From Lophium mytilinum (Eukaryota): a DNA stretch of 64,000 bases. The position numbers were made by a program, and so were the translations under genes. The notes beneath the pieces are model-generated. The model saw only the letters and a list, made by a program, of their open reading frames with translations. It searched no databases and had not been told where the DNA came from. Of the stretch, positions 1 through 64,000 are shown piece by piece. How positions within the stretch are numbered: position 1 is the first letter of the stretch; each line of letters opens with the position of its first letter. Location of the stretch: NCBI GenBank assembly GCA_010093605.1, contig MU004181.1:3038001-3102000 (forward strand), written 5' to 3'.

Positions 1-48
1 CCCTATGAAGGCTTTCGTACCAGAAGCTGATGTACTGTTTATTTGTAG

Positions 49-842
49 CCTCGAGAACTCCGAACCCGTCTTCCGCGGCCGTAAACTCGTCCTAAACTAC
101 ACCGGCGGATCCTACTGCTCCTCCGGCCATTCGAAGCGTGCCCTCCTCCCTCACGATGCTGAACACCTCGCTACCCGCGAAAAGTATGACGATGATGACG
201 ACAAGGACAAGGACGACCCAGAGGACGACGAACCCAAGAAGAAGCCGAGCAAAGGCTCCGACGAACGCCGCAAGTCTACAATCATATCTCTCTTGTGCGA
301 AAAAGATCCACTGGCCACAACCGCAATCGCGTTCGTTGCCGCGAGCGAAGACGAGTGCACCTACTTCTTCGAAGCTAGGACCAGCGCCGCCTGTGGTGGG
401 ATCGAGGCTGCTAAGCAAACGCTCGGACCCGGCGGCGTCTTCGGTGTGATGTGAGTTTAAAGGTCTATTTGGATTTGAGATGGGTCTAACAAGCATAGTG
501 CTTTGATTGCGGCCTTGGTGTACTTCGTCGGTGGCTGTGTATATCAACGCACAGTCATGCATCAACGGGGATGGCGCCAACTGCCCAACTATTCCATGTG
601 GGCTGGAATCGGAGGATTTATCTGGGTAAGAAACACGCTATCAATATCTATGAGCTCTGCTTATCAACGTTCAGGATATGGTCATAATCCTGACTTCCTC
701 ATGTGCACGCCTCCTCCCGTCACGTCGAGGCTACAGCCGAGTCTCCCTAGGCCACGAAAATGGACGAGATCGTGGCCGTGGACACCGAAATGACGACGAG
801 AACCGACTGATTGACAATCTAGATGAAGAGTGGGAAGACTAA
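49..842 (+). CDS. Mannose-6-phosphate-receptor-like vacuolar sorting receptor (Mrl1/ATG27-like), 3' part; 5' exons lie outside the window
   Basis: Exons about 49-450, 499-624, 675-842 with GT-AG introns. Peptide ...LVLNYTGGSYC..STIISLLCEKD..ECTYFFEARTSAAC, TM segment VFGVIVLIAALVYFVGGCVY, then RGWRQLPNYSMW and an acidic tail ENRLIDNLDEEWED*. Confidence 0.8.
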
Positions 843-1808
843 ACCCTTCAATATCCCTTTCGCATTTTACAAGGAGCATGGGGCGTTCGGGTGAATGCAT
901 GGTCAGGGATACGAAGTGTAGGATATGGTTGGCGCTGCATCCTTTTAGTGCTGAAGCTGGCGACAGCCAGAACAAAGCACTCGGAGGAAATCTTTTCGCA
1001 TCTACTGGCTGTTCAATAGACATCATGACACTTATGTATGCCTAGGAAGTGACATCTGCTGTGAGCCCCGTAAAGTAAATAGTGAGCTAGATGGTGAATG
1101 GCTAAAGATGATGCTTTATTTTTCTCGTCCGGAACGCTCGGTTTTGTAGAGAACCAAGTGGCTTTGCTTTTGTGACGATCGCTCGCAGCCAATGAGGCAT
1201 TTCAGGATCCGGGTTGATCCGATGGCCCGAGAGAGAGTCAATTAAAGAACAGTGAAACGCTCACAGTGCGCTCGAATTTGGTGGCTCCCTAGCTCAAACT
1301 TGCTGATAGAGAGCGACACACACTGTAGGCAGGTGAAGACCCATGAAACCGCGTTGCGCCAAAAGATATCCGGCACGTCCTGTCCCAGATAGCTTCGGCA
1401 GCCACGCTCCTTTTCATTTGGGTTGGAGATAACGTTATATGGGAGGCAACGCAGTCGACAGCCGCCAGACGCAGAGAAGGCGCTCATCGTAGTGAAGTAA
1501 AGTGAAAGTAAACACCAAGATCCAAACCTTCGATTCACGAGCGCTCGACAAGAGTTAATAGAGAGCCGCTCTGCCGCCCGGTCCTCCCCGAGGTAAACGG
1601 GTTACCGTAGCAAAAGGGAGACGCCAAACTTGGCTGGCTCCCAGAAAGGCTTGGCGGCCCGGGCGCTCCAGCAAATCTTTCCTTTCCGCCTTTTAAGGTC
1701 TTCTCTTCTGCCAACCTCCTCCATCTTCCCCCATCCCCCGTCTCAGACACCCATCTCCCCTCCGTCTTTTTAGTTCATCAGAGCAGTGGTGCTTACCATT
1801 CCTTCGCA

Positions 1809-3280
1809 ATGGCCGCTCAGCAAGATAAGTCCTTCATGGGCATGCCGGTAAGCATTTCTCCCGAGCCTCCAGCGCCTCGATCCGACCGCGGCGACTCCAT
1901 CATCGATTTTCGGACTGCCATTCCAATGACCTCGTCCACGCCTTGCTCTGCGATGCGACGATTCTCGGGATGGTGTTCTGGTTGTTGTTGATGGCCGCCG
2001 TCGCTGGGCGGCTCAGCTCCGCTGTTTTTGTTCCGCGGGATCGCATCGGTTACTGACCTCACTCTAGGGCTTCGTCGTCGATTTCTTGAGTACGTTCACT
2101 CTCCACAGGCAGTTGCAGACGATTTTTGATGCCATTGGCCATCGAATCTCTATTGCGATGCGTTCTGGATATTTTTGTCCATACGTGCGGCGACTAACTC
2201 CTTATCTACAGTGGGTGGTATCTCTGCCGCCGTCTCGAAAACCGCTGCTGCTCCCATTGAGCGTGTCAAGCTCCTCATCCAGAACCAGGTACGTCCCTAA
2301 ATACACAGATCTGGCTAGGGCAGCTGTCTCTAGCCCCCGTGAGCTGGCGCTAACAGCTTTCCAGGATGAGATGCTGAAGTCCGGTCGTCTCGACCGCAAG
2401 TACGATGGCATTGTGGAGTGCTTCCGCCGAACCACTCAACAGGAGGGTGTCGTCTCTCTATGGAGAGGTAACACTGCCAACGTCATCCGTTACTTCCCTA
2501 CCCAGGCCCTGAACTTCGCCTTCCGCGATACCTACAAGTCCATGTTCGCCTACAAGAAGGAGCGTGACGGATACGCCAAGTGGATGATGGGCAACTTGGC
2601 CTCCGGTGGTGTATGTCTACTCAGCCCCCCTCCAATTGAAAACTACTAATATGTGAAACAGGCTGCTGGTGCCACTTCGCTTCTCTTCGTCTACTCTCTG
2701 GACTACGCCCGTACCCGTCTTGCCAACGATGCTAAGAACGCCAAGAAGGGTGGTGACCGTCAATTCAACGGTCTGGTAGACGTCTACAAGAAGACCCTCG
2801 CTTCCGATGGTATTGCCGGTCTGTACCGTGGTTTCATGCCCTCCGTTCTCGGCATAGTCGTCTACCGTGGTCTGTACTTCGGCATGTACGACTCCCTGAA
2901 GCCCGTCGTCCTCGTTGGTCCTCTTGAGGGCAACTTCCTCGCCTCGTTCTTGCTCGGTTGGTCTGTCACCACTGGTGCTGGTATCGCCTCTTACCCTCTG
3001 GACACCATCCGTCGTCGCATGATGATGACCTCCGGTGAGGTATGTATAATCGTTCTCCTATCATTACTGCTATTTTTGCTAATCCGATTTCTAGGCCGTC
3101 AAGTACAAGTCTTCCCTCGATGCCGGTCGCCAGATCATCGCTGCTGAGGGTGTCAAGTCTCTGTTCAAGGGTGCCGGTGCTAACATTCTCCGTGGTGTCG
3201 CCGGTGCCGGTGTGCTCTCCATCTACGACCAGGCCCAGCTCATCATGTTCGGCAAGAAGTTCAAGGGTGGATCTGGTTAA
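1809..3280 (+). CDS. AAC: Mitochondrial ADP/ATP carrier
   Basis: Spliced model [49 protein letters not shown]...; [26 protein letters not shown] signature, ends KKFKGGSG* (TAA 3278-3280); 22-nt exon at 2068-2089. Confidence 0.97.
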
Positions 3281-3958
3281 GCAACTGTCTGAGACCTAGG
3301 AGGGGAGATAATGGCGACCGTGGTTGTGTCGCGGTGGTAGACTGGATAGAGCAATACCAAGCCCGCGAAGGCGGAATATTGTTCTGGTCACGAAAGCACG
3401 ATGCGGTCATGGGAAGACGGGTCGAGCCTCCACTTTTCCTAATTCCAAGCCTCTGTACTTTACTGCCTGGCAATTTTTCACCCCCATCACACTGTACTAC
3501 TCCTGGCTTGCATGGTCAATCGACTCCTCTTCCATTTGCTTTATTCCTGTTGCTCTTGCGACTGACTGGCTGCGCGGTTGGGTTTCCTGGTGTCGTTGGG
3601 GGCTCAACATGTTGATAGATGTTGCGATTTTCTCCGGCAAGGGGTTCAACGGTCTGCGGCTCTGGTCGATCAAAATAACTAGCATAGATTGTTTGTTTTC
3701 CCTACAGACTGTTCTATGGTGAATCTTCGTGATACTGCTTGATATGGAGATATGTGGGTTCGGTCACGTGTCGCTGATGTCACTGCTGCCCAAAACGGCA
3801 ATCAGCTACCACCGAGGACAACGTACCTGCCTCAAAGGCAAACAACTTCGCCATCCATCTCTCTACTCCACGACTACAATCCCATAAATCCTCTACTACC
3901 ACTGTATTGCTCCATCCGCAATTGTCGAACTACCACAAATCCATCAAATCCATCCACC

Positions 3959-4696
3959 ATGCCTCCAATCCCACCCATTCCCATCCACGCAAACGACCCC
4001 ATCAACGCCTCCCACGACGCCGCCTCTTCCGCCTCAACATCCTTCACCACCGCAGCAAAGGCCGACGGCATCACACCTCGCACCGCCAATCCCCCTCCCA
4101 CCCGCACCGCCCCGGCCTCCGTCCCCGCCACCACAACCGCCGACCCCTCAGCACCTCCCCCGCCTCAACCAGGCGCGCGCCCACTCCCTCCCACCGCCAC
4201 AGCGCGCGAAACAGGCTATAATACCGCCCACCCCGCGCCACCGCAGCCGCTACCCGGCATCAACGTCCCCCGCAGCGTAGAAGCTACAGTGACCAGCACG
4301 GCGACATACCAGCAGATGCCCACGCCAGCCGCGTTTGGCTACCCCGCGCCGACGGGCTCGCAGAGTAGGGGGACGGATACGACGAGTACGCGGGAGCAGA
4401 GGGCGGGGCCGACGACGTTGAGTATGGGGCCGGCGGGGAGCGCGTATCAGCACGAGGACCAGCAGCAGCCACAGCAGACGAGGGCGAGTTTGGAGCATCC
4501 GCCGGGGTATGTGCAGGATCCGTATGCGTCGGCGGATGGGAGTGCGGCGCAGCGGCGGAGCTTGGAGGATGCGAAGGCCAGGGAGGCGGAGGAGGGTGGG
4601 GTGGGAAGTGCGGTCTGGGGGGCGTTGGGGAGGGCGGGGGAGGCGTTGAAGGGGGCGGAGGAGGCGGTTTGGAGGAGTGTGGGGAGGAAGGGGTAG
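3959..4696 (+). CDS. Hypothetical Pro/Thr-rich fungal protein
   Basis: Intronless ORF from ATG 3959; low complexity, with LEHPPGYVQDPYA and a C-terminal amphipathic GSAVWGALGRAGEALKGAEEAVWR segment. Confidence 0.65.
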   Translation: MPPIPPIPIHANDPINASHDAASSASTSFTTAAKADGITPRTANPPPTRTAPASVPATTTADPSAPPPPQPGARPLPPTATARETGYNTAHPAPPQPLPGINVPRSVEATVTSTATYQQMPTPAAFGYPAPTGSQSRGTDTTSTREQRAGPTTLSMGPAGSAYQHEDQQQPQQTRASLEHPPGYVQDPYASADGSAAQRRSLEDAKAREAEEGGVGSAVWGALGRAGEALKGAEEAVWRSVGRKG

Positions 4697-4831
4697 ATAA
4701 GGGGGTTTTTGAGGGTGGGGAGGGAGGGAGGTTGTGTAACTAATGAATAGAAACTGGTATCAGAAGGCTTTGAAGTCGTTGATGTCATGGTGTGAAGTTT
4801 CGGACGTGGTTCGTGTGTTATTGAGAACGAT

Positions 4832-6773
4832 CTACAAGCTAGTCGACCCGCCGAGCTTGATGCAAACAGCCTTCGTCTCTAAGAAATTCTCCATCGAGTA
4901 CCTATAGCCCTCCCTCCCGCTGCCAGAGCTCTTATACCCACCAAAAGGACCATCTTTCATATGCGTCGGACTCGTGCAGTTGATACCTACAACCCCACTC
5001 TCCAACTCCTTCGCAAACCGCATCGCCCGATCAATATCCTTCGTAAAGACACTCGCATACAACCCAAACTCCGTATCATTCGCCTTCGCCAACACCTCCT
5101 CCTCCGTCTCAAACGTATTGATATTAACCACCGGTCCGAAAATCTCCTCTCGCATGATACTCGAGTTCTCCGGCGCACCCGTGAAAATTGTTGGGCGGAT
5201 AAAGAACCCGTTCTGCTCTGCCGCCGCCTCCCCGCCCATCACGAGCTGCCCAACCTTCTTCCCGTCCTCGATGTACCGCAGCACAGTCTCGTGCTGCGCC
5301 GCGTCCGCCTGCGGGCCGTGGTTCGTCGCGGGGTCGAGCGTGTCGCCCATCGTGACGAGCGCGAAGGTTTTTTGGTACGCGGCCATGAACTCAGCGGCGA
5401 TGCTGGCTTGCACGTAGATGCGGCTGTTGGCCATGCAGACTTGGCCGCTGTTTTGCTTCATGCTTTGCACGGTGGCGGCGACGGCGTCGGAGAGGTCGGC
5501 GTCGGCGAAGACGATGGCGGGGGATTTGCCGCCGAGTTCGAGTAGGACGTGCTTGAGGTTGGATTTGGAGGCCGCGGCTTGGATCAGGCGGCCGGTGCGG
5601 CCGGAGCCGGTGAAGGTGAGGGCGCGGACGTCCATGTCTGAGGGGGTAAGGGCATGGGTTAGCGGGTTTGTTTTGATGAAAGGGGGGTTGAGACAGATAC
5701 TAGAGCCTCTGGTGTTGCTTGTTCTTGAGTGCCCCTTAAATCGCGTTTGACAACCGATTTTGGCATAAACCGGTATGAAGCGGTTCAAATATGGGCTCAA
5801 ATGCGAACTTAAGCGGGTGTTGAAACATGACATAGATCGTATTTCAACATATTCCCAGGAAGAGTGACACCGGAGGACTCTAGTATATGTAATTGGGCCT
5901 TACGTACGGTGGGAGAGGACGGAGCCGGAGATGTTGCCAAAGCCCGTGATGATGTTGAAGACGCCAGGGGGGAAGCCGGCTTGGAGAACCAAGGTGGCGA
6001 CTTTCGCGGACTGAGGGAGCGTTAGCTGCGATGGTTTTGCATAGATGATCATGTGTAACAGAGTAAGACGGTTAGGTGCTTACGGTCAAAGGAGCCTTCT
6101 CACTGCTCTTCAATACAACTGTGTTCCCCGTGATCAACGCGGGGGCTAACTTGCCAGCCAAGAATAGAAGGGGATAGTTCCAAGGGATGATGGCCGCGAC
6201 TACACCATAGGGCTGTCTAAAGGTCATGTTGACGTATCCGGGGGTTTGAATGCTTGTCGTTCCTTGGACTTCATACCCGGCTTCGGCGTAGTGCTCGATT
6301 CGTGATGCTGCCTCCTTAGCGTCGATGAAATGAGTTACGGGCCGGCCCATAGACATGGCCTCGAGGCTTGCGAGTTCGTTCTGGTTCTCTCGGATCAGTT
6401 GAGCAAGTCTCTTGAGAGGGGCAGCTCGTTCCTCGACGCTGAGAGCTGACCAGGCTGGGAAAGAGGCTTTGGCGGCAGCGACGGCGGCGTTCGTGTCGGC
6501 TTCTGAGGCTTCGTAGACTAAATTAATCTGTTATTATAGGCCTTTTCGGTGTGTCATCTCTTTTCACGAGGCCAAATCTCAAGTAAAACGCTACGAACCT
6601 TTGGCGACCGGTTCCAGAGTGGCGGGGTTTATCAAGTCGAACGTTTTCTTGGACTCGACAAGCTACGTTGGCAAGTCAGAATCAGCTAGATCTGATATGG
6701 CTCATTCATGAGAGTGCACTACCTCTCCATTGATGAGAAGACGAGTCTCGATGTATCTCTTTGGCCCAGGCAT
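4832..6773 (-). CDS. Aldehyde dehydrogenase
   Basis: Start MPGPKRYIETRLLINGE, IIPWNYP, KSSEKAPLT, FTGSGRTG, LELGGKSP, catalytic GQVCMA, EEIFGPV, PFGGYKSSGSGRE; several GT-AG introns, including 5638-5907. Confidence 0.95.
5693..5890. mobile_element. Putative MITE-like foldback inside the ALDH intron
   Basis: Terminal inverted repeat ATACTAGAG-CCTCTGGTGT (5697-5715) versus ACACCGGAGGACTCTAGTAT (5867-5886), TA at both ends, further internal hairpins; the host intron is 270 nt against about 50-90 nt for most introns here. Confidence 0.5.
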
Positions 6774-7698
6774 AGCTCTTTAAGCGTGAGGATCGAAGAA
6801 GTACGCGTTTGAAGAATTGAGGGGAAAAAGTACGAGTAGAGAGCAGAAAGCTACCAGAGAATTTCAAGAAGAAAGGACCAAGTACCCCACTCTAAAACTC
6901 TGGACTAGAAGCTTGGAGATGTGCAGATAACGACCCAAATGGGCTGTCTAAATTAGCCCGCGGAGTAGGAGATGTTGTACGCAGTTCAGGTTGCAGCGGG
7001 GGACTCGGATTTAAAGTGTCCGGCGCGGCACAGCTGCAGCTCGAAGCGCATCGATTGCGAAGGATGCTGGACGTGCGCAACCATGCATATTGCCTTGCAT
7101 TGAGCGTTCCGAAAATGGTGGACGCTCCCGAACGCCCTGTGATGGCAATGTGAAGAGCAAGCAAATGTGCCACTGACCCGACATCGCTTGCGTGAGGTTC
7201 GGGATCGGCCCGATGAAATACTAGCTCTAGGAGGGATAGACTAGCTAGATGAACTTCTCTTATTGGCAATTATTTCAACCCGAAGTGCATGCCGGTTGGC
7301 CGGCGTGGGAGTACCTAGGACCTGGCACCGGGTAGAGGGTTGGTAGATCGAGGTGTATCTAAATGGTGGGGTCCTAATCAATCTCGCAGAAGCTCAAATA
7401 TGCATTCAGTTACCCAGTCAAAATTGCAATACTCTTATACCCCAGGTTCAGGGCTTCAACCTGCAAAGTCCACCGCTTTGCTGCAACACTCATTTTTTTT
7501 ATAGCCCCTATGAGTATCATCGCGGCCCTCACGGCGAGGCTGCTCTACCCTAGACGACATTACGTTTCGAGTCACTGCAACTTCTTCGAGGTGTTGAGCA
7601 TCGTGTCGTATGCGAGTGCTTTGGCCTTCGGTTGGTCTAAGATTCGCATGTTGACTTACCTTTGTATTTAGGAGGTGAAGTTGAGGGCTACGGGGGGC

Positions 7699-7899
7699 CT
7701 AACTAGGTGAAGCGATTAGCCAAGAACAACGGCAAAGTAATCTACCTATCGAGATGTAAAACCTGTACCTTATCATCGTGTATTTCTGATAGAAAATCGA
7801 TACGCAGCAAATTATAAGAGTTGGAAGTGCAAGAGGCAATGCCCGGGATTTGAGAAATTGCGGGACGGTCGTTGATTTTAGCCGTCCTACCGGCGCCAT
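7699..7899 (-). CDS. Putative small single-pass membrane peptide (about 44 aa if spliced)
   Basis: ATG 7899; hydrophobic LPLALPTLIICCVSIFY; intron-like 7703-7768 (GTACAG..GCTAAT..CTAG) and a second donor GTAAGT at 7659. Confidence 0.3.
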   Translation of the reverse strand: MAPVGRLKSTTVPQFLKSRALPLALPTLIICCVSIFYQKYTMIRYRFYISIGRLLCRCSWLIASPS

Positions 7900-10622
7900 T
7901 TAGGTGGCTCAACGAGTTGATCAGAGTGGTATATGGGATTGAAAGTCGTGTAAAGTGCGATCAATGCATAGTGTAGAGCTACTTGTTGGTGCAAACGACT
8001 TACTTGTTGGCTTTTTTCGCACTATTAACCGCCTTTTTAGAAGCTTTCAAACATTGAGAGCTTGATGCTGCACCTTTGGTAGTAGGCAGCGTTCATTATG
8101 CACTTGGGCAAATCCCAAGTCTGGTTTCCTTGCTCGAGGTAAGTATAGGGAGCTGGCAGATTGGCGTGAGGGGTGAAGCAAAAGTCTGAGGGAGGCATCT
8201 ACAAGCTCCAGGGAACAAAGAAGCCGAGTATTGATAGAATTCCTGTGACTTCGCTGACAAAATGCAGACATCGATAGAAAAGGAGCAGGAAGTACGGTAG
8301 ATATTAGATATGCCTAAGAATTTCACCCGAGAAGGATGGATCACGCTACTAAGAGCTTGGTGAGAAGACCTCCCTACCTGCACATGATTCGATACATGCA
8401 TGGTGAAGTCCATGAGAGCCTGTCGAACGCAATACTTGACAGAATATGGACCCACGCTACGGAGCTGTTCCTCGTACGTTCCGGTCTTCATTTCGATCAA
8501 GTTCGACTTCCCTGAATCACGAAGGATTGCATACCCACTCGCGATCACCAACTCGGCCCCAGACCAACAAAGAGCTAAATACCCGAAGGATCCGATCAGA
8601 CTCGCAACTTGTCCCGTTTCGGCCGAGAAAGAGGTTGGTTCCAGCGATCACACTTTCGTATTGGGGGCTCACTAGCTGTCAACCATGCAAAACGCCCAAA
8701 TATGAGGCCATGAATGCATTTTCTTTCGAGGAGGAAGCCATGGTGTGACACGTGAGACTGGATCATGTTTTGGAAGATGGCGAGTGAGTGCAAGGCTGAC
8801 TGTAGCGTGAAACTGTGGGGTGGTGCAGCGCTAGGACCTTATTCCCGGACCTGTAGGTGGGAACAAGGTTGTGCAGGATGCTCTTTTTAGACTTATGGAA
8901 TATACCTATTGAAGGCTAATGTCGTGGCGGTAATACTGCATGATGCCTATCAGACTTTGCTTGTATCTGAAGGCGGTGTATCGGATCACCGGAGATGATG
9001 AATAATAGCTATGGAGCATGGACGGCATAGATTCCGCGCCATCTTGGTCGTCGCAGTCGCAAGTGTGGCCATTTTTTGCATAGCCATCCTCCATGGAGTA
9101 GTGGCATGTAGAATTCCGTCATATGCAAGAGACCCCTGCCAAGCGCGAAGTCAAAGGCTCCGTTGCGATCGGCTACCGTTTCACCTCTTTCCAGAAGGTT
9201 TCCCGAAGCAGCAGGTGAATGCTGATCAGTCAGTGTCGCCGCCGCGGTGCGAGAGAAAGGCGAGGCGCTGACATCGGGGCCCGCTGTTCCGAACTGACAC
9301 GATGAAGCAATCGCAGCTCTGGCACTGCTGATGCCATGCAAGATTGGTCTTGGGTACGGTATTAGAGATGCTTATAGGGAGACGAAAAGCTATATAAAGC
9401 GGCCGCGAAGTGGTCCAAAATACACAAGCGAACGCCCCGGCAAACACTCAAGCGGTGTGCAAGGCACGAAGTCTATATTGAGGCGCCCAAAAGCATGACG
9501 GGCGGACGAGGCTGGCGGTACCACGATGTGGCCAGCCCGGCAAAGAAAGGGTGAAGGAGGCTGCTCCACGAAGGCCCTGCAGTTCCAATTGGTGTGCATC
9601 AAGCTTCAAGGCAAGACTCCGCGGGTTTGATACAACGACGTCCGACATCCCGGAGTGCCCGCTGGCGTCGCGATATCACCTGGAAGGAGTTGAGGTTGAA
9701 GGCAGCGGCGGCGAATGGTTTTCGCATGCTGCAGTGTGCTGAGGCGAGAAGTCGAAGGTTCTGCGATTCGATGCGAGGTTGATGCCCTCGGGCGAGCAGG
9801 CCTCGGCTCCAGAAATACGACGCTTGGCGTGGCTATTTTTGGCGGTGCAACTGAGGCTGTGCACCGCTTCTCACCAACCTCAACACACGCCAGCAGCGCC
9901 GGCGACTCTCGCCCGCACGACGGGCTCTTCCCGCTGCAGTAGCCGCTGACGGCGCCCGCGTGCCTCCCCGGTGCCCCTCAGGTGCCCAAAACACAGCGCA
10001 AACTGCTCACCAGGCAGGCTGAGACGAGCATGAGCCGCATCGCGCCGCAGGGACATGCTAGAGGATGCTAGAGGCAGAGCTGGGCCGCGAGCGTCTTCCC
10101 TTTGCGTCGGTCCATCATCCAACTGATCTGCCGCAGCAAGTCGCATCCTCAGGCCTGCCAGAAGCGGCCCAGCCGTCGAAGCAGTGTCTTGCCTCAATCT
10201 CCGCCGGGGCATGGAGCGCAGCGATCCTTCAGGAGAGGCCTGAGCGAGGCGTCCACTGGCCGGCGTCACAGCACATAATGTCCTCTGCTCCCAGCTGCTG
10301 TGGGCATGCTCAGCTAGCCGACTAGATTCTCCTAATTCTGCCACTCGACCGCATTGAGACGTGCAGCTCCATTGCATTTGCCTCCACCACCACCTAAGCA
10401 GCCATCTCGGGACATTCATTCACCACACAGCACGAGCGACGTCGACGGACGCACAACGCCTCTAAAATATCCCACCTGATCGACACCCCGGCCTGCAGAA
10501 CAATGCTACCCTGCCGCCAGTCGGACACCCCTCCGTCGATCGCCCGCCCCGACTATATCTCGTATACTTCCCTCCAGCTGCTCAAGTCGTCTCTCCTGCT
10601 ACTCCAAATTGACCAGCCGTGC

Positions 10623-11696
10623 ATGGCGAGCAACATCCCCCGTCGCCCTGTGGGCCAGCACGCGCCGTGGTCTTCGGACGGCCAGTCTGCTTATCGGGCC
10701 ACTGCGACGGCGGATCCCAGCTCCCATATGGTCAACACCCAAAGGACGGCTCCCGCACCGCAGTATCTCTCCATGCCGCCCTCCTCGCCCACCTCAGACA
10801 GGAGGCAAAGGTTACCTTCTAGTCTACGCTCTCTGATCCGCCGGAAGCCCGAGTCCGATGCCGCGATGCCACAGCAGCCGTCGAAACCAGACCCCAACTC
10901 CTACTTCCCTTCTCGGCCTTCCACGCAACAGGGCGGACTCATGCCGTACTCGTACTATCAGCCCGCGCAGTCTACGCCAGCTCTCTCTGTACCGGCACTG
11001 TCTGCTCGCAGCATGCCGCCCTCCCCAATGGACACCCCTTCGTCGCTCTTCACCCGCTCCGTCTCGGCCCATGTCGTCTCGCCCACCTCTCCCCAGGACC
11101 GCCCACTGCACTCGTACCGCCATTCCTCCTACGAGCCCAGCTTCGAGCCGCAACCTGTACAAACGCGACGGACTTTCCCAGAGACCCAGTTCGACACTCC
11201 CGTGACCACCACCGCTCCCTCATCTCGCATGCAGTACCAGGAGCCCGAAGCGCTTGCAGACGCCGCCCAGTATCGTCTTTTTGTCGAAGCAACAAGCGGC
11301 CTGCCACCCGGGTTCCTCGACATGCAAAGCCCCTTGTCTCCACCCGGTGCTACGCCCTCTCTATTCGTCCGCACTAGCCAAACACCCAATCCAGCGCCCG
11401 TGTCCGCACCTGTTCTAGACCTCTCGAGCCCGCACAGCCAGCCGCATTCGTATTCGCGCCCACAGCCGCAATATCCTGCCCAGAATCAGACATCAGGCTC
11501 CTATGGGTACAGCTCGCAGTCCCAGCGCATTGCAGACGAGCTGGAGCGATTGTCGGGCGATGAGGAAAATCACGATGACGATGAGCTGCCAAACTACGCA
11601 CAGAGCCAGGCGGAGATGAACGAGTTCCGGAGAGCTGAGGCGGCGCGGCGGGCCGCTGAGTTAGAACGGAGCTGGAGGAGTAGAGGGAGGCGGTGA
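10623..11696 (+). CDS. Hypothetical Pro/Ser/Gln-rich protein
   Basis: Long intronless ORF; short ordered motifs AQYRLFVEATSGL and DDELPNYAQSQAEMNEFRRAEAARRAAELERSW. Confidence 0.75.
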   Translation: MASNIPRRPVGQHAPWSSDGQSAYRATATADPSSHMVNTQRTAPAPQYLSMPPSSPTSDRRQRLPSSLRSLIRRKPESDAAMPQQPSKPDPNSYFPSRPSTQQGGLMPYSYYQPAQSTPALSVPALSARSMPPSPMDTPSSLFTRSVSAHVVSPTSPQDRPLHSYRHSSYEPSFEPQPVQTRRTFPETQFDTPVTTTAPSSRMQYQEPEALADAAQYRLFVEATSGLPPGFLDMQSPLSPPGATPSLFVRTSQTPNPAPVSAPVLDLSSPHSQPHSYSRPQPQYPAQNQTSGSYGYSSQSQRIADELERLSGDEENHDDDELPNYAQSQAEMNEFRRAEAARRAAELERSWRSRGRR

Positions 11697-12277
11697 CGCT
11701 GCCGTCATTGAGAATTTCAGCAAGGTCACTAGTAAGAATTAGGAGTGAACGTGAAGTGTGTTTTATTTCTTGATCTCCCAGTGTTTCATCACCTAGGTTG
11801 AGGTCTCTACGGATTTTTAAAAAGATGGGCTTCCATCTATGTTTTACGAAGGTGTTTTGAGCGTATGAGTTTTAGAGCACGCATTATTGATACCCTCGCT
11901 TGAAAGAGAAAGACGATTGAGATGCTTTAGTTTCGGGGTGGAGGGCATCTAGTTTGATGGAATCTGTACATATCTAGGTCCGCTGCGAACAACAGTCGTT
12001 TCGGTCTATCTATCCATCTATCATATCCATCCTCATCCTATCCTCACTCTCCAAACATACGTTTTCCCCGTCACCGCTCGAAGGATCTCTCTTGCAACAC
12101 AAGATGCGCCTCTTCCTAATCTCCGATTCGTATTCCAAATTAGCGGATCCCACAACCGAAAGCAGCGACGCGGACAGCAGGCCACTGGCGATACAAGGAG
12201 CATCTGGATGTCGCCATCCCGAGTAGCTCGAGTCTGACATGCATGCGCGACCAGCAGCGTTCGGCCGAGTGCGCGAG

Positions 12278-12325
12278 TAAACGCTTTCGGAGGCTGTAGA
12301 CTAAACGCTTTCGGAAGTTGTAGAC
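12278..12325. repeat. 24-bp tandem duplication
   Basis: TAAACGCTTTCGGAGGCTGTAGAC / TAAACGCTTTCGGAAGTTGTAGAC. Confidence 0.85.
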
Positions 12326-14107
12326 TACAGCTCACGTGGGGGGTCGATGTTAGGTCTAAGCGGGGATACTAGCGCGTCGAGGTGTTCGTCCAGCAAAGCA
12401 TTACGGACGCAAGGGAGCGGATCCGGGAATAACCTTCTAGACGCTTTTGGGGGATGCGTGCATGGCGCGTGGTGCGAAACGTGGGAGAGAAACCAGGTTC
12501 TCGGAATCCAACGGTGCTTGAGAAGTGTTATTTGCGCGGCTGGCGTATATGTGCTAGCGAACTATAGGTACATTAGAGATAGCGAATTTGGGGGAGGGGG
12601 GACTACGATGCATGTGGTGTGCGGGACGGGATTGGCTTCCGGGTGGTCTGTTTTTCTTGCTGTGGAGTTGGTATTTATAGATTTCGTTCGGTAGTTGGGC
12701 GGACGCATGCGACTAAGATCGTCGGATGTTTGGGGTCGGATGTGCTAGTTGAGCTGGCTTGCATTGGGAGAGTTTGGTTAATGGATATCGGATCATGCTG
12801 TTTGCTATTTTGGAAAGGAGTTGCGCGTTTCTGAATGCTATGGCTTGGGCTTGGGCGCGGTGGTGATGGGTGGGAAGCGATGCTGCACAAGAAGCTGTAC
12901 GACTATGACTATCGAAGAACCATAAAAAGAACAGCAAGTTTATTAGCTTTGTCACAAAGATAGCTGTGTGGGTTAGTTTGATTTGTACCAGCGAATTGCC
13001 CATGGCTTCGAGCACTTATGCAGGCTGTGGAAGTATCCGTCTCTCGCGGTCCACGACTCAATTCAAATAGATCGTCACTACCCTAAAAGGAGGATTGCCA
13101 GCCGATCTCCTTGGGAACATACTGCTGGTAGGTATCTTTAGCTCCCAAGACGTGGGAGTCCTACCCAGGTACATACATCCACGCAGTTAGGGAAATAGTG
13201 TAGTCGCGCGACCGATCTCCCGCCCCCATATCAAAGCCTGGTACGTAACACGAGCGAGCAGCGCAGGGGCCCAGAATGCGGCCCAGCCTTGCATCTATTA
13301 ACGGGCTCCCTTGGGCTGGGAGACCAAGATTGCCGAGTGTGGGGTCGGTGCTTGTGCTGTTGATTATAATGATTATGTTGCTCGCTTCTGGCGAACGGGC
13401 GCTGCGTTTGGGAGGGTGGAGATTTGATGCTGATACGAGGGAGGCGAGGCTTACATGGGTCGGAATGATTGATGTATTACAAAGCGCTGGGCGGGGAAGG
13501 AGTCAGCATGAGCTGGCGTGTAAGTTTGGAGCGGAAAGGGTTGTTGATAGTGGTGAGAGGGTAGGGGGTAAGTGAGACGGGGAGGGGGCGTGTCTACAGT
13601 CATCATGACCGAAGCCTATTATAGTCATTATTACACTCGGTAGCTGTGTAGGAAATGTCTTACATCTGAGAGTATGGTAATCTGGGTTGAGCAGCTTAAA
13701 TTACGCTTCGACGCTTCGTGTGAAGCAATGCTAGCCACTAGCTAAGAATCCAAGGCGTTAGAGCGGTGATGAGAAATCCTCTCAGCCGAAAGTGGTCGAG
13801 CTAGCTTGAGGAGTAATCGATAATGATCAGATGCTGGACAGGAATGCTCAGCGGCATGAGTCGCATACAAACTTACCTCTGCTACAATTAGGAACATGAA
13901 TGCGGGAGGATCAAAATAGCAAAAAGGTGTACATTACATAGCGTACGAGTCCCGCCGAGCCAGTCGGACGTATGCTTGTTTACGGTCTCGTCATGTCGCC
14001 AGCAGCGTCCTGCCGTGGATACTCTTGTTTATTCTTAGATGGTGGCATATGTCGTTGGGGGTTATTGGTGGATTGTGACACGGTGGTTTCATGCACTTGA
14101 TGTATAA

Positions 14108-15451
14108 TCAAACTCTGGTTCTCTTCCATCGCGAATGAGGTAAGTTTCCCTCCTCGTCACTATCGGCATCGCCGACACTCTCTTCTCGTCGACGCTTGAG
14201 CGCAGTTCCATGCAGAAGAGGCGGCATGGTGCCTAAAGTTAGACCGGCTTGACCAAGAGCGCGGGAGGCTCGTGATGAGACACTCACCAAAGTCCTTGAG
14301 ATTGTCGCCCGCGCAAGGGTTCGAGTAGGTTTGGTGTTTGTTTTGATGGTTCTCACGCTGATCAGAGAAGACGGCCTGATGCTAGGCAATGTCGATCGAT
14401 GAGCGGCCAGCGCTTCCGATTTCAGCTCAAGGACATCCCTCAAAGCCTCCTCGTTGTCTGAAAGCACCGTGTAGATTCCATCGCGAGTACAGTGTAGCTT
14501 CAGGTCGCAAGAAGGCGGCGCGACTGCTTCAGGTCCGTACTTTGCGATCGCATCCCAAGTCGACTTTTGGAACCATTGGCTGACCCATTGCACCGGCACT
14601 GCAGTCCACTCTTTGCCCCCGTTAGCGTATGCTTCATCGTCGTCGAGCCACACTTTCCACATCAAGAACGATACTCGCGCTGATGTTCGATCAAAAGGGT
14701 TGATGACACCTGTCAAAGCGAAGCGCTCCCATGACCATCCAAACTCTGCTTGGGGATCAGCCAGATCGTAGTATGGCTCTCGCAAGTTACCTCGAATCAT
14801 AATTCCGAACGCATGCGTTAACTCGTGGAGGATTGTAGTTGCGAACATGAAATCAAAGCGTAGTCTGTCGCAGAGGCTACTAGAAGAATACTCGCACTCA
14901 ATAAACTCCCTAGAGCTGTCGCGGAGTTTGATAGTTGTAGGATGGGCCGATGTGAAGACTGGGCTCCAGAATCTAGCAAGGTACGATGTCTCCTTGCTGG
15001 TGTCTTTACACGTGAGAGCAAAGCATTTCAGCTCCTCGACAAACTGAAACTCGACACAGTACGACAAACCTACCAGGATAGACCGGATTTCGCGAATCAT
15101 TTCTGCAGTTCGTTGCCGGGATCGCTTGGGTTCTGATAAGAATACCTTTTGCGGCTGTGACGCTCGCATCGATGTCCCGAACGCTGGACGGATATACCAC
15201 TCAAGCATTGCCTCGGATTCAAGAAACAAGGACGCCAATCGAAGGCTGGGCCGCATTCTCTGGTAAAGAGAGAAGTCTACATCGCGAAAGTTCGATCGTC
15301 GAAAGACTGGATGTATGATATCCTCTAGATCTGGGAGGCGTACAGACGCATCATTGAAAAGACGATAACGATCATTGGAGTTGGCATACGCGATGAGCTT
15401 CTGTGGTGTTCTTGCTGCAGCATCCTCGTCTGCTCGAGCTGATGTGCTCAT
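14108..15451 (-). CDS. Uncharacterised HExxH (zincin-like) protein
   Basis: Intronless ORF of about 447 aa; FATTILHELTHAF followed by EPYY..AEFGWSWE; basic C-terminus (LKRRR, RWKRTRV). Confidence 0.75.
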   Translation of the reverse strand: MSTSARADEDAAARTPQKLIAYANSNDRYRLFNDASVRLPDLEDIIHPVFRRSNFRDVDFSLYQRMRPSLRLASLFLESEAMLEWYIRPAFGTSMRASQPQKVFLSEPKRSRQRTAEMIREIRSILVGLSYCVEFQFVEELKCFALTCKDTSKETSYLARFWSPVFTSAHPTTIKLRDSSREFIECEYSSSSLCDRLRFDFMFATTILHELTHAFGIMIRGNLREPYYDLADPQAEFGWSWERFALTGVINPFDRTSARVSFLMWKVWLDDDEAYANGGKEWTAVPVQWVSQWFQKSTWDAIAKYGPEAVAPPSCDLKLHCTRDGIYTVLSDNEEALRDVLELKSEALAAHRSTLPSIRPSSLISVRTIKTNTKPTRTLARATISRTLVSVSSRASRALGQAGLTLGTMPPLLHGTALKRRREESVGDADSDEEGNLPHSRWKRTRV

Positions 15452-16709
15452 GGTGGCTGGCCAATCGAGTAGCAACAAGCTAAGTAAGTCGATTTAAAGG
15501 TGGAAATATTCTTTTCCTGCTAGCCAGCTGCACTTATCACCCTGGGAAATAGATCACAGCTTACATGTTGACGGTAGGCTCGGTGACACAGGCATAATCG
15601 AATAACTGCAGCTGAACAATAGCATTGTATACGATACTCATCATAAAGGTTGGACTTCAAGAACAAAGAACATCTGAAGATGGCGATAAAGGTGGCGATG
15701 AAATTAGACAAGGACATTGTTAACGTTAACGACATCATGGTCAAGCACCCGCTTTGCATGCTGGCTGTGGTTGACGACTCACGGAAACTTGATGAGAAGG
15801 TAGAAGACGTTGCCCTAGAGCCTTACCTATGTGCGTGCCTGCTCAGCACTGCCTTGGGGGTGCGAACGTAACTTAGAAGATCTAGGTTGGAGGTAAGTTT
15901 TACTCAGGTAAGCCTGGGCAGAGTCTTAAAAGTGCAACCACCGCCCGTTGCTTAGCTGGACCGCTTCAGACTGTGCTTACAGATGGAGAACGCATATAAG
16001 AAGTAGTAATTTGGTTTGGACGGGAGTACTGGAAGCTCCTCAGCTGACAAGATAAGGAGACAACATAGCTATCCAATCCTGCCGGAGACTCCAGGCAGGG
16101 TACTCTGAAGATATTTTGCCTTTTGGTCACATAGAACTAGAGGTACTGTTTCGTCCTAGGAAGGCTCTCCGTGGTATATGGAGTGATCGCCGTAAACGTT
16201 TTTGTTTTAGATTTGAGTAAAACACCTTTAATGTCACACCTGTTTGGAACGCAATTAGACTATATTGCGTTTCATTTTGACTGGCTACAAACATGCCTTG
16301 ACCTTGATCATCGAGACAGTGAAATGGATGGAGCTCGAAGATATGCCTGAGCGTTTTCCCAGGGAACACTAAGATGGCAGTGTCCGCACCAAGTATTCCG
16401 TGCCGACAACTAGTTTCTACTACCACTTCTTTTCATCACGTGCACTCGCGTGGAGAGCAATCGCGCTTCTAGCGACTGGACCTCCTCACTTTCGCGACTC
16501 CACCCACAGCCTTCACCACCATCATTAACGCAAGCTTCGTCTAGGACGACCTAACTTGAGTCTCTCTGAAGCCTCTATGCTACTCCATCGATAGGACATA
16601 CTCACTTAAGTCAATTGCGCCGCCCGACCCGCGCGGTCCATCTTACCTGTTGTCGACGCCAACTTCCCCTCGTCTGGCCGGCGGTTCTGCACGTACCGCT
16701 GTGCTCAGC

Positions 16710-19700
16710 ATGGACCATCGCGCCTTTCACGAGAAGGCGAAAACCCTCAAACCAGACCAAGAGATCGCTAGTAGGCGGTACTGGGTGGGCATCCTGAAAC
16801 ATGATCTCACCGAGCCGGACCCATCGACTGAGGCCGATTTTCTTTGGATCAAAGCGCATGCGGTTTGTGGCCTGTCTCGCCACTGTTGAAGTCTGGCTAA
16901 CACCTTGCGATAGAAAATCACCGTGCAGGTACTCACTTCGGAGTACGAGAAGCGATTCTGCTCCGATATTTCTCTAGAACTGGATAACGAGGCGCCTACG
17001 CACAGTACCCCACTTGCGGCCCTCAACACCTACGGCGACAACATTATCATATTTCGCGCTGTCCTAAAAACTGCAGCACCTCGACCCGCTCTGCAGCCTG
17101 TGAACCGACAATTGACCGCGGAACCGCAATTGCAGTTAACATCCCCTAGTAACGCAAAGGCACTCCTGACATCGCCAGCCGTACCCGACAGTGCGCCTAC
17201 TACAAACAATGCCACCACAGATGAGAACATAGTTGAGGGTCCTCCAGAGTCCACAGGTCAATCAACAGCTCAGACCGGTCTTCGTGACGCCACTACCTCC
17301 CAGGCCGTTCGGAGCTCCACGCCGGATATGGGGCCTATGGTTTCAAGACCTAAATCGCCACAGGACACGAAGCCCCAGATCAAGAATGAGCAAGAAGATC
17401 TTCGACCCGGTGTTTCTGGCCTCGATTCAGCTGGAGATTCCATTATGGCCGAAGCCACTCAGATGAAGGATGAGTCGCCGGAGCTAGAACCAGCGCCAAC
17501 GCCTTCGACGGAGCATCTTCTACGATTGATGGACGATGCGTCTCCGGATATTCTGGAAGTAGGAGTACGTAGAGCTATGAATTTGCTGAACAATCTTCAA
17601 GAGACGTTCTCGACAAATGCCGGAGTGGTTCAAGATGCGCAGCAATGGCTTGCATCTATCGATAACGTTCGGAAGCTCGCGATACGACAACGCACCGTCG
17701 TAGGCGTCGTAGGCAATACCGGCGCCGGAAAAAGCAGTGTCATCAACGCCATGCTTGACGAGGAGCGACTTGTCCCCACCAACTGCATGCGCGCATGTAC
17801 TGCAGTGGTAACTGAAATGTCTTGGAATGATAGCAAGGATGATCGCAAGAAGTACAGCGCCGCAATCGAGTTCATCTCAAAAGCAGACTGGGAGAAAGAG
17901 ATGAGCGTGTTGCTTAAAGATCTTCTTGGTCCTGACGGCGAAGTGTCCAGAGACTGTACAGATCCAGACAGCGAAGCTGGAGTAGCGTGGGCCAAATTCA
18001 AGGCTGTGTTCCCTCAGAAGACGAAGGACATGCTGGCTGGCAGCACGGTCGAATCACTTCTGAAGGACAAGTCGGTCCTGAGCGTGCTTGGAACTACTCG
18101 GAAGATCGTCGAATCGCAACCTGAAAGATTTTACAGCCGACTTCAGCACTATGTTGATAGCAAAGAGAAGGATACGAAGGTCGCCGGCAAGTATGCTGAG
18201 AAGAAGAAAGAAAAGAAAACCATGGAGTTCTGGCCGTTGATCAAGGTGGTGAAAATATACACCAAGTCTCCTGCGTTGTCAACTGGGGCTGTGATAGTGG
18301 ACCTTCCCGGTGTGCACGACTCAAACGCGGCCCGATCGGCCGTCGCCCAAGGGTACATGAAACAGTGTACTGGACTTTGGATTGTTGCCCCCATCAATCG
18401 TGCGGTTGATGATAAAGCAGCCAAATCCCTCCTAGGGGATTCATTCAAACGTCAATTGAAGTATGACGGGACATACTCGAACGTTACATTCATTTGTAGC
18501 AAAACAGATGATATCTCGATCACTGAAGCCGCCGACAGTCTTGGTTTGGACAAGGAAATATCTGAGTTTGACCAGGAAGAGCGGTCACTGAATCACCAAG
18601 TCAAGGATCTGGAAGAGAAAATCTCCGAGCTTCAAGAATCTAAGCAAATATACACAGAGATTATCGAGGAAATGGACGACCAGCTTGAAACCTGGGGAAC
18701 TATTGAAGATGACGTGCAGGACGGCCGCACAGTTTACCCACCAAAAAGTAAAGGCAAGCGAAAGCGGAATGCTTCTCCTGCTAAGTCTCGAAAGAGACGG
18801 GATCGCACTCCCGATTCCGACGACGACGACGACTTCGACGTTAGGAGCGGTTCCGACGACCCCAATGGTGAGCAGTCCGACGATGAGAACCAGACAGACT
18901 GCACTCCTCTCACCGAGGAGCAAGTTCACGATAAGATCAACGAGCTGAGGGACACTAAAAAGAATGCTCGGGCACAGAAGAGAGAGACGGACGTTGATAT
19001 CAAAGCCGCGAGGCAGAATATACGCCAACTTAAGGAAAAACGTGCCGATGTCAAGGCTAAGATGAGCGCAATCTGTATCGCCGGGCGGAACCAATACTCC
19101 AAGGGTGCGATCCAGCAAGACTTCGCAGCTGGAATTAAGGAACTCGACCAAGAAAATGCGATGGAGCAGGACGAGGAGAACTTCAATCCAGATGAGGACA
19201 TCCGGGACTATGACCATGTCGCCCGCAGCTTACCCGTATTTTGTGTCAGCAGCCGAGCTTACCAGAAGCTATGCGGGCGCCTCAAGAAGGATGCTCCCGT
19301 GCCAGGGTTCACGTCTATGGACGAAACTGAGGTAAGCTTCATACGCTAACTTTATCGCTAGTGCTCTGTTACATGCTCAAATATTCCTCACTCACGCGCT
19401 ATTGTCGCTGACTTTCAAATAGATTCCTCAGCTACAAGCTCACTGCAAGAAGCTAACGGAAGCTGGCAGGGCCTCGACTTGCCGCACATTCTTGAACAAC
19501 CTGAGCCAGTTACTTACATCACTGAACCTTTGGTCGTCGAACGATGGAAGCGGTATCAATTTCACGGACGAGGACAGGCGCAAGCAAGCTCATTTCCTAC
19601 ATAGGAAACTTGAGGAGCTCAGAAAGGTATGTGATTCCGCCTTGTCTCTAGAGGGGCTATAAAAGGCCTCAGCACAGGGCTGACACAACTCGGCCTACAG

Positions 19701-20995
19701 GGCTTGGAAAAATCTGTCACAGCGTGCGCAACCGAAATGAAGCACAGCCTCACCGAGAACGTCTATGACAAGTATGATGAAGCGATAGAAGAGGCTGCAA
19801 CAAACGCTGTCCCTACCGCCGCTCGCTGGAGTGCCCATAAGAATGATGGCGGCTTGCATTGGGGAACTTACAGAGCCACAGTTCGTCGAGATGGTGTGTT
19901 TGCTGGCTCCAAAGGTCTGCGAGACTTCAACGCGGAACTGTAAGTGCGATCCGCCAAATACTGAACTATGTCTAATTTACTCCTCAAGGGCCGAACCCAT
20001 CACCAAGCGACTTGCGAGTGGGTGGGAGCGCGCTTTCCAACGTCGGCTGCCACATGCATTGCAGACCTATACTCGCGTATCTTACAATAACCTGCTCACG
20101 TTCCACAAAACGATGGAGACGAGGGCTCAACTGGTTGGGACTGCGACACACGGCCTTGTTATCCTTGCCCAGCAGCTCCCCACATATCAGAAGAGCTTTA
20201 CGGATCTTGCCGGAGCCATGGCGCAAATTATGACCGAATGGCAGCGCGATGCTAACCGGGAGTTCACGCCGGTCATCGCAGCAGCCATGCAGACAGGCTA
20301 TGAAAACTGCAGTAGCCAAGTTGGTAAGGCAAGCCTCTTCAATAAAGACCGCCAATTTGCTAATCAACTGTGCATCAGGTACCGGCATGTTTGTAAGGAT
20401 GAAGGGCATCATGGCGGGTCACGTGGAGCAGGAAAAGAACTCAATGTTCCGCGATGCCACTGATACCGTAAAGGAGCGCTTGTCAAAAATGGTGGAGACC
20501 GTAGACGAGTCAATGCGGGAGCGTGGAGACGCTATTTTCGAAAACATGCGCCGCGACTACATGGCAATACTCGGCGGAGTTCACATCCGTCCAGGCGAAG
20601 TGATGCCTAGGGCCGAGCGTATGCTGAGAAAGAATGTTCTCGACTTTTTACTCAGCGCGGACGACCACTTCAAAGCCGTTCTGGATGGCGAGGTTGACGA
20701 AATCGTCGAGGAAGCAAAGGACGAGCCGGCAGAAGAAGACAAGGAAAGCGATTTCGAGGAGATGCAGGACGATGACGAAGACATGGACGATGTCAACGAC
20801 GACGAGACCGCTTCGCGAGCTGCTTCTGCAGCAACAGGTCCGTCCAACAGCCATGAAGAAACAAGCCGCAATGATAATAGCACTCGGGTTTCGGATTTCG
20901 GATACAGCGCTCCCAAATCTACAGTCCCGTCTGTTGCTCCGTCCACAGTCCCGTCCGTTGCTCCATCCGCGTTGCCAGACGTAGCAGACGACTAG
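16710..20995 (+). CDS. Dynamin-superfamily large GTPase, SLIP-GC/NUGGC-like
   Basis: G1 GNTGAGKSS, VPTNCMRACT, G3 DLPG, G4-like SKTD, coiled coils; introns at about 16863-16912, 19332-19422, 19627-19700, 19940-19988, 20324-20378; acidic C-terminal tail with STVPSVAP x2. Confidence 0.85.
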
Positions 20996-22224
20996 TCCGA
21001 TGTTCATCGCGACGACGAGTAGCTCTCTTCGGCCGCTCCACTTCCTTTTGGCCACTTGCACTGGTTCGCCAAAAATACTGGGTTCTTGCATATTTTAGGG
21101 GCCTGCTGTGTGTGTGAAAGAAGTATCAACTACCATCAGCCCCGCTCCAACCTTCTTTTCTCATCCCTTTCCTGGGAAAAAACGTGTATATCAAGTTGCC
21201 TTGATCTTCTTTCCGTAGCATATTGGTTGGCCTGAAAAGGATCCATTATGCACCTAGGGTTGTTATTTCGGGGTAGGGGTTGGACAAGATACATGGCGTT
21301 GGCGGCATATCATGCGTGAGCTTGAGATGGTTCGGAGATCTGCAGGAGTAGATGACCAGGTTTGTGGATGCGGATGGAAGCGGACATACCCGCATGATAT
21401 CCATGGGTAGTAGGGAGAATACACCCTTACATGATAATTCATGCCTTATTTCGTGTTTTCGCGGCCTCAAGTCGTTTGCGATCTAAACTACCATGGTTCG
21501 CCGTTGTTACGTGTACCCATAAACAATCGTTTACGGATCCGTAAAAAGGCAAGATATCATAATATGTTGAACAGCCTGCGATTCTAATTGGCCTCGTATG
21601 TCCGCGTCTTCATGATTGGCAAGTCGATTCTGCTGGTATGTCACGTGACAATGGCCCCTATCTGGACTGGCGCATATATCAGGGGCTTTCTGGTCAGCAT
21701 CGTGCCTTTCCTCTGGCAGAGGACCCTTCGGAGAAAAGTGTGCCCATGCTCTCTTAGACGCGAAGGACAGTTGTTGTGTCGTGACTGTTTTCTGCTTCTG
21801 CTGGCCGACTTCCCGAGTGCCGAGACAACGAGTCACCGAGCGAGAGCATGAGGACTCTCAGCAACGTGGTAATGAATCAGCCTACAACTACAACGAGTAC
21901 TATGGATCGATTATAGAATCACATCGTATATGTTTGGAACCCGACAAATGCATTGTGCTCATTTTTGATGAATGAAGGGGAAAGGATGTTCTTGTCGACG
22001 GAGGACAACATTGGGGAGTACCAAAACCACTAGTCTCTTGCACTGATAGTATATATGACAATCTCAGTGGGAGCCCGAGGGGGTCGACCGTGTGTCTATA
22101 AAGGTATTGCTGCGACCAGGAACAGCTGACGATTCGAGAGTCTGTTACCTATATTCATTATCAGAAACCTACCACACCATCATTTAGATCTCTCTCAACT
22201 GTCAAATTGTATTCAACCTAAACT

Positions 22225-22680
22225 ATGGCCGGAGGAGGAAACCATGTTACCGGGACGCCATCGTATGACTTTCCTTCCGCTCTCACATTCCGCCACCCTA
22301 TCCCACCAAACCAAGATTGACCCACGAGGCCAAAAACTAATATTAGAGTTTCTTTAGGTGGCCTATAGGCGGCTGGGGAAACCCAAACGCCTCCGGCGGC
22401 CAGCCCCAAAAGTACATCACGAGCTACTCCATCTCCGCAAACCGCCAGAGGCCCCTCGCTGGTGCGTTGAATGCTGCGATTTTCAATACTTGGAGGAGAT
22501 TTCGAGGACAGGTCCTATATGTGGCACCGCCTCTCGTGGCGTCGCAGCTGTGCATGATGTGGTTGATTGAGAGGTAAGGCAGTGATTTCCGGTGATGGTG
22601 TCGGTCTAGCTGACACTCATGACAGGAGAGAATTTCTTGATAGCAAAGCGGGGCGTAAGGCTGCTGAGCTTGAGAAGTAA
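22225..22680 (+). CDS. QCR8: Cytochrome bc1 complex subunit 8 (UcrQ family), divergent copy
   Basis: Exons 22225-22262, 22358-22573, 22626-22680 give MAGGGNHVTGTPSWPIGGWGNPNASGGQPQKYITSYSISANRQRPLAGALNAAIFNTWRRFRGQVLYVAPPLVASQLCMMWLIERREFLDSKAGRKAAELEK*; this frame is absent from the ORF track. Confidence 0.88.
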
Positions 22681-22866
22681 ATACTGGGATAGCTATGCTG
22701 AAGGCATTGCGTTGTCGATGATATACAGTATTGGGATATAGGATTAGCTACTCTTGTTTGCTACCATATAGGCTACCGCCACGGGCTTTCAGAACTCCAA
22801 ATGCGATGAGGAGGTCGATACAGTGAAGCGGGGCTTCCTGTGACCGAAAGACACATGGTAGACGGA

Positions 22867-23448
22867 CTACTCCTGACAGTGGTAAAGAGCGAGCAAGACT
22901 GGAACCCGAGCAGTGATATATTCGTGTACCTCAACATATCTTCGCGTGTGGTATTGGGATCTCGGAGCGCATTGGAACCAAGATGGATGACTGTCCTGTG
23001 TAGTGGGCATCTCGTGTGCAACAGTATCGATGATCCTCACGCCGAGGAGCTCCTGCGCCTCTTGCCGTCCATCTATCTCTACTGGTTTAGTCGAACTGCT
23101 TAATTCTGGTCGGCTTACTTCAAGCAGCTCTGGTACGTTCGGAGGCTGCGGTTCCTGACGTCCACTCATGTCTGATGCATCCGACTTATCGTTCTTGTTC
23201 CTCTTCTTCTTTACAATAAGGACAATGTTAATAATTATGATTGAAAGACTGACGATAGCGCCAATGACGATGCCTGCAATCGTCCCTCCTGCGAGAGGGT
23301 GACTACTAGATGAGTGTTGTAATTTTGTATTATTTGGCATCGATATACTTCCTAGGGGCTGAATAGCTACGATGTTTTCCGAAGGCATCGGAGACTCAAA
23401 TACAGCTTGGGAGACGGAGAATTTGGACCGATCGTAATCAGCAATCAC
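22867..23448 (-). pseudogene. C-terminal remnant of a membrane-anchored aspartic protease
   Basis: VIADYDRSKFSVSQAVF (last strands of the pepsin fold), LAGGTIAGIVIGAIV.. TM, KKKRNK stop-transfer, PVEIDG/AHEMP cytoplasmic motifs; no ATG, signal peptide or DTG motifs upstream. Confidence 0.65.
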
Positions 23449-25763
23449 CCGACGAGCTTAATATGCACCGGCGTCCTCCCCTCCACCCAAACCCCCACAG
23501 CCGCATTCCCCTTCTCATCTGCGACAAATTCCCCTCCTACGCCCTCTTCCCATTTATACCTCATTCCCGGCTTCAGCCTTTGAATGCTTAGATAGAACGT
23601 GCCCTTTCCAGCGCCGTTATAGAGCACAAGATCCAAGTCCTCTCCACGGCTCCATGCCTTCGCGACCACAACCTCTGGGTAAGGCGCGTCGGCCAGTAAC
23701 GGACCCTGAAACGTGTGCTCCGGCGGCCCGTGAAGCAGCGTATGACAAACATGTTTGTACCGTTGAAGCGAGCATTGGCGAAGGCCGTGTTGTTCAGCGT
23801 AGAGTTTCTTGCAGCGTAGGTCCCGCCGCAGCCGTCGGAGAGGAGGGGCCCGGCGGCTGCGGAGACGGACTCGGCGAGGTGGGATGCTAGGTCTCGGTCG
23901 CCTTTTTCTTTGGCGGCCATGTAGACCCTATGGGATTGTATTAGTAGGGTTTAATAGTCGAGCAATTGAGAAGAGGTTAAGAGATTTGATTGCTTACCAG
24001 GTCTTCCCGGGCATTGCCTCAGGATGCATGGTGTACAGTCCAGCATCCACATGGTCTCCCGCGCCCAGCTTCAGACCAGTGGTCTTGCCATTCTCGTCTC
24101 TCTCGGTATGCTCTCTTTTTGTGATCGCCCAGAGTTGATCCGAATATTCCGGGAACACAGCCGCGCACTGTACTGCCGTCGACGCAGTTACACATGCACC
24201 CGAGATGGGCATCTGGATACCAGCCAACCCGGACCGAAGCGCCACAATGCTACCATCAGGAGTAGTGAAGTCAGAGTACCAGAGCCTTTTGAACTTCGAG
24301 AGGATATCACGGAGGCGGTCGGTTTTGAAGAAGCGGTCGTAGACAACGGCGCCTGGCATGCCATAAAGGTTCTGAGGCAAATCATATGAGAAGAGTAGCA
24401 ACGAGGAGGTTCAGGGTACGTACGCAGATCGAATAGACCCAGTTCGGCTCGCAAGCGTAGAGGCAGAACCTCGCAGTCTCCCAGTTGCTCACTAGAGCGT
24501 CCATGATGGTATGGATAGAGTGTGGATAGGAGTGGAAAGGGGTGACTTTGAAGACCAGGCTTCCGGGCTTCATTTATCGCAACTCTCGAGTGGTGGACGT
24601 GTACATCATTGAAGCCATCATGTACCATCCGGACAGCATGATGCTGGTATGAATTAGCAAAGCGCAGTACTAGGCCATACGTTAGGCACACGGATGTACC
24701 AGCACGACGGATTAGAAAAGTAGCATGACTTACTTCTCCCACTTGATAGGATCCCAATTTAATGAATGGCGTCCCCAAAACTCTTCCATAGCCCAATAAT
24801 AGAGCACGCCCGGCTGCAATACTTTCTCTAGGGCAGCTCTTTGCGCCTCGCTCAACACGCCATGGTAGTTCGGCATGACCGAACACTGGAGAGACGAGAG
24901 AGCGTACACGATTTGGTACAGCGGATACCGATAGGCCCCTTCCCTGAACTGATCACGGTGGGTAAAGCCATTCCACGAATCAAGCGGTTGCCGGGTAAGG
25001 TTAATGAGGTACCGCATTGCACTGATCTCGCCCTCGTTCAATTCGCGCGATCCTGGTACCTCCTCCTTCACCGTCGCCTCGCGAATCTGCTCGCAGCTTC
25101 GGATTTCGGTCTCGATGTGCTTATTTCGCTCGAGCCGTTGAGATTCTTGGCGGAGGGCGTAGCTTCTGTTTGTCTTTAAGATGAGTCCGAGGATAGTGAG
25201 ACCAGCCGCAGCAGCTATGCCATAGGCTGGTTTTAGAAGAGAATCTTGGTCCATGTCTCGCGCCTTGCAAGCCGCTATAGTCGCAGACCCAAGGTAAACA
25301 CCGGCTGGAAACTGTATCATCCCAGCCCAGAACCAAAGAAACACTGCAATCGGCGCAAAGATCTGTTCGCATGTGAGACATTTGCTCTTGAGGATAAGAA
25401 GCAACTGACTGTGTTCAAGATGAAACCTAGAATGCCCCAACCACCAAGAGCCAGATAACCAGCTCCAGGAAATACGGCCCGGAATCAGGTTTAGTAGATT
25501 CTAGCTTTCTATTTTGACATACCAAGACCAGCACCAAATGCACGCACTGGGGCGGAATCCGAATAGAACCAACAACCCGACCCCACGGTTGCAGCGGCTA
25601 GATACATCTTCAGCATTCTGTATGCCGTCCATCTCGTAACAGGCCCGAACGTGTTTTTCTTTGGAAACAAGTAGGACTCGGCTTCGGCGTCGAGCTTCTT
25701 CGATGTAGTTTGGGCCTTACCACCATTCGGAGCTTCTTGCAGCGATCCGTTTGACGTCGCCAT
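23445..25763 (-). pseudogene. Linalool dehydratase/isomerase-family gene, inactivated
   Basis: DQFREGAYRYPLY, DPIKWENIMLSGW, LYACEPNWVYSICN, GPLLADAPYPEVVVAKA motifs; lesions: first acceptor CCG (25475-25477), in-frame TAA (24574-24576), frameshift at about 23747. Confidence 0.8.
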
Positions 25764-26317
25764 TGTTGTATAACGAAGACTCAGAAGCAAGAAGCTGGTC
25801 TTCGGAATGTTGAAATGTTACTTCATGTAGTAAGACGAGGAAAGGAAGTGATGATACTAGAATACTTAGAAACGGAACTTAGAGTTTCCGAAAACGAATA
25901 GATCTAAGTAGCGCGAACATTGATCCTGGAAAGATCAATCGACAAATAGGGTATGCGGGGATACCTACCTAGGAAGCATGCTTTCTCCACGATGATTGGT
26001 GGTTTTTTCAAGCTCTGCATAATAAGTGATGGACTCCCCCGCATTTTCGATCCGACTCAGTGCAAGCTGACTCCGCATTCGGAGACACTTGCAATCTGTG
26101 TACACGGGGTTGACGTTGTCTGGAGGACCCTCGCGAGTTTCCTAGCAGTGCAAAATGCCGCAATTATTCCTTATTCGGAACGCTGAAAGTACCATGAAGC
26201 TCCCCAAGCAGTGGTAACCGAGTGTACGGATTTCTATGACAAGTCATTGTAGCAACAGCTCATATAAGGTTCCGCTAGATTGCTTTGAACATCAGTTTCC
26301 CACTGTTTGGGGTGCCT

Positions 26318-26770
26318 TACAATGCTTTCCATCTTCCGAGTACGATGTCAAGGTTGATACGACGGGAATCAAACTGCTTTTTGGCTGACTAGCGACTTAC
26401 TAACCAGGCCACCCTTCACAGTGGTGTCGAGTAATCAAAGGTGGAGCTCATATAGTTGTATATCGGTTCTACGGTGCTTTGCATCTTCTTACTATCATGT
26501 CAAGGTTGATACGATGAAAATCAGACTACTTCTTAACTTACTAGCGACTTACTAACCAGGCCACCCTGCACAGTGGTGACGAGTGATCAAGAGTGGAGCC
26601 CGCGTAGTGGAATAACAGACCTACAGTGCTTTCCATCTTCCGAGTACGATGTCAAGGTTGAAACGATGGGGATTAGACTGCCTCTTGACATACTACCTAC
26701 CTACTAGCTAGGCCACCCTTCACAGTGGTATCGAGTGATCAAGGGTGGAGCCCGTGCAGTGCTATATCAG
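26318..26770. repeat. Three diverged tandem copies of a 152-bp unit
   Basis: Units start at 26318, 26470 and 26622; shared blocks CATCTT..ATGTCAAGGTTGA and AGGCCACCCT.CACAGTGGT..CGAGT.ATCAA..GTGGAGC. Confidence 0.92.
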
Positions 26771-27097
26771 TGTATCTAACATTAAGACCTAGTACTATAC
26801 GCATCATCACGAATGGCCAAGCCGAGGGGTCAGTTCAGGTTTAGCATGGCTACTTGTTATCATTGGGAGTTTTAGTCCTTGTTGTGCTATCCAACCGCTA
26901 GGTTTGCTTCACTATTAAAGTCCCAAAAGCTCACAAAAGTAACCGCCGCCGCCGGCTTGCTCGCTACCACGCAGAGGCCCCTATTAGTACCGCTGAAGAG
27001 CACACTATGCTATGTCAATATCACAATCCTCTAAAGCATTGGGTATCTGGAGGATGGTGCAAAAGGAAGAAATGGAGGAATTTGTGATACAATTACC

Positions 27098-29059
27098 TTA
27101 CAACGACTTTGACTTCGTCTCCGTGGCCGACTCCGCACCCGCCGTGGTGTCATCATCCGCCGTAATCGGGTCAGCCACAACGCTTGACGTGGAGAATCCG
27201 GTGAAACTAGTATCCGTTCTGTGGTGCTCCTCTGATGCACGTCTCTTGTAAGCGTCCCAGGTAGGCAAGAAGCCTTGAGACGCTGCGCCTGGTCCTTCGA
27301 GTAGAAACTTTTCCAGCGATGACTCGGTGAACTCAGGCAACCCAGTCGACTCAAGAACAGCCTCCTTGGCCTTTCCCTTGGTATCAGCCTTCGGACCGCT
27401 ACTGCTCGCTTCGGCCTTGGCGCTGTCCTTCGAGGGTTCGGCGGGCTTTCCAATCTTGGTCTGCATCTTCTCGAACGCTTTGGATCCATCCCTTGATTCC
27501 AGCGTCTTTGCAATCCAATCTTCAACTTCCGCCAAGGACTTCTGGGGGTTCTTCGTGTTGACAAGGAAGCCCTGTACTTCGGCAGGCGTGATCTGACCTT
27601 CCGGGAATTTCTCCGAGAACTCCACAGCCATCTTCCTCAGCTCTTCCTCCTTCAGTTTCTTGTCTACTAACCAAATGGCATGCTCTTCATCGCCATTCCT
27701 GTCTCGGGAGAACATACGCATGAAGATGTCCTCGGCACTCTTCTTAGTCACAGGCCCGAAATAAACCGTCTGGTCAATGCGGCCCGGGCGGATCAGAGCC
27801 TTATCGAGCTTCTCCGGAGTATTAGTAGTCATGATCAGAACGCGGCCTTCTTGGGAGGTGGTCCCGTCGATAGCATTTAGCAGTCCACTCAGCGTGACCC
27901 GAGCCGTATTGTCCTGATAGTGGGATTGCTCCGTCCCAGACTCGTTGTTGTGCTCCCGAGTAATACCAGCCGAGTCAATATCCTCCAAGAGGACGATACA
28001 TTTGGGAGGAAGCGCAGCGAACAATTGGTCGAGCTCAGTGTCCCCAAGGCCTTGGCCAGAAAGAGTATAGAGCTCCAATTTGAAGTGTCCAGCGAGTGCG
28101 AAACACATAGACGTCTTCCCGGTGCCTGGAGGGCCGTGGAAGAGATACCCTCGGCGATACGGAATGCCACGGCGGCCGTATGAGCGTCTAGCTGTAGGGT
28201 GAAGATAGCCGTGGAGATCCTCGACAAGGGCAGCCTTGAGTGTCTCATCCATGTCGATTGTATCAAGTGGTCTGTCCGGCTTCAGGATTGGATCTGACCA
28301 GCATGCGGCCCGTCCTCCGTTCTTGATATGGATGGTTGTCAGCGCAGTGCGCGTCTTCTCTTCGAAGTCCTTGCACTCCTGAATGAAGCGCTTGAGGGGC
28401 GCGGTAGTCCTGCCGACGGAGAATATCACAATGTCTCCTCCTAAGCCTTTTCCAAAGAAGGCACCGTGTCCAGCTCCGTGTTGCACGTACATGAAGGGAC
28501 GCAATCCGTACCAAAACCACTGCGTGCCGATTGCAGGCGAATACGTAACAGTCGGAACTTTCTCATCAAAGTCGGATGGGTTGTAGGCGTAGGTTTGAGC
28601 CATTCCGTACATCGCATTGTATTTGCGATATGGGTCGTTCGCAGTGTCGTCGTTCTTGCTGGACTTGGCGGCCATATGTAGAGCGCCCTTCTCGATAACG
28701 TGGACAGCCATCCAGCTGGTCACCTCACGATACAACCGGTCGTTGGGGGAGATTGTGACTGAAGCACAGCAGAACCTCAAAAGTAGGCTCTTGATCTCTT
28801 GCTCTAGGTATCTTCCCACCTGAGTAGCCATCGTAAAGAAGATAGCACGCGACACGAGAGACGTGATATCGTACCGGAAATACTGGAGGAATAGCTGTCG
28901 CATGATGGAAAAGCCCGGGATGATGGCATCTAGAATGAGCGTGCTTGATGCTAGTTCGCCTGCATTGCCCTTGCTAGCCAGTTGGACGCCTGCGAGCTGG
29001 AGAGCGGTCGCCATGTTGAAGCCTTTTTTGGCTGATCGAGAAGGCCGAAAGCCGTCCAT
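27098..29059 (-). CDS. BCS1-like AAA ATPase
   Basis: BCS1_N-like region (TYSPAIGTQWFWY), RGIPYRRGYLFHGPPGTGKTS, Walker B VLLEDID, VTLSGLLNAIDG, ALIRPGRID, ITPAEVQG. Confidence 0.9.
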   Translation of the reverse strand: MDGFRPSRSAKKGFNMATALQLAGVQLASKGNAGELASSTLILDAIIPGFSIMRQLFLQYFRYDITSLVSRAIFFTMATQVGRYLEQEIKSLLLRFCCASVTISPNDRLYREVTSWMAVHVIEKGALHMAAKSSKNDDTANDPYRKYNAMYGMAQTYAYNPSDFDEKVPTVTYSPAIGTQWFWYGLRPFMYVQHGAGHGAFFGKGLGGDIVIFSVGRTTAPLKRFIQECKDFEEKTRTALTTIHIKNGGRAACWSDPILKPDRPLDTIDMDETLKAALVEDLHGYLHPTARRSYGRRGIPYRRGYLFHGPPGTGKTSMCFALAGHFKLELYTLSGQGLGDTELDQLFAALPPKCIVLLEDIDSAGITREHNNESGTEQSHYQDNTARVTLSGLLNAIDGTTSQEGRVLIMTTNTPEKLDKALIRPGRIDQTVYFGPVTKKSAEDIFMRMFSRDRNGDEEHAIWLVDKKLKEEELRKMAVEFSEKFPEGQITPAEVQGFLVNTKNPQKSLAEVEDWIAKTLESRDGSKAFEKMQTKIGKPAEPSKDSAKAEASSSGPKADTKGKAKEAVLESTGLPEFTESSLEKFLLEGPGAASQGFLPTWDAYKRRASEEHHRTDTSFTGFSTSSVVADPITADDDTTAGAESATETKSKSL

Positions 29060-30284
29060 TGCTGATCGAGAAGACCGAAGGCCGAAACGAGCAGACGATG
29101 ATGATACAGCTATGTCGCTAGCACTGCAGCACCGCGTCGAGGAAGGGTGTTGTGGGGTGTGCGATGAGCGGACGAAGGAAAGAGTGGGGCTAGGCGGAAG
29201 AAAGATATGACGCGTTGCGGTGACGCGCAAACAGACCGCCGTAGAATCTCGCTTCGGTGAAGAAGTGATCAGTCTATGGGAATCCACAGCATTCGAAAGA
29301 ACTCTGAACGTCTTCCACGCAGTGGTTTGTTAAGTCTTTTGCCTAAGTCGGCCACAGTTGCTTGATGTGCTTCCAAGCACCATCTAGAGTCCAGATAAGA
29401 AGGATATAGGGTTTTGAAGAACCTGTGACTTATATAAGCGGTCTCAGGCGACCACAGAGAATCGCACACCGCCGGCGGGCCGGCAACGCAATGTCTAGAT
29501 CTATCTCAAACTTTTGAAGTACCCGATACGACCAGAACAAGAGACATGGTGTATACGAATTTAGGATAGGACACAGGAACCGCACTTTACTTTCGGGCTG
29601 CATCGCCAATACTAAAAGACCCCGAGATGGCCCTTGTGACGTGACCGGACATGAACGAAGACCTACTATATACTCGAAAAGACAGATGCCCATCGGTTCC
29701 ATCAGATAACGCTCCATCTTTCAAGTGCATCCAGCACGACCAGAGGTGTTTAAGATTCCGAAGCTTGGCCTTGGGCAAGAATGCATCAAAAATGGCGTGC
29801 CTCCAAATCGTGTGAAACGACCCAGAAGTGAAGGCGGGCCTCAATTTAACTCACACTTGCTAGTTCTATATACGATGGAAACACAGAACGAGAGGCCTAG
29901 ATGGACTGGGCTCGGAACCGGGTACCATTGATGGAAGGCAATGAAATTTGTCTGCTAAAGGGTTCGTTCGGTTGAGGTTGAAACGAATGCTGCTTACATA
30001 ATCTTGGGGGCCCGCAGTCACGCCCCTTGGGCCTGAAGACGATTTTATGGGGCCGTGCATTTGACGATTCAATTAATGGGATCTACGAATTGATGGAAAT
30101 AAACCGCGGCCAACAACGCCACCCATGAAAAGCTTCTCGGTTTGCCATATCACCAAACGCCCGCTCGTTAGAAACTAGCGTTCCGACCTAATCAACGCAT
30201 ACATCCAGATTACAGTATCGCCCAATTTCTAGAGACCATTCTATCCGCCAAAAAACTACGACAAAAGCGCGCTATTCTTCGCGA

Positions 30285-31859
30285 TCATTTTCCTTTCTTC
30301 TCCGCTTGTTCCTTGCCCTGGGGATACTTGATCGTCAAACACCAGATATCTAAATAATCGCATATAGCGAAGATGACATCAACGACAAAGCTGCCATGGA
30401 CACCAATGCCTAAGCCAAGACATAAGAACACAAAGGCGACCTGGTAGGTACCGTCACCGAGTGCGCTTGGCCAACCGAAGCCTACATTCTGCTGCAGGAA
30501 TGGGCCGAGTGAGTCGATGACCCCGTAAGCTAAGGGGAAGATGAGGACGTTGCCACGGGGGAAGCGAGACTTGGTAAGGTGCGAGATGATCATGCGGCCA
30601 ACAGAGTAAGCGTTGATGAGGCCGACGAAGAAGATGAAGGGGACCAAATGGTGGTGCAGGATCTCGGGTTGCAGCTTTAGGTAGATTGGAACAAGGGTCC
30701 AGACGGTGAAGAAGGGTGCGAGACCGAGGAGGGCGACGCGGGCTTGCTGGCCACGTTCACGGCGGGCTTTCATGACGTTTTGGGCGCTGTTATGTGTTAG
30801 AAGCTGTCAGGGGCGAGGGAAGTAACACGGAAGCTTACCTAGAAATTGTGTTGAAAACTAGCACGGAACCGCCTTGGACCATGTACCATTCATCCCATGC
30901 AAGATTGTAGATGTAGTCAGGGATGATGCTAAGGTGTGGTATGCCAACGGTCTCAAACAGTGACTGCTGCCAGAAGCTCCCTCCTCCGACGAACGCGGTG
31001 AAACCGTAGACAGTGCACAGAATGAGTAAGCCTTCGACCGGCCCAGATATGACACCAAGAGTCAAAGTATGCGTATGGTACTCGTCCCAAGTTTGCACAT
31101 AGAAAGTCAGGGAAGCTATCGTAATGTGAATAATAGAGTCGACTAGTGGAATGAGTTATATACGTACAACCGAAGAGCACCAACATTGACTTCCATCCTT
31201 GGCCCAAGTTCATGCAGGCCGAGAATATTAGGCATTCAAGAGTTGTGTTGAGAGCGTCGACACCTGGTCATCTCGTTAGCCGAATTCTAAAGCTGGTTTA
31301 TAATATCGTTATGCCCACCATGATCGAATAGCTCTCCCAAAGGCCCACTCTGGCCTGTCCTCCTGGCCTGTGTGCCATCAACGGCATCGAACGTCTGATA
31401 TAGGAACAGGCCTATCGACCAGCTCGCATACACCCACGGAGGACAGTCCTGGTCCAGGCCGGGTGTGTACCACAGGAGGGTGAGGAAATTGGCAATGACG
31501 AAGCTGAAGCCGGTAAGGGTAATCTAGTGCAAGGCAAATATATCAGCATGCGATTCGGTCCTGATTGTTTCGTGTCCGAGCTACAAGATCGTCGTTCGAG
31601 GAATAACATAAAGGATGCATACCAGGTTGGGCCTGTGGAAGCGTTAGCTGATGGCCTTGTAAATTTCTCTAACTTCGAGGAACTGCAGGAGCAGATTCTG
31701 GAGAGAGTATAATACTTACGCCATGCTCTTAGGAAAGCACTTGATGACCACATTATTGTAGAACGGCTTCATAATATACTTGGATACAGGACTATGGTCG
31801 ACTCCCGAGTACTTGTACTCTTTGAGCCTCGGGAGCTTGTCCTGCCGAATGTAAACCAT
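30285..31859 (-). CDS. sn-1,2-diacylglycerol choline/ethanolamine phosphotransferase (EPT1/CPT1 family)
   Basis: MVYIRQDKLPRLKEYKYSGVDHS, MAPNLITLTG, CDP-alcohol motif [34 protein letters not shown]; 10-nt micro-exon at 31623-31632. Confidence 0.93.
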
Positions 31860-32344
31860 CGTGAATGACTGCTATAATACAGATCAAAAAGTGGTGGTTA
31901 ACAATGCGAAGAGGGGAAGTGGTGATAGAAGGGAGGGACAGGTGCGCGATATTTCGAGGTGGTGGGTTTCCAGTTTTCGCGTTCACCTCCGCGTTTCGTT
32001 GTTCCGATGACGCACGTGGGGCGGCTCACAGCAAGATATTATCAGGCCAGCACGAAACGTCAAGTTAGAACAGCAGAAGTTACATGTCAGTTTATTTGTA
32101 GTTGGTATCCATATGATTGGTATCGTTATTTTCATATTTTGATACCGGAAGCCTTCCGGAGATATCGCTGAAGCTGCTAATCTACACTTGACTGTCGTCC
32201 GCTCTCGCGCCTCCAGTCATTCCAGGCATATCCGAATTGCGCACACAGCCCCTTGCTTTCGCGGACTGCTGGCTTTCCCAGGTACATGCTCCGTGTCTGA
32301 TATAGCGCCCTATCCATATCCACTGCACCGTCCGTCTGTCCGCC

Positions 32345-33651
32345 TTAAGCAACCGCGCTCCACGAGCACGGGATCAAGATCCTGCTCTTCATTGACTGAA
32401 TCAGCGGGACTGTTTTGTGGACAGTCTCGCCCCATCCCTCGACTCCCCAGCTCTGCTCGCGCCGAACTTTCCTCTCTTCCAAATCTGCAAACTGCCAGAG
32501 GTGGTGCACGGTATTGAGCTCGCCGACCTGCACGAACCAAGCTCCCACGCCCTCCATAACCTCTCTACGTGCCTTGAGGCCCTTGCGCCAATGTGTCTCC
32601 CACTCCAAAAGATTGCCTGGGTGCAATGTGTATGACCGCAATTCGAAGAGTCCGCCTAGTTGGCGTGGAGATGTCGTGGGCCAGAAGGAGAATTCTTGCA
32701 TGAGGGAGGTTCGCTTCGAATTTATCAGAGTCTTGAGCTTCGCGTCAAATTCTGGGAATTCGGGGTGATGTTGGATGGCGTTCAGAGAAGCATGGTAGCC
32801 GTGGTACCGCTGGTACTCCCAGATATGTACTGCACAGTGTTAGCGAAGTCAGACCACTTAAGGCCACTAAAGGACTCTCGAGGATATTGTTTATGAAGTC
32901 AATTCCCAACCCCGGCCTAGTGTGACTGGAGAAGGCATCATGCACGCTATCCTCAAAGGTCGCCGGGTAGTGGCCAACGCGTGTGAAGGATGGCCGAAGC
33001 CGGGAATGTGCACGTACCGAATGTGTCGCAGTCGCCCACCTCTGTCCGCCAGCTGCCCACAAGATGGACCTTGTTCTCGGGCATGTCTGCCATCCGGGGA
33101 TACCACTTTCCAACGAGTTCGGTGTACTCGTCTACCTTGTCGGGCTTGACATCGTGGAAGACGATGGAATGGACGTATTTGCCTCTCGCCAAGACCTGGG
33201 AGAAGCTCCTCTCAATGTCCTTGTCGAGCTCCCGGCCCTCGGGGGTGCCGTAGATGAGTGAGGTAAGAGCACCGGGCTTCTTCTTTGCGCCCTCCTGAGC
33301 TTCGCGGGCGCGTGCTTCTTCTGCATGAGACGCAGTCAGTGAGCCAAGTGTATCGCCAACAAGAGGGGGCCCACCGTTTGTGCTAGACGCAGACAGACTA
33401 CTGTGGGATTTGGAGGGGGACTGACTCAGTTGCTGCTCCTTCTGCCTCTGCGCGGCGACTAGACTCTCACGAAACTCCTTCTGCCGGGCGTCGAACTTCG
33501 GCGCGGCGTCCGGTGTGATGTCGGCTAGAGCTGGAGCTCTCACCGGGCCCTGAGCCGCAGGAAGAGCACTGAAGGAGCGAGAAACGACGACAGCGGGCTG
33601 TGACGAGGGGACAGCATTGCGAACACGCGGGGTGAGGCGGCGTGCAAGCAT
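32345..33651 (-). CDS. NIPSNAP family mitochondrial protein
   Basis: Presequence MLARRLTPR.., LVGSWRTEVGDCDTF|VHIWEY, FELRSYTLHPG, GAWFVQVGELNTVHHLW; intron 32830-33017. Confidence 0.92.
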
Positions 33652-35072
33652 TGTGCCGGTGGTGAAGGGGGTGGACGAAGCAAGGGAGCAAGAGGGCGAT
33701 TGAGGTAGAGAGCTTGACAAAAGCAAAGCGCGGTGAAGTGAAGCTTGGAGCAGGGCAGGAGCGAGGGGTGTCGGGGGTGATGATGGATTGGGGGAGCACA
33801 CGGGAGAGTCTTTGTGTCTGCGTCTAATACGGGGTGGTACCTCTCAGCAATATCGCAGCTGTGAGTGACAGAGGGAGCTTCCCCTCACTTCTACCGCCCT
33901 GGAATGTTGCAGCGTGCAAGGCCCCACTTTTCCTGGGATGCAAAAGCTGGAGAAGCCCGCGGCGAATCACAACCACATGTCCGCGGGCCGCTATGATGTG
34001 CACGGCGCCTGATCCATCGCCGCCATGTGAATATATATTTCTTTTGCTTCTTCGACTCCAGTATTTCCCCAGCAAACACCACCACGGCGACCCACTCTGT
34101 GCTTCGGCCTCAGCTGAACAGCTAGCTCCATGACTCTATCAACCGCCACCTCTCGCATTTGACGTCAGGCATCACGGCCGGATCGCTGTCGGCCTGGGTG
34201 ATGCGCACTGGCCATTTCCGGCCGCGGACCGCTTCATCTGGCAATGTCACACAAATGATAGACGCTTAGCGGCCTCGGACCAGGAACTGCTCTTCCTCTG
34301 GTGGTGGCGTGTTGCGAGGCTGTTGGAAGCATGACCAGCCGTTGAGTACCTCGGACCGTAGTCTACCTGACCTCCGGGGCCGTGATAGATGGAGGTAGGT
34401 GTTGACGGGATATATAGAGCATCTATCCTAAGGGTCTCTGTTTAATATATAGCCTTGATACTGCATATTTTGGAAGTGTGCCTGGGTAGTAATTGATTAG
34501 AATTCGCCAAGCTGTAGGGCAATGTCAGAGCCCAGATTCCAATGCAATAAACATGAATACACACATCATGTCTTCTGCTTCGCCAACTGTGTCGAATACA
34601 TTACCACAACAAGAAAGCTATTTCACTGAAGCTCTACATCCAACCGGCATGTTCCAGTAGCTGTCAATTTCCTTCACAATATACTCTAGAGTAGAGTTAC
34701 CGAATGTATTATCAGGCACGTTTTCATCTATGCACCCATCCACCCCCACCCCTACCCCACCACCATAAGATCAAGATATTTTACAGCGACCGACGCAACA
34801 TCCGCATCTTCCCATGCATCATCACTCATCTACCCTCTCGCCACGCGGAGCCACTCAGACCCATATCTGCCAAACAGTCCAACTAAGCACACGCAAAGGA
34901 GCAACCCAACACCAAGGCCGACCGAAGGATAAGATCTCGCTATCAAGCAAGAGAAGAGATGGATAAATACAGGTTGGAAAAGGGGGGACCAGTCGCGGGC
35001 AACCAGATTAACGTGCCCGATATATTAGAATTTTTATGCTCTCAGCAGAAGATGCGATCTTCTACTTCGTGC

Positions 35073-37150
35073 TTACCGCATTCCACCTCCACCAGGCATC
35101 ATGCCGTGGAGCTTGGCCGCTAGTTGTGGGTACTTTTCTTGGACCTGTGCAGAGAGTGTAAGTCAGATGTTTGTCAAATGGGGGTTAGGCTCTTGGAGAA
35201 CTTACCTCAAGTTGAGTCCGGGTGGCCTCGGCGTATGACAGAGCATTCACAATTTCACCTTCCGTCCTCGACAGCTCTGCTGCCCGCTCAAAGTACTTTA
35301 GAGCGTCTGTGACTTTGCCTTGCTGCAGGAGGAGCTGGGCCATCGTGGCAACAGCAATGTCGCACTCTGGATCGATGATCAATGCCTTCTGGCAGAGCTT
35401 CTCCGCCTCCGAGAAATCCTGCTTCCACTGGAATAGCGCGAGAGCCTTGTTAATCAGAGGCAAAACGTTCATTCCAAGAGGCTTGGTGGCTTTCTCCATG
35501 TCCACAGCAGTATCAAACTTCTCGATAGCCTCTTGGTACTTTTGCTGGTCTAGCAGAAGCTCGCCATAGTAATTGTAGACATCCGGGACCTTGTCAAAGT
35601 TCTTCATGCATCGTCGAAAAGTAGCCATTGATGACGCAATAGACCCCATCTTGTACTGTGTGACGCCGAGCTGGATGTGTGAGAAGATAAAGTCCTTGTC
35701 GAGATCGATAGATTTCTGGTAGTCCTTGGCCGCTTCCGCGAATTCGCTAAGAATGAAGTGGAGCTGGGCACGGTGGTAGTAGATGTCGGGATCTTCCTTA
35801 TTCTGCTCCATCGCTTGCTCGAAGTCCTGTGCGGCTGCATCCCTATTGCCTACAATATATTAGCTGGGATTCCCAACATTAGAACTTAAACGTGCCTAAC
35901 TCCAAGTGCATGCTCGCGCGTTTGATGAAGCTCTGGGTCAACGACGGGTCTAGCTCTACAGACTTTGTCAAGTCTGCTAGCGCGTCCTGGTTGTCTCCCT
36001 TCAGGTACCGGAAGGTCCCTCGCATATTGTATGCGAAGGCCTCATACTCCCCATTGTCCTCATACGTCAGTGCTTCGTCAAAGGCGTCTGCGGCGTCCGC
36101 GTATCCCTCTGCCGTCTTTTTGCTCAGACCAATGAGTCCAATCCTCAACTGCCCTGGCCCGGAGTCCACGGCGAGCTGCTCGTCCTCTTCCAGTCCTGCT
36201 GGTGGGGGCTTGGGCCGGAAACTCTGTAGATAATTGGTAACAAACGTGGGACTGGGAAGCTTCTTCTCCTTGCCCTCCAGGATAGCGCGACCTTTGGCTT
36301 CTGCGACCTTCTTGAGCAGTCTCTCGACGCTCTGGGCGCTCTGGTCGTTGCGGAACCCATCGATGATGCAGCTCGCAGTATAATCAAGTAAGGCCTCGCT
36401 GAATCGTTCGACCTGCTCATATGCGTTCGCTCTCCGGTTCAAGGCCTTCACGTATTCGTTATCCAAGTTGATAGCCGCAGTTGTATCCTCGATAACCTTG
36501 TCCCAATCTGACATGGCATTCCAGCAAGCGGCACGATTGGAGTAGAAGACAGGGTCCTGTTTGCATAGAATTGCTTTCCCGTATAGGTCGATGGCCTTGT
36601 TGTAGTCCTTAATTCCATAGGCCTTGTTACCGGCAGCCTTGAGCTTCGCAGCATAGTCTTTGCGCTCCTAGTCTGCGTTAGCAATAGCCAACATTATGAA
36701 GACAATGAGACAAACCTCAACGCTCAGCGCGCCAACCGTGCTCTCATCCACCTGGGGCAAATCGTCCTCGCTCTCGACCGCCACTGAAGGCTTTTTCGCC
36801 TCTGTCTTCTGATTAGCCTTCGGCATCCATCAGTCGCATTGGCCCTGGTATGAATCACCTGTCTTAGGCTCCTCTTTTGCCGGCTCCTCCGCTTCCTTCT
36901 TCGCCTTCTTGCGATCCTTCTTGCTTTTTCTCTTCGGGGGCGACCCCGGCGTCGACGCGCCTTTCCCACTATCTGATAGGTAGTATATCGTTCCCGCGGC
37001 GCTCACCACCAGCGTCACACCCGCGATGGTATAAACGACACCCTTGTGCTCACTCGCCCATGTCGATAATCTGTCCCAGAGTGATGACGGCGGCGCTGGG
37101 ATCTCTACGAGGGGGATTGGCCGAGGCTCTCGGGGAATTGGCAGCGACAT
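35073..37150 (-). CDS. TOM70: Mitochondrial import receptor Tom70
   Basis: N-terminal anchor [19 protein letters not shown], TPRs (LKAAGNKAY.., [18 protein letters not shown]), [25 protein letters not shown]; five introns. Confidence 0.95.
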
Positions 37151-37794
37151 GGTGCTAAAGGAGGGACCAAAGGCTAGACAGGAATTAAAAGGCGCGTTCC
37201 TGAACAAGAGTCAAGAACGGGCGCAGCGGGGAGGAAAGAAAGCTGATGGGTGGTGATGGTGTTGTTGGATACAGAGCTGGCACGAGTGGTCGTTAAATTT
37301 CCTAAGGAGAGTCGGAGCTTGCACTCTGCCAAGACATGGAAGGAATTACGTCGTCAAAAAGTCAAGGGAGCCGGCCATCTTCACAACGTTGTCAGCAAGC
37401 AATGAACTGTCTCCAACAAGGTACGTAGTCTGCTATCTTCACTACGCTTTTGCGAAGCCTGTTATAGAGCATGATCTAAAAGACTTCGAGTATCACCTTT
37501 GATCCAGAGTCACGTGATATATATTCTCTTCAACCGTCACCCCTACGAATCTTTTTCCCCAGCATATCTAGACCTATTGCTCCATTTTATACCCTTCTCA
37601 TACCAGAATCAAAATCCTTTTGTCACCGTTGATCAAATTTCTCCTTCTCAATCATAGGTATCCGCGGCCGCCACGTCTTCATCTGCACCTATCCGACTTC
37701 GGACTCGAAATATCCGAGTATCAAAATAACACCTACTGCAGTATATTAAAGACTTTGAAGCACACTCAACTCAACTTGATCATATAGACTCAAG

Positions 37795-38891
37795 ATGGCT
37801 ACATCCTCACCCCCCTTCGAGCTCTTTACCTCCCTCCGCTACGACCCCTCCCTCCTCCAAAGCGCAGAAAATAGCTCGTCAGACTTTAGCTTCTCCTCCC
37901 CAAGTCCTTTTTACATGCTCGTGTACCACCGCGACCGCATGCTAGAAGCCGCGCAGCACTTCGAGTGGAGCGACGTGGCTAAGAAGCTTGAAGACGGGCC
38001 GGCGCTCGCTGACACGCTTCTCGAAAAGGTAGTTGAGTACCAGAAGCGCACGGGGACTGAAGGACCTCTGAAAGTATGACCTCTTAAAAAGCCAGAACTG
38101 TCAATTTCAGTCTTGCCGCAAACATGGCTAATTCAAAAACCAAGATCCGCATCCTCTTCTCCATCACCGCCGCCCTCTCCGTCGAGCTCTCCCCCGTCCC
38201 AGCCGTGCCCCTGTCAACGCTCTACCCGCCCTCCTTCACGCCTCCCACGCCCCCTTCACCACCACATCTAGCCAACGCCTTCAAACCCTCCCCACTAACC
38301 GGCGGCGCCCTAACCCTCGGCCCCACGGACTCGCTCGCAGCCTCTACTCCAAGAGACCTCCAACCCCCAACCTGGACCCTCAAGCTCGACCCCCTCCCAA
38401 CCTCAATCACGCCCTTCACCTCCCTCAAGACCACAGAGCGCACGCACTACGACTCCTCGCGGACCCGCGCCCTGCCCCCGCCCGCCCACTCCTCCCAGCC
38501 CGCGCTGGTGGAAGTCATGCTGCGCAACCCGTGCGACGAGCTTACAGAGGGCAGCATGACGTCGCTGTATCTGTTCCGCGGGGGGCGGTGGGTGACGCCG
38601 CCTGTGGGTGTGCCGGCGGGGCGGTATGCTGAAGAAGTCAAGCCTGGGGATGGCAGCCTGCCGGGGAAAGACGAAGGGGAGTTGCGCACGCCGTTCCCGG
38701 GGCGCTGGGGGCATAGTGTGCGGAGTGCGAAGGTGGGCAGTGGCGGGCAGCGGGGCACGACGAGGCGGTGGGCGCTGGGGAAGGGGTTGTGTATGGAGGA
38801 GCCGGTGTTGGCGGAGACGGTGCAGGTTGGGGAGGGGGTGTGGGTTAGTAATGGGGTGAGAGGGTTTGGGTTTGGGAGGGTGGTGGAGTGA
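37795..38891 (+). CDS. ABZ2: Aminodeoxychorismate lyase-like (aminotransferase class IV)
   Basis: FELFTSLRYDP, YHRDRMLEAAQHF, FTSLKTTERTHYD, ELTEGSMTS, GTTRRWAL, SNGVRGF; intron about 38074-38143. Confidence 0.8.
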
Positions 38892-39076
38892 GGTTAGTGT
38901 TCAGAGATCGAATTGCTAGTGGTCAGTAGTGCAATGCGACCAGGAGTTCATCCCAGACCATTTCAAGCAAACCTCGTTTTTGGCAGTTGCTTTGACCTCG
39001 AAGAATTGGCGGCAGAAGCGAGCGGAGAAGAGGTGTTCGCAGCTTGCGGAACAGGCTATTAGAATAATTTCCCTAT

Positions 39077-41040
39077 CTACGCGATAGACGCGAATTCCCA
39101 TTTCCTAAGGGAGTCCAAATCGATCGTAACGGGTATCTTGTTCTGGACAGCCCAGTCCAAATAACGAACCGCAAGACTTTTCAGACCTTCGCATCTCATG
39201 ACTCTATTTTCGTGATTACCAGCTGCTTCTCGAAGAGACTTGCATTCTCGTTCCAGGACGGCAACCGTCAGTTGGAAGGCCGTTGCAAAGACAAAGGGTG
39301 CGACTTCCCTATTCTCCATATGTGTAGCGTAGCAGATTGTTTGCAGGACGTTAAGTGCATATTTCATCAGCTTAATGCGGTGGTCCTCGATTCTCTGTGG
39401 TGAATTGGCCGGCATTCCATCTACGTTTGTCCATACCATTAAAGTGAGCATATCGCTCAAGAGTAGACGAAGAGACATGATTATCGTCCAGTACATCGTT
39501 ACAGAGTGGTACTCCAGCATATTACGAAAGGTGAGAACAGAGTCCAAATATGACCGAAATTCCCCCTCGTTAATGTTCGACCAAAACAAACCCGAGATGG
39601 GGTTGGTGGCCATGTCATGGTAGAGCGACAGCCACGATGAGAATGAAATCTCACAGATGTTCGTGTTCCAGCGCGCCAGTCGCACTTCAGTGCGAGATAA
39701 GATGTCTTCTGCTGTGTCGTAGAGATCGATTAAAATCTGATTAGAACCCTTGGTATTCAACCCAGGTGCAGTCGACCTTTGGGCAAGCAGCTGGTCAAAT
39801 TGAGCCATGGTGGACACAACAGTAGTGACCTCTATCATGAGAGAATCGACTGAACGGTAGAGCTCGTAGTCAGTACTGAACTTCGGGTTTTCAGCTTCCC
39901 CAAGTGCCAATTTTATCTCTCCGAGCCATGCCGAACGGATGGGTAAGCGTTCTTGCCAGTCGTTCGGCTCCCTTGCTGACAATGTTTGTAACATCTAAGG
40001 CCCTGTCAGTAAGAGAGACTCAGTTCGACTGCCGTGATAAGTCTACGCACAAGAAGCAAGCGCGAAGATGCGAGCAGATGAAAATTGATTTTCGAGTACG
40101 CATGATTTGGGCCGCGGAGAATGATAGCAGCTGCCAGGCAACGTATGTGGTATTCCCAGTTGCGCGAAGCAGGCGACATCTTCATCTTTTGATTGCTTTA
40201 ACGTTAGGGTGGTACTCATAGTGCCTGACGGCTGGGGAGAGAAGGGGGTCGTGTGTGGCTAGAACATACCTCCCAGAACGCCATGACAAGGCAGAAGAAA
40301 GCGAAATGTTGCCAATCATCCTCGGCAATGTCGTGGAATCCGGAATGTACACGTTTCATCTCCGTCAACCTGGCTGACATAGATTGGAGGGCTATGCCAT
40401 AGCTATGAAAGCTACGCCGCACCGACAAGGGGTCGACGTTGGCTGTCCCAAAGTAGCTATATGCTAGAGCATCAACCGCAAAGACAACAGGCGTGCTTGG
40501 CGACAGAGAGCGGTCATAGCCATCAAGTACATTGGAGGAAACCAAGTGGAGGTAATGGCGGAAGAGATGACCGATGGCGTCGAGAGATTGGAAAGGTCGT
40601 GTCCCAAACGAAGCTAGGAAAAAGGCAATGTGCAGATGCGACCGGTCTATGGTCAGGCTTGGACAAAGAACCAGATCCGCATCAGTATTATCGGCCTCGC
40701 AACATGTAAAAGTCGAAATGCCTGAGCTTAGGCGTCCGGGCTGATTTGTGTTCTTAGGCGTCTTTATCTTACTGCGAGCTACAGAGGCCACGCCCAGAGC
40801 TCGCCATCCTTCGCTCAAGAACACAACTTCCTCTCTCCTGTATCCCCCACAGACTTGCTTTCGGTTCTCACAGGCACGACATGTCGGCCGTCTGCCGTCT
40901 ACAGCAGGATTGTCAGCATCAAAACTTATACGTGGCTCGCGATTGGACGGACCGCAGCGCTTCTTGCGAGACACGCAAGTGAGACAGCCCTTTGATCGGG
41001 GAACAGAAGGTAGAGATTTGTCGCTTCCGCAAATAAACAT
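39077..41040 (-). CDS. Zn(II)2Cys6 transcription factor
   Basis: PRSKGCLTCVSRKKRC|DGRRPTCRACENRKQVC after splicing about 40902-40952, followed by a fungal TF middle domain; start codon uncertain. Confidence 0.85.
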
Positions 41041-41434
41041 CAAGCTGGAAGGGGATTATGGAGTCCAAGGGCTAGGGCTGAGGTCGTAGGATATGGTCAT
41101 CCGCATGCTGTATTCGTTAAGAAAAAAGGAACGAGCGTCGTACATTTTTATAGCTGATGAAAGCAATGTCAGAATAGGACAAGGTTGAAGCCTTGCATCG
41201 GTGGCGTGGGACACTAACACTCTTTCAGAAGGCAACGCGATCCCTGTCGACACTTATATCCCAGCATTTTCATTGGCCCTTCGCTTTCGCTGATGGTCTA
41301 ATTGTGCCATATAAGATTCCACTGGGACTCCAGGCGGTAGCATGTACAGCTTTCGTTGGCTTTTCTTTCGCTTTACGTCTCTTCATCATCAAGCAAAGCT
41401 AATTTCTGTCTGTCTGCTTCCCAGCGTCATAATT

Positions 41435-43320
41435 ATGGCTTCAGAAGACAGCTCCCGCCGATCGACCAACATTAATATGGAGAAATCAGAGCAATCGTAT
41501 CCAGAAAACGCTTTGGTTGAACATGTTGCAGACGACCCAGAACAGAATACAATCCAAGTAAATCCGGATGACCAGCCAGAAGAAACTTCCTCAGACAAAT
41601 ATCTGGGATGGCCAAGGCTGTTGTTTATTGGGATTGGACTATGGTTCGCCGTGTTCTTGTACTCTCTTGTGAGTATCTGACCGCAGTCTTAACGCTCGCC
41701 CAGTTATTCTAGAAAGCTGACTTTTGCGGAAACTATATGCAGGACCAAACCATCGTGTCCAATGCAATTCCGAGCATTACGGACGATTTCCACAGTACAT
41801 CGGACGAGGGATGGTACGGAAGTAGTATGTGAACTCTATGGGCCTCCAGACCTAGTGCTTTTCTCTAACGCACCGCAACTGAAATCCAGGCTACCTCTTG
41901 ACAACATCGGCGTTCCAGCTCTTTTACGGCCGTGTCTACTCAAACTTCTCGATCAAGTACACAATGCTCACCGCGATATTTATCTTCGAGCTCGGGTCGT
42001 TGATCTGTGGCGTCGCGCCCAACAGCAACGCCCTTATCGCCGGCCGCGCGACTGCCGGTGTAGGTTGTGCCGGAATAGCATCAGGAGCCTACATCATCAT
42101 TGGCCACGTATTCCCTCTACGCATTCGCCCCATATGTATTTCCTCTATCGCCATGGTGTTTGCCGTCGCCGCCGTTCTGGGACCTGTTCTGGGAGGAATC
42201 TTCACTACCAACCTAACCTGGCGGTGGTGCTTTTATATCAACTTGCCGTTTGGTGGCTTCACTATGGTCGCTCTCCTTTTCTTTCTGCCGCCGCATAAGC
42301 GTCCAGAGCTCAGCTCCGTCTGCCTAGCTGAGAAGCTCAAGAGGATTGATATCATTGGCTTGCTCATTTTCATACCTGCCATTACGTGCCTTTTGCTTGC
42401 TCTCCAGTGGGGTGGCTCGACCTATTCTTGGACAAGTGGCCGGATCGTGGCATTGTTTGTGCTCTTCGGCGTGCTAGGCATCGCATTCATTGCCTTCGAA
42501 TACTGGAAAGGTGCCGAAGCTACCTTACCCATCCACATTATCACGCAAAGGAGCGTCGCGGCAGCCGCGTGGAACGCCTTCTGTAACGGAGCCGCATTTT
42601 TCCTCCTTGTTTACTATATCCCTTTCTGGCAACAAGTAATCCGCAATGCCAGTGCTGCCTCGTCCGGCGTCAGCCTGCTTCCCTTTGTCTTAGGGGTAGT
42701 GGTCATGGCCAATTTGGCCGGGTTCCTTGTCATGAAATTTGGATACTGTAGGTCATTCCGGCTTCGGTAAACGTGCATCGAACCTAGACAGCTAATTGCT
42801 GGTAATCGTAGATGCCCCATTCATGTTACTCTCCTCCATCATCACGCCCATCGGAGAGGGCCTGATGACAACCTGGGCTGTGAATACGGGCTTTTCCCAG
42901 TGGGTTGGCTTCCAAGCATTGACAGGCCTGGGTATTGGAATGGGCCAGCAACAACCCCAGGTCGCGATCCAGACTGTTTTGCCTGAAGCAGATATCCCCG
43001 CGGGGGTCTCTATCGTCGTGCTCGTCCAAACGTTGAGTGGCGCCATTTTCATAGCGATCGGACAGGCTGTGCTTCAGAACAAACTCGTGCAGAACCTTGA
43101 AGCAGCATTTCCGAATGGTAGACTCGATACATCCCGTCTCTCTACCGTGGGCGCGACCCAGCTGCGATCTCTAGTACCTCCTCAAGACCTGCAAGCAGTT
43201 CTGGTAGCCTATAATAGCGCCTTGACTCGCGTATTCATAGTTGCGGTGGTCATGTCGTCCCTCACTGTTGTCGGGAGCCTTGCGATTGAGTGGAATAGTG
43301 TCAAGAAGGCTAAGAAGTAG
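41435..43320 (+). CDS. MFS drug/toxin:H+ antiporter (DHA2 type)
   Basis: [62 protein letters not shown]; three introns. Confidence 0.93.
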
Positions 43321-43765
43321 CAGCTTGGAAGAATCTTGCGTACTGAAAAACGAGTAGACTTTGAAAGAGTATATAGATGTCGGCAAAGCAGGGGAAATGG
43401 GCGGAAGAGGTAGGCTAGGAACACTGCTGCCAGAGCGCGGGCGGTTTGGTCTACCGTAGCCTTAGTCGTCACGTGGTACTTAGCACTTCGTACGGAGTAG
43501 TGTTATGCCGTCGCCTAGTAAGTAGACAAAAAGCTATTCTTGAAGGTTTCGAAATATGTTTGTTGGAATGGATACGGAATTGAAAACAGAACTTGACTTG
43601 AAATGTTTAGAAAGAATTGAGATTGGGTACTAATCTGTGAGGTGCATGATTTAATGCAATCTTGAGAAAAGTGAAGAAGTACATGGCGCTGAAAGACGCT
43701 GCAATACCACTACTAAGAAAACACTGAAGTCAGCCAATTACAGCATCCGCCATACTTACCTTCCC

Positions 43766-45400
43766 TTACACAACAGAGATCTTCACCCAACTTTTTCTCT
43801 GTCCAGCTATTGCAACGCAGCCGCAGTCATTTTGTGCAATGCTGTTCCACTTCGGATAGCCCCAGGCGCATCCGAACACATTCGCCAGACCTGTACAGGT
43901 CATGACGACGTCGTTATCCTTGTCGCCATCCATCATGGTCATAATACAGCCGCACGTTTGGCACCCAATAACCATCCCATCCCTTGCGTATATATTGATC
44001 TCGGCTTCGGCGTTGCTAGCAACCCACCAATCCGTAGGTCCGACCCTGTGCTTGCGAGAAGGAAAGTAGGTCTGGCTGTTTCCTGGGAAATTGAATGTGT
44101 CCAACATGCCAACATTAGAGTCTACATACTGTGGTTGTCCCTCTGGCCATAACTCATGGGGAAGAACTTCCAGCTGATCAGACGGCCGGCGCATCCTGTC
44201 GTCCTCTTTCTTGGCAATAGCGTCGCCGACAAGGAACTCGAATTTGTAGGTGCCAGGTTGAGGATCGGCATCCTTTTTCAACCAGCTCCAAGGATCGCCC
44301 GGGTTTTGAGACTTTTTGCCGTTCGTGTTTTTGGGATGGTCGTTCACGGTGAAACAATTGCGGCATTGACGCTGCTCCAGCACGAAATTAGTGTCGAATT
44401 CGAGAATCGCTTTCTTGCACTGTTGACACGGAACTGTCAACTTATCCCCGTCAATCTTGATTTGCTGGTTGGCAACCCAGGGATGGGTGGTTCCATTGTT
44501 CTGCTGATTGCCGAACAAGGCAGTAGAAGTCCAATTGTTGCTTTTCTCTATACCACGCGGTCCGAAACTCATCGTTTGGACTGGCTCCTTTAAGATGACA
44601 TCTCTCAAAGATACCGGTACGTTATCAATGAATGCCGTCTTACCGTCGCTATCTGGACAAGTCTTGTAGTTAGGCTGGTGGTCCTTGTCTTTCTTGTAGA
44701 AGTCCTCGCAGAAGTGGCACCACATATACTCGTCAATGTCGGGGCGTCTAAGATTTGGTTCTTTGAGTATGTTCTTCGCCTCCCAACTTGCCTCCCACTT
44801 CCAAATTTTGGCTTCCCAATCCTTTTCCTTGTAAAGACGTTGAGGTACAGGACAGCCTTTGGTAAGATGTTGATTGGAACCGCAGTGCGCGCAGAAAGTG
44901 AACTTGTCATAGGCGGCATGTATCTTATCCTTGGCACCGTCGTCAAATTTCTTTTTGAATGGGCAATTGTTTACCGTATGGGTTGTACCGGTCTCCTTGC
45001 ACCACGTACATATTAAAACTTTGTTTAGTTGCATGGTCAGGCCGGTAGGAACGTTTTCCACCTTCTTTGCCCAAGGACACTTGATGGGTAGGTGGTAAGG
45101 ATTGGTGCAACCGCAACGGTCTTCCTCTGCGACGAGGGTAGCAGCACACCTTTCGGTCGGGTGGCCGTAAGTCCAGCAGGTCCCGCATGGATCGCCTTTT
45201 GGTTGCTTCTCTTTATTCTCCTTCTTGTCATCCTTTTTGCCATGGTTTTTCTCATGCTTGGAGTCGTTCCGTTGTTGGCGGCCGTTTCTCTGACCTTGTT
45301 TTTGGTTATTTCTAGGATGATCATTTCTTCCATTTTGATCGTTCCAGCCTCCGCGGTTCCCGCGATTGCCGCCGCGTCCGCCCCTTCCACCTCTACCCAT
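43766..45400 (-). CDS. RGG-box, multi zinc-knuckle (CCHC-like) protein
   Basis: MGRGGRGGRGGNRG; CGTCWTYGHPTERC, CGCTNPYHLPIKC, CTWCKETGTTHTVNNC, CAHCGSNQHLTKGC, CHFC..H..C, a CQQC/CRNC pair and a Cys-rich C-terminus. Confidence 0.75.
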   Translation of the reverse strand: MGRGGRGGRGGNRGNRGGWNDQNGRNDHPRNNQKQGQRNGRQQRNDSKHEKNHGKKDDKKENKEKQPKGDPCGTCWTYGHPTERCAATLVAEEDRCGCTNPYHLPIKCPWAKKVENVPTGLTMQLNKVLICTWCKETGTTHTVNNCPFKKKFDDGAKDKIHAAYDKFTFCAHCGSNQHLTKGCPVPQRLYKEKDWEAKIWKWEASWEAKNILKEPNLRRPDIDEYMWCHFCEDFYKKDKDHQPNYKTCPDSDGKTAFIDNVPVSLRDVILKEPVQTMSFGPRGIEKSNNWTSTALFGNQQNNGTTHPWVANQQIKIDGDKLTVPCQQCKKAILEFDTNFVLEQRQCRNCFTVNDHPKNTNGKKSQNPGDPWSWLKKDADPQPGTYKFEFLVGDAIAKKEDDRMRRPSDQLEVLPHELWPEGQPQYVDSNVGMLDTFNFPGNSQTYFPSRKHRVGPTDWWVASNAEAEINIYARDGMVIGCQTCGCIMTMMDGDKDNDVVMTCTGLANVFGCAWGYPKWNSIAQNDCGCVAIAGQRKSWVKISVV

Positions 45401-48400
45401 GCTGGTCACTGTTACAAAGTAGACTAGTCGTCAGCACGGCTTAATGTAGGCAATGGGTTGCTTTAGGCGTGTACTGCCTCTCGGTAACGATATTTTCGCG
45501 CAGCAAAGTATCGATATTGCTACAGAAGAGATAGTTTGCTCGAAGGTCGTGATCGTAGCGCTCAAGGATGCAACAGTACTCAGGTATGCTATTTAGCCAG
45601 CGTCGACTTGGAGAGTGGAGATATTTCATTACTGAGACAATTGCTTTGTGCCAGTTCTTTGTTTGCTGCGACAGCAGTAAAGGCTTTGAGAAGTACAAGA
45701 GAGATGAAAGAAGTGGCAAGAGGTGGAGAAAGTCAAGAACCTCCCATGTCTTTGAGAGACAAAGGATGCGAACAATAGCATTGTTGAGATATTTCGTCTT
45801 TGAAGGCAAGTGGATGCCAAAGTCTAACTTGCCTAGTGCTCCGATCTCAACGCTCAATCAAGAGAAAGAGAAGCTGGCGTTGTCTGCAAGGCTGTCTAGC
45901 TTCCCGCGAAATGATTTTGGGTTGCTCAAAAGACTTTTAGCTCAAGATGTGGGCCCATAAGTATAGAGCTATGCTATCGCAGGCGGCTTTCGGAAAGCAC
46001 AAACACACATACTAACAATCATTACCTCACTGCTCCAATACAGTGGCTGATAGGCGGCTGGAGGATTGATGAGGCTGTGCTGATGATGCTGTCGTGTTTG
46101 TGAGTCCCCAAGACCTTGACTGTGCGGAGTACGCGTGCTAATGCGAGAGCTGATGTTAGCGTTGTTGGTGTTGAATATAAACCTTGAATTCTGTGGAGAT
46201 TGAGGCACCACGTCAGAGACCGACGGCATTCGCTGTGGAAGAATCGTCAAGGTACAACACTGTTGGAGGGAGGAAGCAAGGAGCTCTGAGCAGGCTAGAT
46301 TCGCGTAAAGAGACTTTGGAGTGGGCAAGGCGGGCCAAGTTGTTCTACAAGTCAAAACATGCACCAACTTCCAAGTACGTCCACTCACAAGCACCTTGAA
46401 GTTAGTGTGTGTCTCTTAGTCTTGTTTAGGTCCCTATTTGCGTGTTAACTGGCATGCTGGGTCGCATGGAGGAGAGCGAACGGTTGAGGTGTCAGCCTTG
46501 AGGCTATCTACGCCGTGCGGACGTCTTGACCGCGCCGCCGCCACCAACACCACCGAACTCAGAGCGAGGGAGAAAACGGACAAGCTAGAAGCCGGCTTAT
46601 AATGATGAGGCACGGAGGCCGAGATGGGGTTACTTCTTGCACGTTTCGGACGTTGATGAGCCATGGTTGATGAAACGATTAGCCGGCTCGACAGGGCGAG
46701 ATGGTTCGGAAGCTGCTAGTTAGCTACGGCAAGGCGCAAGGTCAAGAATGGGGAGGTAGGGGAGCTTGGAGTTTCGACTGATGGTGTTGAGGTTTGGCGT
46801 GCTGAAACGATGTTTCTGTCATGCAAGCTCCGACACTGGTTCGCAACAAGGGGTCTAGAGGCGTGCAGGGTTTCGAAACAAGAGCCTCGATAGATTGCCA
46901 GAGGGATGATGCAGAACACGACAGGTCGCAGAGCGGAAATCGACAGTGAGCACGACGTGAGGATGCCCAGGATTGTTGGTGCACTTGGTGCGAAACAGGC
47001 GACGCCTTCGCTCGGCGGCGAGGAATCAATGGCGGCTGGGACGCGAGGGTATCTTAGTATTGCCGCCCCATCGTAACTCGGCCACAAGAAATATTTTGCT
47101 TTGGCCGGATGGCATGGTTCCCCAGAGATTGCACTACAGAAGGCCCGTTTATCCACAGCCGGAAGCGTCAAGCAGAGACGGATACAGTGCGGCAACAGCC
47201 TCCAGCAGGCGCAACTTCGACGAGAAAGACAAGGACAAGGTACAGCGGAGGGAGAGCGGCACAGGCAAGAGAAACGCGGCTAAGGCACGACGACGGGGCG
47301 TGACCCGCGTGGCGTGCGCGATTAATTTGCTGGCTATGCAGCCGAGAGCGGCCAGTTTGCTGAGAATGGATATCTCCGCATTGAGTTTGTTTAAGGTGCA
47401 TACTGAGCCCATCTAGGTGCATATTGGCCCACTGCAACACCACGCTAGCCGGCTGTGGTACGATTTGGCGGCATTTGCGCGCTTCATTCTGGCCTCGGAC
47501 TCCACGGACTGTCTGACGCGTCGGCCGCACCACGACCCTGGCGTCCCGCAATACGGAGTTAGCTACCTGACTGAAGAACTGTTTGAAGACGTCCTGACCT
47601 GCTTCGTGAAACTTTTCGAGGCCGGGAATCTGCATGCCTGAGGCCATTCTGAGTGCTGCTGCGAAGCCCGCTGACCAACTCACCACCCTTCGCCGCACCC
47701 ACTCCAAGGCATGCGCAATGGCGGAGTCGTCGACGTACATACCAATTGGGCGTCTACACGACGGCAGGCGGGCATGCGGCTCAGCAGCGAGGCGTTCTGG
47801 AAAGCCACCAAAAAACCTCCATGTTCTGACCGTCTGCCCTCGGCCTCAGCACGGATCTCCCACGTTGTCGTGCGTGGCCAAATAGCCTGTGTTTCTACCC
47901 TCGCCGTGTCCGTTTCGAGGCAAGTTTTGGAGGCGGGTGCCGGCTAGGAGGCTGGCCTTGTTGGTGGCACAACCTAGGATTTTTAGAAGCCCACGAAGCC
48001 TTGCACCTCCTGCACCTCGCTTCAAGGATCAATCACTGCCGTCGGGCATGAGCTCGAGTCGACTGCAATCTAGCTTCCGCCGGGATGGCTCCTGCAGCCT
48101 GTCGTGCGTAGTGGGGAGGATGCTTTGTATAAGATGGCGCGAGCTCCTCTCTGCGTCCAAAGGCACTTACTGTTCATACTACCGTGGAGCCTCGAGGTCG
48201 CATACATATTCCCCTTAGTCGCCCTTCTTCCTTCTCCCTTCTCCCTTCTCTTAATCTTGCGTCGTGGTGTTTCTTTTCCGAGTGCCTCAGGTAGATTCGT
48301 CCCGATTCGCGCTGTGTGAAACCATACTTCTCAACTGGATTTAAATGTATGGAAACACTCCCAGCGTCGGCGCCTAAGTGCGGAGACTAACGGTACACCC

Positions 48401-48558
48401 AGATCGGCCTTTCCTCTTTTCTCTGTGTTGTTCCTTCCATATAAGACGAGCTGCAACTGCTACCGCGTGTTTGAGATTTAAAAAGCCCCATACGTTCTTC
48501 ATTCTTCGTCTTCTACATCGAACACGCCCTTCAACAACACTGCCAAAAGTCATCCAGC

Positions 48559-49332
48559 ATGTTTCCCAAGGCCATTATCTCCGCCCTTGTGGCTATCTGC
48601 CTCCTGACCACTCAAACTGCGAGCTCGCCGCTACATCACCTAGAACCTCGAAATGATGGCTCGCAGGTTCTCGTCATGCAGCAGCCTGACAACAGCCTGC
48701 CGGGCCCCACAGGCCTCGTCCTGAAGTACATCCTTCTCGGAATAGGCACGCAGAATTACACCTGCGCCGCACCTGGATCCACAGCTGCTCCAGGCACTAC
48801 CGGAGCTACAGGTACAGTTTCTCCCTCTTATCCAACGCGACCCTGACACTCGTACTAACATTCCATAGCTACTCTCTACGACCTGGGCACCAAGCTTATC
48901 AGCGATCCTCTTGCCAAATGGAAGATCAACACCCTGTCCGGCCTCGCCCTCTCCATGTCATCGTACCCCCAGGTCCTAAGCGCCTTCCTCTCCGCGTCCG
49001 GCTACAACATAGTCGTCGGCAAACACTTCTTCTCTAGCGGAGGCGTCCCCACTTTCGCCCTTCAGAACATCCAAACGAAACCATTCCCTCAGGTCAATGG
49101 CAAGAAGAACGCCACCATGACTGCGCCAGCCTACTCTTGCCCGGGGAAGAGCAACGAAGGCGCTGTCCCTTGGCTCCAACTCATCGACGCTGGCGGATCT
49201 CAAGGCGGCGTCAACACAGTCTACCGCCTCGAGACTGCCGGAGGAAGCGCCCCCGCAACCTGCGCCGACGTCAAGACGACCACTTTCGAGGTTGCTTATG
49301 CCGCTCAGTATTGGATCTACGGGGCCGCTTGA
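48559..49332 (+). CDS. Secreted DUF3455-family protein
   Basis: Signal peptide, LGIGTQNYTC, ATLYD, GKHFF, AVPWLQL, VYRLETAGGSAPATC, YAAQYWIYG; intron about 48812-48868. Confidence 0.88.
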
Positions 49333-50631
49333 TCGCATAGAGCGTGGCCTATCTGGCTAGAGGATGCAGCAATGCTGGAGAGAAGCGCGTGGTCATATTT
49401 CCTTTCCATCTGCATACATTGTCACTGGCGCTGGTGTTTCGGTAACGGGCCCGCAGCGGCTTCATCGGGCGGCTTTCTGATTTTCCACCAAAATATCTTA
49501 GAACCTAATTTCAACTCAGCGAACTGAGTGTCCTGCATCACCCTTCAGTCTAACTGCCGTACGACGTGATTTACGGTCTCAACGCCGTCGGAGGTGGTTC
49601 CTCAAGCTAAAAAGCCTACCAAAACCATGAATTTCGTCTAACTCCAGATATCCAAATCAGAGTACTCTCTTCTCCTCAGCACGCTGCCATTCCCGCCACC
49701 ACCCGTCTTCCTCATCCCGCAAGCGCCTCAAACCCACCTCGCCCGTATACCCGCTCCCAGCGCTCTCCACTTTCCCTTCTCTCATCGCCCCCGTAGCCGC
49801 CGGCGCCACAAAACCCCGCCCGATCATATTACGAAGCCGCCCAATCTCCGACCCACTCAGCACGCGAGGCGAGTCGCCTGTGCGACATAACCAGCCCGCG
49901 TAACAATAACTAACGCAGGCTCGGAAGAACGCAGCGTAACAAACCAGCTTTTCCAACCTCGCAAAGCTGATTCCAGCCACTCACCAGCGTCCAGTAACCG
50001 TAATTTACCCTTGCAGCCCCATCTGCAACGCTAACCACAGCGTGCGTCCGCGGGCTGGAGAATACCGTTACCTAGCGTTGCCTCTAGCGGGCGAGATAAA
50101 TTAAACCTCCCCTGGTAACACGACTGCCCTTCCCAACCGCCCGTGTACTGTATCCCGTACCCGCCGCCCGGCTGCCGGATAGATTGCGTGTTGCGGGCGA
50201 CTGTGTGCTGGGCCCGGCCGGCCCGCCGTGCGAACACCACCTGCCGTTGTGGAATAGTGCGAGGGGGGGCAGGGCGGTTAGCTATATGTGGGCGTGATAT
50301 GGGCAGACGTTGAGGTTTGCGGCTCGGGGTGGGACCGATCGGGTGCGAGGGCGGCCGGACTATTGGAGATGGCCAGGTTGTGGGCGCTGATTGGCTGGGT
50401 GGGGGCTGGGGATTTATGCGTTGGAGGCGGGACGGCGCGAGGCTGGGAGTGGGGAGGCTGGGTAGGGCTGAGAGGAGAGAGTCGTGGTTGGTAGAGATGG
50501 AGGTGTTTAAGGGTATTATAGGTTATGTAGGTGGTTACGTATGTGTGGTTTATGGCGTAATTGTAGGTATTTACAGGAGTTTCTGCTTTTGTGTCTATTT
50601 GCTTTTCATACACGACGGGCTACGGATCTGG

Positions 50632-51825
50632 TTATATCTTTGAGTCTTTATTACCTTCTCCCGTTTTCGCTAGTACGTCACCAATCCAGCCCACAGCTCG
50701 ATCAGACATGACAGGCGTGAAAGCATGGCCAACGCCGTCGAAAACGACATCCTCAAATCCTATATCTAATTCTGGATCCTCGTGTAAAGTCTTCTGTAGC
50801 ACTTGCAGGAATGGATCGCCTGCTGCGTATGGCACTAGCTTATCTGCGCCTCCAGAAAGGTTCAGGATCCTCTTTGACCCAAGATGCTGCTGTAATAGCT
50901 GCTTGAACTTCTGCAATGCCACCGGAGACGGCGACGAACCGTCCTCTAGGTCTGGCAGTAGTAAACCGGCGGGGTCATAGCGCGCGATGGCGTCAATCAG
51001 AGACTGGGGGAAGTCTTGCGAGCCGAGGAAGGAGGAGCCAGGTGGTGAGGTAGATGTCCATGTCTTGAGCTTAGATTTGGCGGCTCGATCAGTCATGAGG
51101 CGAGTATAGTCTGGACAGCCGATGACTGCCACAGCGGCAGTGATACGAGCGTCATGTAGGATGCAGTGCCATGCTGCGTGACCACCCAGCGAGACTCCAA
51201 GAACGAGGTGCTGTGTCAGACGGTGTGGTGAGGGTGGGTGGAATATGTAGGAAGGAAGATAGGTCAGGAGGTGGGAGGTGTCGACTGCGGTACCATCTAG
51301 CAACTTTTAGCTGATATCCTGGATTGACGCTACTTGAGACGCAGCAGCATGCTTTAAAAAATCACAATCAGACGCATGTTGGTCATTCTGTAAACGCGCT
51401 GGGGAATCTCAAACGTCGTTGTGGCCGAAATAGCTGGACTCACGGTAGCAAGAGAACATATCCTGAGCGTGTCTTGTGTTGCCCTGTCGCCAGGCCTCAT
51501 TCGCGAGCTTGTCAACCCGCCTCGAGCCATGATTACGCTGGTCAAAGGATACAGCAATTAAGCCTTTGGGTGTTTTGCCGGCTTTCCCATCTCTTATCCG
51601 ATCATTCCAGGCGTGAATGGTCTTCGCGGCGACCGGCGCCATTGTTTCCTGTGTTTGGAGCCGGGGATGAAGAAGCCAAAGGCAGGCAACTGGCTCAATG
51701 GATGGAGTAAGGTCATCGAGGCCATACACTGTAGTTAGAATACCGGCAATAGTAAAGGTCTTGCGTGAGATGGCTGGATAAGAGGGCGCGTAGGTGTCAT
51801 GGAGCGGATTAGTAGCGGCGGCCAT
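50632..51825 (-). CDS. Alpha/beta hydrolase
   Basis: WLLHPRLQT, SFDQRNHGSR, nucleophile elbow GVSLGG, GADKLVP, GVGH; one intron. Confidence 0.88.
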
Positions 51826-52057
51826 AGCTACGGCATACACCAGATACGATACTGTTTGATTGATGAGGAGGACTGATTCCGAATTGCAGTATTTAGCGGT
51901 TTCATAATAGCGGGGAGTAGTGGTGAATGACGGCTCTGGGCCTCGGGACGGCAGAAACGTTCACAGCCTTGCAGACCGCCAAGCAGGGTCGACCAGTATT
52001 TGGGCCCGATCATCAAACACCAATTCCTCAACACCATTCCCAAACACTCCCCCAGAT

Positions 52058-53883
52058 ATGGCCGAACAACCGCAATCTCGCGGCAGCACGCCCGGTGCCG
52101 CCCCTCCTTTACGACGCCCGCTTGAAGACGACCACCATGCGCCCGCTGTTTCATCCCCACTCAACCCCAATCCAGATGGTGCAGCGCGGTCGCGTCCGGC
52201 GCGTCCCCCGCCTCGAGAACAGCGCGAGAAACGTGAGACGTTGAAGAAGAGAGAGGCCTCCGCAAGCGCACGGGGAGGCACACCGAATCCGAAGAGCAAG
52301 AAGAATGGAGTCTCTACACCCTCGCCTATGCGATACAGCGTCCCGGAACCCAAAGTGTCAGATTATGAAGTGCCAAAGGATGGCATCTTTGCGTCGCATG
52401 AGCCCAGCCCTATTCTCACTCCAAACGAGCAGACAGAGTTAAAAAAAGCTGTGGATCAGTCAGTATATTGGGACTCTTCAACACAGGTGAGGCTAACATC
52501 ACTACCAGTGCCTGGAACAAGAAAGGCTACCGCTACACCCACTGCGTCGCCGATCCTCACTTTCGCCATAAGCAATTCTACCGGCAATCAGATTCTCGTC
52601 CCTATGGTCCACGAATGAGCCATGAAGATTGCGACAAATGGTTCCACTTCGACGAGTCGGCAAGCATGGTCACAAATGAGAAAGGATGGCGAATGGGACG
52701 AGGCAATGTTGTGGCCCGCGAAGGACGGTTCTACTACGAAGTGAAGATCCTAAAAGGCATACCAACAGACGGACCACCTGCTTTGAAGCACTCAGAAAAC
52801 GGACACCCCATTGCACAGCCGCACGTGCGCATGGGCTGGGCGAGAAGAGAGGCACCTTTGGACGCGCCGGTGGGGTTCGATGGGTACAGCTACGCTATCA
52901 CTGACTTACGACTGGAGACAATACACCGCTCGCGGGCGAGCAAGATATTCAAACCTCTACCAAAGGGCACAAAAGCTAAACACATGAAAGCTCGCCCCCC
53001 TCTTGGGAAGCCGTCGCCAGTGGAGTATATCACCGACATGGACGTTCGCGAGGGCGATGTCATCGGACTTGAGATTCAGCTGCCATCGCTATCTATGCAC
53101 CGGAAAGTTGTGGAAGGAATATACAACCCAGCTGTAGACATAGGAGACGGATTTGATGCGTCGCCTCATTCTTCTGGCCCAAGGGATCCCTTGAATATGG
53201 ATAAGCCATTAGACATCATAAGAGACCGTATTCCCGTTCCGTACAAAGGAAGCTTCTATTTCGAGCAGCTAGACTACGTCGCTACTAAGCCTATGGAATC
53301 ATACTCGGATAGAGGGCCAGCAACCAAGACTATCCTATCCCCCAATCACGAAGATCCCCCATTACGGTCACTGCCACAATCGGCAATCAAGGTTTACAAG
53401 AATGGAAAAGAGGTAGGCATCGCATTCGAGAATCTCCTATCATTCCTCCCACCAGCGAGCGCTCCATCGGCGCCAGCTGGTGCTAGGCTCGGCTTCGACG
53501 ACGGAATGGTTGGCTATTTTCCGTCCATTGCAGCCTTTTGCGGCGGCATAGCTCAAGTCAATTTTGGTCCGGATTTCTGGTGTCCACCCGAAGAGATTGT
53601 CAACCAGTCGAAGGATGTTGACATGGCTGGAAGTGATAATAATGATGGCATACCCGAAGGCAGGAAGCTGCGCGCGATTGGGGACAGATACAAGGAGCAA
53701 ATTGCTGAAGACGTCGTATGGGATATTATCGATGAAGTGGACTTCTTCACCCAGGATGGTGGTTGGGACTATAGAGGCGAATTCGACCCTAGTATCAGTG
53801 CGATCAAAGCTACACCGACTGCCAGAGGCATGGCTGGAGGCTTGGATGACGGCGTTGGCGTGGAAGTTGGGCGACGGTACTAA
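52058..53883 (+). CDS. BRE2: COMPASS (Set1C) subunit Bre2/Ash2, SPRY domain
   Basis: NKKGYRYTHC, EKGWRMGRGNV, FYYEVKI, PHVRMGWARREAPLDAPVGFDGYSY, VNFGPDFW, RYKEQIAEDVVWDIIDEV; one intron near 52460-52508. Confidence 0.93.
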
Positions 53884-54214
53884 TGCCGCAAATGAACGGC
53901 GTGTTGACTCTGGAGTTCGGTACCCACGGCGCACGCAGTACCATGTTGTTAGAGGTGTATACTATTCTTCTACTACTTCAGTGTCCTCGGGTCTGAAACC
54001 TCCTCTAATAGCCCAGTGTTGTTCATGGTTAGCCCACGAGCGCTCGAAACCCATTGCGGCACATTGAAGTCCTCAAGGTAGCAGTAAATCAGCATGCACT
54101 GCACATGTCGACCGTAAAAAATCTAATCCATTGACTGCTATACCCTTTCAGCTCTTTCTGCTCACGTGGCCTGAATGGGGGTGTCAGAGGACTGGAAGCT
54201 CCTACAGGGATCCT

Positions 54215-55149
54215 TCAGTATGGTCTCATGAGATCCACCTTCTCGTTAGCCTTGGACCTGGTCGCGTACTCCCGGACTGTCATATCGACCCAGGATACTC
54301 TCCGCTCTGGATCCGCTCCCTTCTCTAACAACCCTTTAGCCTCTTGCACTCTTCCCGGCTTAATTGTGCAGAATAGTGGCGTCCCCCATACCCCCTCCCC
54401 GGACCTTACCGCATCATCAACTGCATTTACATCCAGTCCGATGCCAACCAAGTACTCCATCATAGGAATCCTAGATCCGGGTGGGGCATCGAATCCAGCG
54501 CGAGCAGCGGAGTGAAGAGGGGACGCATTAGAGATATCTGCACCATGGGCAACAAGAAGGGCAAACATCTCCGGCGTGGAATAGGCTGCTGCAGCGTCGA
54601 GAGCGGCGCCAGAGTTCTGCATTGGACGGATCTCATATGAATGACGCTCTTGGGGACATAGTGGTGGACCTAGATTGGGGTTTGCGCCTTGCGATAGAAG
54701 ATACCGGACAAAGGCCTCGTCGTTACGTGCGACGACTGTACTGTGTACACGGTCAGCATATCATAGCGTATTGATGTGAATGAAGGTGCTTACGGAAGAA
54801 TAACATTGCCGAAAGGCCATGGATCATTTACACAAAACCCAAACTCGATCAGCAGTTTCACTGCTTCCACCGAATCTACATAATACATTGTCCCAGCATG
54901 CCACTTGACTCCGAGTTCTAGGAGGCAACGGGCTATGTCAAGCCGTCCCGCCTTGAAAGCATCGGTGAGTCCCCACGTAAGTGAGCCGTCGTTCCGGTCG
55001 CGGCCAGATGCTAGCTGCGAAACTACAGCTACGTCGCCCGTCTTCGACCGACAGGCTTCAAGGAAAGCAGGAAGGGATGGATCGGCTGGGTTGAGAACTC
55101 GAACCATTACTGCGCTGGGCTCTAGGCCCGGCGGCGGTGAATAAGGCAT
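54215..55149 (-). CDS. Ankyrin repeat protein
   Basis: AGRLDIARCLLELG, AVKLLIEFGFCVN, FVRYLLSQGANPN, SPLHSAA, GTPL..LLEKGADP; intron about 54742-54792. Confidence 0.85.
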
Positions 55150-56248
55150 CTTCAAGGGTATGAAAACAGCTTGAAGCAAGTTCAGAGGAGAGGTAGGTAT
55201 ATACTCCAACTTGAGGCCCAATCTTAAGACTGTGGTTTGGGCAGATGTGTTTGGGATGTGGCGGCACGATAGAAGTTGTACTTCCTCTGGACAAGGCCGT
55301 GGTGAATGATCCTATGCTATTTTCGTCCATCTGACTAGATTCCGATGGTTTGGGCCTTTGAGTTTCATCCCTCCGAGCCAAGGCGTCCCAAGTAACCCCT
55401 GTCAAACTTCCCGCCGCTAGAATAATCGCGGGTATTTAGAGCACCCCCTATTCCATTGGTGACCAGTTTGATACTTCTACCACATATCAAAACAGCCACA
55501 AATTTCGCCGAGCACTATATAATTGTATTCCTATGATCCAAGACTGAGGCAGATCTAGTGCTGGAGTCTCCACGGATCCGAACGGCAACTCTTGACGCTT
55601 TGTTCTATTCTAAGCGCCCTGGCGCCAGACATGCTGCAACAATGTTCGGTTCCCAGCGAATTCGAAACCCTAGACCCCACAAGGTACTTGGATATAAACA
55701 TCGGGCATATCTCTGGTAAGAGTGAACTACGGCGGTTCGGCTAAGAAAAGCAGCGCTACCCTACCGATTTCAGCGCTTAACTTCGAAAAACGCAAGGCTG
55801 CGGCGTGGGTTTCATTTCAAACACACAAGAAGGGAAAATCTACCCTACTTGGTTGGCTGAATGTGCCAAGGGACCCACCCATAAAGGATGCTTTTTGTGG
55901 GTATGTTATGCAGCGGTTAAACCAAAGAAAGGCAAGGCTGTATATTGCGACGTTGGTTAGATTCTAAAGACTCGATTGGTGAAAATCCAACCTTCTTAGT
56001 TGGTTGACTGTACCACAGGACCTACCCGCCAATGCCACCCCAAACATCGAGGCAAGTCTGCTGGCATATCTTTCGTCGGGATTGCGGCGTATGACTAGCA
56101 ATATTAGGCAGGGCTGCGGCGTAGGTTTGATTTCGAGAATTTATTTATGCATAGGACGATAATCTATACCTACTGCCCTTTGGGACTGAAAGTCCTGCGG
56201 ACCTTTAATATGTCTTTCGTACCCCTTCATATATGTTGAAGTATATGA

Positions 56249-56320
56249 CTTTCGTTCATCACATTCGTTTCGTTTATCACATCCGTTTCGTTCATCACAT
56301 CCGTTTCGTTCATCACGTCC
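56249..56320. repeat. 18-bp minisatellite, about 4 copies, in the 5' leader of the secreted-protein gene
   Basis: TTTCGTTCATCACAT(T/C)CG repeated directly after TATA-like TATATG elements. Confidence 0.85.
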
Positions 56321-56396
56321 CGAGCATATTGACCCCTACGTCTTCATCACTCTTTTCACATTCGTTCATACAATGGCAACGAGACCTCACTTTACC

Positions 56397-59300
56397 ATGA
56401 AGGCGTACTTGTTCATTCTTTTACAAAGTTATTTGGTCCTTGTCTCAGCACAAACTGCTAGCGGAACAGGAACGGCTGTCATCACCAATGGAATACCAAG
56501 ACCGCCGCCCATTTTACCTTTATATCCTATCCCTATAAATAGTACCGGAATACTGGGAGGAACCGGACCAGGAGTGACTCCAAGCACATCGCAACCCAAA
56601 ACGACGTTTTCGTCGGGAACTGCTGCAGGCACGAGCTCATCAGCTTTAGTCGCAGTCCCGTTCTCATTAAGTTCAGCGTCAGTCACTACCTCTTCAGTGA
56701 ACGGACCGTTAGATACTACATCCGCCCCGACCGAGAGCACGAACAGTTTTCCGATCTCGAGCTCTTCCATTTTATTATCTCCCGATTCAAGCGAAAGTGT
56801 GTCTTCTTCGTCGAGCTTGCAATCAACCATAGCAACTGAGCCTACGACCACACCTACTGCCACCGCGATTACGTCTTCGAGAACCGGATCAATTACCGCA
56901 GCTCCCTCAAGTACGAACATTATTCTGCCATCTGGAATTATCCTCACACCAGCCACTGCCGTCCTTGGTACGACAGGCACTGAGATTAAGACCAGCGCTT
57001 CAGACCTCTCAAGCTTGATAATAGGCATATTCCCAATTATTCAACAATGGATCGATGACCCCGGACATCAGCCTCCTAAAGTCACGGCAGTAACGGACGG
57101 GCTCAACAATATACTTCCTAGAGCATCCGAGTTCTTGAATAGGCTACCGAAACCCACCGATCCGATTGAACCATGTCAAAAAGGATCATCGAGGCGTTCA
57201 CTTCAAAAGAGGTCATTCCTTGACGGCTTGTTCAAATCGGTATTCAATCTAGTCACTTGTGTTGTTGACGACGGAAATAAGCTGAAAGACGGCATTACCG
57301 AGGGAGTTGAGGACACTGTGAAGACACTTACGAATGACTTAAGACCGATGATTGATGCTCTTAACAAAGTTGACCCTGGCGACGACTCCGACCCGTCTGC
57401 CTCAGTATCTAGTCAGCAGAGCTCTTCCCGGCAGTCTTCGTCCTCGTCGTCCTCCTCCTGCAGCTTGGAGACCGTAAGCAATTGTCAAATTGCTTGCACA
57501 GCAACAGCAATCACGACAGTAGGCGGAGCTAATATAGGAGCGGATGGCGAAGCATGTAGAACAATCTGCAGAATGTTGGACTGAAAAACCCCAAACAATA
57601 TCGGATGAGACAAGCTGTTTGAGACAAACCCATCTGTAGCCTATATCAGAAGAATCAACCCCCTCCTAACGGAGGGTATGGGTTTCCGAATTTCAACATG
57701 GTAGCTCAGATGGTTATTCACCAATTTGCCGGGGCCCATCCACCCTATCAGGGGGTGTAAAACATCTGCTCACCACCCACAGCTATTCACCACTTGCGCC
57801 TATCCACCACTCGCTATTGTACCGTGGCCGACCAGATGAATCCAAGCAGCTGTATCCGACACCTAGGGCAGATGAATCCGTTTCCCACGAGCCTGAGAGC
57901 CGTGATGAGAGCCTGTACCTGGAATCGTTTGAGAACCGTCTGCAGAGAGCCTGCCGGAGCGGATGGTGCGAAGGAAGGGAGGATACGGAGGACAAGGAAG
58001 AGAGAATGGGGCGGCATTTACTAGACAAGAAGGCTGTTTATTACGGAAGGAGGTCAGCATTTACCATCGAGAAGGGGGCCAAGAGTATCGTTTGTGGTTT
58101 TCTGGGGGAGTGTTGGACTGAAAAACCCCAAACAATATCGGATGAGACAAGCTGTTTGAGACAAACCCATCTGTAGCCTATATCAGAAGAATCAACCCCC
58201 TCCTAACGGAGGGTATGGGTTTCCGAATTTCAACACAGAACACCTATCACAGCGTGTAGTGCTACTGCGGTAACATCAGTGTTTACGTCTACTGTAACAT
58301 CTACCTCTTCAGGATTTCAGATATGCTCCCCCGGTTGCTCAGAATGTGCACATAATAAGGCGCCACCACAGCCCACGGGCATCAACCTCTCAGGCGTAAT
58401 GACGGCGTCTAACGGTCACCTTTTCCTTCCCCCGGAGACCTCACTACCCGCGGATGAAACTCTCGCAGCCCGTGGTACGTATCCAAAAGAAACCAGCACC
58501 CCAGGCCAAGGACCTTCCAAGAGAGCACTCTTCAATCCCAAAGATGCGCTTTTCAGTAACGTGAAGGACTTCATTCTATTTCAACTCGTTATGGCAACTA
58601 TTCTTGACCACGGCGAAACCGCCAGTGTCTGCTCGACTGCTATGACTTATACCTTAACAGACGTTCCGGATCTCTGGGCAGTGGTTAATCTTTACGGCTG
58701 CACATCCGTTATTGTGGTCTCCCGAAAGCGAATATGGATGTCGCACTTTTGGGAGGGCCCTTCCTTCCTACAGCCCAACAACTTCCGTCCGGAAGTTCTC
58801 GATGCAATGCGCAACGGCGGTGCAGGCATCCAGCAAGGAATTGCCGCATTCACAGGCCCCGGTGGCGATTTCGAAAACACACCAGAGAACAAAGTCCGTG
58901 CCTTCATTGTCACGCCGTATCGGCGTGGTGAATTTAATCCGGCACACGATGATTGGCAATTTCCGTCTGAAATTGGAAAAATGAGAGATGTATTGCACGA
59001 CATCTTAGGAAGGGAAGACGAATTGATGTACGTTCTACCCAAACTTACTACCTAGGTTAATGCTAATTCACCAAAAGCATTCCATATATTACCCGAGGGC
59101 GCGACCCGGGAGTCCCTGGTGCTCCTGGCTTTTACACCATGCCTTACGGTAAGGTCATAGTCCAATATGACCCTTTGCAAGCGCGTATGCAGGGGCCTGG
59201 GGGTGCCAGTTGCAAAGGGCCCAGCTCGAGGTACTGAGAGCCCTTCCCTACCAGTATTAGTGAAGCTACATATCGGATACTTATTGCACTTTACCTTTGT

Positions 59301-59936
59301 AGATATGGGTCGAAGATAACCCACAGTATCGATACCGGGATTACTGGCAAGCTTTGCCAAACCAGGTTGTGCCGCTACCACTTTCTCAGTCTGGCCAAAT
59401 GAAGCGAGTGCTTCCATCACCTCCACTTACGGAGGTAGATGAGGATGACTGGGAAGAATTTCGTGAACCGCTCAAGCGGCAAGATGGTGGCTCTTGTCCT
59501 CTAGCCAATAGTGCTCTTTCCGCATCTAGTTCTGTCTCTGCCGCTGAAACAGCATCCAGCCAGGCCGTAGAGCCGACGACAGCACAGACCGGAGATCCTA
59601 CGACACTACAAACCAAAGACCCGACAACACTCCAGACCGTCACTGTCTCGAACTCCATCTCAACAGCTCCTAGTCCGCCTTCACCAGCGACTGAGCCTCC
59701 ACCAGCACTAGATCCGGCCCCCTCGCCTTCTTCACTGCCAGCATATTCTTGTAAACCGCCGTAAGTTGTACAAAGCTATACTAAAGGAAAATATATTAAC
59801 AAACGCTAGCCTTGACGAACCCTCCGCAACTCGGTGTTTATGTTACCCAGTGAATTGTGTCAAGCTTTGCGAAGGAGTAGAACTGAAAAAGGGTGAGAAT
59901 GGGTGTGATGATCAATGCAATGGATGTCAGGTTTGA
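56397..59936 (+). pseudogene. Secreted multi-domain precursor (Ser/Thr-rich, Kex2 sites, LYGC..H deamidase-like domain, Cys-rich tail), disrupted by TRIM insertion
   Basis: Signal MKAYLFILLQSYLVLVSA; removing 57574-58240 restores TICRTPITACSATAV in frame with ORF 58279; three 3' introns; apparent frameshift in a G5 run at 59199-59203; ends ..GCDDQCNGCQV*. Confidence 0.8.
57574..58235 (+). mobile_element. TRIM (terminal-repeat retrotransposon in miniature), 662 bp, non-autonomous
   Basis: Identical 125-bp LTRs 57574-57698 and 58111-58235 with TGTTG..CAACA ends, PBS-like TGGTAGCT at 57699, PPT GGGGGAG at 58104-58110, 5-bp TSD CAGAA (57569-57573 and 58236-58240), 412-bp interior without recognisable gag/pol. 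Confidence 0.95.
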
Positions 59937-60298
59937 GTTGAGTAGGGGAGCTGCAAAACGAAGGGCTTGACTCCTAGGAGGTATTGATAGGGATGTATTA
60001 GTATTGTACACATAGGAAGTGGTAAGCAAGGGAGCGCGGAGGTGCATCGGAAGGCACTACGGTTCGAGACTTAGGACCCGGAAACTGGAACATAGTGAGA
60101 CTACCATCTCAAAAGGCAGGGGGATAGCACAATGCTCAGACAGGTCTGGGGGCTCAGACTTGCTGTGATTAGTTTTGAGGGTGGAATTGAATAGTAATGA
60201 TTTGAAGTCATAACTTCAACCTATCTTATCTGCTATCAATGATGCTGCCTGCCCAAACCATGCTCTGCCTCAGCTCATAGAGTATCCAATGCCCACCC

Positions 60299-60350
60299 GC
60301 TGATCTGTTGAAGCCAACACCTGCTGATCTGTCGAAGCCAATATGCTGAT
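60299..60350. repeat. 24-bp tandem duplication downstream of the MYND gene
   Basis: GCTGATCTGTTGAAGCCAACACCT / GCTGATCTGTCGAAGCCAATAT, then GCTGAT. Confidence 0.75.
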
Positions 60351-60492
60351 TTAGATAATTAGACGCCTGCTTCCTTGACTCCATCAGGGCTACCACCAGA
60401 AACTGCCCGTCATCCTAGGATCATCTTATAGCTGCTTGATGTGGTTGAGTAGCCAGGACTGACTGGTCGGCAAAGCCATCCGGGGCTGAAGG

Positions 60493-62592
60493 TTAGACAT
60501 CATAGGGAGACAGCACGTCCTCCCATCCTTTCTTCTCCTTGTAGAGCTCCCAGAACTTTCTGAAGACTCTCCTCTCGATGAAACTCAAGATGGCGGCTTC
60601 GTTCATTTCAGCTTGCCCCCCACGGTACTTTTCGAATTCGGTCAAAAGCACTACCATCTCCCGTGACCCAACGATATCCTCCGGTCTACTCCAATCAACC
60701 TCATCATATCCACCGAGGTGTTGTGCGTGTGGGAGGATTACGAAACGCGCGAAGGCAGCAATGGCCTCGACATGTTCTGGCAGCAGCGGCTTCCCATCGC
60801 TACGAGCGAGGAAGACAGAGCCAGGACACGTCTGATATAGCTCTGCTTTCATAGCCACATCAATATCGTTACTAGTGAGTTTGTTGTTAAGGCGCCGGGT
60901 ATTGAAGTGAAGGAATGAGACCAAAGGGTTGCGGGATGCGGCAACAGTCCACGCGCGATCCGGAGCCACCTGCCAAGTGCGTATTGGGATTTCAAGACGA
61001 TTGGTGAAGGAAGGTTTGACGCTAGTACGATTGATGCCGTCAGAGGTATATAAGTCGGCGATACGCGGCAGTTCCGTTGTTCGTACCCACTTCCCCTGAG
61101 GATGGAGGCGGGGAAGGAGGATCTTGCGAGCGGAGGCGGTCCCTCTGATCAGGCGTTCGCCATCGCAGTCTATGCAGACAGCTTCGACCCTCCCAGTACG
61201 TGGTGCTTGTTTTGGTGGTCCCTCTTCTGTGAATGCAAGCCATGCGTCGTTCTGGAGATCGGACACGGATAGTGCGTCAACAACGTAACGATAATCCGAG
61301 GGTTCCAGATCGCGGAGAGACCCATCGCATAGAGTAGCGCACACAACGACGGAGCCTACCCAGCGGAGTGGACTCAGGTAGGCGGTTGCAATGGATATGC
61401 ATTTGTTGGCTGAGGAAGAGTCTGTAATGGAGGGTGCTCGGTAAAATATAGTGAGGTCGTCATGCAACTCGCGGCCTAAGATGCCATTCCGGGAAATAGT
61501 CGCTGTCATAATGCCGCTACCTATCTCTGCCGTGCTGAGACCCGAGGAACGCCCCAGGAGATTCAAATGTATCGCGATCTTTGGGTCATGGCCGCCTTGT
61601 AACCAGATCCAACGTGGTCGGTCGCTCTTAGCTGACATCAAAATTGCACGGTAAGGCTTCGAGGTAGGTCGGAAGTGGCCGGTATAGAGACTGAACGTTC
61701 TGCAAAGCGCTTCATGTGTTGGGAGGTCTTCCAGCTCGCACTCTGAGCTGCAGTAACGTATGCCCTGGCAATTCTTGCAGGGAACCCCAGGGGCAGAACA
61801 GAGGGCGCAGAGGGCATCTGAGCTAACCTGTTCTGTCTCGGTTTTCGAAGCCTCAGGATTGAAGGTTTCTGTTTGGGCTTTGATAGCGTTGATCCCCTGC
61901 TCCTGCTTCAGTCCAATAGGATTCTTGGAGTTCATGTGCTCTATGTTCTCGCCACCGTGAATACGGTTATCCAATGACCATCTGGCTTTGAACTCCAATT
62001 TCTTCTTCACAGAAAAGCTGTAAAAAGATGGTTTTGCGAGGACATCGTTTTCCGCAAGTGGGTGTTTCGCGTTCTTCTCGCCACCGTGAACATGGTTTTT
62101 TAAGGTCCATGCTGCCTTGAACTCCGGGTTCGTCTTCCCAGAGAAGCCGTAAGTAGATGTGCTTGCGAGAACATCGTTTTCCGCAGGGTGGTGTTTCGCG
62201 TTCTTCTCGGACTGCATCATAGGCTTAGGTTCGCTGGGTATGACAGAGTCAACGGACATAGTATCACTCCCAGAGTCGTCGTTCTTTTCCATCTTGGTAT
62301 CGATTCGAACTGAATTGACCTGAGCGGGTGTGACTTCCGTAGTGTCTACTAGAGTGTTGACTTGAGCAGTGTCACGCTGAGCGGCGTCGACTGAAGGTTG
62401 AGGAGGAAGTCGAGGTATCACCACCTGCGGTGAAGGTCCGCGGCGTGGATTTCTAGGATCGGCGTCAAGGGGACCGCTGGGCGAAGTGAATGGCAACTTT
62501 CTCTTTCTGTCTTTGGTTCCGGATCTGAGGTTATCCGCAACCTTACGCTCGTCGCCGGCGCTGAAGCTGTTGTTATCCTCAGCCTCTACCAT
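60493..62592 (-). CDS. MYND zinc-finger protein
   Basis: CALC..CKNCQGIRYCSSECELEDLPTHEALC, GSVFLARSDGKPLLPEHVEA, C-terminal SPYDV; intronless, 699 aa. Confidence 0.85.
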   Translation of the reverse strand: MVEAEDNNSFSAGDERKVADNLRSGTKDRKRKLPFTSPSGPLDADPRNPRRGPSPQVVIPRLPPQPSVDAAQRDTAQVNTLVDTTEVTPAQVNSVRIDTKMEKNDDSGSDTMSVDSVIPSEPKPMMQSEKNAKHHPAENDVLASTSTYGFSGKTNPEFKAAWTLKNHVHGGEKNAKHPLAENDVLAKPSFYSFSVKKKLEFKARWSLDNRIHGGENIEHMNSKNPIGLKQEQGINAIKAQTETFNPEASKTETEQVSSDALCALCSAPGVPCKNCQGIRYCSSECELEDLPTHEALCRTFSLYTGHFRPTSKPYRAILMSAKSDRPRWIWLQGGHDPKIAIHLNLLGRSSGLSTAEIGSGIMTATISRNGILGRELHDDLTIFYRAPSITDSSSANKCISIATAYLSPLRWVGSVVVCATLCDGSLRDLEPSDYRYVVDALSVSDLQNDAWLAFTEEGPPKQAPRTGRVEAVCIDCDGERLIRGTASARKILLPRLHPQGKWVRTTELPRIADLYTSDGINRTSVKPSFTNRLEIPIRTWQVAPDRAWTVAASRNPLVSFLHFNTRRLNNKLTSNDIDVAMKAELYQTCPGSVFLARSDGKPLLPEHVEAIAAFARFVILPHAQHLGGYDEVDWSRPEDIVGSREMVVLLTEFEKYRGGQAEMNEAAILSFIERRVFRKFWELYKEKKGWEDVLSPYDV

Positions 62593-63226
62593 GATGCTTG
62601 GTTGACTGTTGATTGTAGAAGGTTGAAGGACTACTAGTCGTCCAAGAGTTGGAGAAGTAGAAGTGAAATAGTCAAATCAAGCAGTTACGTGAGCGGTACT
62701 TGGTGTAGTTCGATTCAAGTGAGGAAATATGAACACTCATCCCTAATATGAGATTGGCCTGACCCCAGGAATAGGCCAGTGAACGGTGTCAAGGTAACCT
62801 AGAAGTTTCAGAACGGGCGGGACGTTACTTCACAAGACCTGTCGAGGAAACGCCCTGTTTGACGACCAGATACGTAATCACCGAAAGTGCTTGATAGCAA
62901 GCTGATCATGGTAAGAATGTAGAACAGGAGTAACTCGAAATCTTTTAGTCTTAATTGACTTTTATGACGAGAAAAGCCGTATCCATGAGCTTGAAGCTCG
63001 ATAGCGCCTACCTCTATGCTGGTCATATACGCCCGATGACCATCGAGGGCCGTTACGCATTCCTTGTCATACCGCCATGCCTCTGTCCTATGTACCGCCT
63101 CATAATCGTAACCAGCTAATCCAAGCCCTACCCCTTGCTCGCCTATAAGGAGAATAAAGGTAAAGGGAAGCTACTAGTTACATACCTTCTGATGCAGAGT
63201 ACTGGAGATCAAAGTACCTGGAGATT

Positions 63227-64000
63227 CTACGCATCTGCCTCGACAACTCCACCCTCGTCGCTCGCGCTCTCGTCTTCGTCACCGCTGATCTCCTCGTTCT
63301 CGCGAGCTCGCTTCTCCATCAATGCCTGCAGTTCTGCGTCATCGTTTTCGGTAACTGCCTTGGGCGCCATCTTGACGATGAGGTTACCACCAGCTTTTGT
63401 GATGTTCTCCTCAATTTCCTTGATAGCATCTGTGAGAGTGGTGATGCCGACATTCTTGTCGAGACATTGGCTAGTCTGTGGCACGCTCGTTAGATGGTTG
63501 TTTCAACGAGGCCAGGGGTGTGATGGGTCATAGAGAGCAAAGTCCGAATACTTACCAAGACATATAGGGGCGGGCTGACGAGCTTGACTTTAACATGGTT
63601 GTCTGGCGTATTCTTGGCTTCTGCGCAGCGGAGAGCAGTTTTGACGGCGTCGATGCCTTCGTAGCCAAAGCATGTGACCTCAACATCGGAGCGGACCTTG
63701 GTTGGTTGAGGCGTCAATCGCTTTCCTATGTAGCTTTGTAGCTCGTCCTTGACTACGTCATTGGTGAATTCGCTAGAAGAGATTAGCGTTAATATCAACA
63801 CTTCGTAGCGGAAGTACTCACATGCCGGACCACACTTCTGGGTTCGTGATGGACTAATTGCAAGGTTAACACTACAGTTTATAGCAATCTATAAGGACAA
63901 AGTCGCTCACGAGCTTGAACGCATCAACTGCGTGGCCGTACTTCTTGTTGAGTGGCCATCCAATGGTAGAGTAAAGCTCCTCAATCGGGGTGTTCGTCTT
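63227..64000 (-). CDS. SUI2: Translation initiation factor eIF2 alpha, 3' part
   Basis: IGWPLNKKYGHAVDAFKLS|ITNP, KRLTPQPTKVRSDVEVTCFGYEGIDAVK, KLVSPPLYV, PKAVTENDDAELQALM; gene runs off the window end. Confidence 0.96.

Follow-up and report, generated by a model that had tools for sequence, protein, structure and literature searches.

TRIMs are defined in the available text of PMC10886601 as elements of less than 1000 bp that encode no proteins and consist of two LTRs, the internal region between them having a priming site (PBS) at one end and a polypurine tract (PPT) at the other. In Dothideomycetes, nine TRIMs have been annotated in Cochliobolus heterostrophus, seven of them related to Copia-1_CH and two to Gypsy (PMC4112212), and a single TRIM family is recorded in Zymoseptoria tritici (PMC10652580, PMC12612061). 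The Copia-1_CH family has 5-bp sites and LTRs with TG..CA ends according to the sections available of PMC4112212. These sections, and those of the two Zymoseptoria papers, give TRIM counts and describe no young copy disrupting a gene. A further group of small fungal elements, Helenus or TRIMp3, comprises TRIMs whose LTR contains a Pol III promoter derived from a tRNA; the same available text of PMC10886601 reports Helenus from the Pucciniales and some Agaricomycetes and not from ascomycetes.

We analysed a stretch of 64 kb, referred to as the window, which holds an element of 662 bp (57574-58235, read from the sequence) lying inside a coding exon of a gene from a Pleosporales fungus. The features are collected in the table. 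Our data support that this is an intact non-autonomous LTR retroelement fitting the TRIM definition and disrupting a genuine gene. It is a real but ordinary addition to a type of mobile element that has been reported from related fungi before. The earlier note had implied that fungal TRIMs are little described, and the find is less novel than that, since TRIMs are annotated in Cochliobolus heterostrophus, Zymoseptoria tritici and others, as far as the available text of those sources goes. The Cochliobolus and Zymoseptoria TRIMs are elements of the same kind from fungi that are likewise Dothideomycetes, a likeness resting on their published descriptions and not on sequence; the 5-bp sites and TG..CA ends of Copia-1_CH are found here as well.

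Table. Features of the element and its host gene (window positions).
Feature	Position	Strand	Remark
Host gene, upstream part	56373..57573	+	From the first ATG, 400 codons and then base 1 of codon 401
Left target-site duplication CAGAA	57569..57573	+	Same letters as 58236-58240
5' LTR, 125 bp	57574..57698	+	Identical to the 3' LTR; TGTTG...CAACA
TATAT motif in the 5' LTR	57642-57646	+	Possible promoter role, inferred only
6-bp hairpin in the 5' LTR	57661-57676	+	
PBS-like site TGGTAGCTCAGATGGTTA	57699..57716	+	TGG directly after the CA of the LTR
Internal domain, 412 bp, non-coding	57699..58110	+	No Pfam family or protein relatives
Polypurine tract GGGGGAG	58104..58110	+	Adjoins the 3' LTR
3' LTR, 125 bp	58111..58235	+	Identical to the 5' LTR
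Right target-site duplication CAGAA	58236..58240	+	Same letters as 57569-57573
Host gene, downstream part	58241..59027	+	Still open; conserved domain with invariant Cys154 and His169 (numbering counted from 58240)
Host intron, 50 nt, GTACGT...AAG	59028..59077	+	Intact; next exon from 59078

All the parts of an intact element listed in the earlier note, i.e. the identical 125-bp LTRs with TG..CA ends, the PBS-like site, the PPT, the 5-bp target-site duplication (TSD) and the total length of 662 bp, are seen in the sequence. The two LTRs agree letter for letter, and the ends of each form a perfect 5-bp terminal inverted repeat. One repeat comparison reported the pair as 128 nt at 99% because it included three flanking bases. 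TGGTAGCTCAGATGG lies directly 3' of the 5' LTR, and the PPT in front of the 3' LTR is a short one of 7 nt. The TSD is perfect, and two matching 5-bp copies of CAGAA would be expected by chance with a probability of 1/1024. No further copy of the element is found elsewhere in the 64-kb window.

The element thus shares with TRIMs its length, two LTRs, a lack of protein, a PBS-like site, a PPT, a 5-bp TSD and a presumed dependence on an autonomous LTR element, and differs in having a Pleosporales fungus as its host. Set against the plant TRIMs, the internal domain is long. With Helenus it shares being a small fungal non-autonomous LTR element with a PBS-like site, a PPT and a 5-bp TSD, but its LTRs carry no tRNA-like unit and hence we rejected an identity with Helenus or TRIMp3: ARAGORN found no tRNA gene in the 64-kb window, and the three matches given by Rfam cmscan (E<=10, 57450-58350) are at chance level with neither a tRNA nor a 5S among them.

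We put the probability at roughly 0.85 that this is a miniature LTR retroelement copied via RNA with the enzymes of another element and inserted into the Pleosporales gene. The reverse transcriptase and integrase of another LTR element would have acted on it in trans, through an RNA intermediate, and the insertion would have struck codon 401 of the gene for a secreted-looking Ser/Thr-rich protein, duplicating the five bases CAGAA.

The host gene, as judged from its sequence, is a real gene and is interrupted by the element. Its homologue P0001, a hypothetical protein of 921 aa from a Pleosporales fungus, runs unbroken across the insertion site. Host residues 139-392 match P0001 203-456 with 56% identity (E 3e-83), the downstream part matches 438-701 with 62% identity (E 3e-104), and the frame at 59067-59237 matches 702-745, directly after the match of the previous exon. 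The upstream part has a signal-peptide-like start and is Ser/Thr-rich. The downstream part, open over 262 codons, has 311 relatives at E<=0.001, and the C and H of its domain are invariant in 50 aligned sequences; a Foldseek search of the domain against the PDB gave no match at E<=0.001. Taking out the element with one TSD copy (667 bp) fuses the ORF 56190..57584 in frame with the ORF 58207..59055, which bears out the claim that precise removal restores the host frame, as does the continuity of P0001 across the site. No contig from another organism spans the insertion point to give an empty site; those of runs X4 and X8, of 203 bp, begin 26 bases downstream of the insertion.

With the element in place the host frame runs into a stop at 57582-57584 within the 5' LTR, ending in ...CRMLD-stop. 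Translation would halt 11 bases into the LTR, and therefore the product would have at most 403 residues, without the conserved C-terminal Cys/His domain. This loss would be avoided if the element were spliced out as an intron. A GT at 57575-57576 and an AG at 58237-58238 would excise 664 nt, keep the frame and leave one extra codon, and a branch-point-like CTAAC (58203-58207) lies about 30 nt before the AG. However, the donor GTTGGA is poor compared with the GTACGT of the gene's own 50-nt intron, and 664 nt is very long for the host gene, so we consider splicing of the element very improbable.

The contigs compared (n=33) were drawn from run X1, which is likely the source sample. X1 may be the sample behind the window's own assembly, and hence the support it gives to the junctions is not independent. 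Three X1 contigs without a single difference bridge the borders: record 1 (57000-57603) runs from the flank into the 5' LTR, record 3 (57751-58133) from the internal domain into the 3' LTR, and record 7 (58206-58800) from the 3' LTR into the flank. These contigs speak against an assembly artefact in which a repeat was misplaced into the gene, and so do the lack of any X1 contig joining the two flanks directly and the perfect TSD, which is unexpected from misassembly. Such an artefact would be in line with the fact that only X1 and X2 contain the locus, representing one sample and possibly the assembly's own data, but we regard it as extremely improbable.

The insertion of a protein-less element agrees with what we found in the internal domain. 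There is no Pfam family at E<=0.01, and we found no relatives of its open frame among longer proteins or proteins of similar length; no gag or pol remnant is detectable by either route. A frame of 168 codons (57670-58176) does span the internal domain, with no ATG near its start, and its length, matched by 30 of 2000 dinucleotide shuffles, is mildly unusual. We rejected it as a coding frame on these grounds, and the absence of coding capacity claimed before holds with the caveat of this open frame.

The element has relatives of the same build. Two further copies with the same miniature architecture occur among the X1 contigs, at ~88% identity. In one of them (record 2, a segment of a 22-kb contig) the collinearity starts in the 5' LTR, crosses the internal domain and reaches into the 3' LTR; there are 28+16 differences, and 154 different letters stand in place of the central 160 bp. 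The other (record 4, 371 bp) stays collinear with the element across 57751-58117, showing 45 differences and 6 gaps. LTR-like sequence is also found in several other contexts, and in some contigs the likeness is confined to the LTRs and to the PBS and PPT sides of the internal domain. Five other X1 contigs have the sequence immediately preceding the 3' LTR in common with the element, with C at 58103 among the differences listed. The loose ends at the LTR borders differ among three contigs behind 57698, two before 58111 and two behind 58237. The word depth in X1 is 164-175 in the flanks, 343-349 in the element centre, 511-1538 at either end of the internal domain and, over the LTRs, as high as 1956 per bin; summed contig depth is not to be equated with copy number.

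These data support the element belonging to a family. Alternatively, a full-length autonomous element could have lost its interior in a single event while retaining its LTRs, PBS and PPT, with no family of the miniature form behind it. The ends of the internal domain are common to more X1 contigs than the centre, as expected of a deletion derivative, and the exact internal sequence is about single-copy (record 3 has a depth of 156.9 versus 164-175 for the flanks). Against a one-off deletion, records 2 and 4 are built in this miniature form throughout the internal domain, and that of the element carries no detectable gag or pol remnant; we consider such a deletion quite improbable. The single deleted copy that the earlier note had named as the case against its proposal is thus probably not what X1 contains.

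Of the active non-autonomous family proposed before, the family part stands with the two additional miniature copies, while the active part is not supported, given the single-copy internal sequence. No near-identical sibling or donor is seen in X1, the nearest copies covering the centre being the ~88% ones. As X1 shows no other copy carrying this internal sequence, the donor is either absent or strongly diverged. The autonomous partner would be a gag-pol element having the same LTR ends, TGGTAGCTCAG and the PPT side. No such partner, as suggested earlier, came up in our searches: neither a metagenome scan for the LTR-end/PBS junction, in which one position was degenerate, nor one for the start of the LTR returned any match.

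The PBS-like site suggests what kind of partner it could be. It starts with the tRNA-type TGG directly behind the 5' LTR and shares TGGTAGC with the PBSs of Met-primed copia elements, based on the available part of PMC5445492. Its core (57699-57709) is without difference in the related X1 contigs among the differences listed, and the first variable site behind the LTR end among them is 57710, A>T. The same part of PMC5445492 assigns TGGTAGCAGAGC to metazoan GalEa copia elements as their tRNA-Met PBS, and initiator tRNA-Met is described as the usual primer of Ty1/copia in the text available of PMC8515867. The primer would be the 3' end of a tRNA, with initiator tRNA-Met the probable candidate in view of the TGGTAGC start that the PBS has in common with Met-primed copia-type elements. 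The 5-bp TSD together with this start is compatible with a Ty1/copia partner, though 5-bp TSDs also occur with gypsy elements. In one Ty1 paper a primer reportedly starts at the first base after the Ty1 LTR, with TGGTAGCGCC.

The dominant copia elements of the Pezizomycotina differ at this site. GalEa and FunCo1 are the two copia clades dominating the Pezizomycotina; fungal GalEa use a hairpin priming site and FunCo1 uses ATTAAGAGTCT, both different from the PBS of our element (PMC5445492, available part). The partner may hence come from another clade or superfamily, as the dominant Pezizomycotina copia clades use other priming sites. A literature search with the PBS string returned unrelated primers only, and a search for the copia PBS in ascomycetes found no paper. 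We also considered self-priming of the Tf1 type. The best pairing between the PBS and the LTR has an exact match of 7 nt, the longest exact complement, with -17.5 kcal/mol, and since 74 of 1000 shuffled LTRs reach this duplex energy we rejected it.

We infer that the insertion is recent, because the LTRs are identical, the element has no RIP signature and the downstream half of the gene keeps its frame and its intron. The absence of LTR divergence pointed out before is correct (0 differences in 125 bp). The stronger claim of a very young insertion goes beyond what LTRs of this length can measure, as 0/125 bounds the divergence only to less than ~2.4%, which corresponds to 1-12 million years if rates of 1e-8 to 1e-9 per site per year are assumed. 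The insertion could therefore be old, with LTRs identical merely through their shortness, the gene a long-dead pseudogene and the family extinct. The ~2.4% allowed by the LTRs and the ~12% divergence of the nearest copies covering the centre, with no near-identical donor seen, would both fit an old insertion. But both gene halves (400 and 262 codons) are open and share 56-62% identity with the homologue, the signals of the 50-nt intron are still canonical, the TSD is perfect, and the element is without a RIP signature though copies more than 80% identical are present. An old insertion is thus unlikely in our view.

The RIP indices of the element, TpA/ApT 0.70 and (CpA+TpG)/(ApC+GpT) 1.25, are the same as those of the flanks, confirming that there is no sign of RIP in it. 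The sibling copies show an excess of C>T/G>A relative to the element, biased to CpA, which indicates that the family does not wholly escape RIP-like mutation. It is doubtful that the element is small enough to evade RIP, as the earlier note had suggested, since its 662 bp exceed the ~400 bp from which RIP acts in Neurospora, at more than 80% identity (PMC3318451, text available in part), and since the siblings carry this excess.

The locus offers a tidy natural case of the loss of a fungal gene through a miniature retroelement, and one more member for a class that has been annotated before, without raising any long-standing question. It would gain weight if a complete assembly held many young copies and no intact autonomous partner, or if a near-identical LTR in a second organism reflected transfer between species. 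We speculate that a protein-less LTR family could still be moving in a RIP-competent Pleosporales fungus, might tolerate RIP and might spread between species, although we judge this improbable. The tolerance would extend to RIP-type mutation fatal to its autonomous relatives, because the family needs only signals in cis. In keeping with this, run X3, labelled as another organism, contains at high depth an LTR that departs from that of the element in 1 of 125 positions. At 85% likeness, the flanks from the host gene are covered in X3 only by one exact-match contig of 111 bases, at very low depth.

The gene at this locus has been disrupted, really and cleanly, through a TRIM-type element (TRIM, terminal-repeat retrotransposon in miniature); this element is a member of a diverged family whose relatives are RIP-scarred. 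The LTR pair with its ends, the target-site duplication (TSD), the primer-binding-site-like (PBS-like) site and the polypurine tract (PPT), all claimed in an earlier note, were found in the sequence, as listed in the following table. The LTRs start with TGTTG and end with CAACA, forming a perfect 5-bp terminal inverted repeat. One analysis gave 128 nt at 99% for the LTR pair because it counted in three flanking bases. The PBS-like site TGGTAGCTCAGATGG lies immediately 3' of the 5' LTR and the PPT, GGGGGAG, immediately 5' of the 3' LTR; of the 662-bp element, 412 bp form the internal domain. No second copy was found elsewhere in the 64-kb window.

Features of the disrupted locus (window positions)
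Feature	Position	Remarks
Element (TRIM)	57574-58235	
5' LTR / 3' LTR	57574-57698 / 58111-58235	125 bp each, identical (sequence comparison)
TSD CAGAA	57569-57573 and 58236-58240	on both sides of the element
Host gene, upstream half	56373-57573	
Host gene, downstream half	58241-59027	
Conserved C-terminal domain of host gene	58240-59027 and 59078-59237	relatives, alignment and model

Deleting 667 bp, i.e. the element and one TSD copy, joins the ORFs 56190..57584 and 58207..59055 into one frame. At present the upstream host frame reads CRMLD and then meets a stop at 57582-57584, within the 5' LTR. Searched with profile-free HMMER, the downstream half has 311 relatives at E<=0.001, of which 79 reach <=1e-10 and 15 reach <=1e-30. 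The top relative, P0001, is a hypothetical protein of 921 aa from a Pleosporales fungus, and the second and third relatives are also from Pleosporales. Residues 203-456 of P0001 align with the upstream half, those from there to 701 with the downstream half and those from 702 with the next exon, and therefore the homologue is unbroken across the insertion point. The earlier claim that removal of the element restores the host frame is thus borne out by both the joined ORFs and the continuity of P0001. The host intron (59028-59077, 50 nt, GTACGT...AAG) is intact; the host gene is real and split, with no further decay. We also observed a short peptide motif repeated on either side of the insertion, ACTATAITTV... 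(57480-57520) and ACSATAVTSV... (58250-58285), which is single-copy in P0001, the gene in the window having ~18 extra residues there. An 18-bp tandem repeat (3.9 copies, 92% matches) occupies 56250-56320, ~50 bases 5' of the first ATG of the host gene.

The frame 57670-58176 of the element is open for 168 codons, a mildly unusual length matched in 30 of 2,000 dinucleotide-preserving shuffles. No ATG lies near the beginning of this frame, which also lacks a Pfam family and has no protein relatives among the word-sharing candidates (214 longer and 22 of similar length), in agreement with the lack of coding capacity noted earlier, and the element is treated as non-coding. Its architecture fits the TRIM definition as worded in an excerpt of PMC10886601. 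TRIMs were already known from Dothideomycetes before this element: passages of the published accounts list nine in Cochliobolus heterostrophus, of which seven are relatives of a copia family that has 5-bp sites (PMC4112212), and one TRIM family in Zymoseptoria tritici (PMC10652580, PMC12612061).

The PBS-like site opens with TGGTAGC, and the window holds no tRNA genes. The tRNA 3' end implied by this site would give an A1-U72 pair, a hallmark of eukaryotic initiator tRNA. The tRNA-Met PBS TGGTAGCAGAGC of metazoan GalEa copia elements, as given in part of PMC5445492, also opens with TGGTAGC, and the primer of Ty1/copia elements is usually initiator tRNA-Met according to an excerpt of PMC8515867. 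According to PMC5445492, the two dominant copia clades of Pezizomycotina prime differently, the fungal GalEa at a hairpin site and FunCo1 at ATTAAGAGTCT; therefore the putative autonomous partner, if it is copia, belongs to another clade. The partner may also be a gypsy element. Two other arrangements did not hold up when tested. Helenus carries a tRNA-like module in its LTR, as described in the excerpt of PMC10886601, whereas the LTRs here have none: the window has no tRNA gene, and Rfam at E<=10 returned three chance-level matches, with no tRNA or 5S. Self-priming finds no support: the best PBS-LTR pairing is a 7-nt exact match (-17.5 kcal/mol), which was equalled by 74 of 1,000 shuffled LTRs.

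Part of the region 57000-58800 is present in eight sequencing runs (X1-X8), with 95% of the sampled words in X1 and X2, which come from one sample and are possibly the assembly's own data. Contigs were compared at 85% likeness for four of the eight runs, X1, X3, X4 and X8, including 33 contigs of X1. Three X1 contigs match with no differences, namely 57000-57603 (flank/5' LTR), 57751-58133 (internal/3' LTR) and 58206-58800 (3' LTR/flank), and none of the X1 contigs listed links both flanks without the element. Record 2 of X1, within a 22-kb contig, is collinear from 5' LTR through internal domain to 3' LTR with 44 differences, and in its centre 160 bp of the element are swapped for 154 other letters. 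Record 4 spans 57751-58117 with 45 differences and six gaps. Both records are additional copies with this miniature layout, ~88% identical to the element, which favors a multi-copy family over a single copy.

The summed word depth in X1, which by the tool's own caution is not a copy number, is 164-175 in the flanks, 343-349 at the element centre, 511-1538 where the internal domain meets the LTRs at either end, and as high as 1956 per bin in the LTRs. Differing loose ends were listed at the LTR borders in at least three X1 contigs behind 57698, at least two before 58111 and at least two behind 58237. Together these patterns show that LTR-like sequence occurs in several further contexts, and that the PBS and PPT sides are common to more elements than the centre is. 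Shared ends with a rarer centre are what a TRIM and longer relatives with common cis-acting ends would look like. An active family had been proposed. The family itself is borne out by the ~88% copies. The X1 contig that carries the internal sequence unchanged is at a depth of 156.9, about single copy, and no near-identical sibling or donor was seen among the X1 contigs listed, which counts against a family active now.

The element has a TpA/ApT of 0.70 and a (CpA+TpG)/(ApC+GpT) of 1.25, similar to its flanks and the whole window, so it bears no sign of RIP, as had been stated. Of all 2-kb blocks in the window, only 62001-64000 has dinucleotide indices that come close to a RIP pattern, with a TpA/ApT of 0.94 and a substrate index of 1.00, both borderline. 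The related X1 contigs differ from the element at 92 places, with C>T at 25, G>A at 26, T>C at 7 and A>G at 16 of them, an excess of C>T/G>A (51 vs 23, binomial p 0.0015). Of the differences listed, 19 are C>T or G>A, 16 from X1 and three in X3 only, and 10 of these 19 lie in CpA context, against a background of 89 of 332 cytosines (p 0.015). From this skew and CpA bias we infer that the relatives bear RIP-like damage. The suggestion that the element is small enough to evade RIP is not supported, since at 662 bp it is longer than the ~400 bp given for RIP on repeats that are linked in Neurospora, and its relatives lie above the limit of 80% identity, both figures being from a portion of PMC3318451. 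That this copy is clean argues either that it has passed through few sexual cycles or none since it inserted, or that RIP acts weakly on repeats that are short and unlinked. With no differences in 125 bp, the LTR divergence is <2.4% at 95%, or about 1-12 million years if rates of 1e-8 to 1e-9 per site per year are assumed. The TSD is still perfect, both gene halves are still open and the host intron is unbroken, all of which speaks for a recent insertion, with an age beyond LTR resolution.

X3, which carries the label of another organism, has in its record 14 an LTR with one difference in 125 at depth 230, together with LTR variants absent from X1, e.g. eight positions on one contig at depth 1684. 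A 30-letter loose end before 57692 is common to X3 and X1. The left flank and the element centre are each matched exactly by one X3 contig at depth 2.6-2.9; these two contigs are taken as probable traces of the source organism's DNA, and the host-gene flanks are covered in X3 at 85% likeness solely by the putative trace contig at 57000-57110. The LTR likeness is most simply explained if the two fungi are close kin; it may also reflect interspecies transfer, or it could be contamination. X4 and X8 each have one low-depth contig of 203 bp, 97% identical to 58266-58468 in the host gene, with a gap of 26 bases between it and the insertion site, and X5-X7 have the same small share of the region.

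No Pfam family was found for either host-gene half or for five homologues. In the downstream half, Cys154 and His169 (counted from 58240) are invariant across 50 aligned sequences, and the AlphaFold model of this half has a mean pLDDT of 76.4, with residues 100-270 mostly >90. Foldseek against the PDB returned no matches to this model at E<=0.001. The best five rows of a wide VIA-align search are CheD, NTAN1, YlmD, BLF1 and YfiH (Z 7.7-6.3, 105-137 residues aligned), with the CNF toxin catalytic domains CNFy and CNF1 further down at Z 4.5-4.7, where any Z <8 may reflect a common arrangement. These proteins have one cysteine-hydrolase/deamidase fold in common. Given the structural matches and the invariant Cys and His, reading the host domain as Cys-His amidohydrolase-like is reasonable but unproven, and our analysis suggests a Pleosporales family of predicted secreted Cys-His deamidase/amidohydrolase-like proteins. 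Besides four further long ORFs without a Pfam family, the window has long ORFs at 16914-19349, 27098-29329 and 60493-62676, which Pfam assigns to a dynamin-family GTPase, a BCS1-like AAA ATPase and a MYND zinc-finger protein, respectively.

What the first reader, a model, noticed from the sequence alone, without database searches (positions are those of the whole stretch)
58525..59480. Secreted Kex2-released domain with a CNF1/BLF1-type deamidase signature: candidate fungal toxin family
Seen: between dibasic sites PSKR and PLKR lies a globular domain with VNLYGCTSVIVVSRKRIWMSHFWE (Cys codon 58699, His codon 58744, 15 residues apart). The precursor has a signal peptide, Ser/Thr stalks, an amphipathic helical region after LQKR, a Cys-rich linker and an 8-Cys C-terminal module. 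Established: E. coli CNF1 uses LSGC Cys866 with His881 (same spacing), and BLF1 shares the LSGC motif. Inference: a modular secreted glutamine-deamidase-like effector or antimicrobial toxin; I know of no characterised fungal example.
Basis: partly seen in the sequence, partly recalled or inferred. Interest (0 to 1): 0.8.

Follow-up and report, generated by a model that had tools for sequence, protein, structure and literature searches.

The report
Fungal secreted CNF1/CheD-like hydrolase, interrupted
A fungal gene for a large secreted protein carries an unnamed enzyme-like domain that folds like bacterial deamidase toxins and the chemotaxis deamidase CheD, but this copy is broken by a small jumping element and a frameshift.

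Summary
The domain belongs to a family with no Pfam model: 336 relatives at E<=0.001, and every named one is a Pezizomycotina "hypothetical protein". In 178 aligned stretches Cys is kept in 161 of 163 and His in 164 of 168. An AlphaFold2 model of the closest homologue's domain (pLDDT 93.1) matches only the CNF1/YfiH-like cysteine hydrolases: CheD Z 9.1, NTAN1 8.4, BLF1 8.3, CNF1 8.1, CNFy 7.7, YlmD 6.8, YfiH 6.0, then a drop to 4.0. Foldseek's first 11 rows are the same group. The Cys sits in an L-x-G-C loop, as in CNF1 and BLF1. A [KR]R site lies 56-64 residues before the Cys across the family. So the fold reading and the Kex2 reading are supported; a toxin role is untested. A 662-bp LTR element with identical 125-nt LTRs and a 5-bp target duplication sits in the coding sequence at 57574-58235 and brings a stop after four codons. 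The frame also slips by one base in the domain's second exon. Verdict: a decayed copy of a new fungal family within a known enzyme superfamily.

The parts
56373..57573 (+). First coding part of the gene. It holds the start codon (ATG 56373 or 56397), a signal-peptide-like stretch, a Ser/Thr-rich stalk, a four-helix module (about 56982-57370) with LQKR at 57201-57212 in the loop between helices 2 and 3, a Ser run, and the first half of the Cys-rich linker.
   Evidence: The ORF 56190-57584 is open. tblastn places P0002 residues 220-456, P0006 residues 1-189 and P0004 residues 147-390 here. The AlphaFold2 model of 56982-57473 has helices 2-25, 31-54, 81-107 and 110-129, pLDDT 70.7. A contig of run X1 covers 56376-56535.
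57569..57573 (+). Left copy of the 5-bp target-site duplication, CAGAA.
   Evidence: Read directly from the sequence. The same five bases stand at 58236-58240.
57574..58235 (+). A 662-bp non-autonomous LTR element (TRIM-like) inserted in the coding sequence. The 5' LTR is 57574-57698 and the 3' LTR is 58111-58235. The internal part is 57699-58110; it starts with TGG (primer-binding-site-like) and ends with a purine run before the 3' LTR.
   Evidence: A direct repeat with 537-bp spacing. The LTRs are 125 of 125 identical, and the window has no other copy. Their ends are TGTTG...CAACA. Pfam finds nothing in the internal ORF. LTR pieces from other copies stand at depth 86-380 in run X1. Homologous proteins run straight across the insertion point.
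58236..58524 (+). The coding sequence resumes here: right copy of the target duplication (58236-58240), second half of the Cys-rich linker, a spacer, and the dibasic site PSKR (58513-58524).
   Evidence: ORF 58207-59055. tblastn places P0006 residues 191-453 at 58240-59025. A [KR]R site at this relative position is found in 72 of 107 family stretches, against 23% of control windows.
58525..59027 (+). Exon part 1 of the hydrolase-like domain. It holds the L-Y-G-C loop (Cys codon 58699-58701), the invariant Ser (58720-58722), His (58744-58746) and Glu (58753-58755).
   Evidence: Translation, conservation counts, the model of the homologous domain and the fold matches.
59028..59077 (+). A 50-nt intron, GTACGT...AG.
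   Evidence: Read from the sequence. The tblastn pieces on either side end at 59025 and start at 59070.
59078..59230 (+). Exon part 2 of the domain. The frame shifts by one base within about 59186-59203, a stretch with two G runs.
   Evidence: One frame gives ...GKVIVQYDPLQARMQG.... The next frame gives ...WGCQLQRAQLE, and 6 of the 9 residues from its Cys onward equal P0002's. tblastn puts the two homologous pieces in different frames, although the intron between them is 72 nt long.
59231..59302 (+). A 72-nt intron, GTACTG...TAG.
   Evidence: Read from the sequence. The flanking homology ends with ...QLE and restarts with IWVED....
59303..59760 (+). The end of the domain (IWVEDNPQYRYRDYWQALPNQ, to about 59365), a tail with the dibasic sites MKR and PLKR (PLKR ends at 59479), then a Ser/Thr/Pro-rich spacer.
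   Evidence: Translation. tblastn places P0002 residues 754-861 here.
59761..59809 (+). A 49-nt intron, GTAAGT...AG.
   Evidence: A contig of run X1 joins 59760 to 59810 with GT..AG ends.
59810..59936 (+). The last exon: a short Cys-rich tail with 7 Cys, ending at the stop codon 59934-59936.
   Evidence: ORF listing. X1 contigs cover 59605-59760 joined to 59810, and 59836-60000.

Best explanation
The window holds a decayed copy of a Pezizomycotina gene for a large secreted modular glycoprotein precursor. The intact form would run: signal peptide, Ser/Thr stalk, a four-helix module split by a Kex2 site, a Cys-rich linker, a Kex2 site, a roughly 240-residue enzyme-like domain, a further Kex2 site, a Ser/Thr/Pro spacer and a Cys-rich tail. 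The domain founds a fungal family that has no name. [quoted passage not shown] A near-invariant Cys sits on an L-x-G-C loop, and a near-invariant His lies 15 residues on, at the far end of the same beta-hairpin. The most likely chemistry (inferred, not shown) is attack by the Cys thiolate on a side-chain amide of Gln or Asn. That gives a thioester, which is resolved by water (deamidation) or by another nucleophile (transamidation). The enzyme would act outside the cell after Kex2 has cut it free; its target is unknown. In this genome the gene is disabled. A 662-bp LTR element sits in the linker-coding sequence and brings a stop after four codons, and the domain's second exon has a one-base frame slip.
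For: Fold: the AlphaFold2 model of the P0002 domain (67% identical to the window's exon) has pLDDT 93.1 and pTM 0.91. VIA-align against 48,161 chains puts CheD at Z 9.1, NTAN1 8.4, BLF1 8.3, CNF1 8.1, CNFy 7.7 (two entries), YlmD 6.8 and YfiH 6.0; the next chain scores 4.0. The first 11 Foldseek rows are the same superfamily, with probability 0.99 for CheD and CNFy. Active-site pattern: Cys 161 of 163, His 164 of 168, Gly before the Cys 161 of 163, Leu/aliphatic three before it 161 of 163, Ser67 159 of 162, Glu78 156 of 167. Cys59 of the model lies in the loop 54-59, just before strand 60-65, and His74 lies in strand 69-75. The literature describes an L-S-G-C loop carrying the nucleophile in BLF1 and CNF1 (PMC8960835 passages). 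It also gives Cys-to-His spacings of 17 in CheD and NTAN1 (PMC7022378 passages). Secretion and processing: signal-peptide-like starts in the window and in full-length homologues. A [KR]R site stands 56-64 residues before the Cys in the family: 72 of 107 stretches against 398 of 1732 control windows. The Kex2 motif itself is taken from PMC8528282 passages. Family range: 336 hits at E<=0.001. All named hits are Pezizomycotina hypothetical proteins, and four classes were checked. Decay: identical LTRs, TG..CA ends and a CAGAA duplication. Homologues are collinear across the site: P0006 residues 189 and 191 flank it. The frame slip is shown.
Against: No sequence method links the family to any known member. 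Pfam gave nothing at E<=10 for 57 members. The PDB profile search gave only two unrelated weak hits. hhalign against E. coli YfiH gave probability 0.1%. Foldseek TM-scores are low (0.33 or less, rmsd 8-9 A), and only 1 row has E<=0.001. The tool's own note says Z 7-8 is a typical best score even for models without a clear relative. I could not obtain coordinates, so the Cys-His contact and its superposition on the known dyads are inferred from hairpin geometry only. The Ser/Thr found six residues before the Cys in CheD and NTAN1 is an aliphatic residue here (155 of 158). A free catalytic Cys on a secreted protein is unusual. No activity, substrate or expression data exist. The frame slip lies in G runs and could be a sequencing error.
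Confidence: 0.65

Rival explanations
1. The family is a delivered toxin or effector: a killer-toxin-like preprotoxin cut by Kex2 into parts. The CNF1/BLF1-like domain would enter a competitor's or a host's cell and deamidate a cytosolic target such as a GTPase or a translation factor.
For: The structural neighbours that share the L-x-G-C loop are toxins, CNF1/CNFy and BLF1. The multi-part precursor has conserved dibasic sites. Most close homologues carry a further Cys-containing C-terminal domain of about 145 residues that could bind cells (15 of 155 hits). Family members occur in plant pathogens such as Parastagonospora nodorum and Cercospora. The comparison with yeast killer preprotoxins is recalled, not tested.
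Against: No translocation or receptor-binding module was recognised. The four-helix module matches only generic bundles: no Foldseek row at E<=0.001. The family is also in lichen-forming fungi and in saprobes. CheD and NTAN1, which are not toxins, score as high or higher than the toxins. Long Ser/Thr stalks are typical of wall or surface glycoproteins (recalled). This genome tolerates loss of the gene.
Confidence: 0.2
2. The domain is a wall-building transamidase. It uses the same thioester chemistry to couple Gln side chains of surface glycoproteins to amines or to glucan hydroxyls, rather than to water.
For: The protein has a secreted, heavily Ser/Thr-rich architecture. One multi-domain homologue, P0020, carries a PIR wall-protein repeat (1 of 59 scanned). 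Transglutaminase chemistry in this fold, and Gln-derived ester links of PIR proteins to glucan, are recalled from the literature and were not checked here.
Against: There is only a single PIR hit. No family member was seen in budding yeasts, where PIR linkage is known; all named hits are Pezizomycotina. No data bear on acyl acceptors.
Confidence: 0.15
3. The domain is a YfiH/YlmD-type enzyme that acts on small molecules or on peptidoglycan fragments, for example an antibacterial or scavenging amidase, and not on proteins.
For: YlmD and YfiH are among the eight matches above the gap, at Z 6.8 and 6.0.
Against: They are the weakest of the eight. In the 57-sequence domain alignment only one His reaches 90% conservation, so the His-Cys-His metal site of YfiH (recalled, with a zinc site mentioned in PMC7022378 passages) is not there. 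hhalign against E. coli YfiH gave probability 0.1%.
Confidence: 0.07
4. The domain is not an enzyme. Cys and His are kept for structural reasons, and the protein is a structural surface glycoprotein.
For: No activity data exist, and the third triad residue was not identified.
Against: Near-invariance of Gly-Cys-Thr, Ser, His and Glu across relatives only 30-40% identical overall is typical of an active site. The placement equals that of the known dyads.
Confidence: 0.05

Closest known systems
CheD, the chemoreceptor glutamine deamidase (Thermotoga maritima, PDB 2F9Z)
   Same: It is the best structural match: VIA Z 9.1 over 144 residues, and Foldseek rank 1 with probability 0.99. It has a Cys then a His across a beta-hairpin (Cys27/His44, PMC7022378 passages).
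   Different: Identity is 12-13%, and neither Pfam nor HMMER links them. CheD is a small cytoplasmic bacterial protein with Thr21 as third triad member. Here the equivalent position is aliphatic, the Cys-His spacing is 15 rather than 17, and the protein is secreted and fungal.
The catalytic domains of CNF1 and CNFy, and BLF1 (bacterial glutamine-deamidase toxins)
   Same: The fold matches (Z 8.1, 7.7 and 8.3). The nucleophile loop is L-x-G-C, against L-S-G-C in CNF1 and BLF1.
   Different: There is no detectable sequence relation. Those toxins come from bacteria and act in the host cytosol after delivery by dedicated domains or systems. Here no delivery module is recognised, and the domain is released in the secretory pathway at a dibasic site.
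NTAN1, the N-terminal asparagine amidohydrolase of animals and plants (PDB 6A0E)
   Same: The fold matches (Z 8.4). It is a eukaryotic member of the same superfamily with a Cys75/His92/Ser69 triad.
   Different: NTAN1 is cytosolic and has an appended C-terminal region that selects N-terminal Asn. Identity is 8% and the context is different.
YfiH/PgeF and YlmD (DUF152, relatives of FAMIN)
   Same: Same superfamily fold (Z 6.0-6.8).
   Different: There is no second conserved His for a metal site, and these are the lowest scores in the group.
Kex2-processed fungal precursors (K2PP effectors; killer preprotoxins)
   Same: A signal peptide is followed by dibasic sites with an aliphatic residue or Pro at P4: SLQKR, GPSKR, EPLKR. 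This fits the Kex2 motif described in PMC8528282. The site in front of the domain is conserved across the family.
   Different: The precursor is far larger and releases a folded enzyme-like domain, not a small effector or peptide. Cleavage itself is not shown.

Membership tests
CNF1/YfiH-like cysteine hydrolase superfamily | An alpha-beta-beta sandwich fold shared by CNF1, BLF1, CheD, NTAN1 and YfiH | tested here: met
   The model has pLDDT 93.1. All 8 chains with Z>=6 belong to this group and the next chain scores 4.0. Foldseek rows 1-11 are all from this group. Caveat: the TM-scores are low.
CNF1/YfiH-like cysteine hydrolase superfamily | A nucleophilic Cys on a short loop leading into a beta-strand (L-S-G-C in CNF1 and BLF1) | tested here: met
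   L-[YFW]-G-C lies in the loop 54-59 before strand 60-65. Cys is kept in 161 of 163, Gly in 161 of 163 and Leu/aliphatic in 161 of 163. The motif is as described in PMC8960835.
CNF1/YfiH-like cysteine hydrolase superfamily | A catalytic His 12-17 residues after the Cys, on the neighbouring strand | tested here: met
   His lies 15 residues on, in strand 69-75, and is kept in 164 of 168.
CNF1/YfiH-like cysteine hydrolase superfamily | Cys and His in contact and superposable on the known dyads | not testable with these tools
   No coordinates or residue-level structural alignment are returned. Closeness is inferred only from the two strands forming a hairpin with a 3-residue turn.
CNF1/YfiH-like cysteine hydrolase superfamily | A third triad member: Ser/Thr six residues before the Cys (CheD, NTAN1, BLF1) or a backbone carbonyl (CNF1) | tested here: inconclusive
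   Position -6 is aliphatic in 155 of 158, so the Ser/Thr form is absent. A CNF1-like backbone contact, or the invariant Ser67 or Glu78, could serve instead; this cannot be judged without coordinates.
CNF1/YfiH-like cysteine hydrolase superfamily | Amidohydrolase activity | not testable with these tools
   This needs an enzyme assay.
Pfam/sequence families CheD, CNF1 and DUF152 (membership by sequence) | A significant match to the family's profile | tested here: not met
   Pfam found 0 families for the window ORFs at E<=1. No family was shared by more than 1 of 57 members at E<=10. The PDB profile search gave no superfamily member at E<=10. hhalign against E. coli YfiH gave probability 0.1%.
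YfiH/DUF152 branch | A His-Cys-His metal-binding site | tested here: not met
   Only one His reaches 90% conservation in the 57-sequence domain alignment.
Kex2-processed secreted precursor | A secretory signal plus a dibasic site (P1 Arg, P2 Lys/Arg, P4 aliphatic or Pro) bounding the released part | tested here: met
   The sites are SLQKR, GPSKR and EPLKR. A [KR]R site is found in 72 of 107 family stretches against 23% of control windows, peaking 56-64 residues before the Cys. The motif follows PMC8528282. Actual cleavage was not tested.
LTR retrotransposon, non-autonomous (TRIM-like) | Two direct terminal repeats with TG..CA ends, a short target-site duplication, a TGG start after the 5' LTR, a purine tract before the 3' LTR, and no gag/pol | tested here: met
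   The LTRs are 125 nt and 125 of 125 identical, with TGTTG...CAACA ends and CAGAA on both sides. Pfam finds nothing in the internal ORF. Other copies stand at high depth in run X1. No matching tRNA is in the window, so the primer site is only a resemblance.

The most novel reading that the evidence does not exclude
This unnamed Pezizomycotina family may be the first eukaryotic secreted branch of the CNF1/CheD deamidase fold with a role of its own. One option is the catalytic part of an AB-like fungal preprotoxin that deamidates a target inside competitor or host cells. The other is the long-sought extracellular enzyme that couples Gln side chains of fungal surface proteins to the wall.
Probability: 0.2. 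Interest if true: 0.85.

Novelty: new variant of a known kind. Interest (0 to 1): 0.6.

Why it matters
Cys-His deamidases of the CNF1 fold are known as bacterial toxins, a bacterial chemotaxis enzyme and a cytosolic N-degron enzyme. A widespread secreted fungal branch has not been described: it has hundreds of members, some with two to four domain copies per protein, and occurs in crop pathogens, lichen fungi and Aspergillus. It has no Pfam model. The invariant residues give a direct handle for experiments, namely a Cys-to-Ala control and a mass shift of +0.98 Da. The conserved Kex2 site defines the mature N-terminus to express. The broken copy in this window also shows that the gene is dispensable in at least one lineage, and it documents a very recent insertion by a small LTR element.

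Tried and rejected
- The window's own genome is not held, so copy number and other element copies could not be searched.
- No RNA holder was listed for the gene. The single run X1 is only guessed to be RNA. Its contigs cover about a fifth of the stretch and none crosses either element junction or the frame-slip site. Whether transcripts keep the element is therefore open.
- A cryptic GT...AG pair spanning almost the whole element would keep the frame. I set it aside because the donor is far from the usual fungal consensus (recalled) and no contig shows such a joint.
- No canonical GT-AG intron can join the two frames in exon 2. I checked every GT in 59185-59260 by hand against the acceptor at 59302. 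A GC-AG alternative would delete the conserved Cys-x8 strand.
- Sequence links to known families all failed: Pfam, the PDB profile search and hhalign against E. coli YfiH.
- The ESM Atlas gave only unnamed Ascomycota clusters for the domain and nothing usable for the homologues' C-terminal domain.
- The four-helix module gave only generic bundle matches.
- Rfam and ARAGORN found nothing in or near the element.
- Earlier findings of the scan held nothing.
- My crude signal-peptide rule flagged 15 of 120 hits, but it is too strict and most database entries are fragments, so I do not use that count.
- I did not run complex prediction, because I make no binding claim.
Full report
**What is in the sequence**

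The + strand between 56373 and 59936 carries one multi-exon fungal gene. Cys is at codon 58699 and His at codon 58744, 15 residues apart, and PSKR ends at 58524, exactly as stated. PLKR ends at 59479.

- a signal-peptide-like start;
- Ser/Thr-rich stretches;
- a helical region around LQKR;
- a Cys-rich linker.

Downstream there is a Ser/Thr/Pro spacer and a last exon with seven Cys. I place introns at 59028-59077, 59231-59302 and 59761-59809. A contig of public run X1 shows the last one spliced out with GT..AG ends. That also suggests the run, listed only as a guessed RNA run, does hold cDNA.

**The gene is not intact here**

*The LTR element.* A 128-nt direct repeat with 537-bp spacing resolves into two 125-nt LTRs at 57574-57698 and 58111-58235. 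They are identical in 125 of 125 bases.
- They begin TGTTG and end CAACA.
- The internal 412 bp start with TGG and end in a purine run.
- The five bases CAGAA stand on both sides, at 57569-57573 and 58236-58240.

This is the signature of a small non-autonomous LTR element, and identical LTRs mean a recent insertion. Its internal ORF has no Pfam match. The window holds no other copy. In run X1, however, pieces of the LTR from other copies stand at depth 86-380, against about 3 for the gene.

The element lies inside coding sequence. P0006 residues 1-189 align up to 57569 and residues 191-453 align from 58240. P0004 behaves the same way. The open frame runs into the LTR and stops after four codons (RMLD*).

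*The frame slip.* In the domain's second exon, one frame reads ...GKVIVQYDPLQARMQG.... The conserved continuation ...WGCQLQRAQLE is in the next frame and leads over the 72-nt intron into IWVEDNPQYRYRDYW. P0002 reads GKVLVQYDPVQALVQVEGQCDRQIAQLEIWVEDNPLYRYRDYW. tblastn places the two pieces in different frames although the intron length is a multiple of three. The slip lies within 59186-59203, in G runs, so it may be a real mutation or a homopolymer sequencing error. No contig of X1 covers it.

**The family**

The exon-encoded 168 residues find 336 proteins at E<=0.001, 75 at E<=1e-10 and 11 at E<=1e-30 among 1.84 billion representatives. The closest is a 921-residue hypothetical protein of Lojkania enalia, 66-67% identical.

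Every hit that carries a name is a Pezizomycotina "hypothetical" or "uncharacterized" protein. The genera named are:
- Lojkania, Neocucurbitaria, Dendryphion, Parastagonospora, Amniculicola, Lophiotrema, Dothidotthia, Setomelanomma, Alternaria;
- Zasmidium, Cercospora, Saccharata;
- Heterodermia, Psora, Physcia, Xylographa;
- Sclerophora;
- Aspergillus.

I checked four classes in the taxonomy: Dothideomycetes, Coniocybomycetes, Lecanoromycetes and Eurotiomycetes.

Pfam finds nothing in the window's ORFs. It finds nothing in 58 of 59 hits; the one exception is a PIR repeat elsewhere in P0020. No family recurs among 57 members even at E<=10.

Architectures vary. There are single-domain secreted proteins of 300-340 residues, and proteins of 1300-2600 residues with two to four matched stretches. 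The window's own architecture is also found in others: its four-helix module is in 16 of 155 hits. A C-terminal Cys-containing domain of about 145 residues is in 15 of 155 hits but not in the window.

**Conservation**

The counts come from 178 aligned stretches, counting non-gap cells.

| Position | Kept in |
|---|---|
| Cys | 161 of 163 |
| Gly before the Cys | 161 of 163 |
| Thr/Ser after the Cys | 161 of 163 |
| Leu/aliphatic three before the Cys | 161 of 163 |
| Ser67 | 159 of 162 |
| His | 164 of 168 |
| Trp/aromatic two after the His | 163 of 167 |
| Glu78 | 156 of 167 |
| Position six before the Cys, aliphatic | 155 of 158 |

**Fold**

I aligned the full domain of P0002 (242 residues, an unchanged part of the stored protein) with 56 relatives. 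AlphaFold2 gave pLDDT 93.1 and pTM 0.91. Cys59 ends the loop 54-59 and leads into strand 60-65. After a three-residue turn, strand 69-75 carries His74.

VIA-align against 48,161 representative chains gave the following.

| Chain | Z |
|---|---|
| CheD | 9.1 |
| NTAN1 | 8.4 |
| BLF1 | 8.3 |
| CNF1 | 8.1 |
| CNFy (two entries) | 7.7 |
| YlmD | 6.8 |
| YfiH | 6.0 |
| next chain | 4.0 |

Foldseek's first 11 rows are CheD, CNFy, CNF1, DUF152, NTAN1 and BLF1, with probability 0.99 for the first two.

There are caveats. Only one Foldseek row has E<=0.001, TM-scores are about 0.33, and Z 7-8 alone is not rare. The argument rests on three things together: all eight top chains belong to one superfamily, there is a clear gap below them, and the active-site pattern coincides.

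That pattern is described in the literature. [quoted passage not shown] I could not get coordinates. The contact of Cys59 and His74, and their superposition on the known dyads, are therefore inferred from the hairpin and not measured.

**Processing**

A [KR]R pair stands 85 to 35 residues before the Cys in 72 of 107 stretches that have enough upstream sequence. It occurs in 398 of 1732 control windows of the same proteins. The offsets peak at 56-64 residues, and the site is usually followed by A/S/T-L-x-x-P.

The window's three sites, SLQKR, GPSKR and EPLKR, fit the Kex2 preference for P1 Arg, P2 Lys/Arg and P4 Leu, another aliphatic residue or Pro (passages of PMC8528282).

The N-terminal module of the window models as four helices, with the LQKR site in the disordered loop between helices 2 and 3 (pLDDT 70.7). 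It matches only generic four-helix bundles.

**How it most likely works**

Shown by computation:
- membership of the fold;
- the conserved Cys/His pattern;
- the secretory features;
- the conserved dibasic site;
- the two lesions.

Inferred: the mature domain is released by Kex2 and acts outside the cell as a Cys-His amidohydrolase on side-chain amides of Gln or Asn, or transfers the acyl group to another nucleophile.

Among the superfamily's branches, the deamidase branch (CheD, NTAN1, BLF1, CNF1) scores above the YfiH/YlmD branch. The L-x-G-C loop is of the CNF1/BLF1 kind. A second conserved His for a YfiH-type metal site is absent.

The biological role is open. It could be toxin or effector, wall cross-linking, or release of nitrogen. 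I rank a delivered toxin at about 0.2, for two reasons. No delivery module was recognised. The family is also present in lichen fungi and saprobes.

**Novelty**

Four full-text searches combined deamidase, CNF1, CheD, CNF1-like or YfiH-like with fungal terms, and glutamine deamidase with fungus, secreted and Kex2. Their listings showed no paper describing a fungal member. I saw only the listings of those searches, and ranking may hide papers.

I rate this a new variant of a known kind: a new, sequence-isolated, secreted fungal family inside the known CNF1/YfiH-like superfamily.

**Surroundings**

The neighbouring genes show no evident link to this one:
- an ankyrin-repeat ORF at 54215-54760 on the - strand;
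- a MYND-finger protein at 60493-62676 on the - strand;
- a DUF3455 ORF at 48859-49332 on the + strand;
- an eIF2-alpha fragment at 63490-63888 on the - strand.

Noticed in passing
window 56232-56320: Four head-to-tail copies of an 18-nt unit (TTTCGTTCATCACATCCG-like) stand just upstream of the gene's start codon. They may be a promoter or 5' UTR repeat.
   Followed up: no
window 60294-60341: A tandem pair of a 24-nt unit, 92% identical, lies in the spacer between this gene and the MYND-finger gene.
   Followed up: no
window 60493-62676 (-): A long ORF of 727 residues has a MYND zinc finger (E 6.3e-07) at residues 290-325. It converges on the studied gene.
   Followed up: no
window 57699-58110: The internal part of the LTR element is one open frame of 168 codons that runs from the first LTR into the second (ORF 57670-58176), with no Pfam match. 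In run X1 its two ends stand at high depth, from other copies. Its middle (57955-58105) appears only at depth 2.6 with no differences, the same depth as the gene's exons.
   Followed up: partly
homologues P0004, P0010, P0011, P0013 and others (C-terminal 145 residues): Most close homologues end in a conserved Cys-containing domain of about 145 residues (15 of 155 hits). The window and the Lojkania protein lack it: tblastn against the window gave no hit below E 0.4. It has no Pfam match and no Atlas lead. Its fold was not predicted.
   Followed up: partly
window 54215-54760 (-), 48859-49332 (+), 63490-63888 (-): Neighbouring ORFs match ankyrin repeats, DUF3455 and eIF2-alpha. This looks like an ordinary gene-dense region.
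   Followed up: no
hits P0026, P0028, P0048, P0061, P0074, P0085, P0093: Some family members carry two to four matched stretches of the domain in one protein of 600-2600 residues, for example in Zasmidium, Cercospora and Aspergillus.
   Followed up: no
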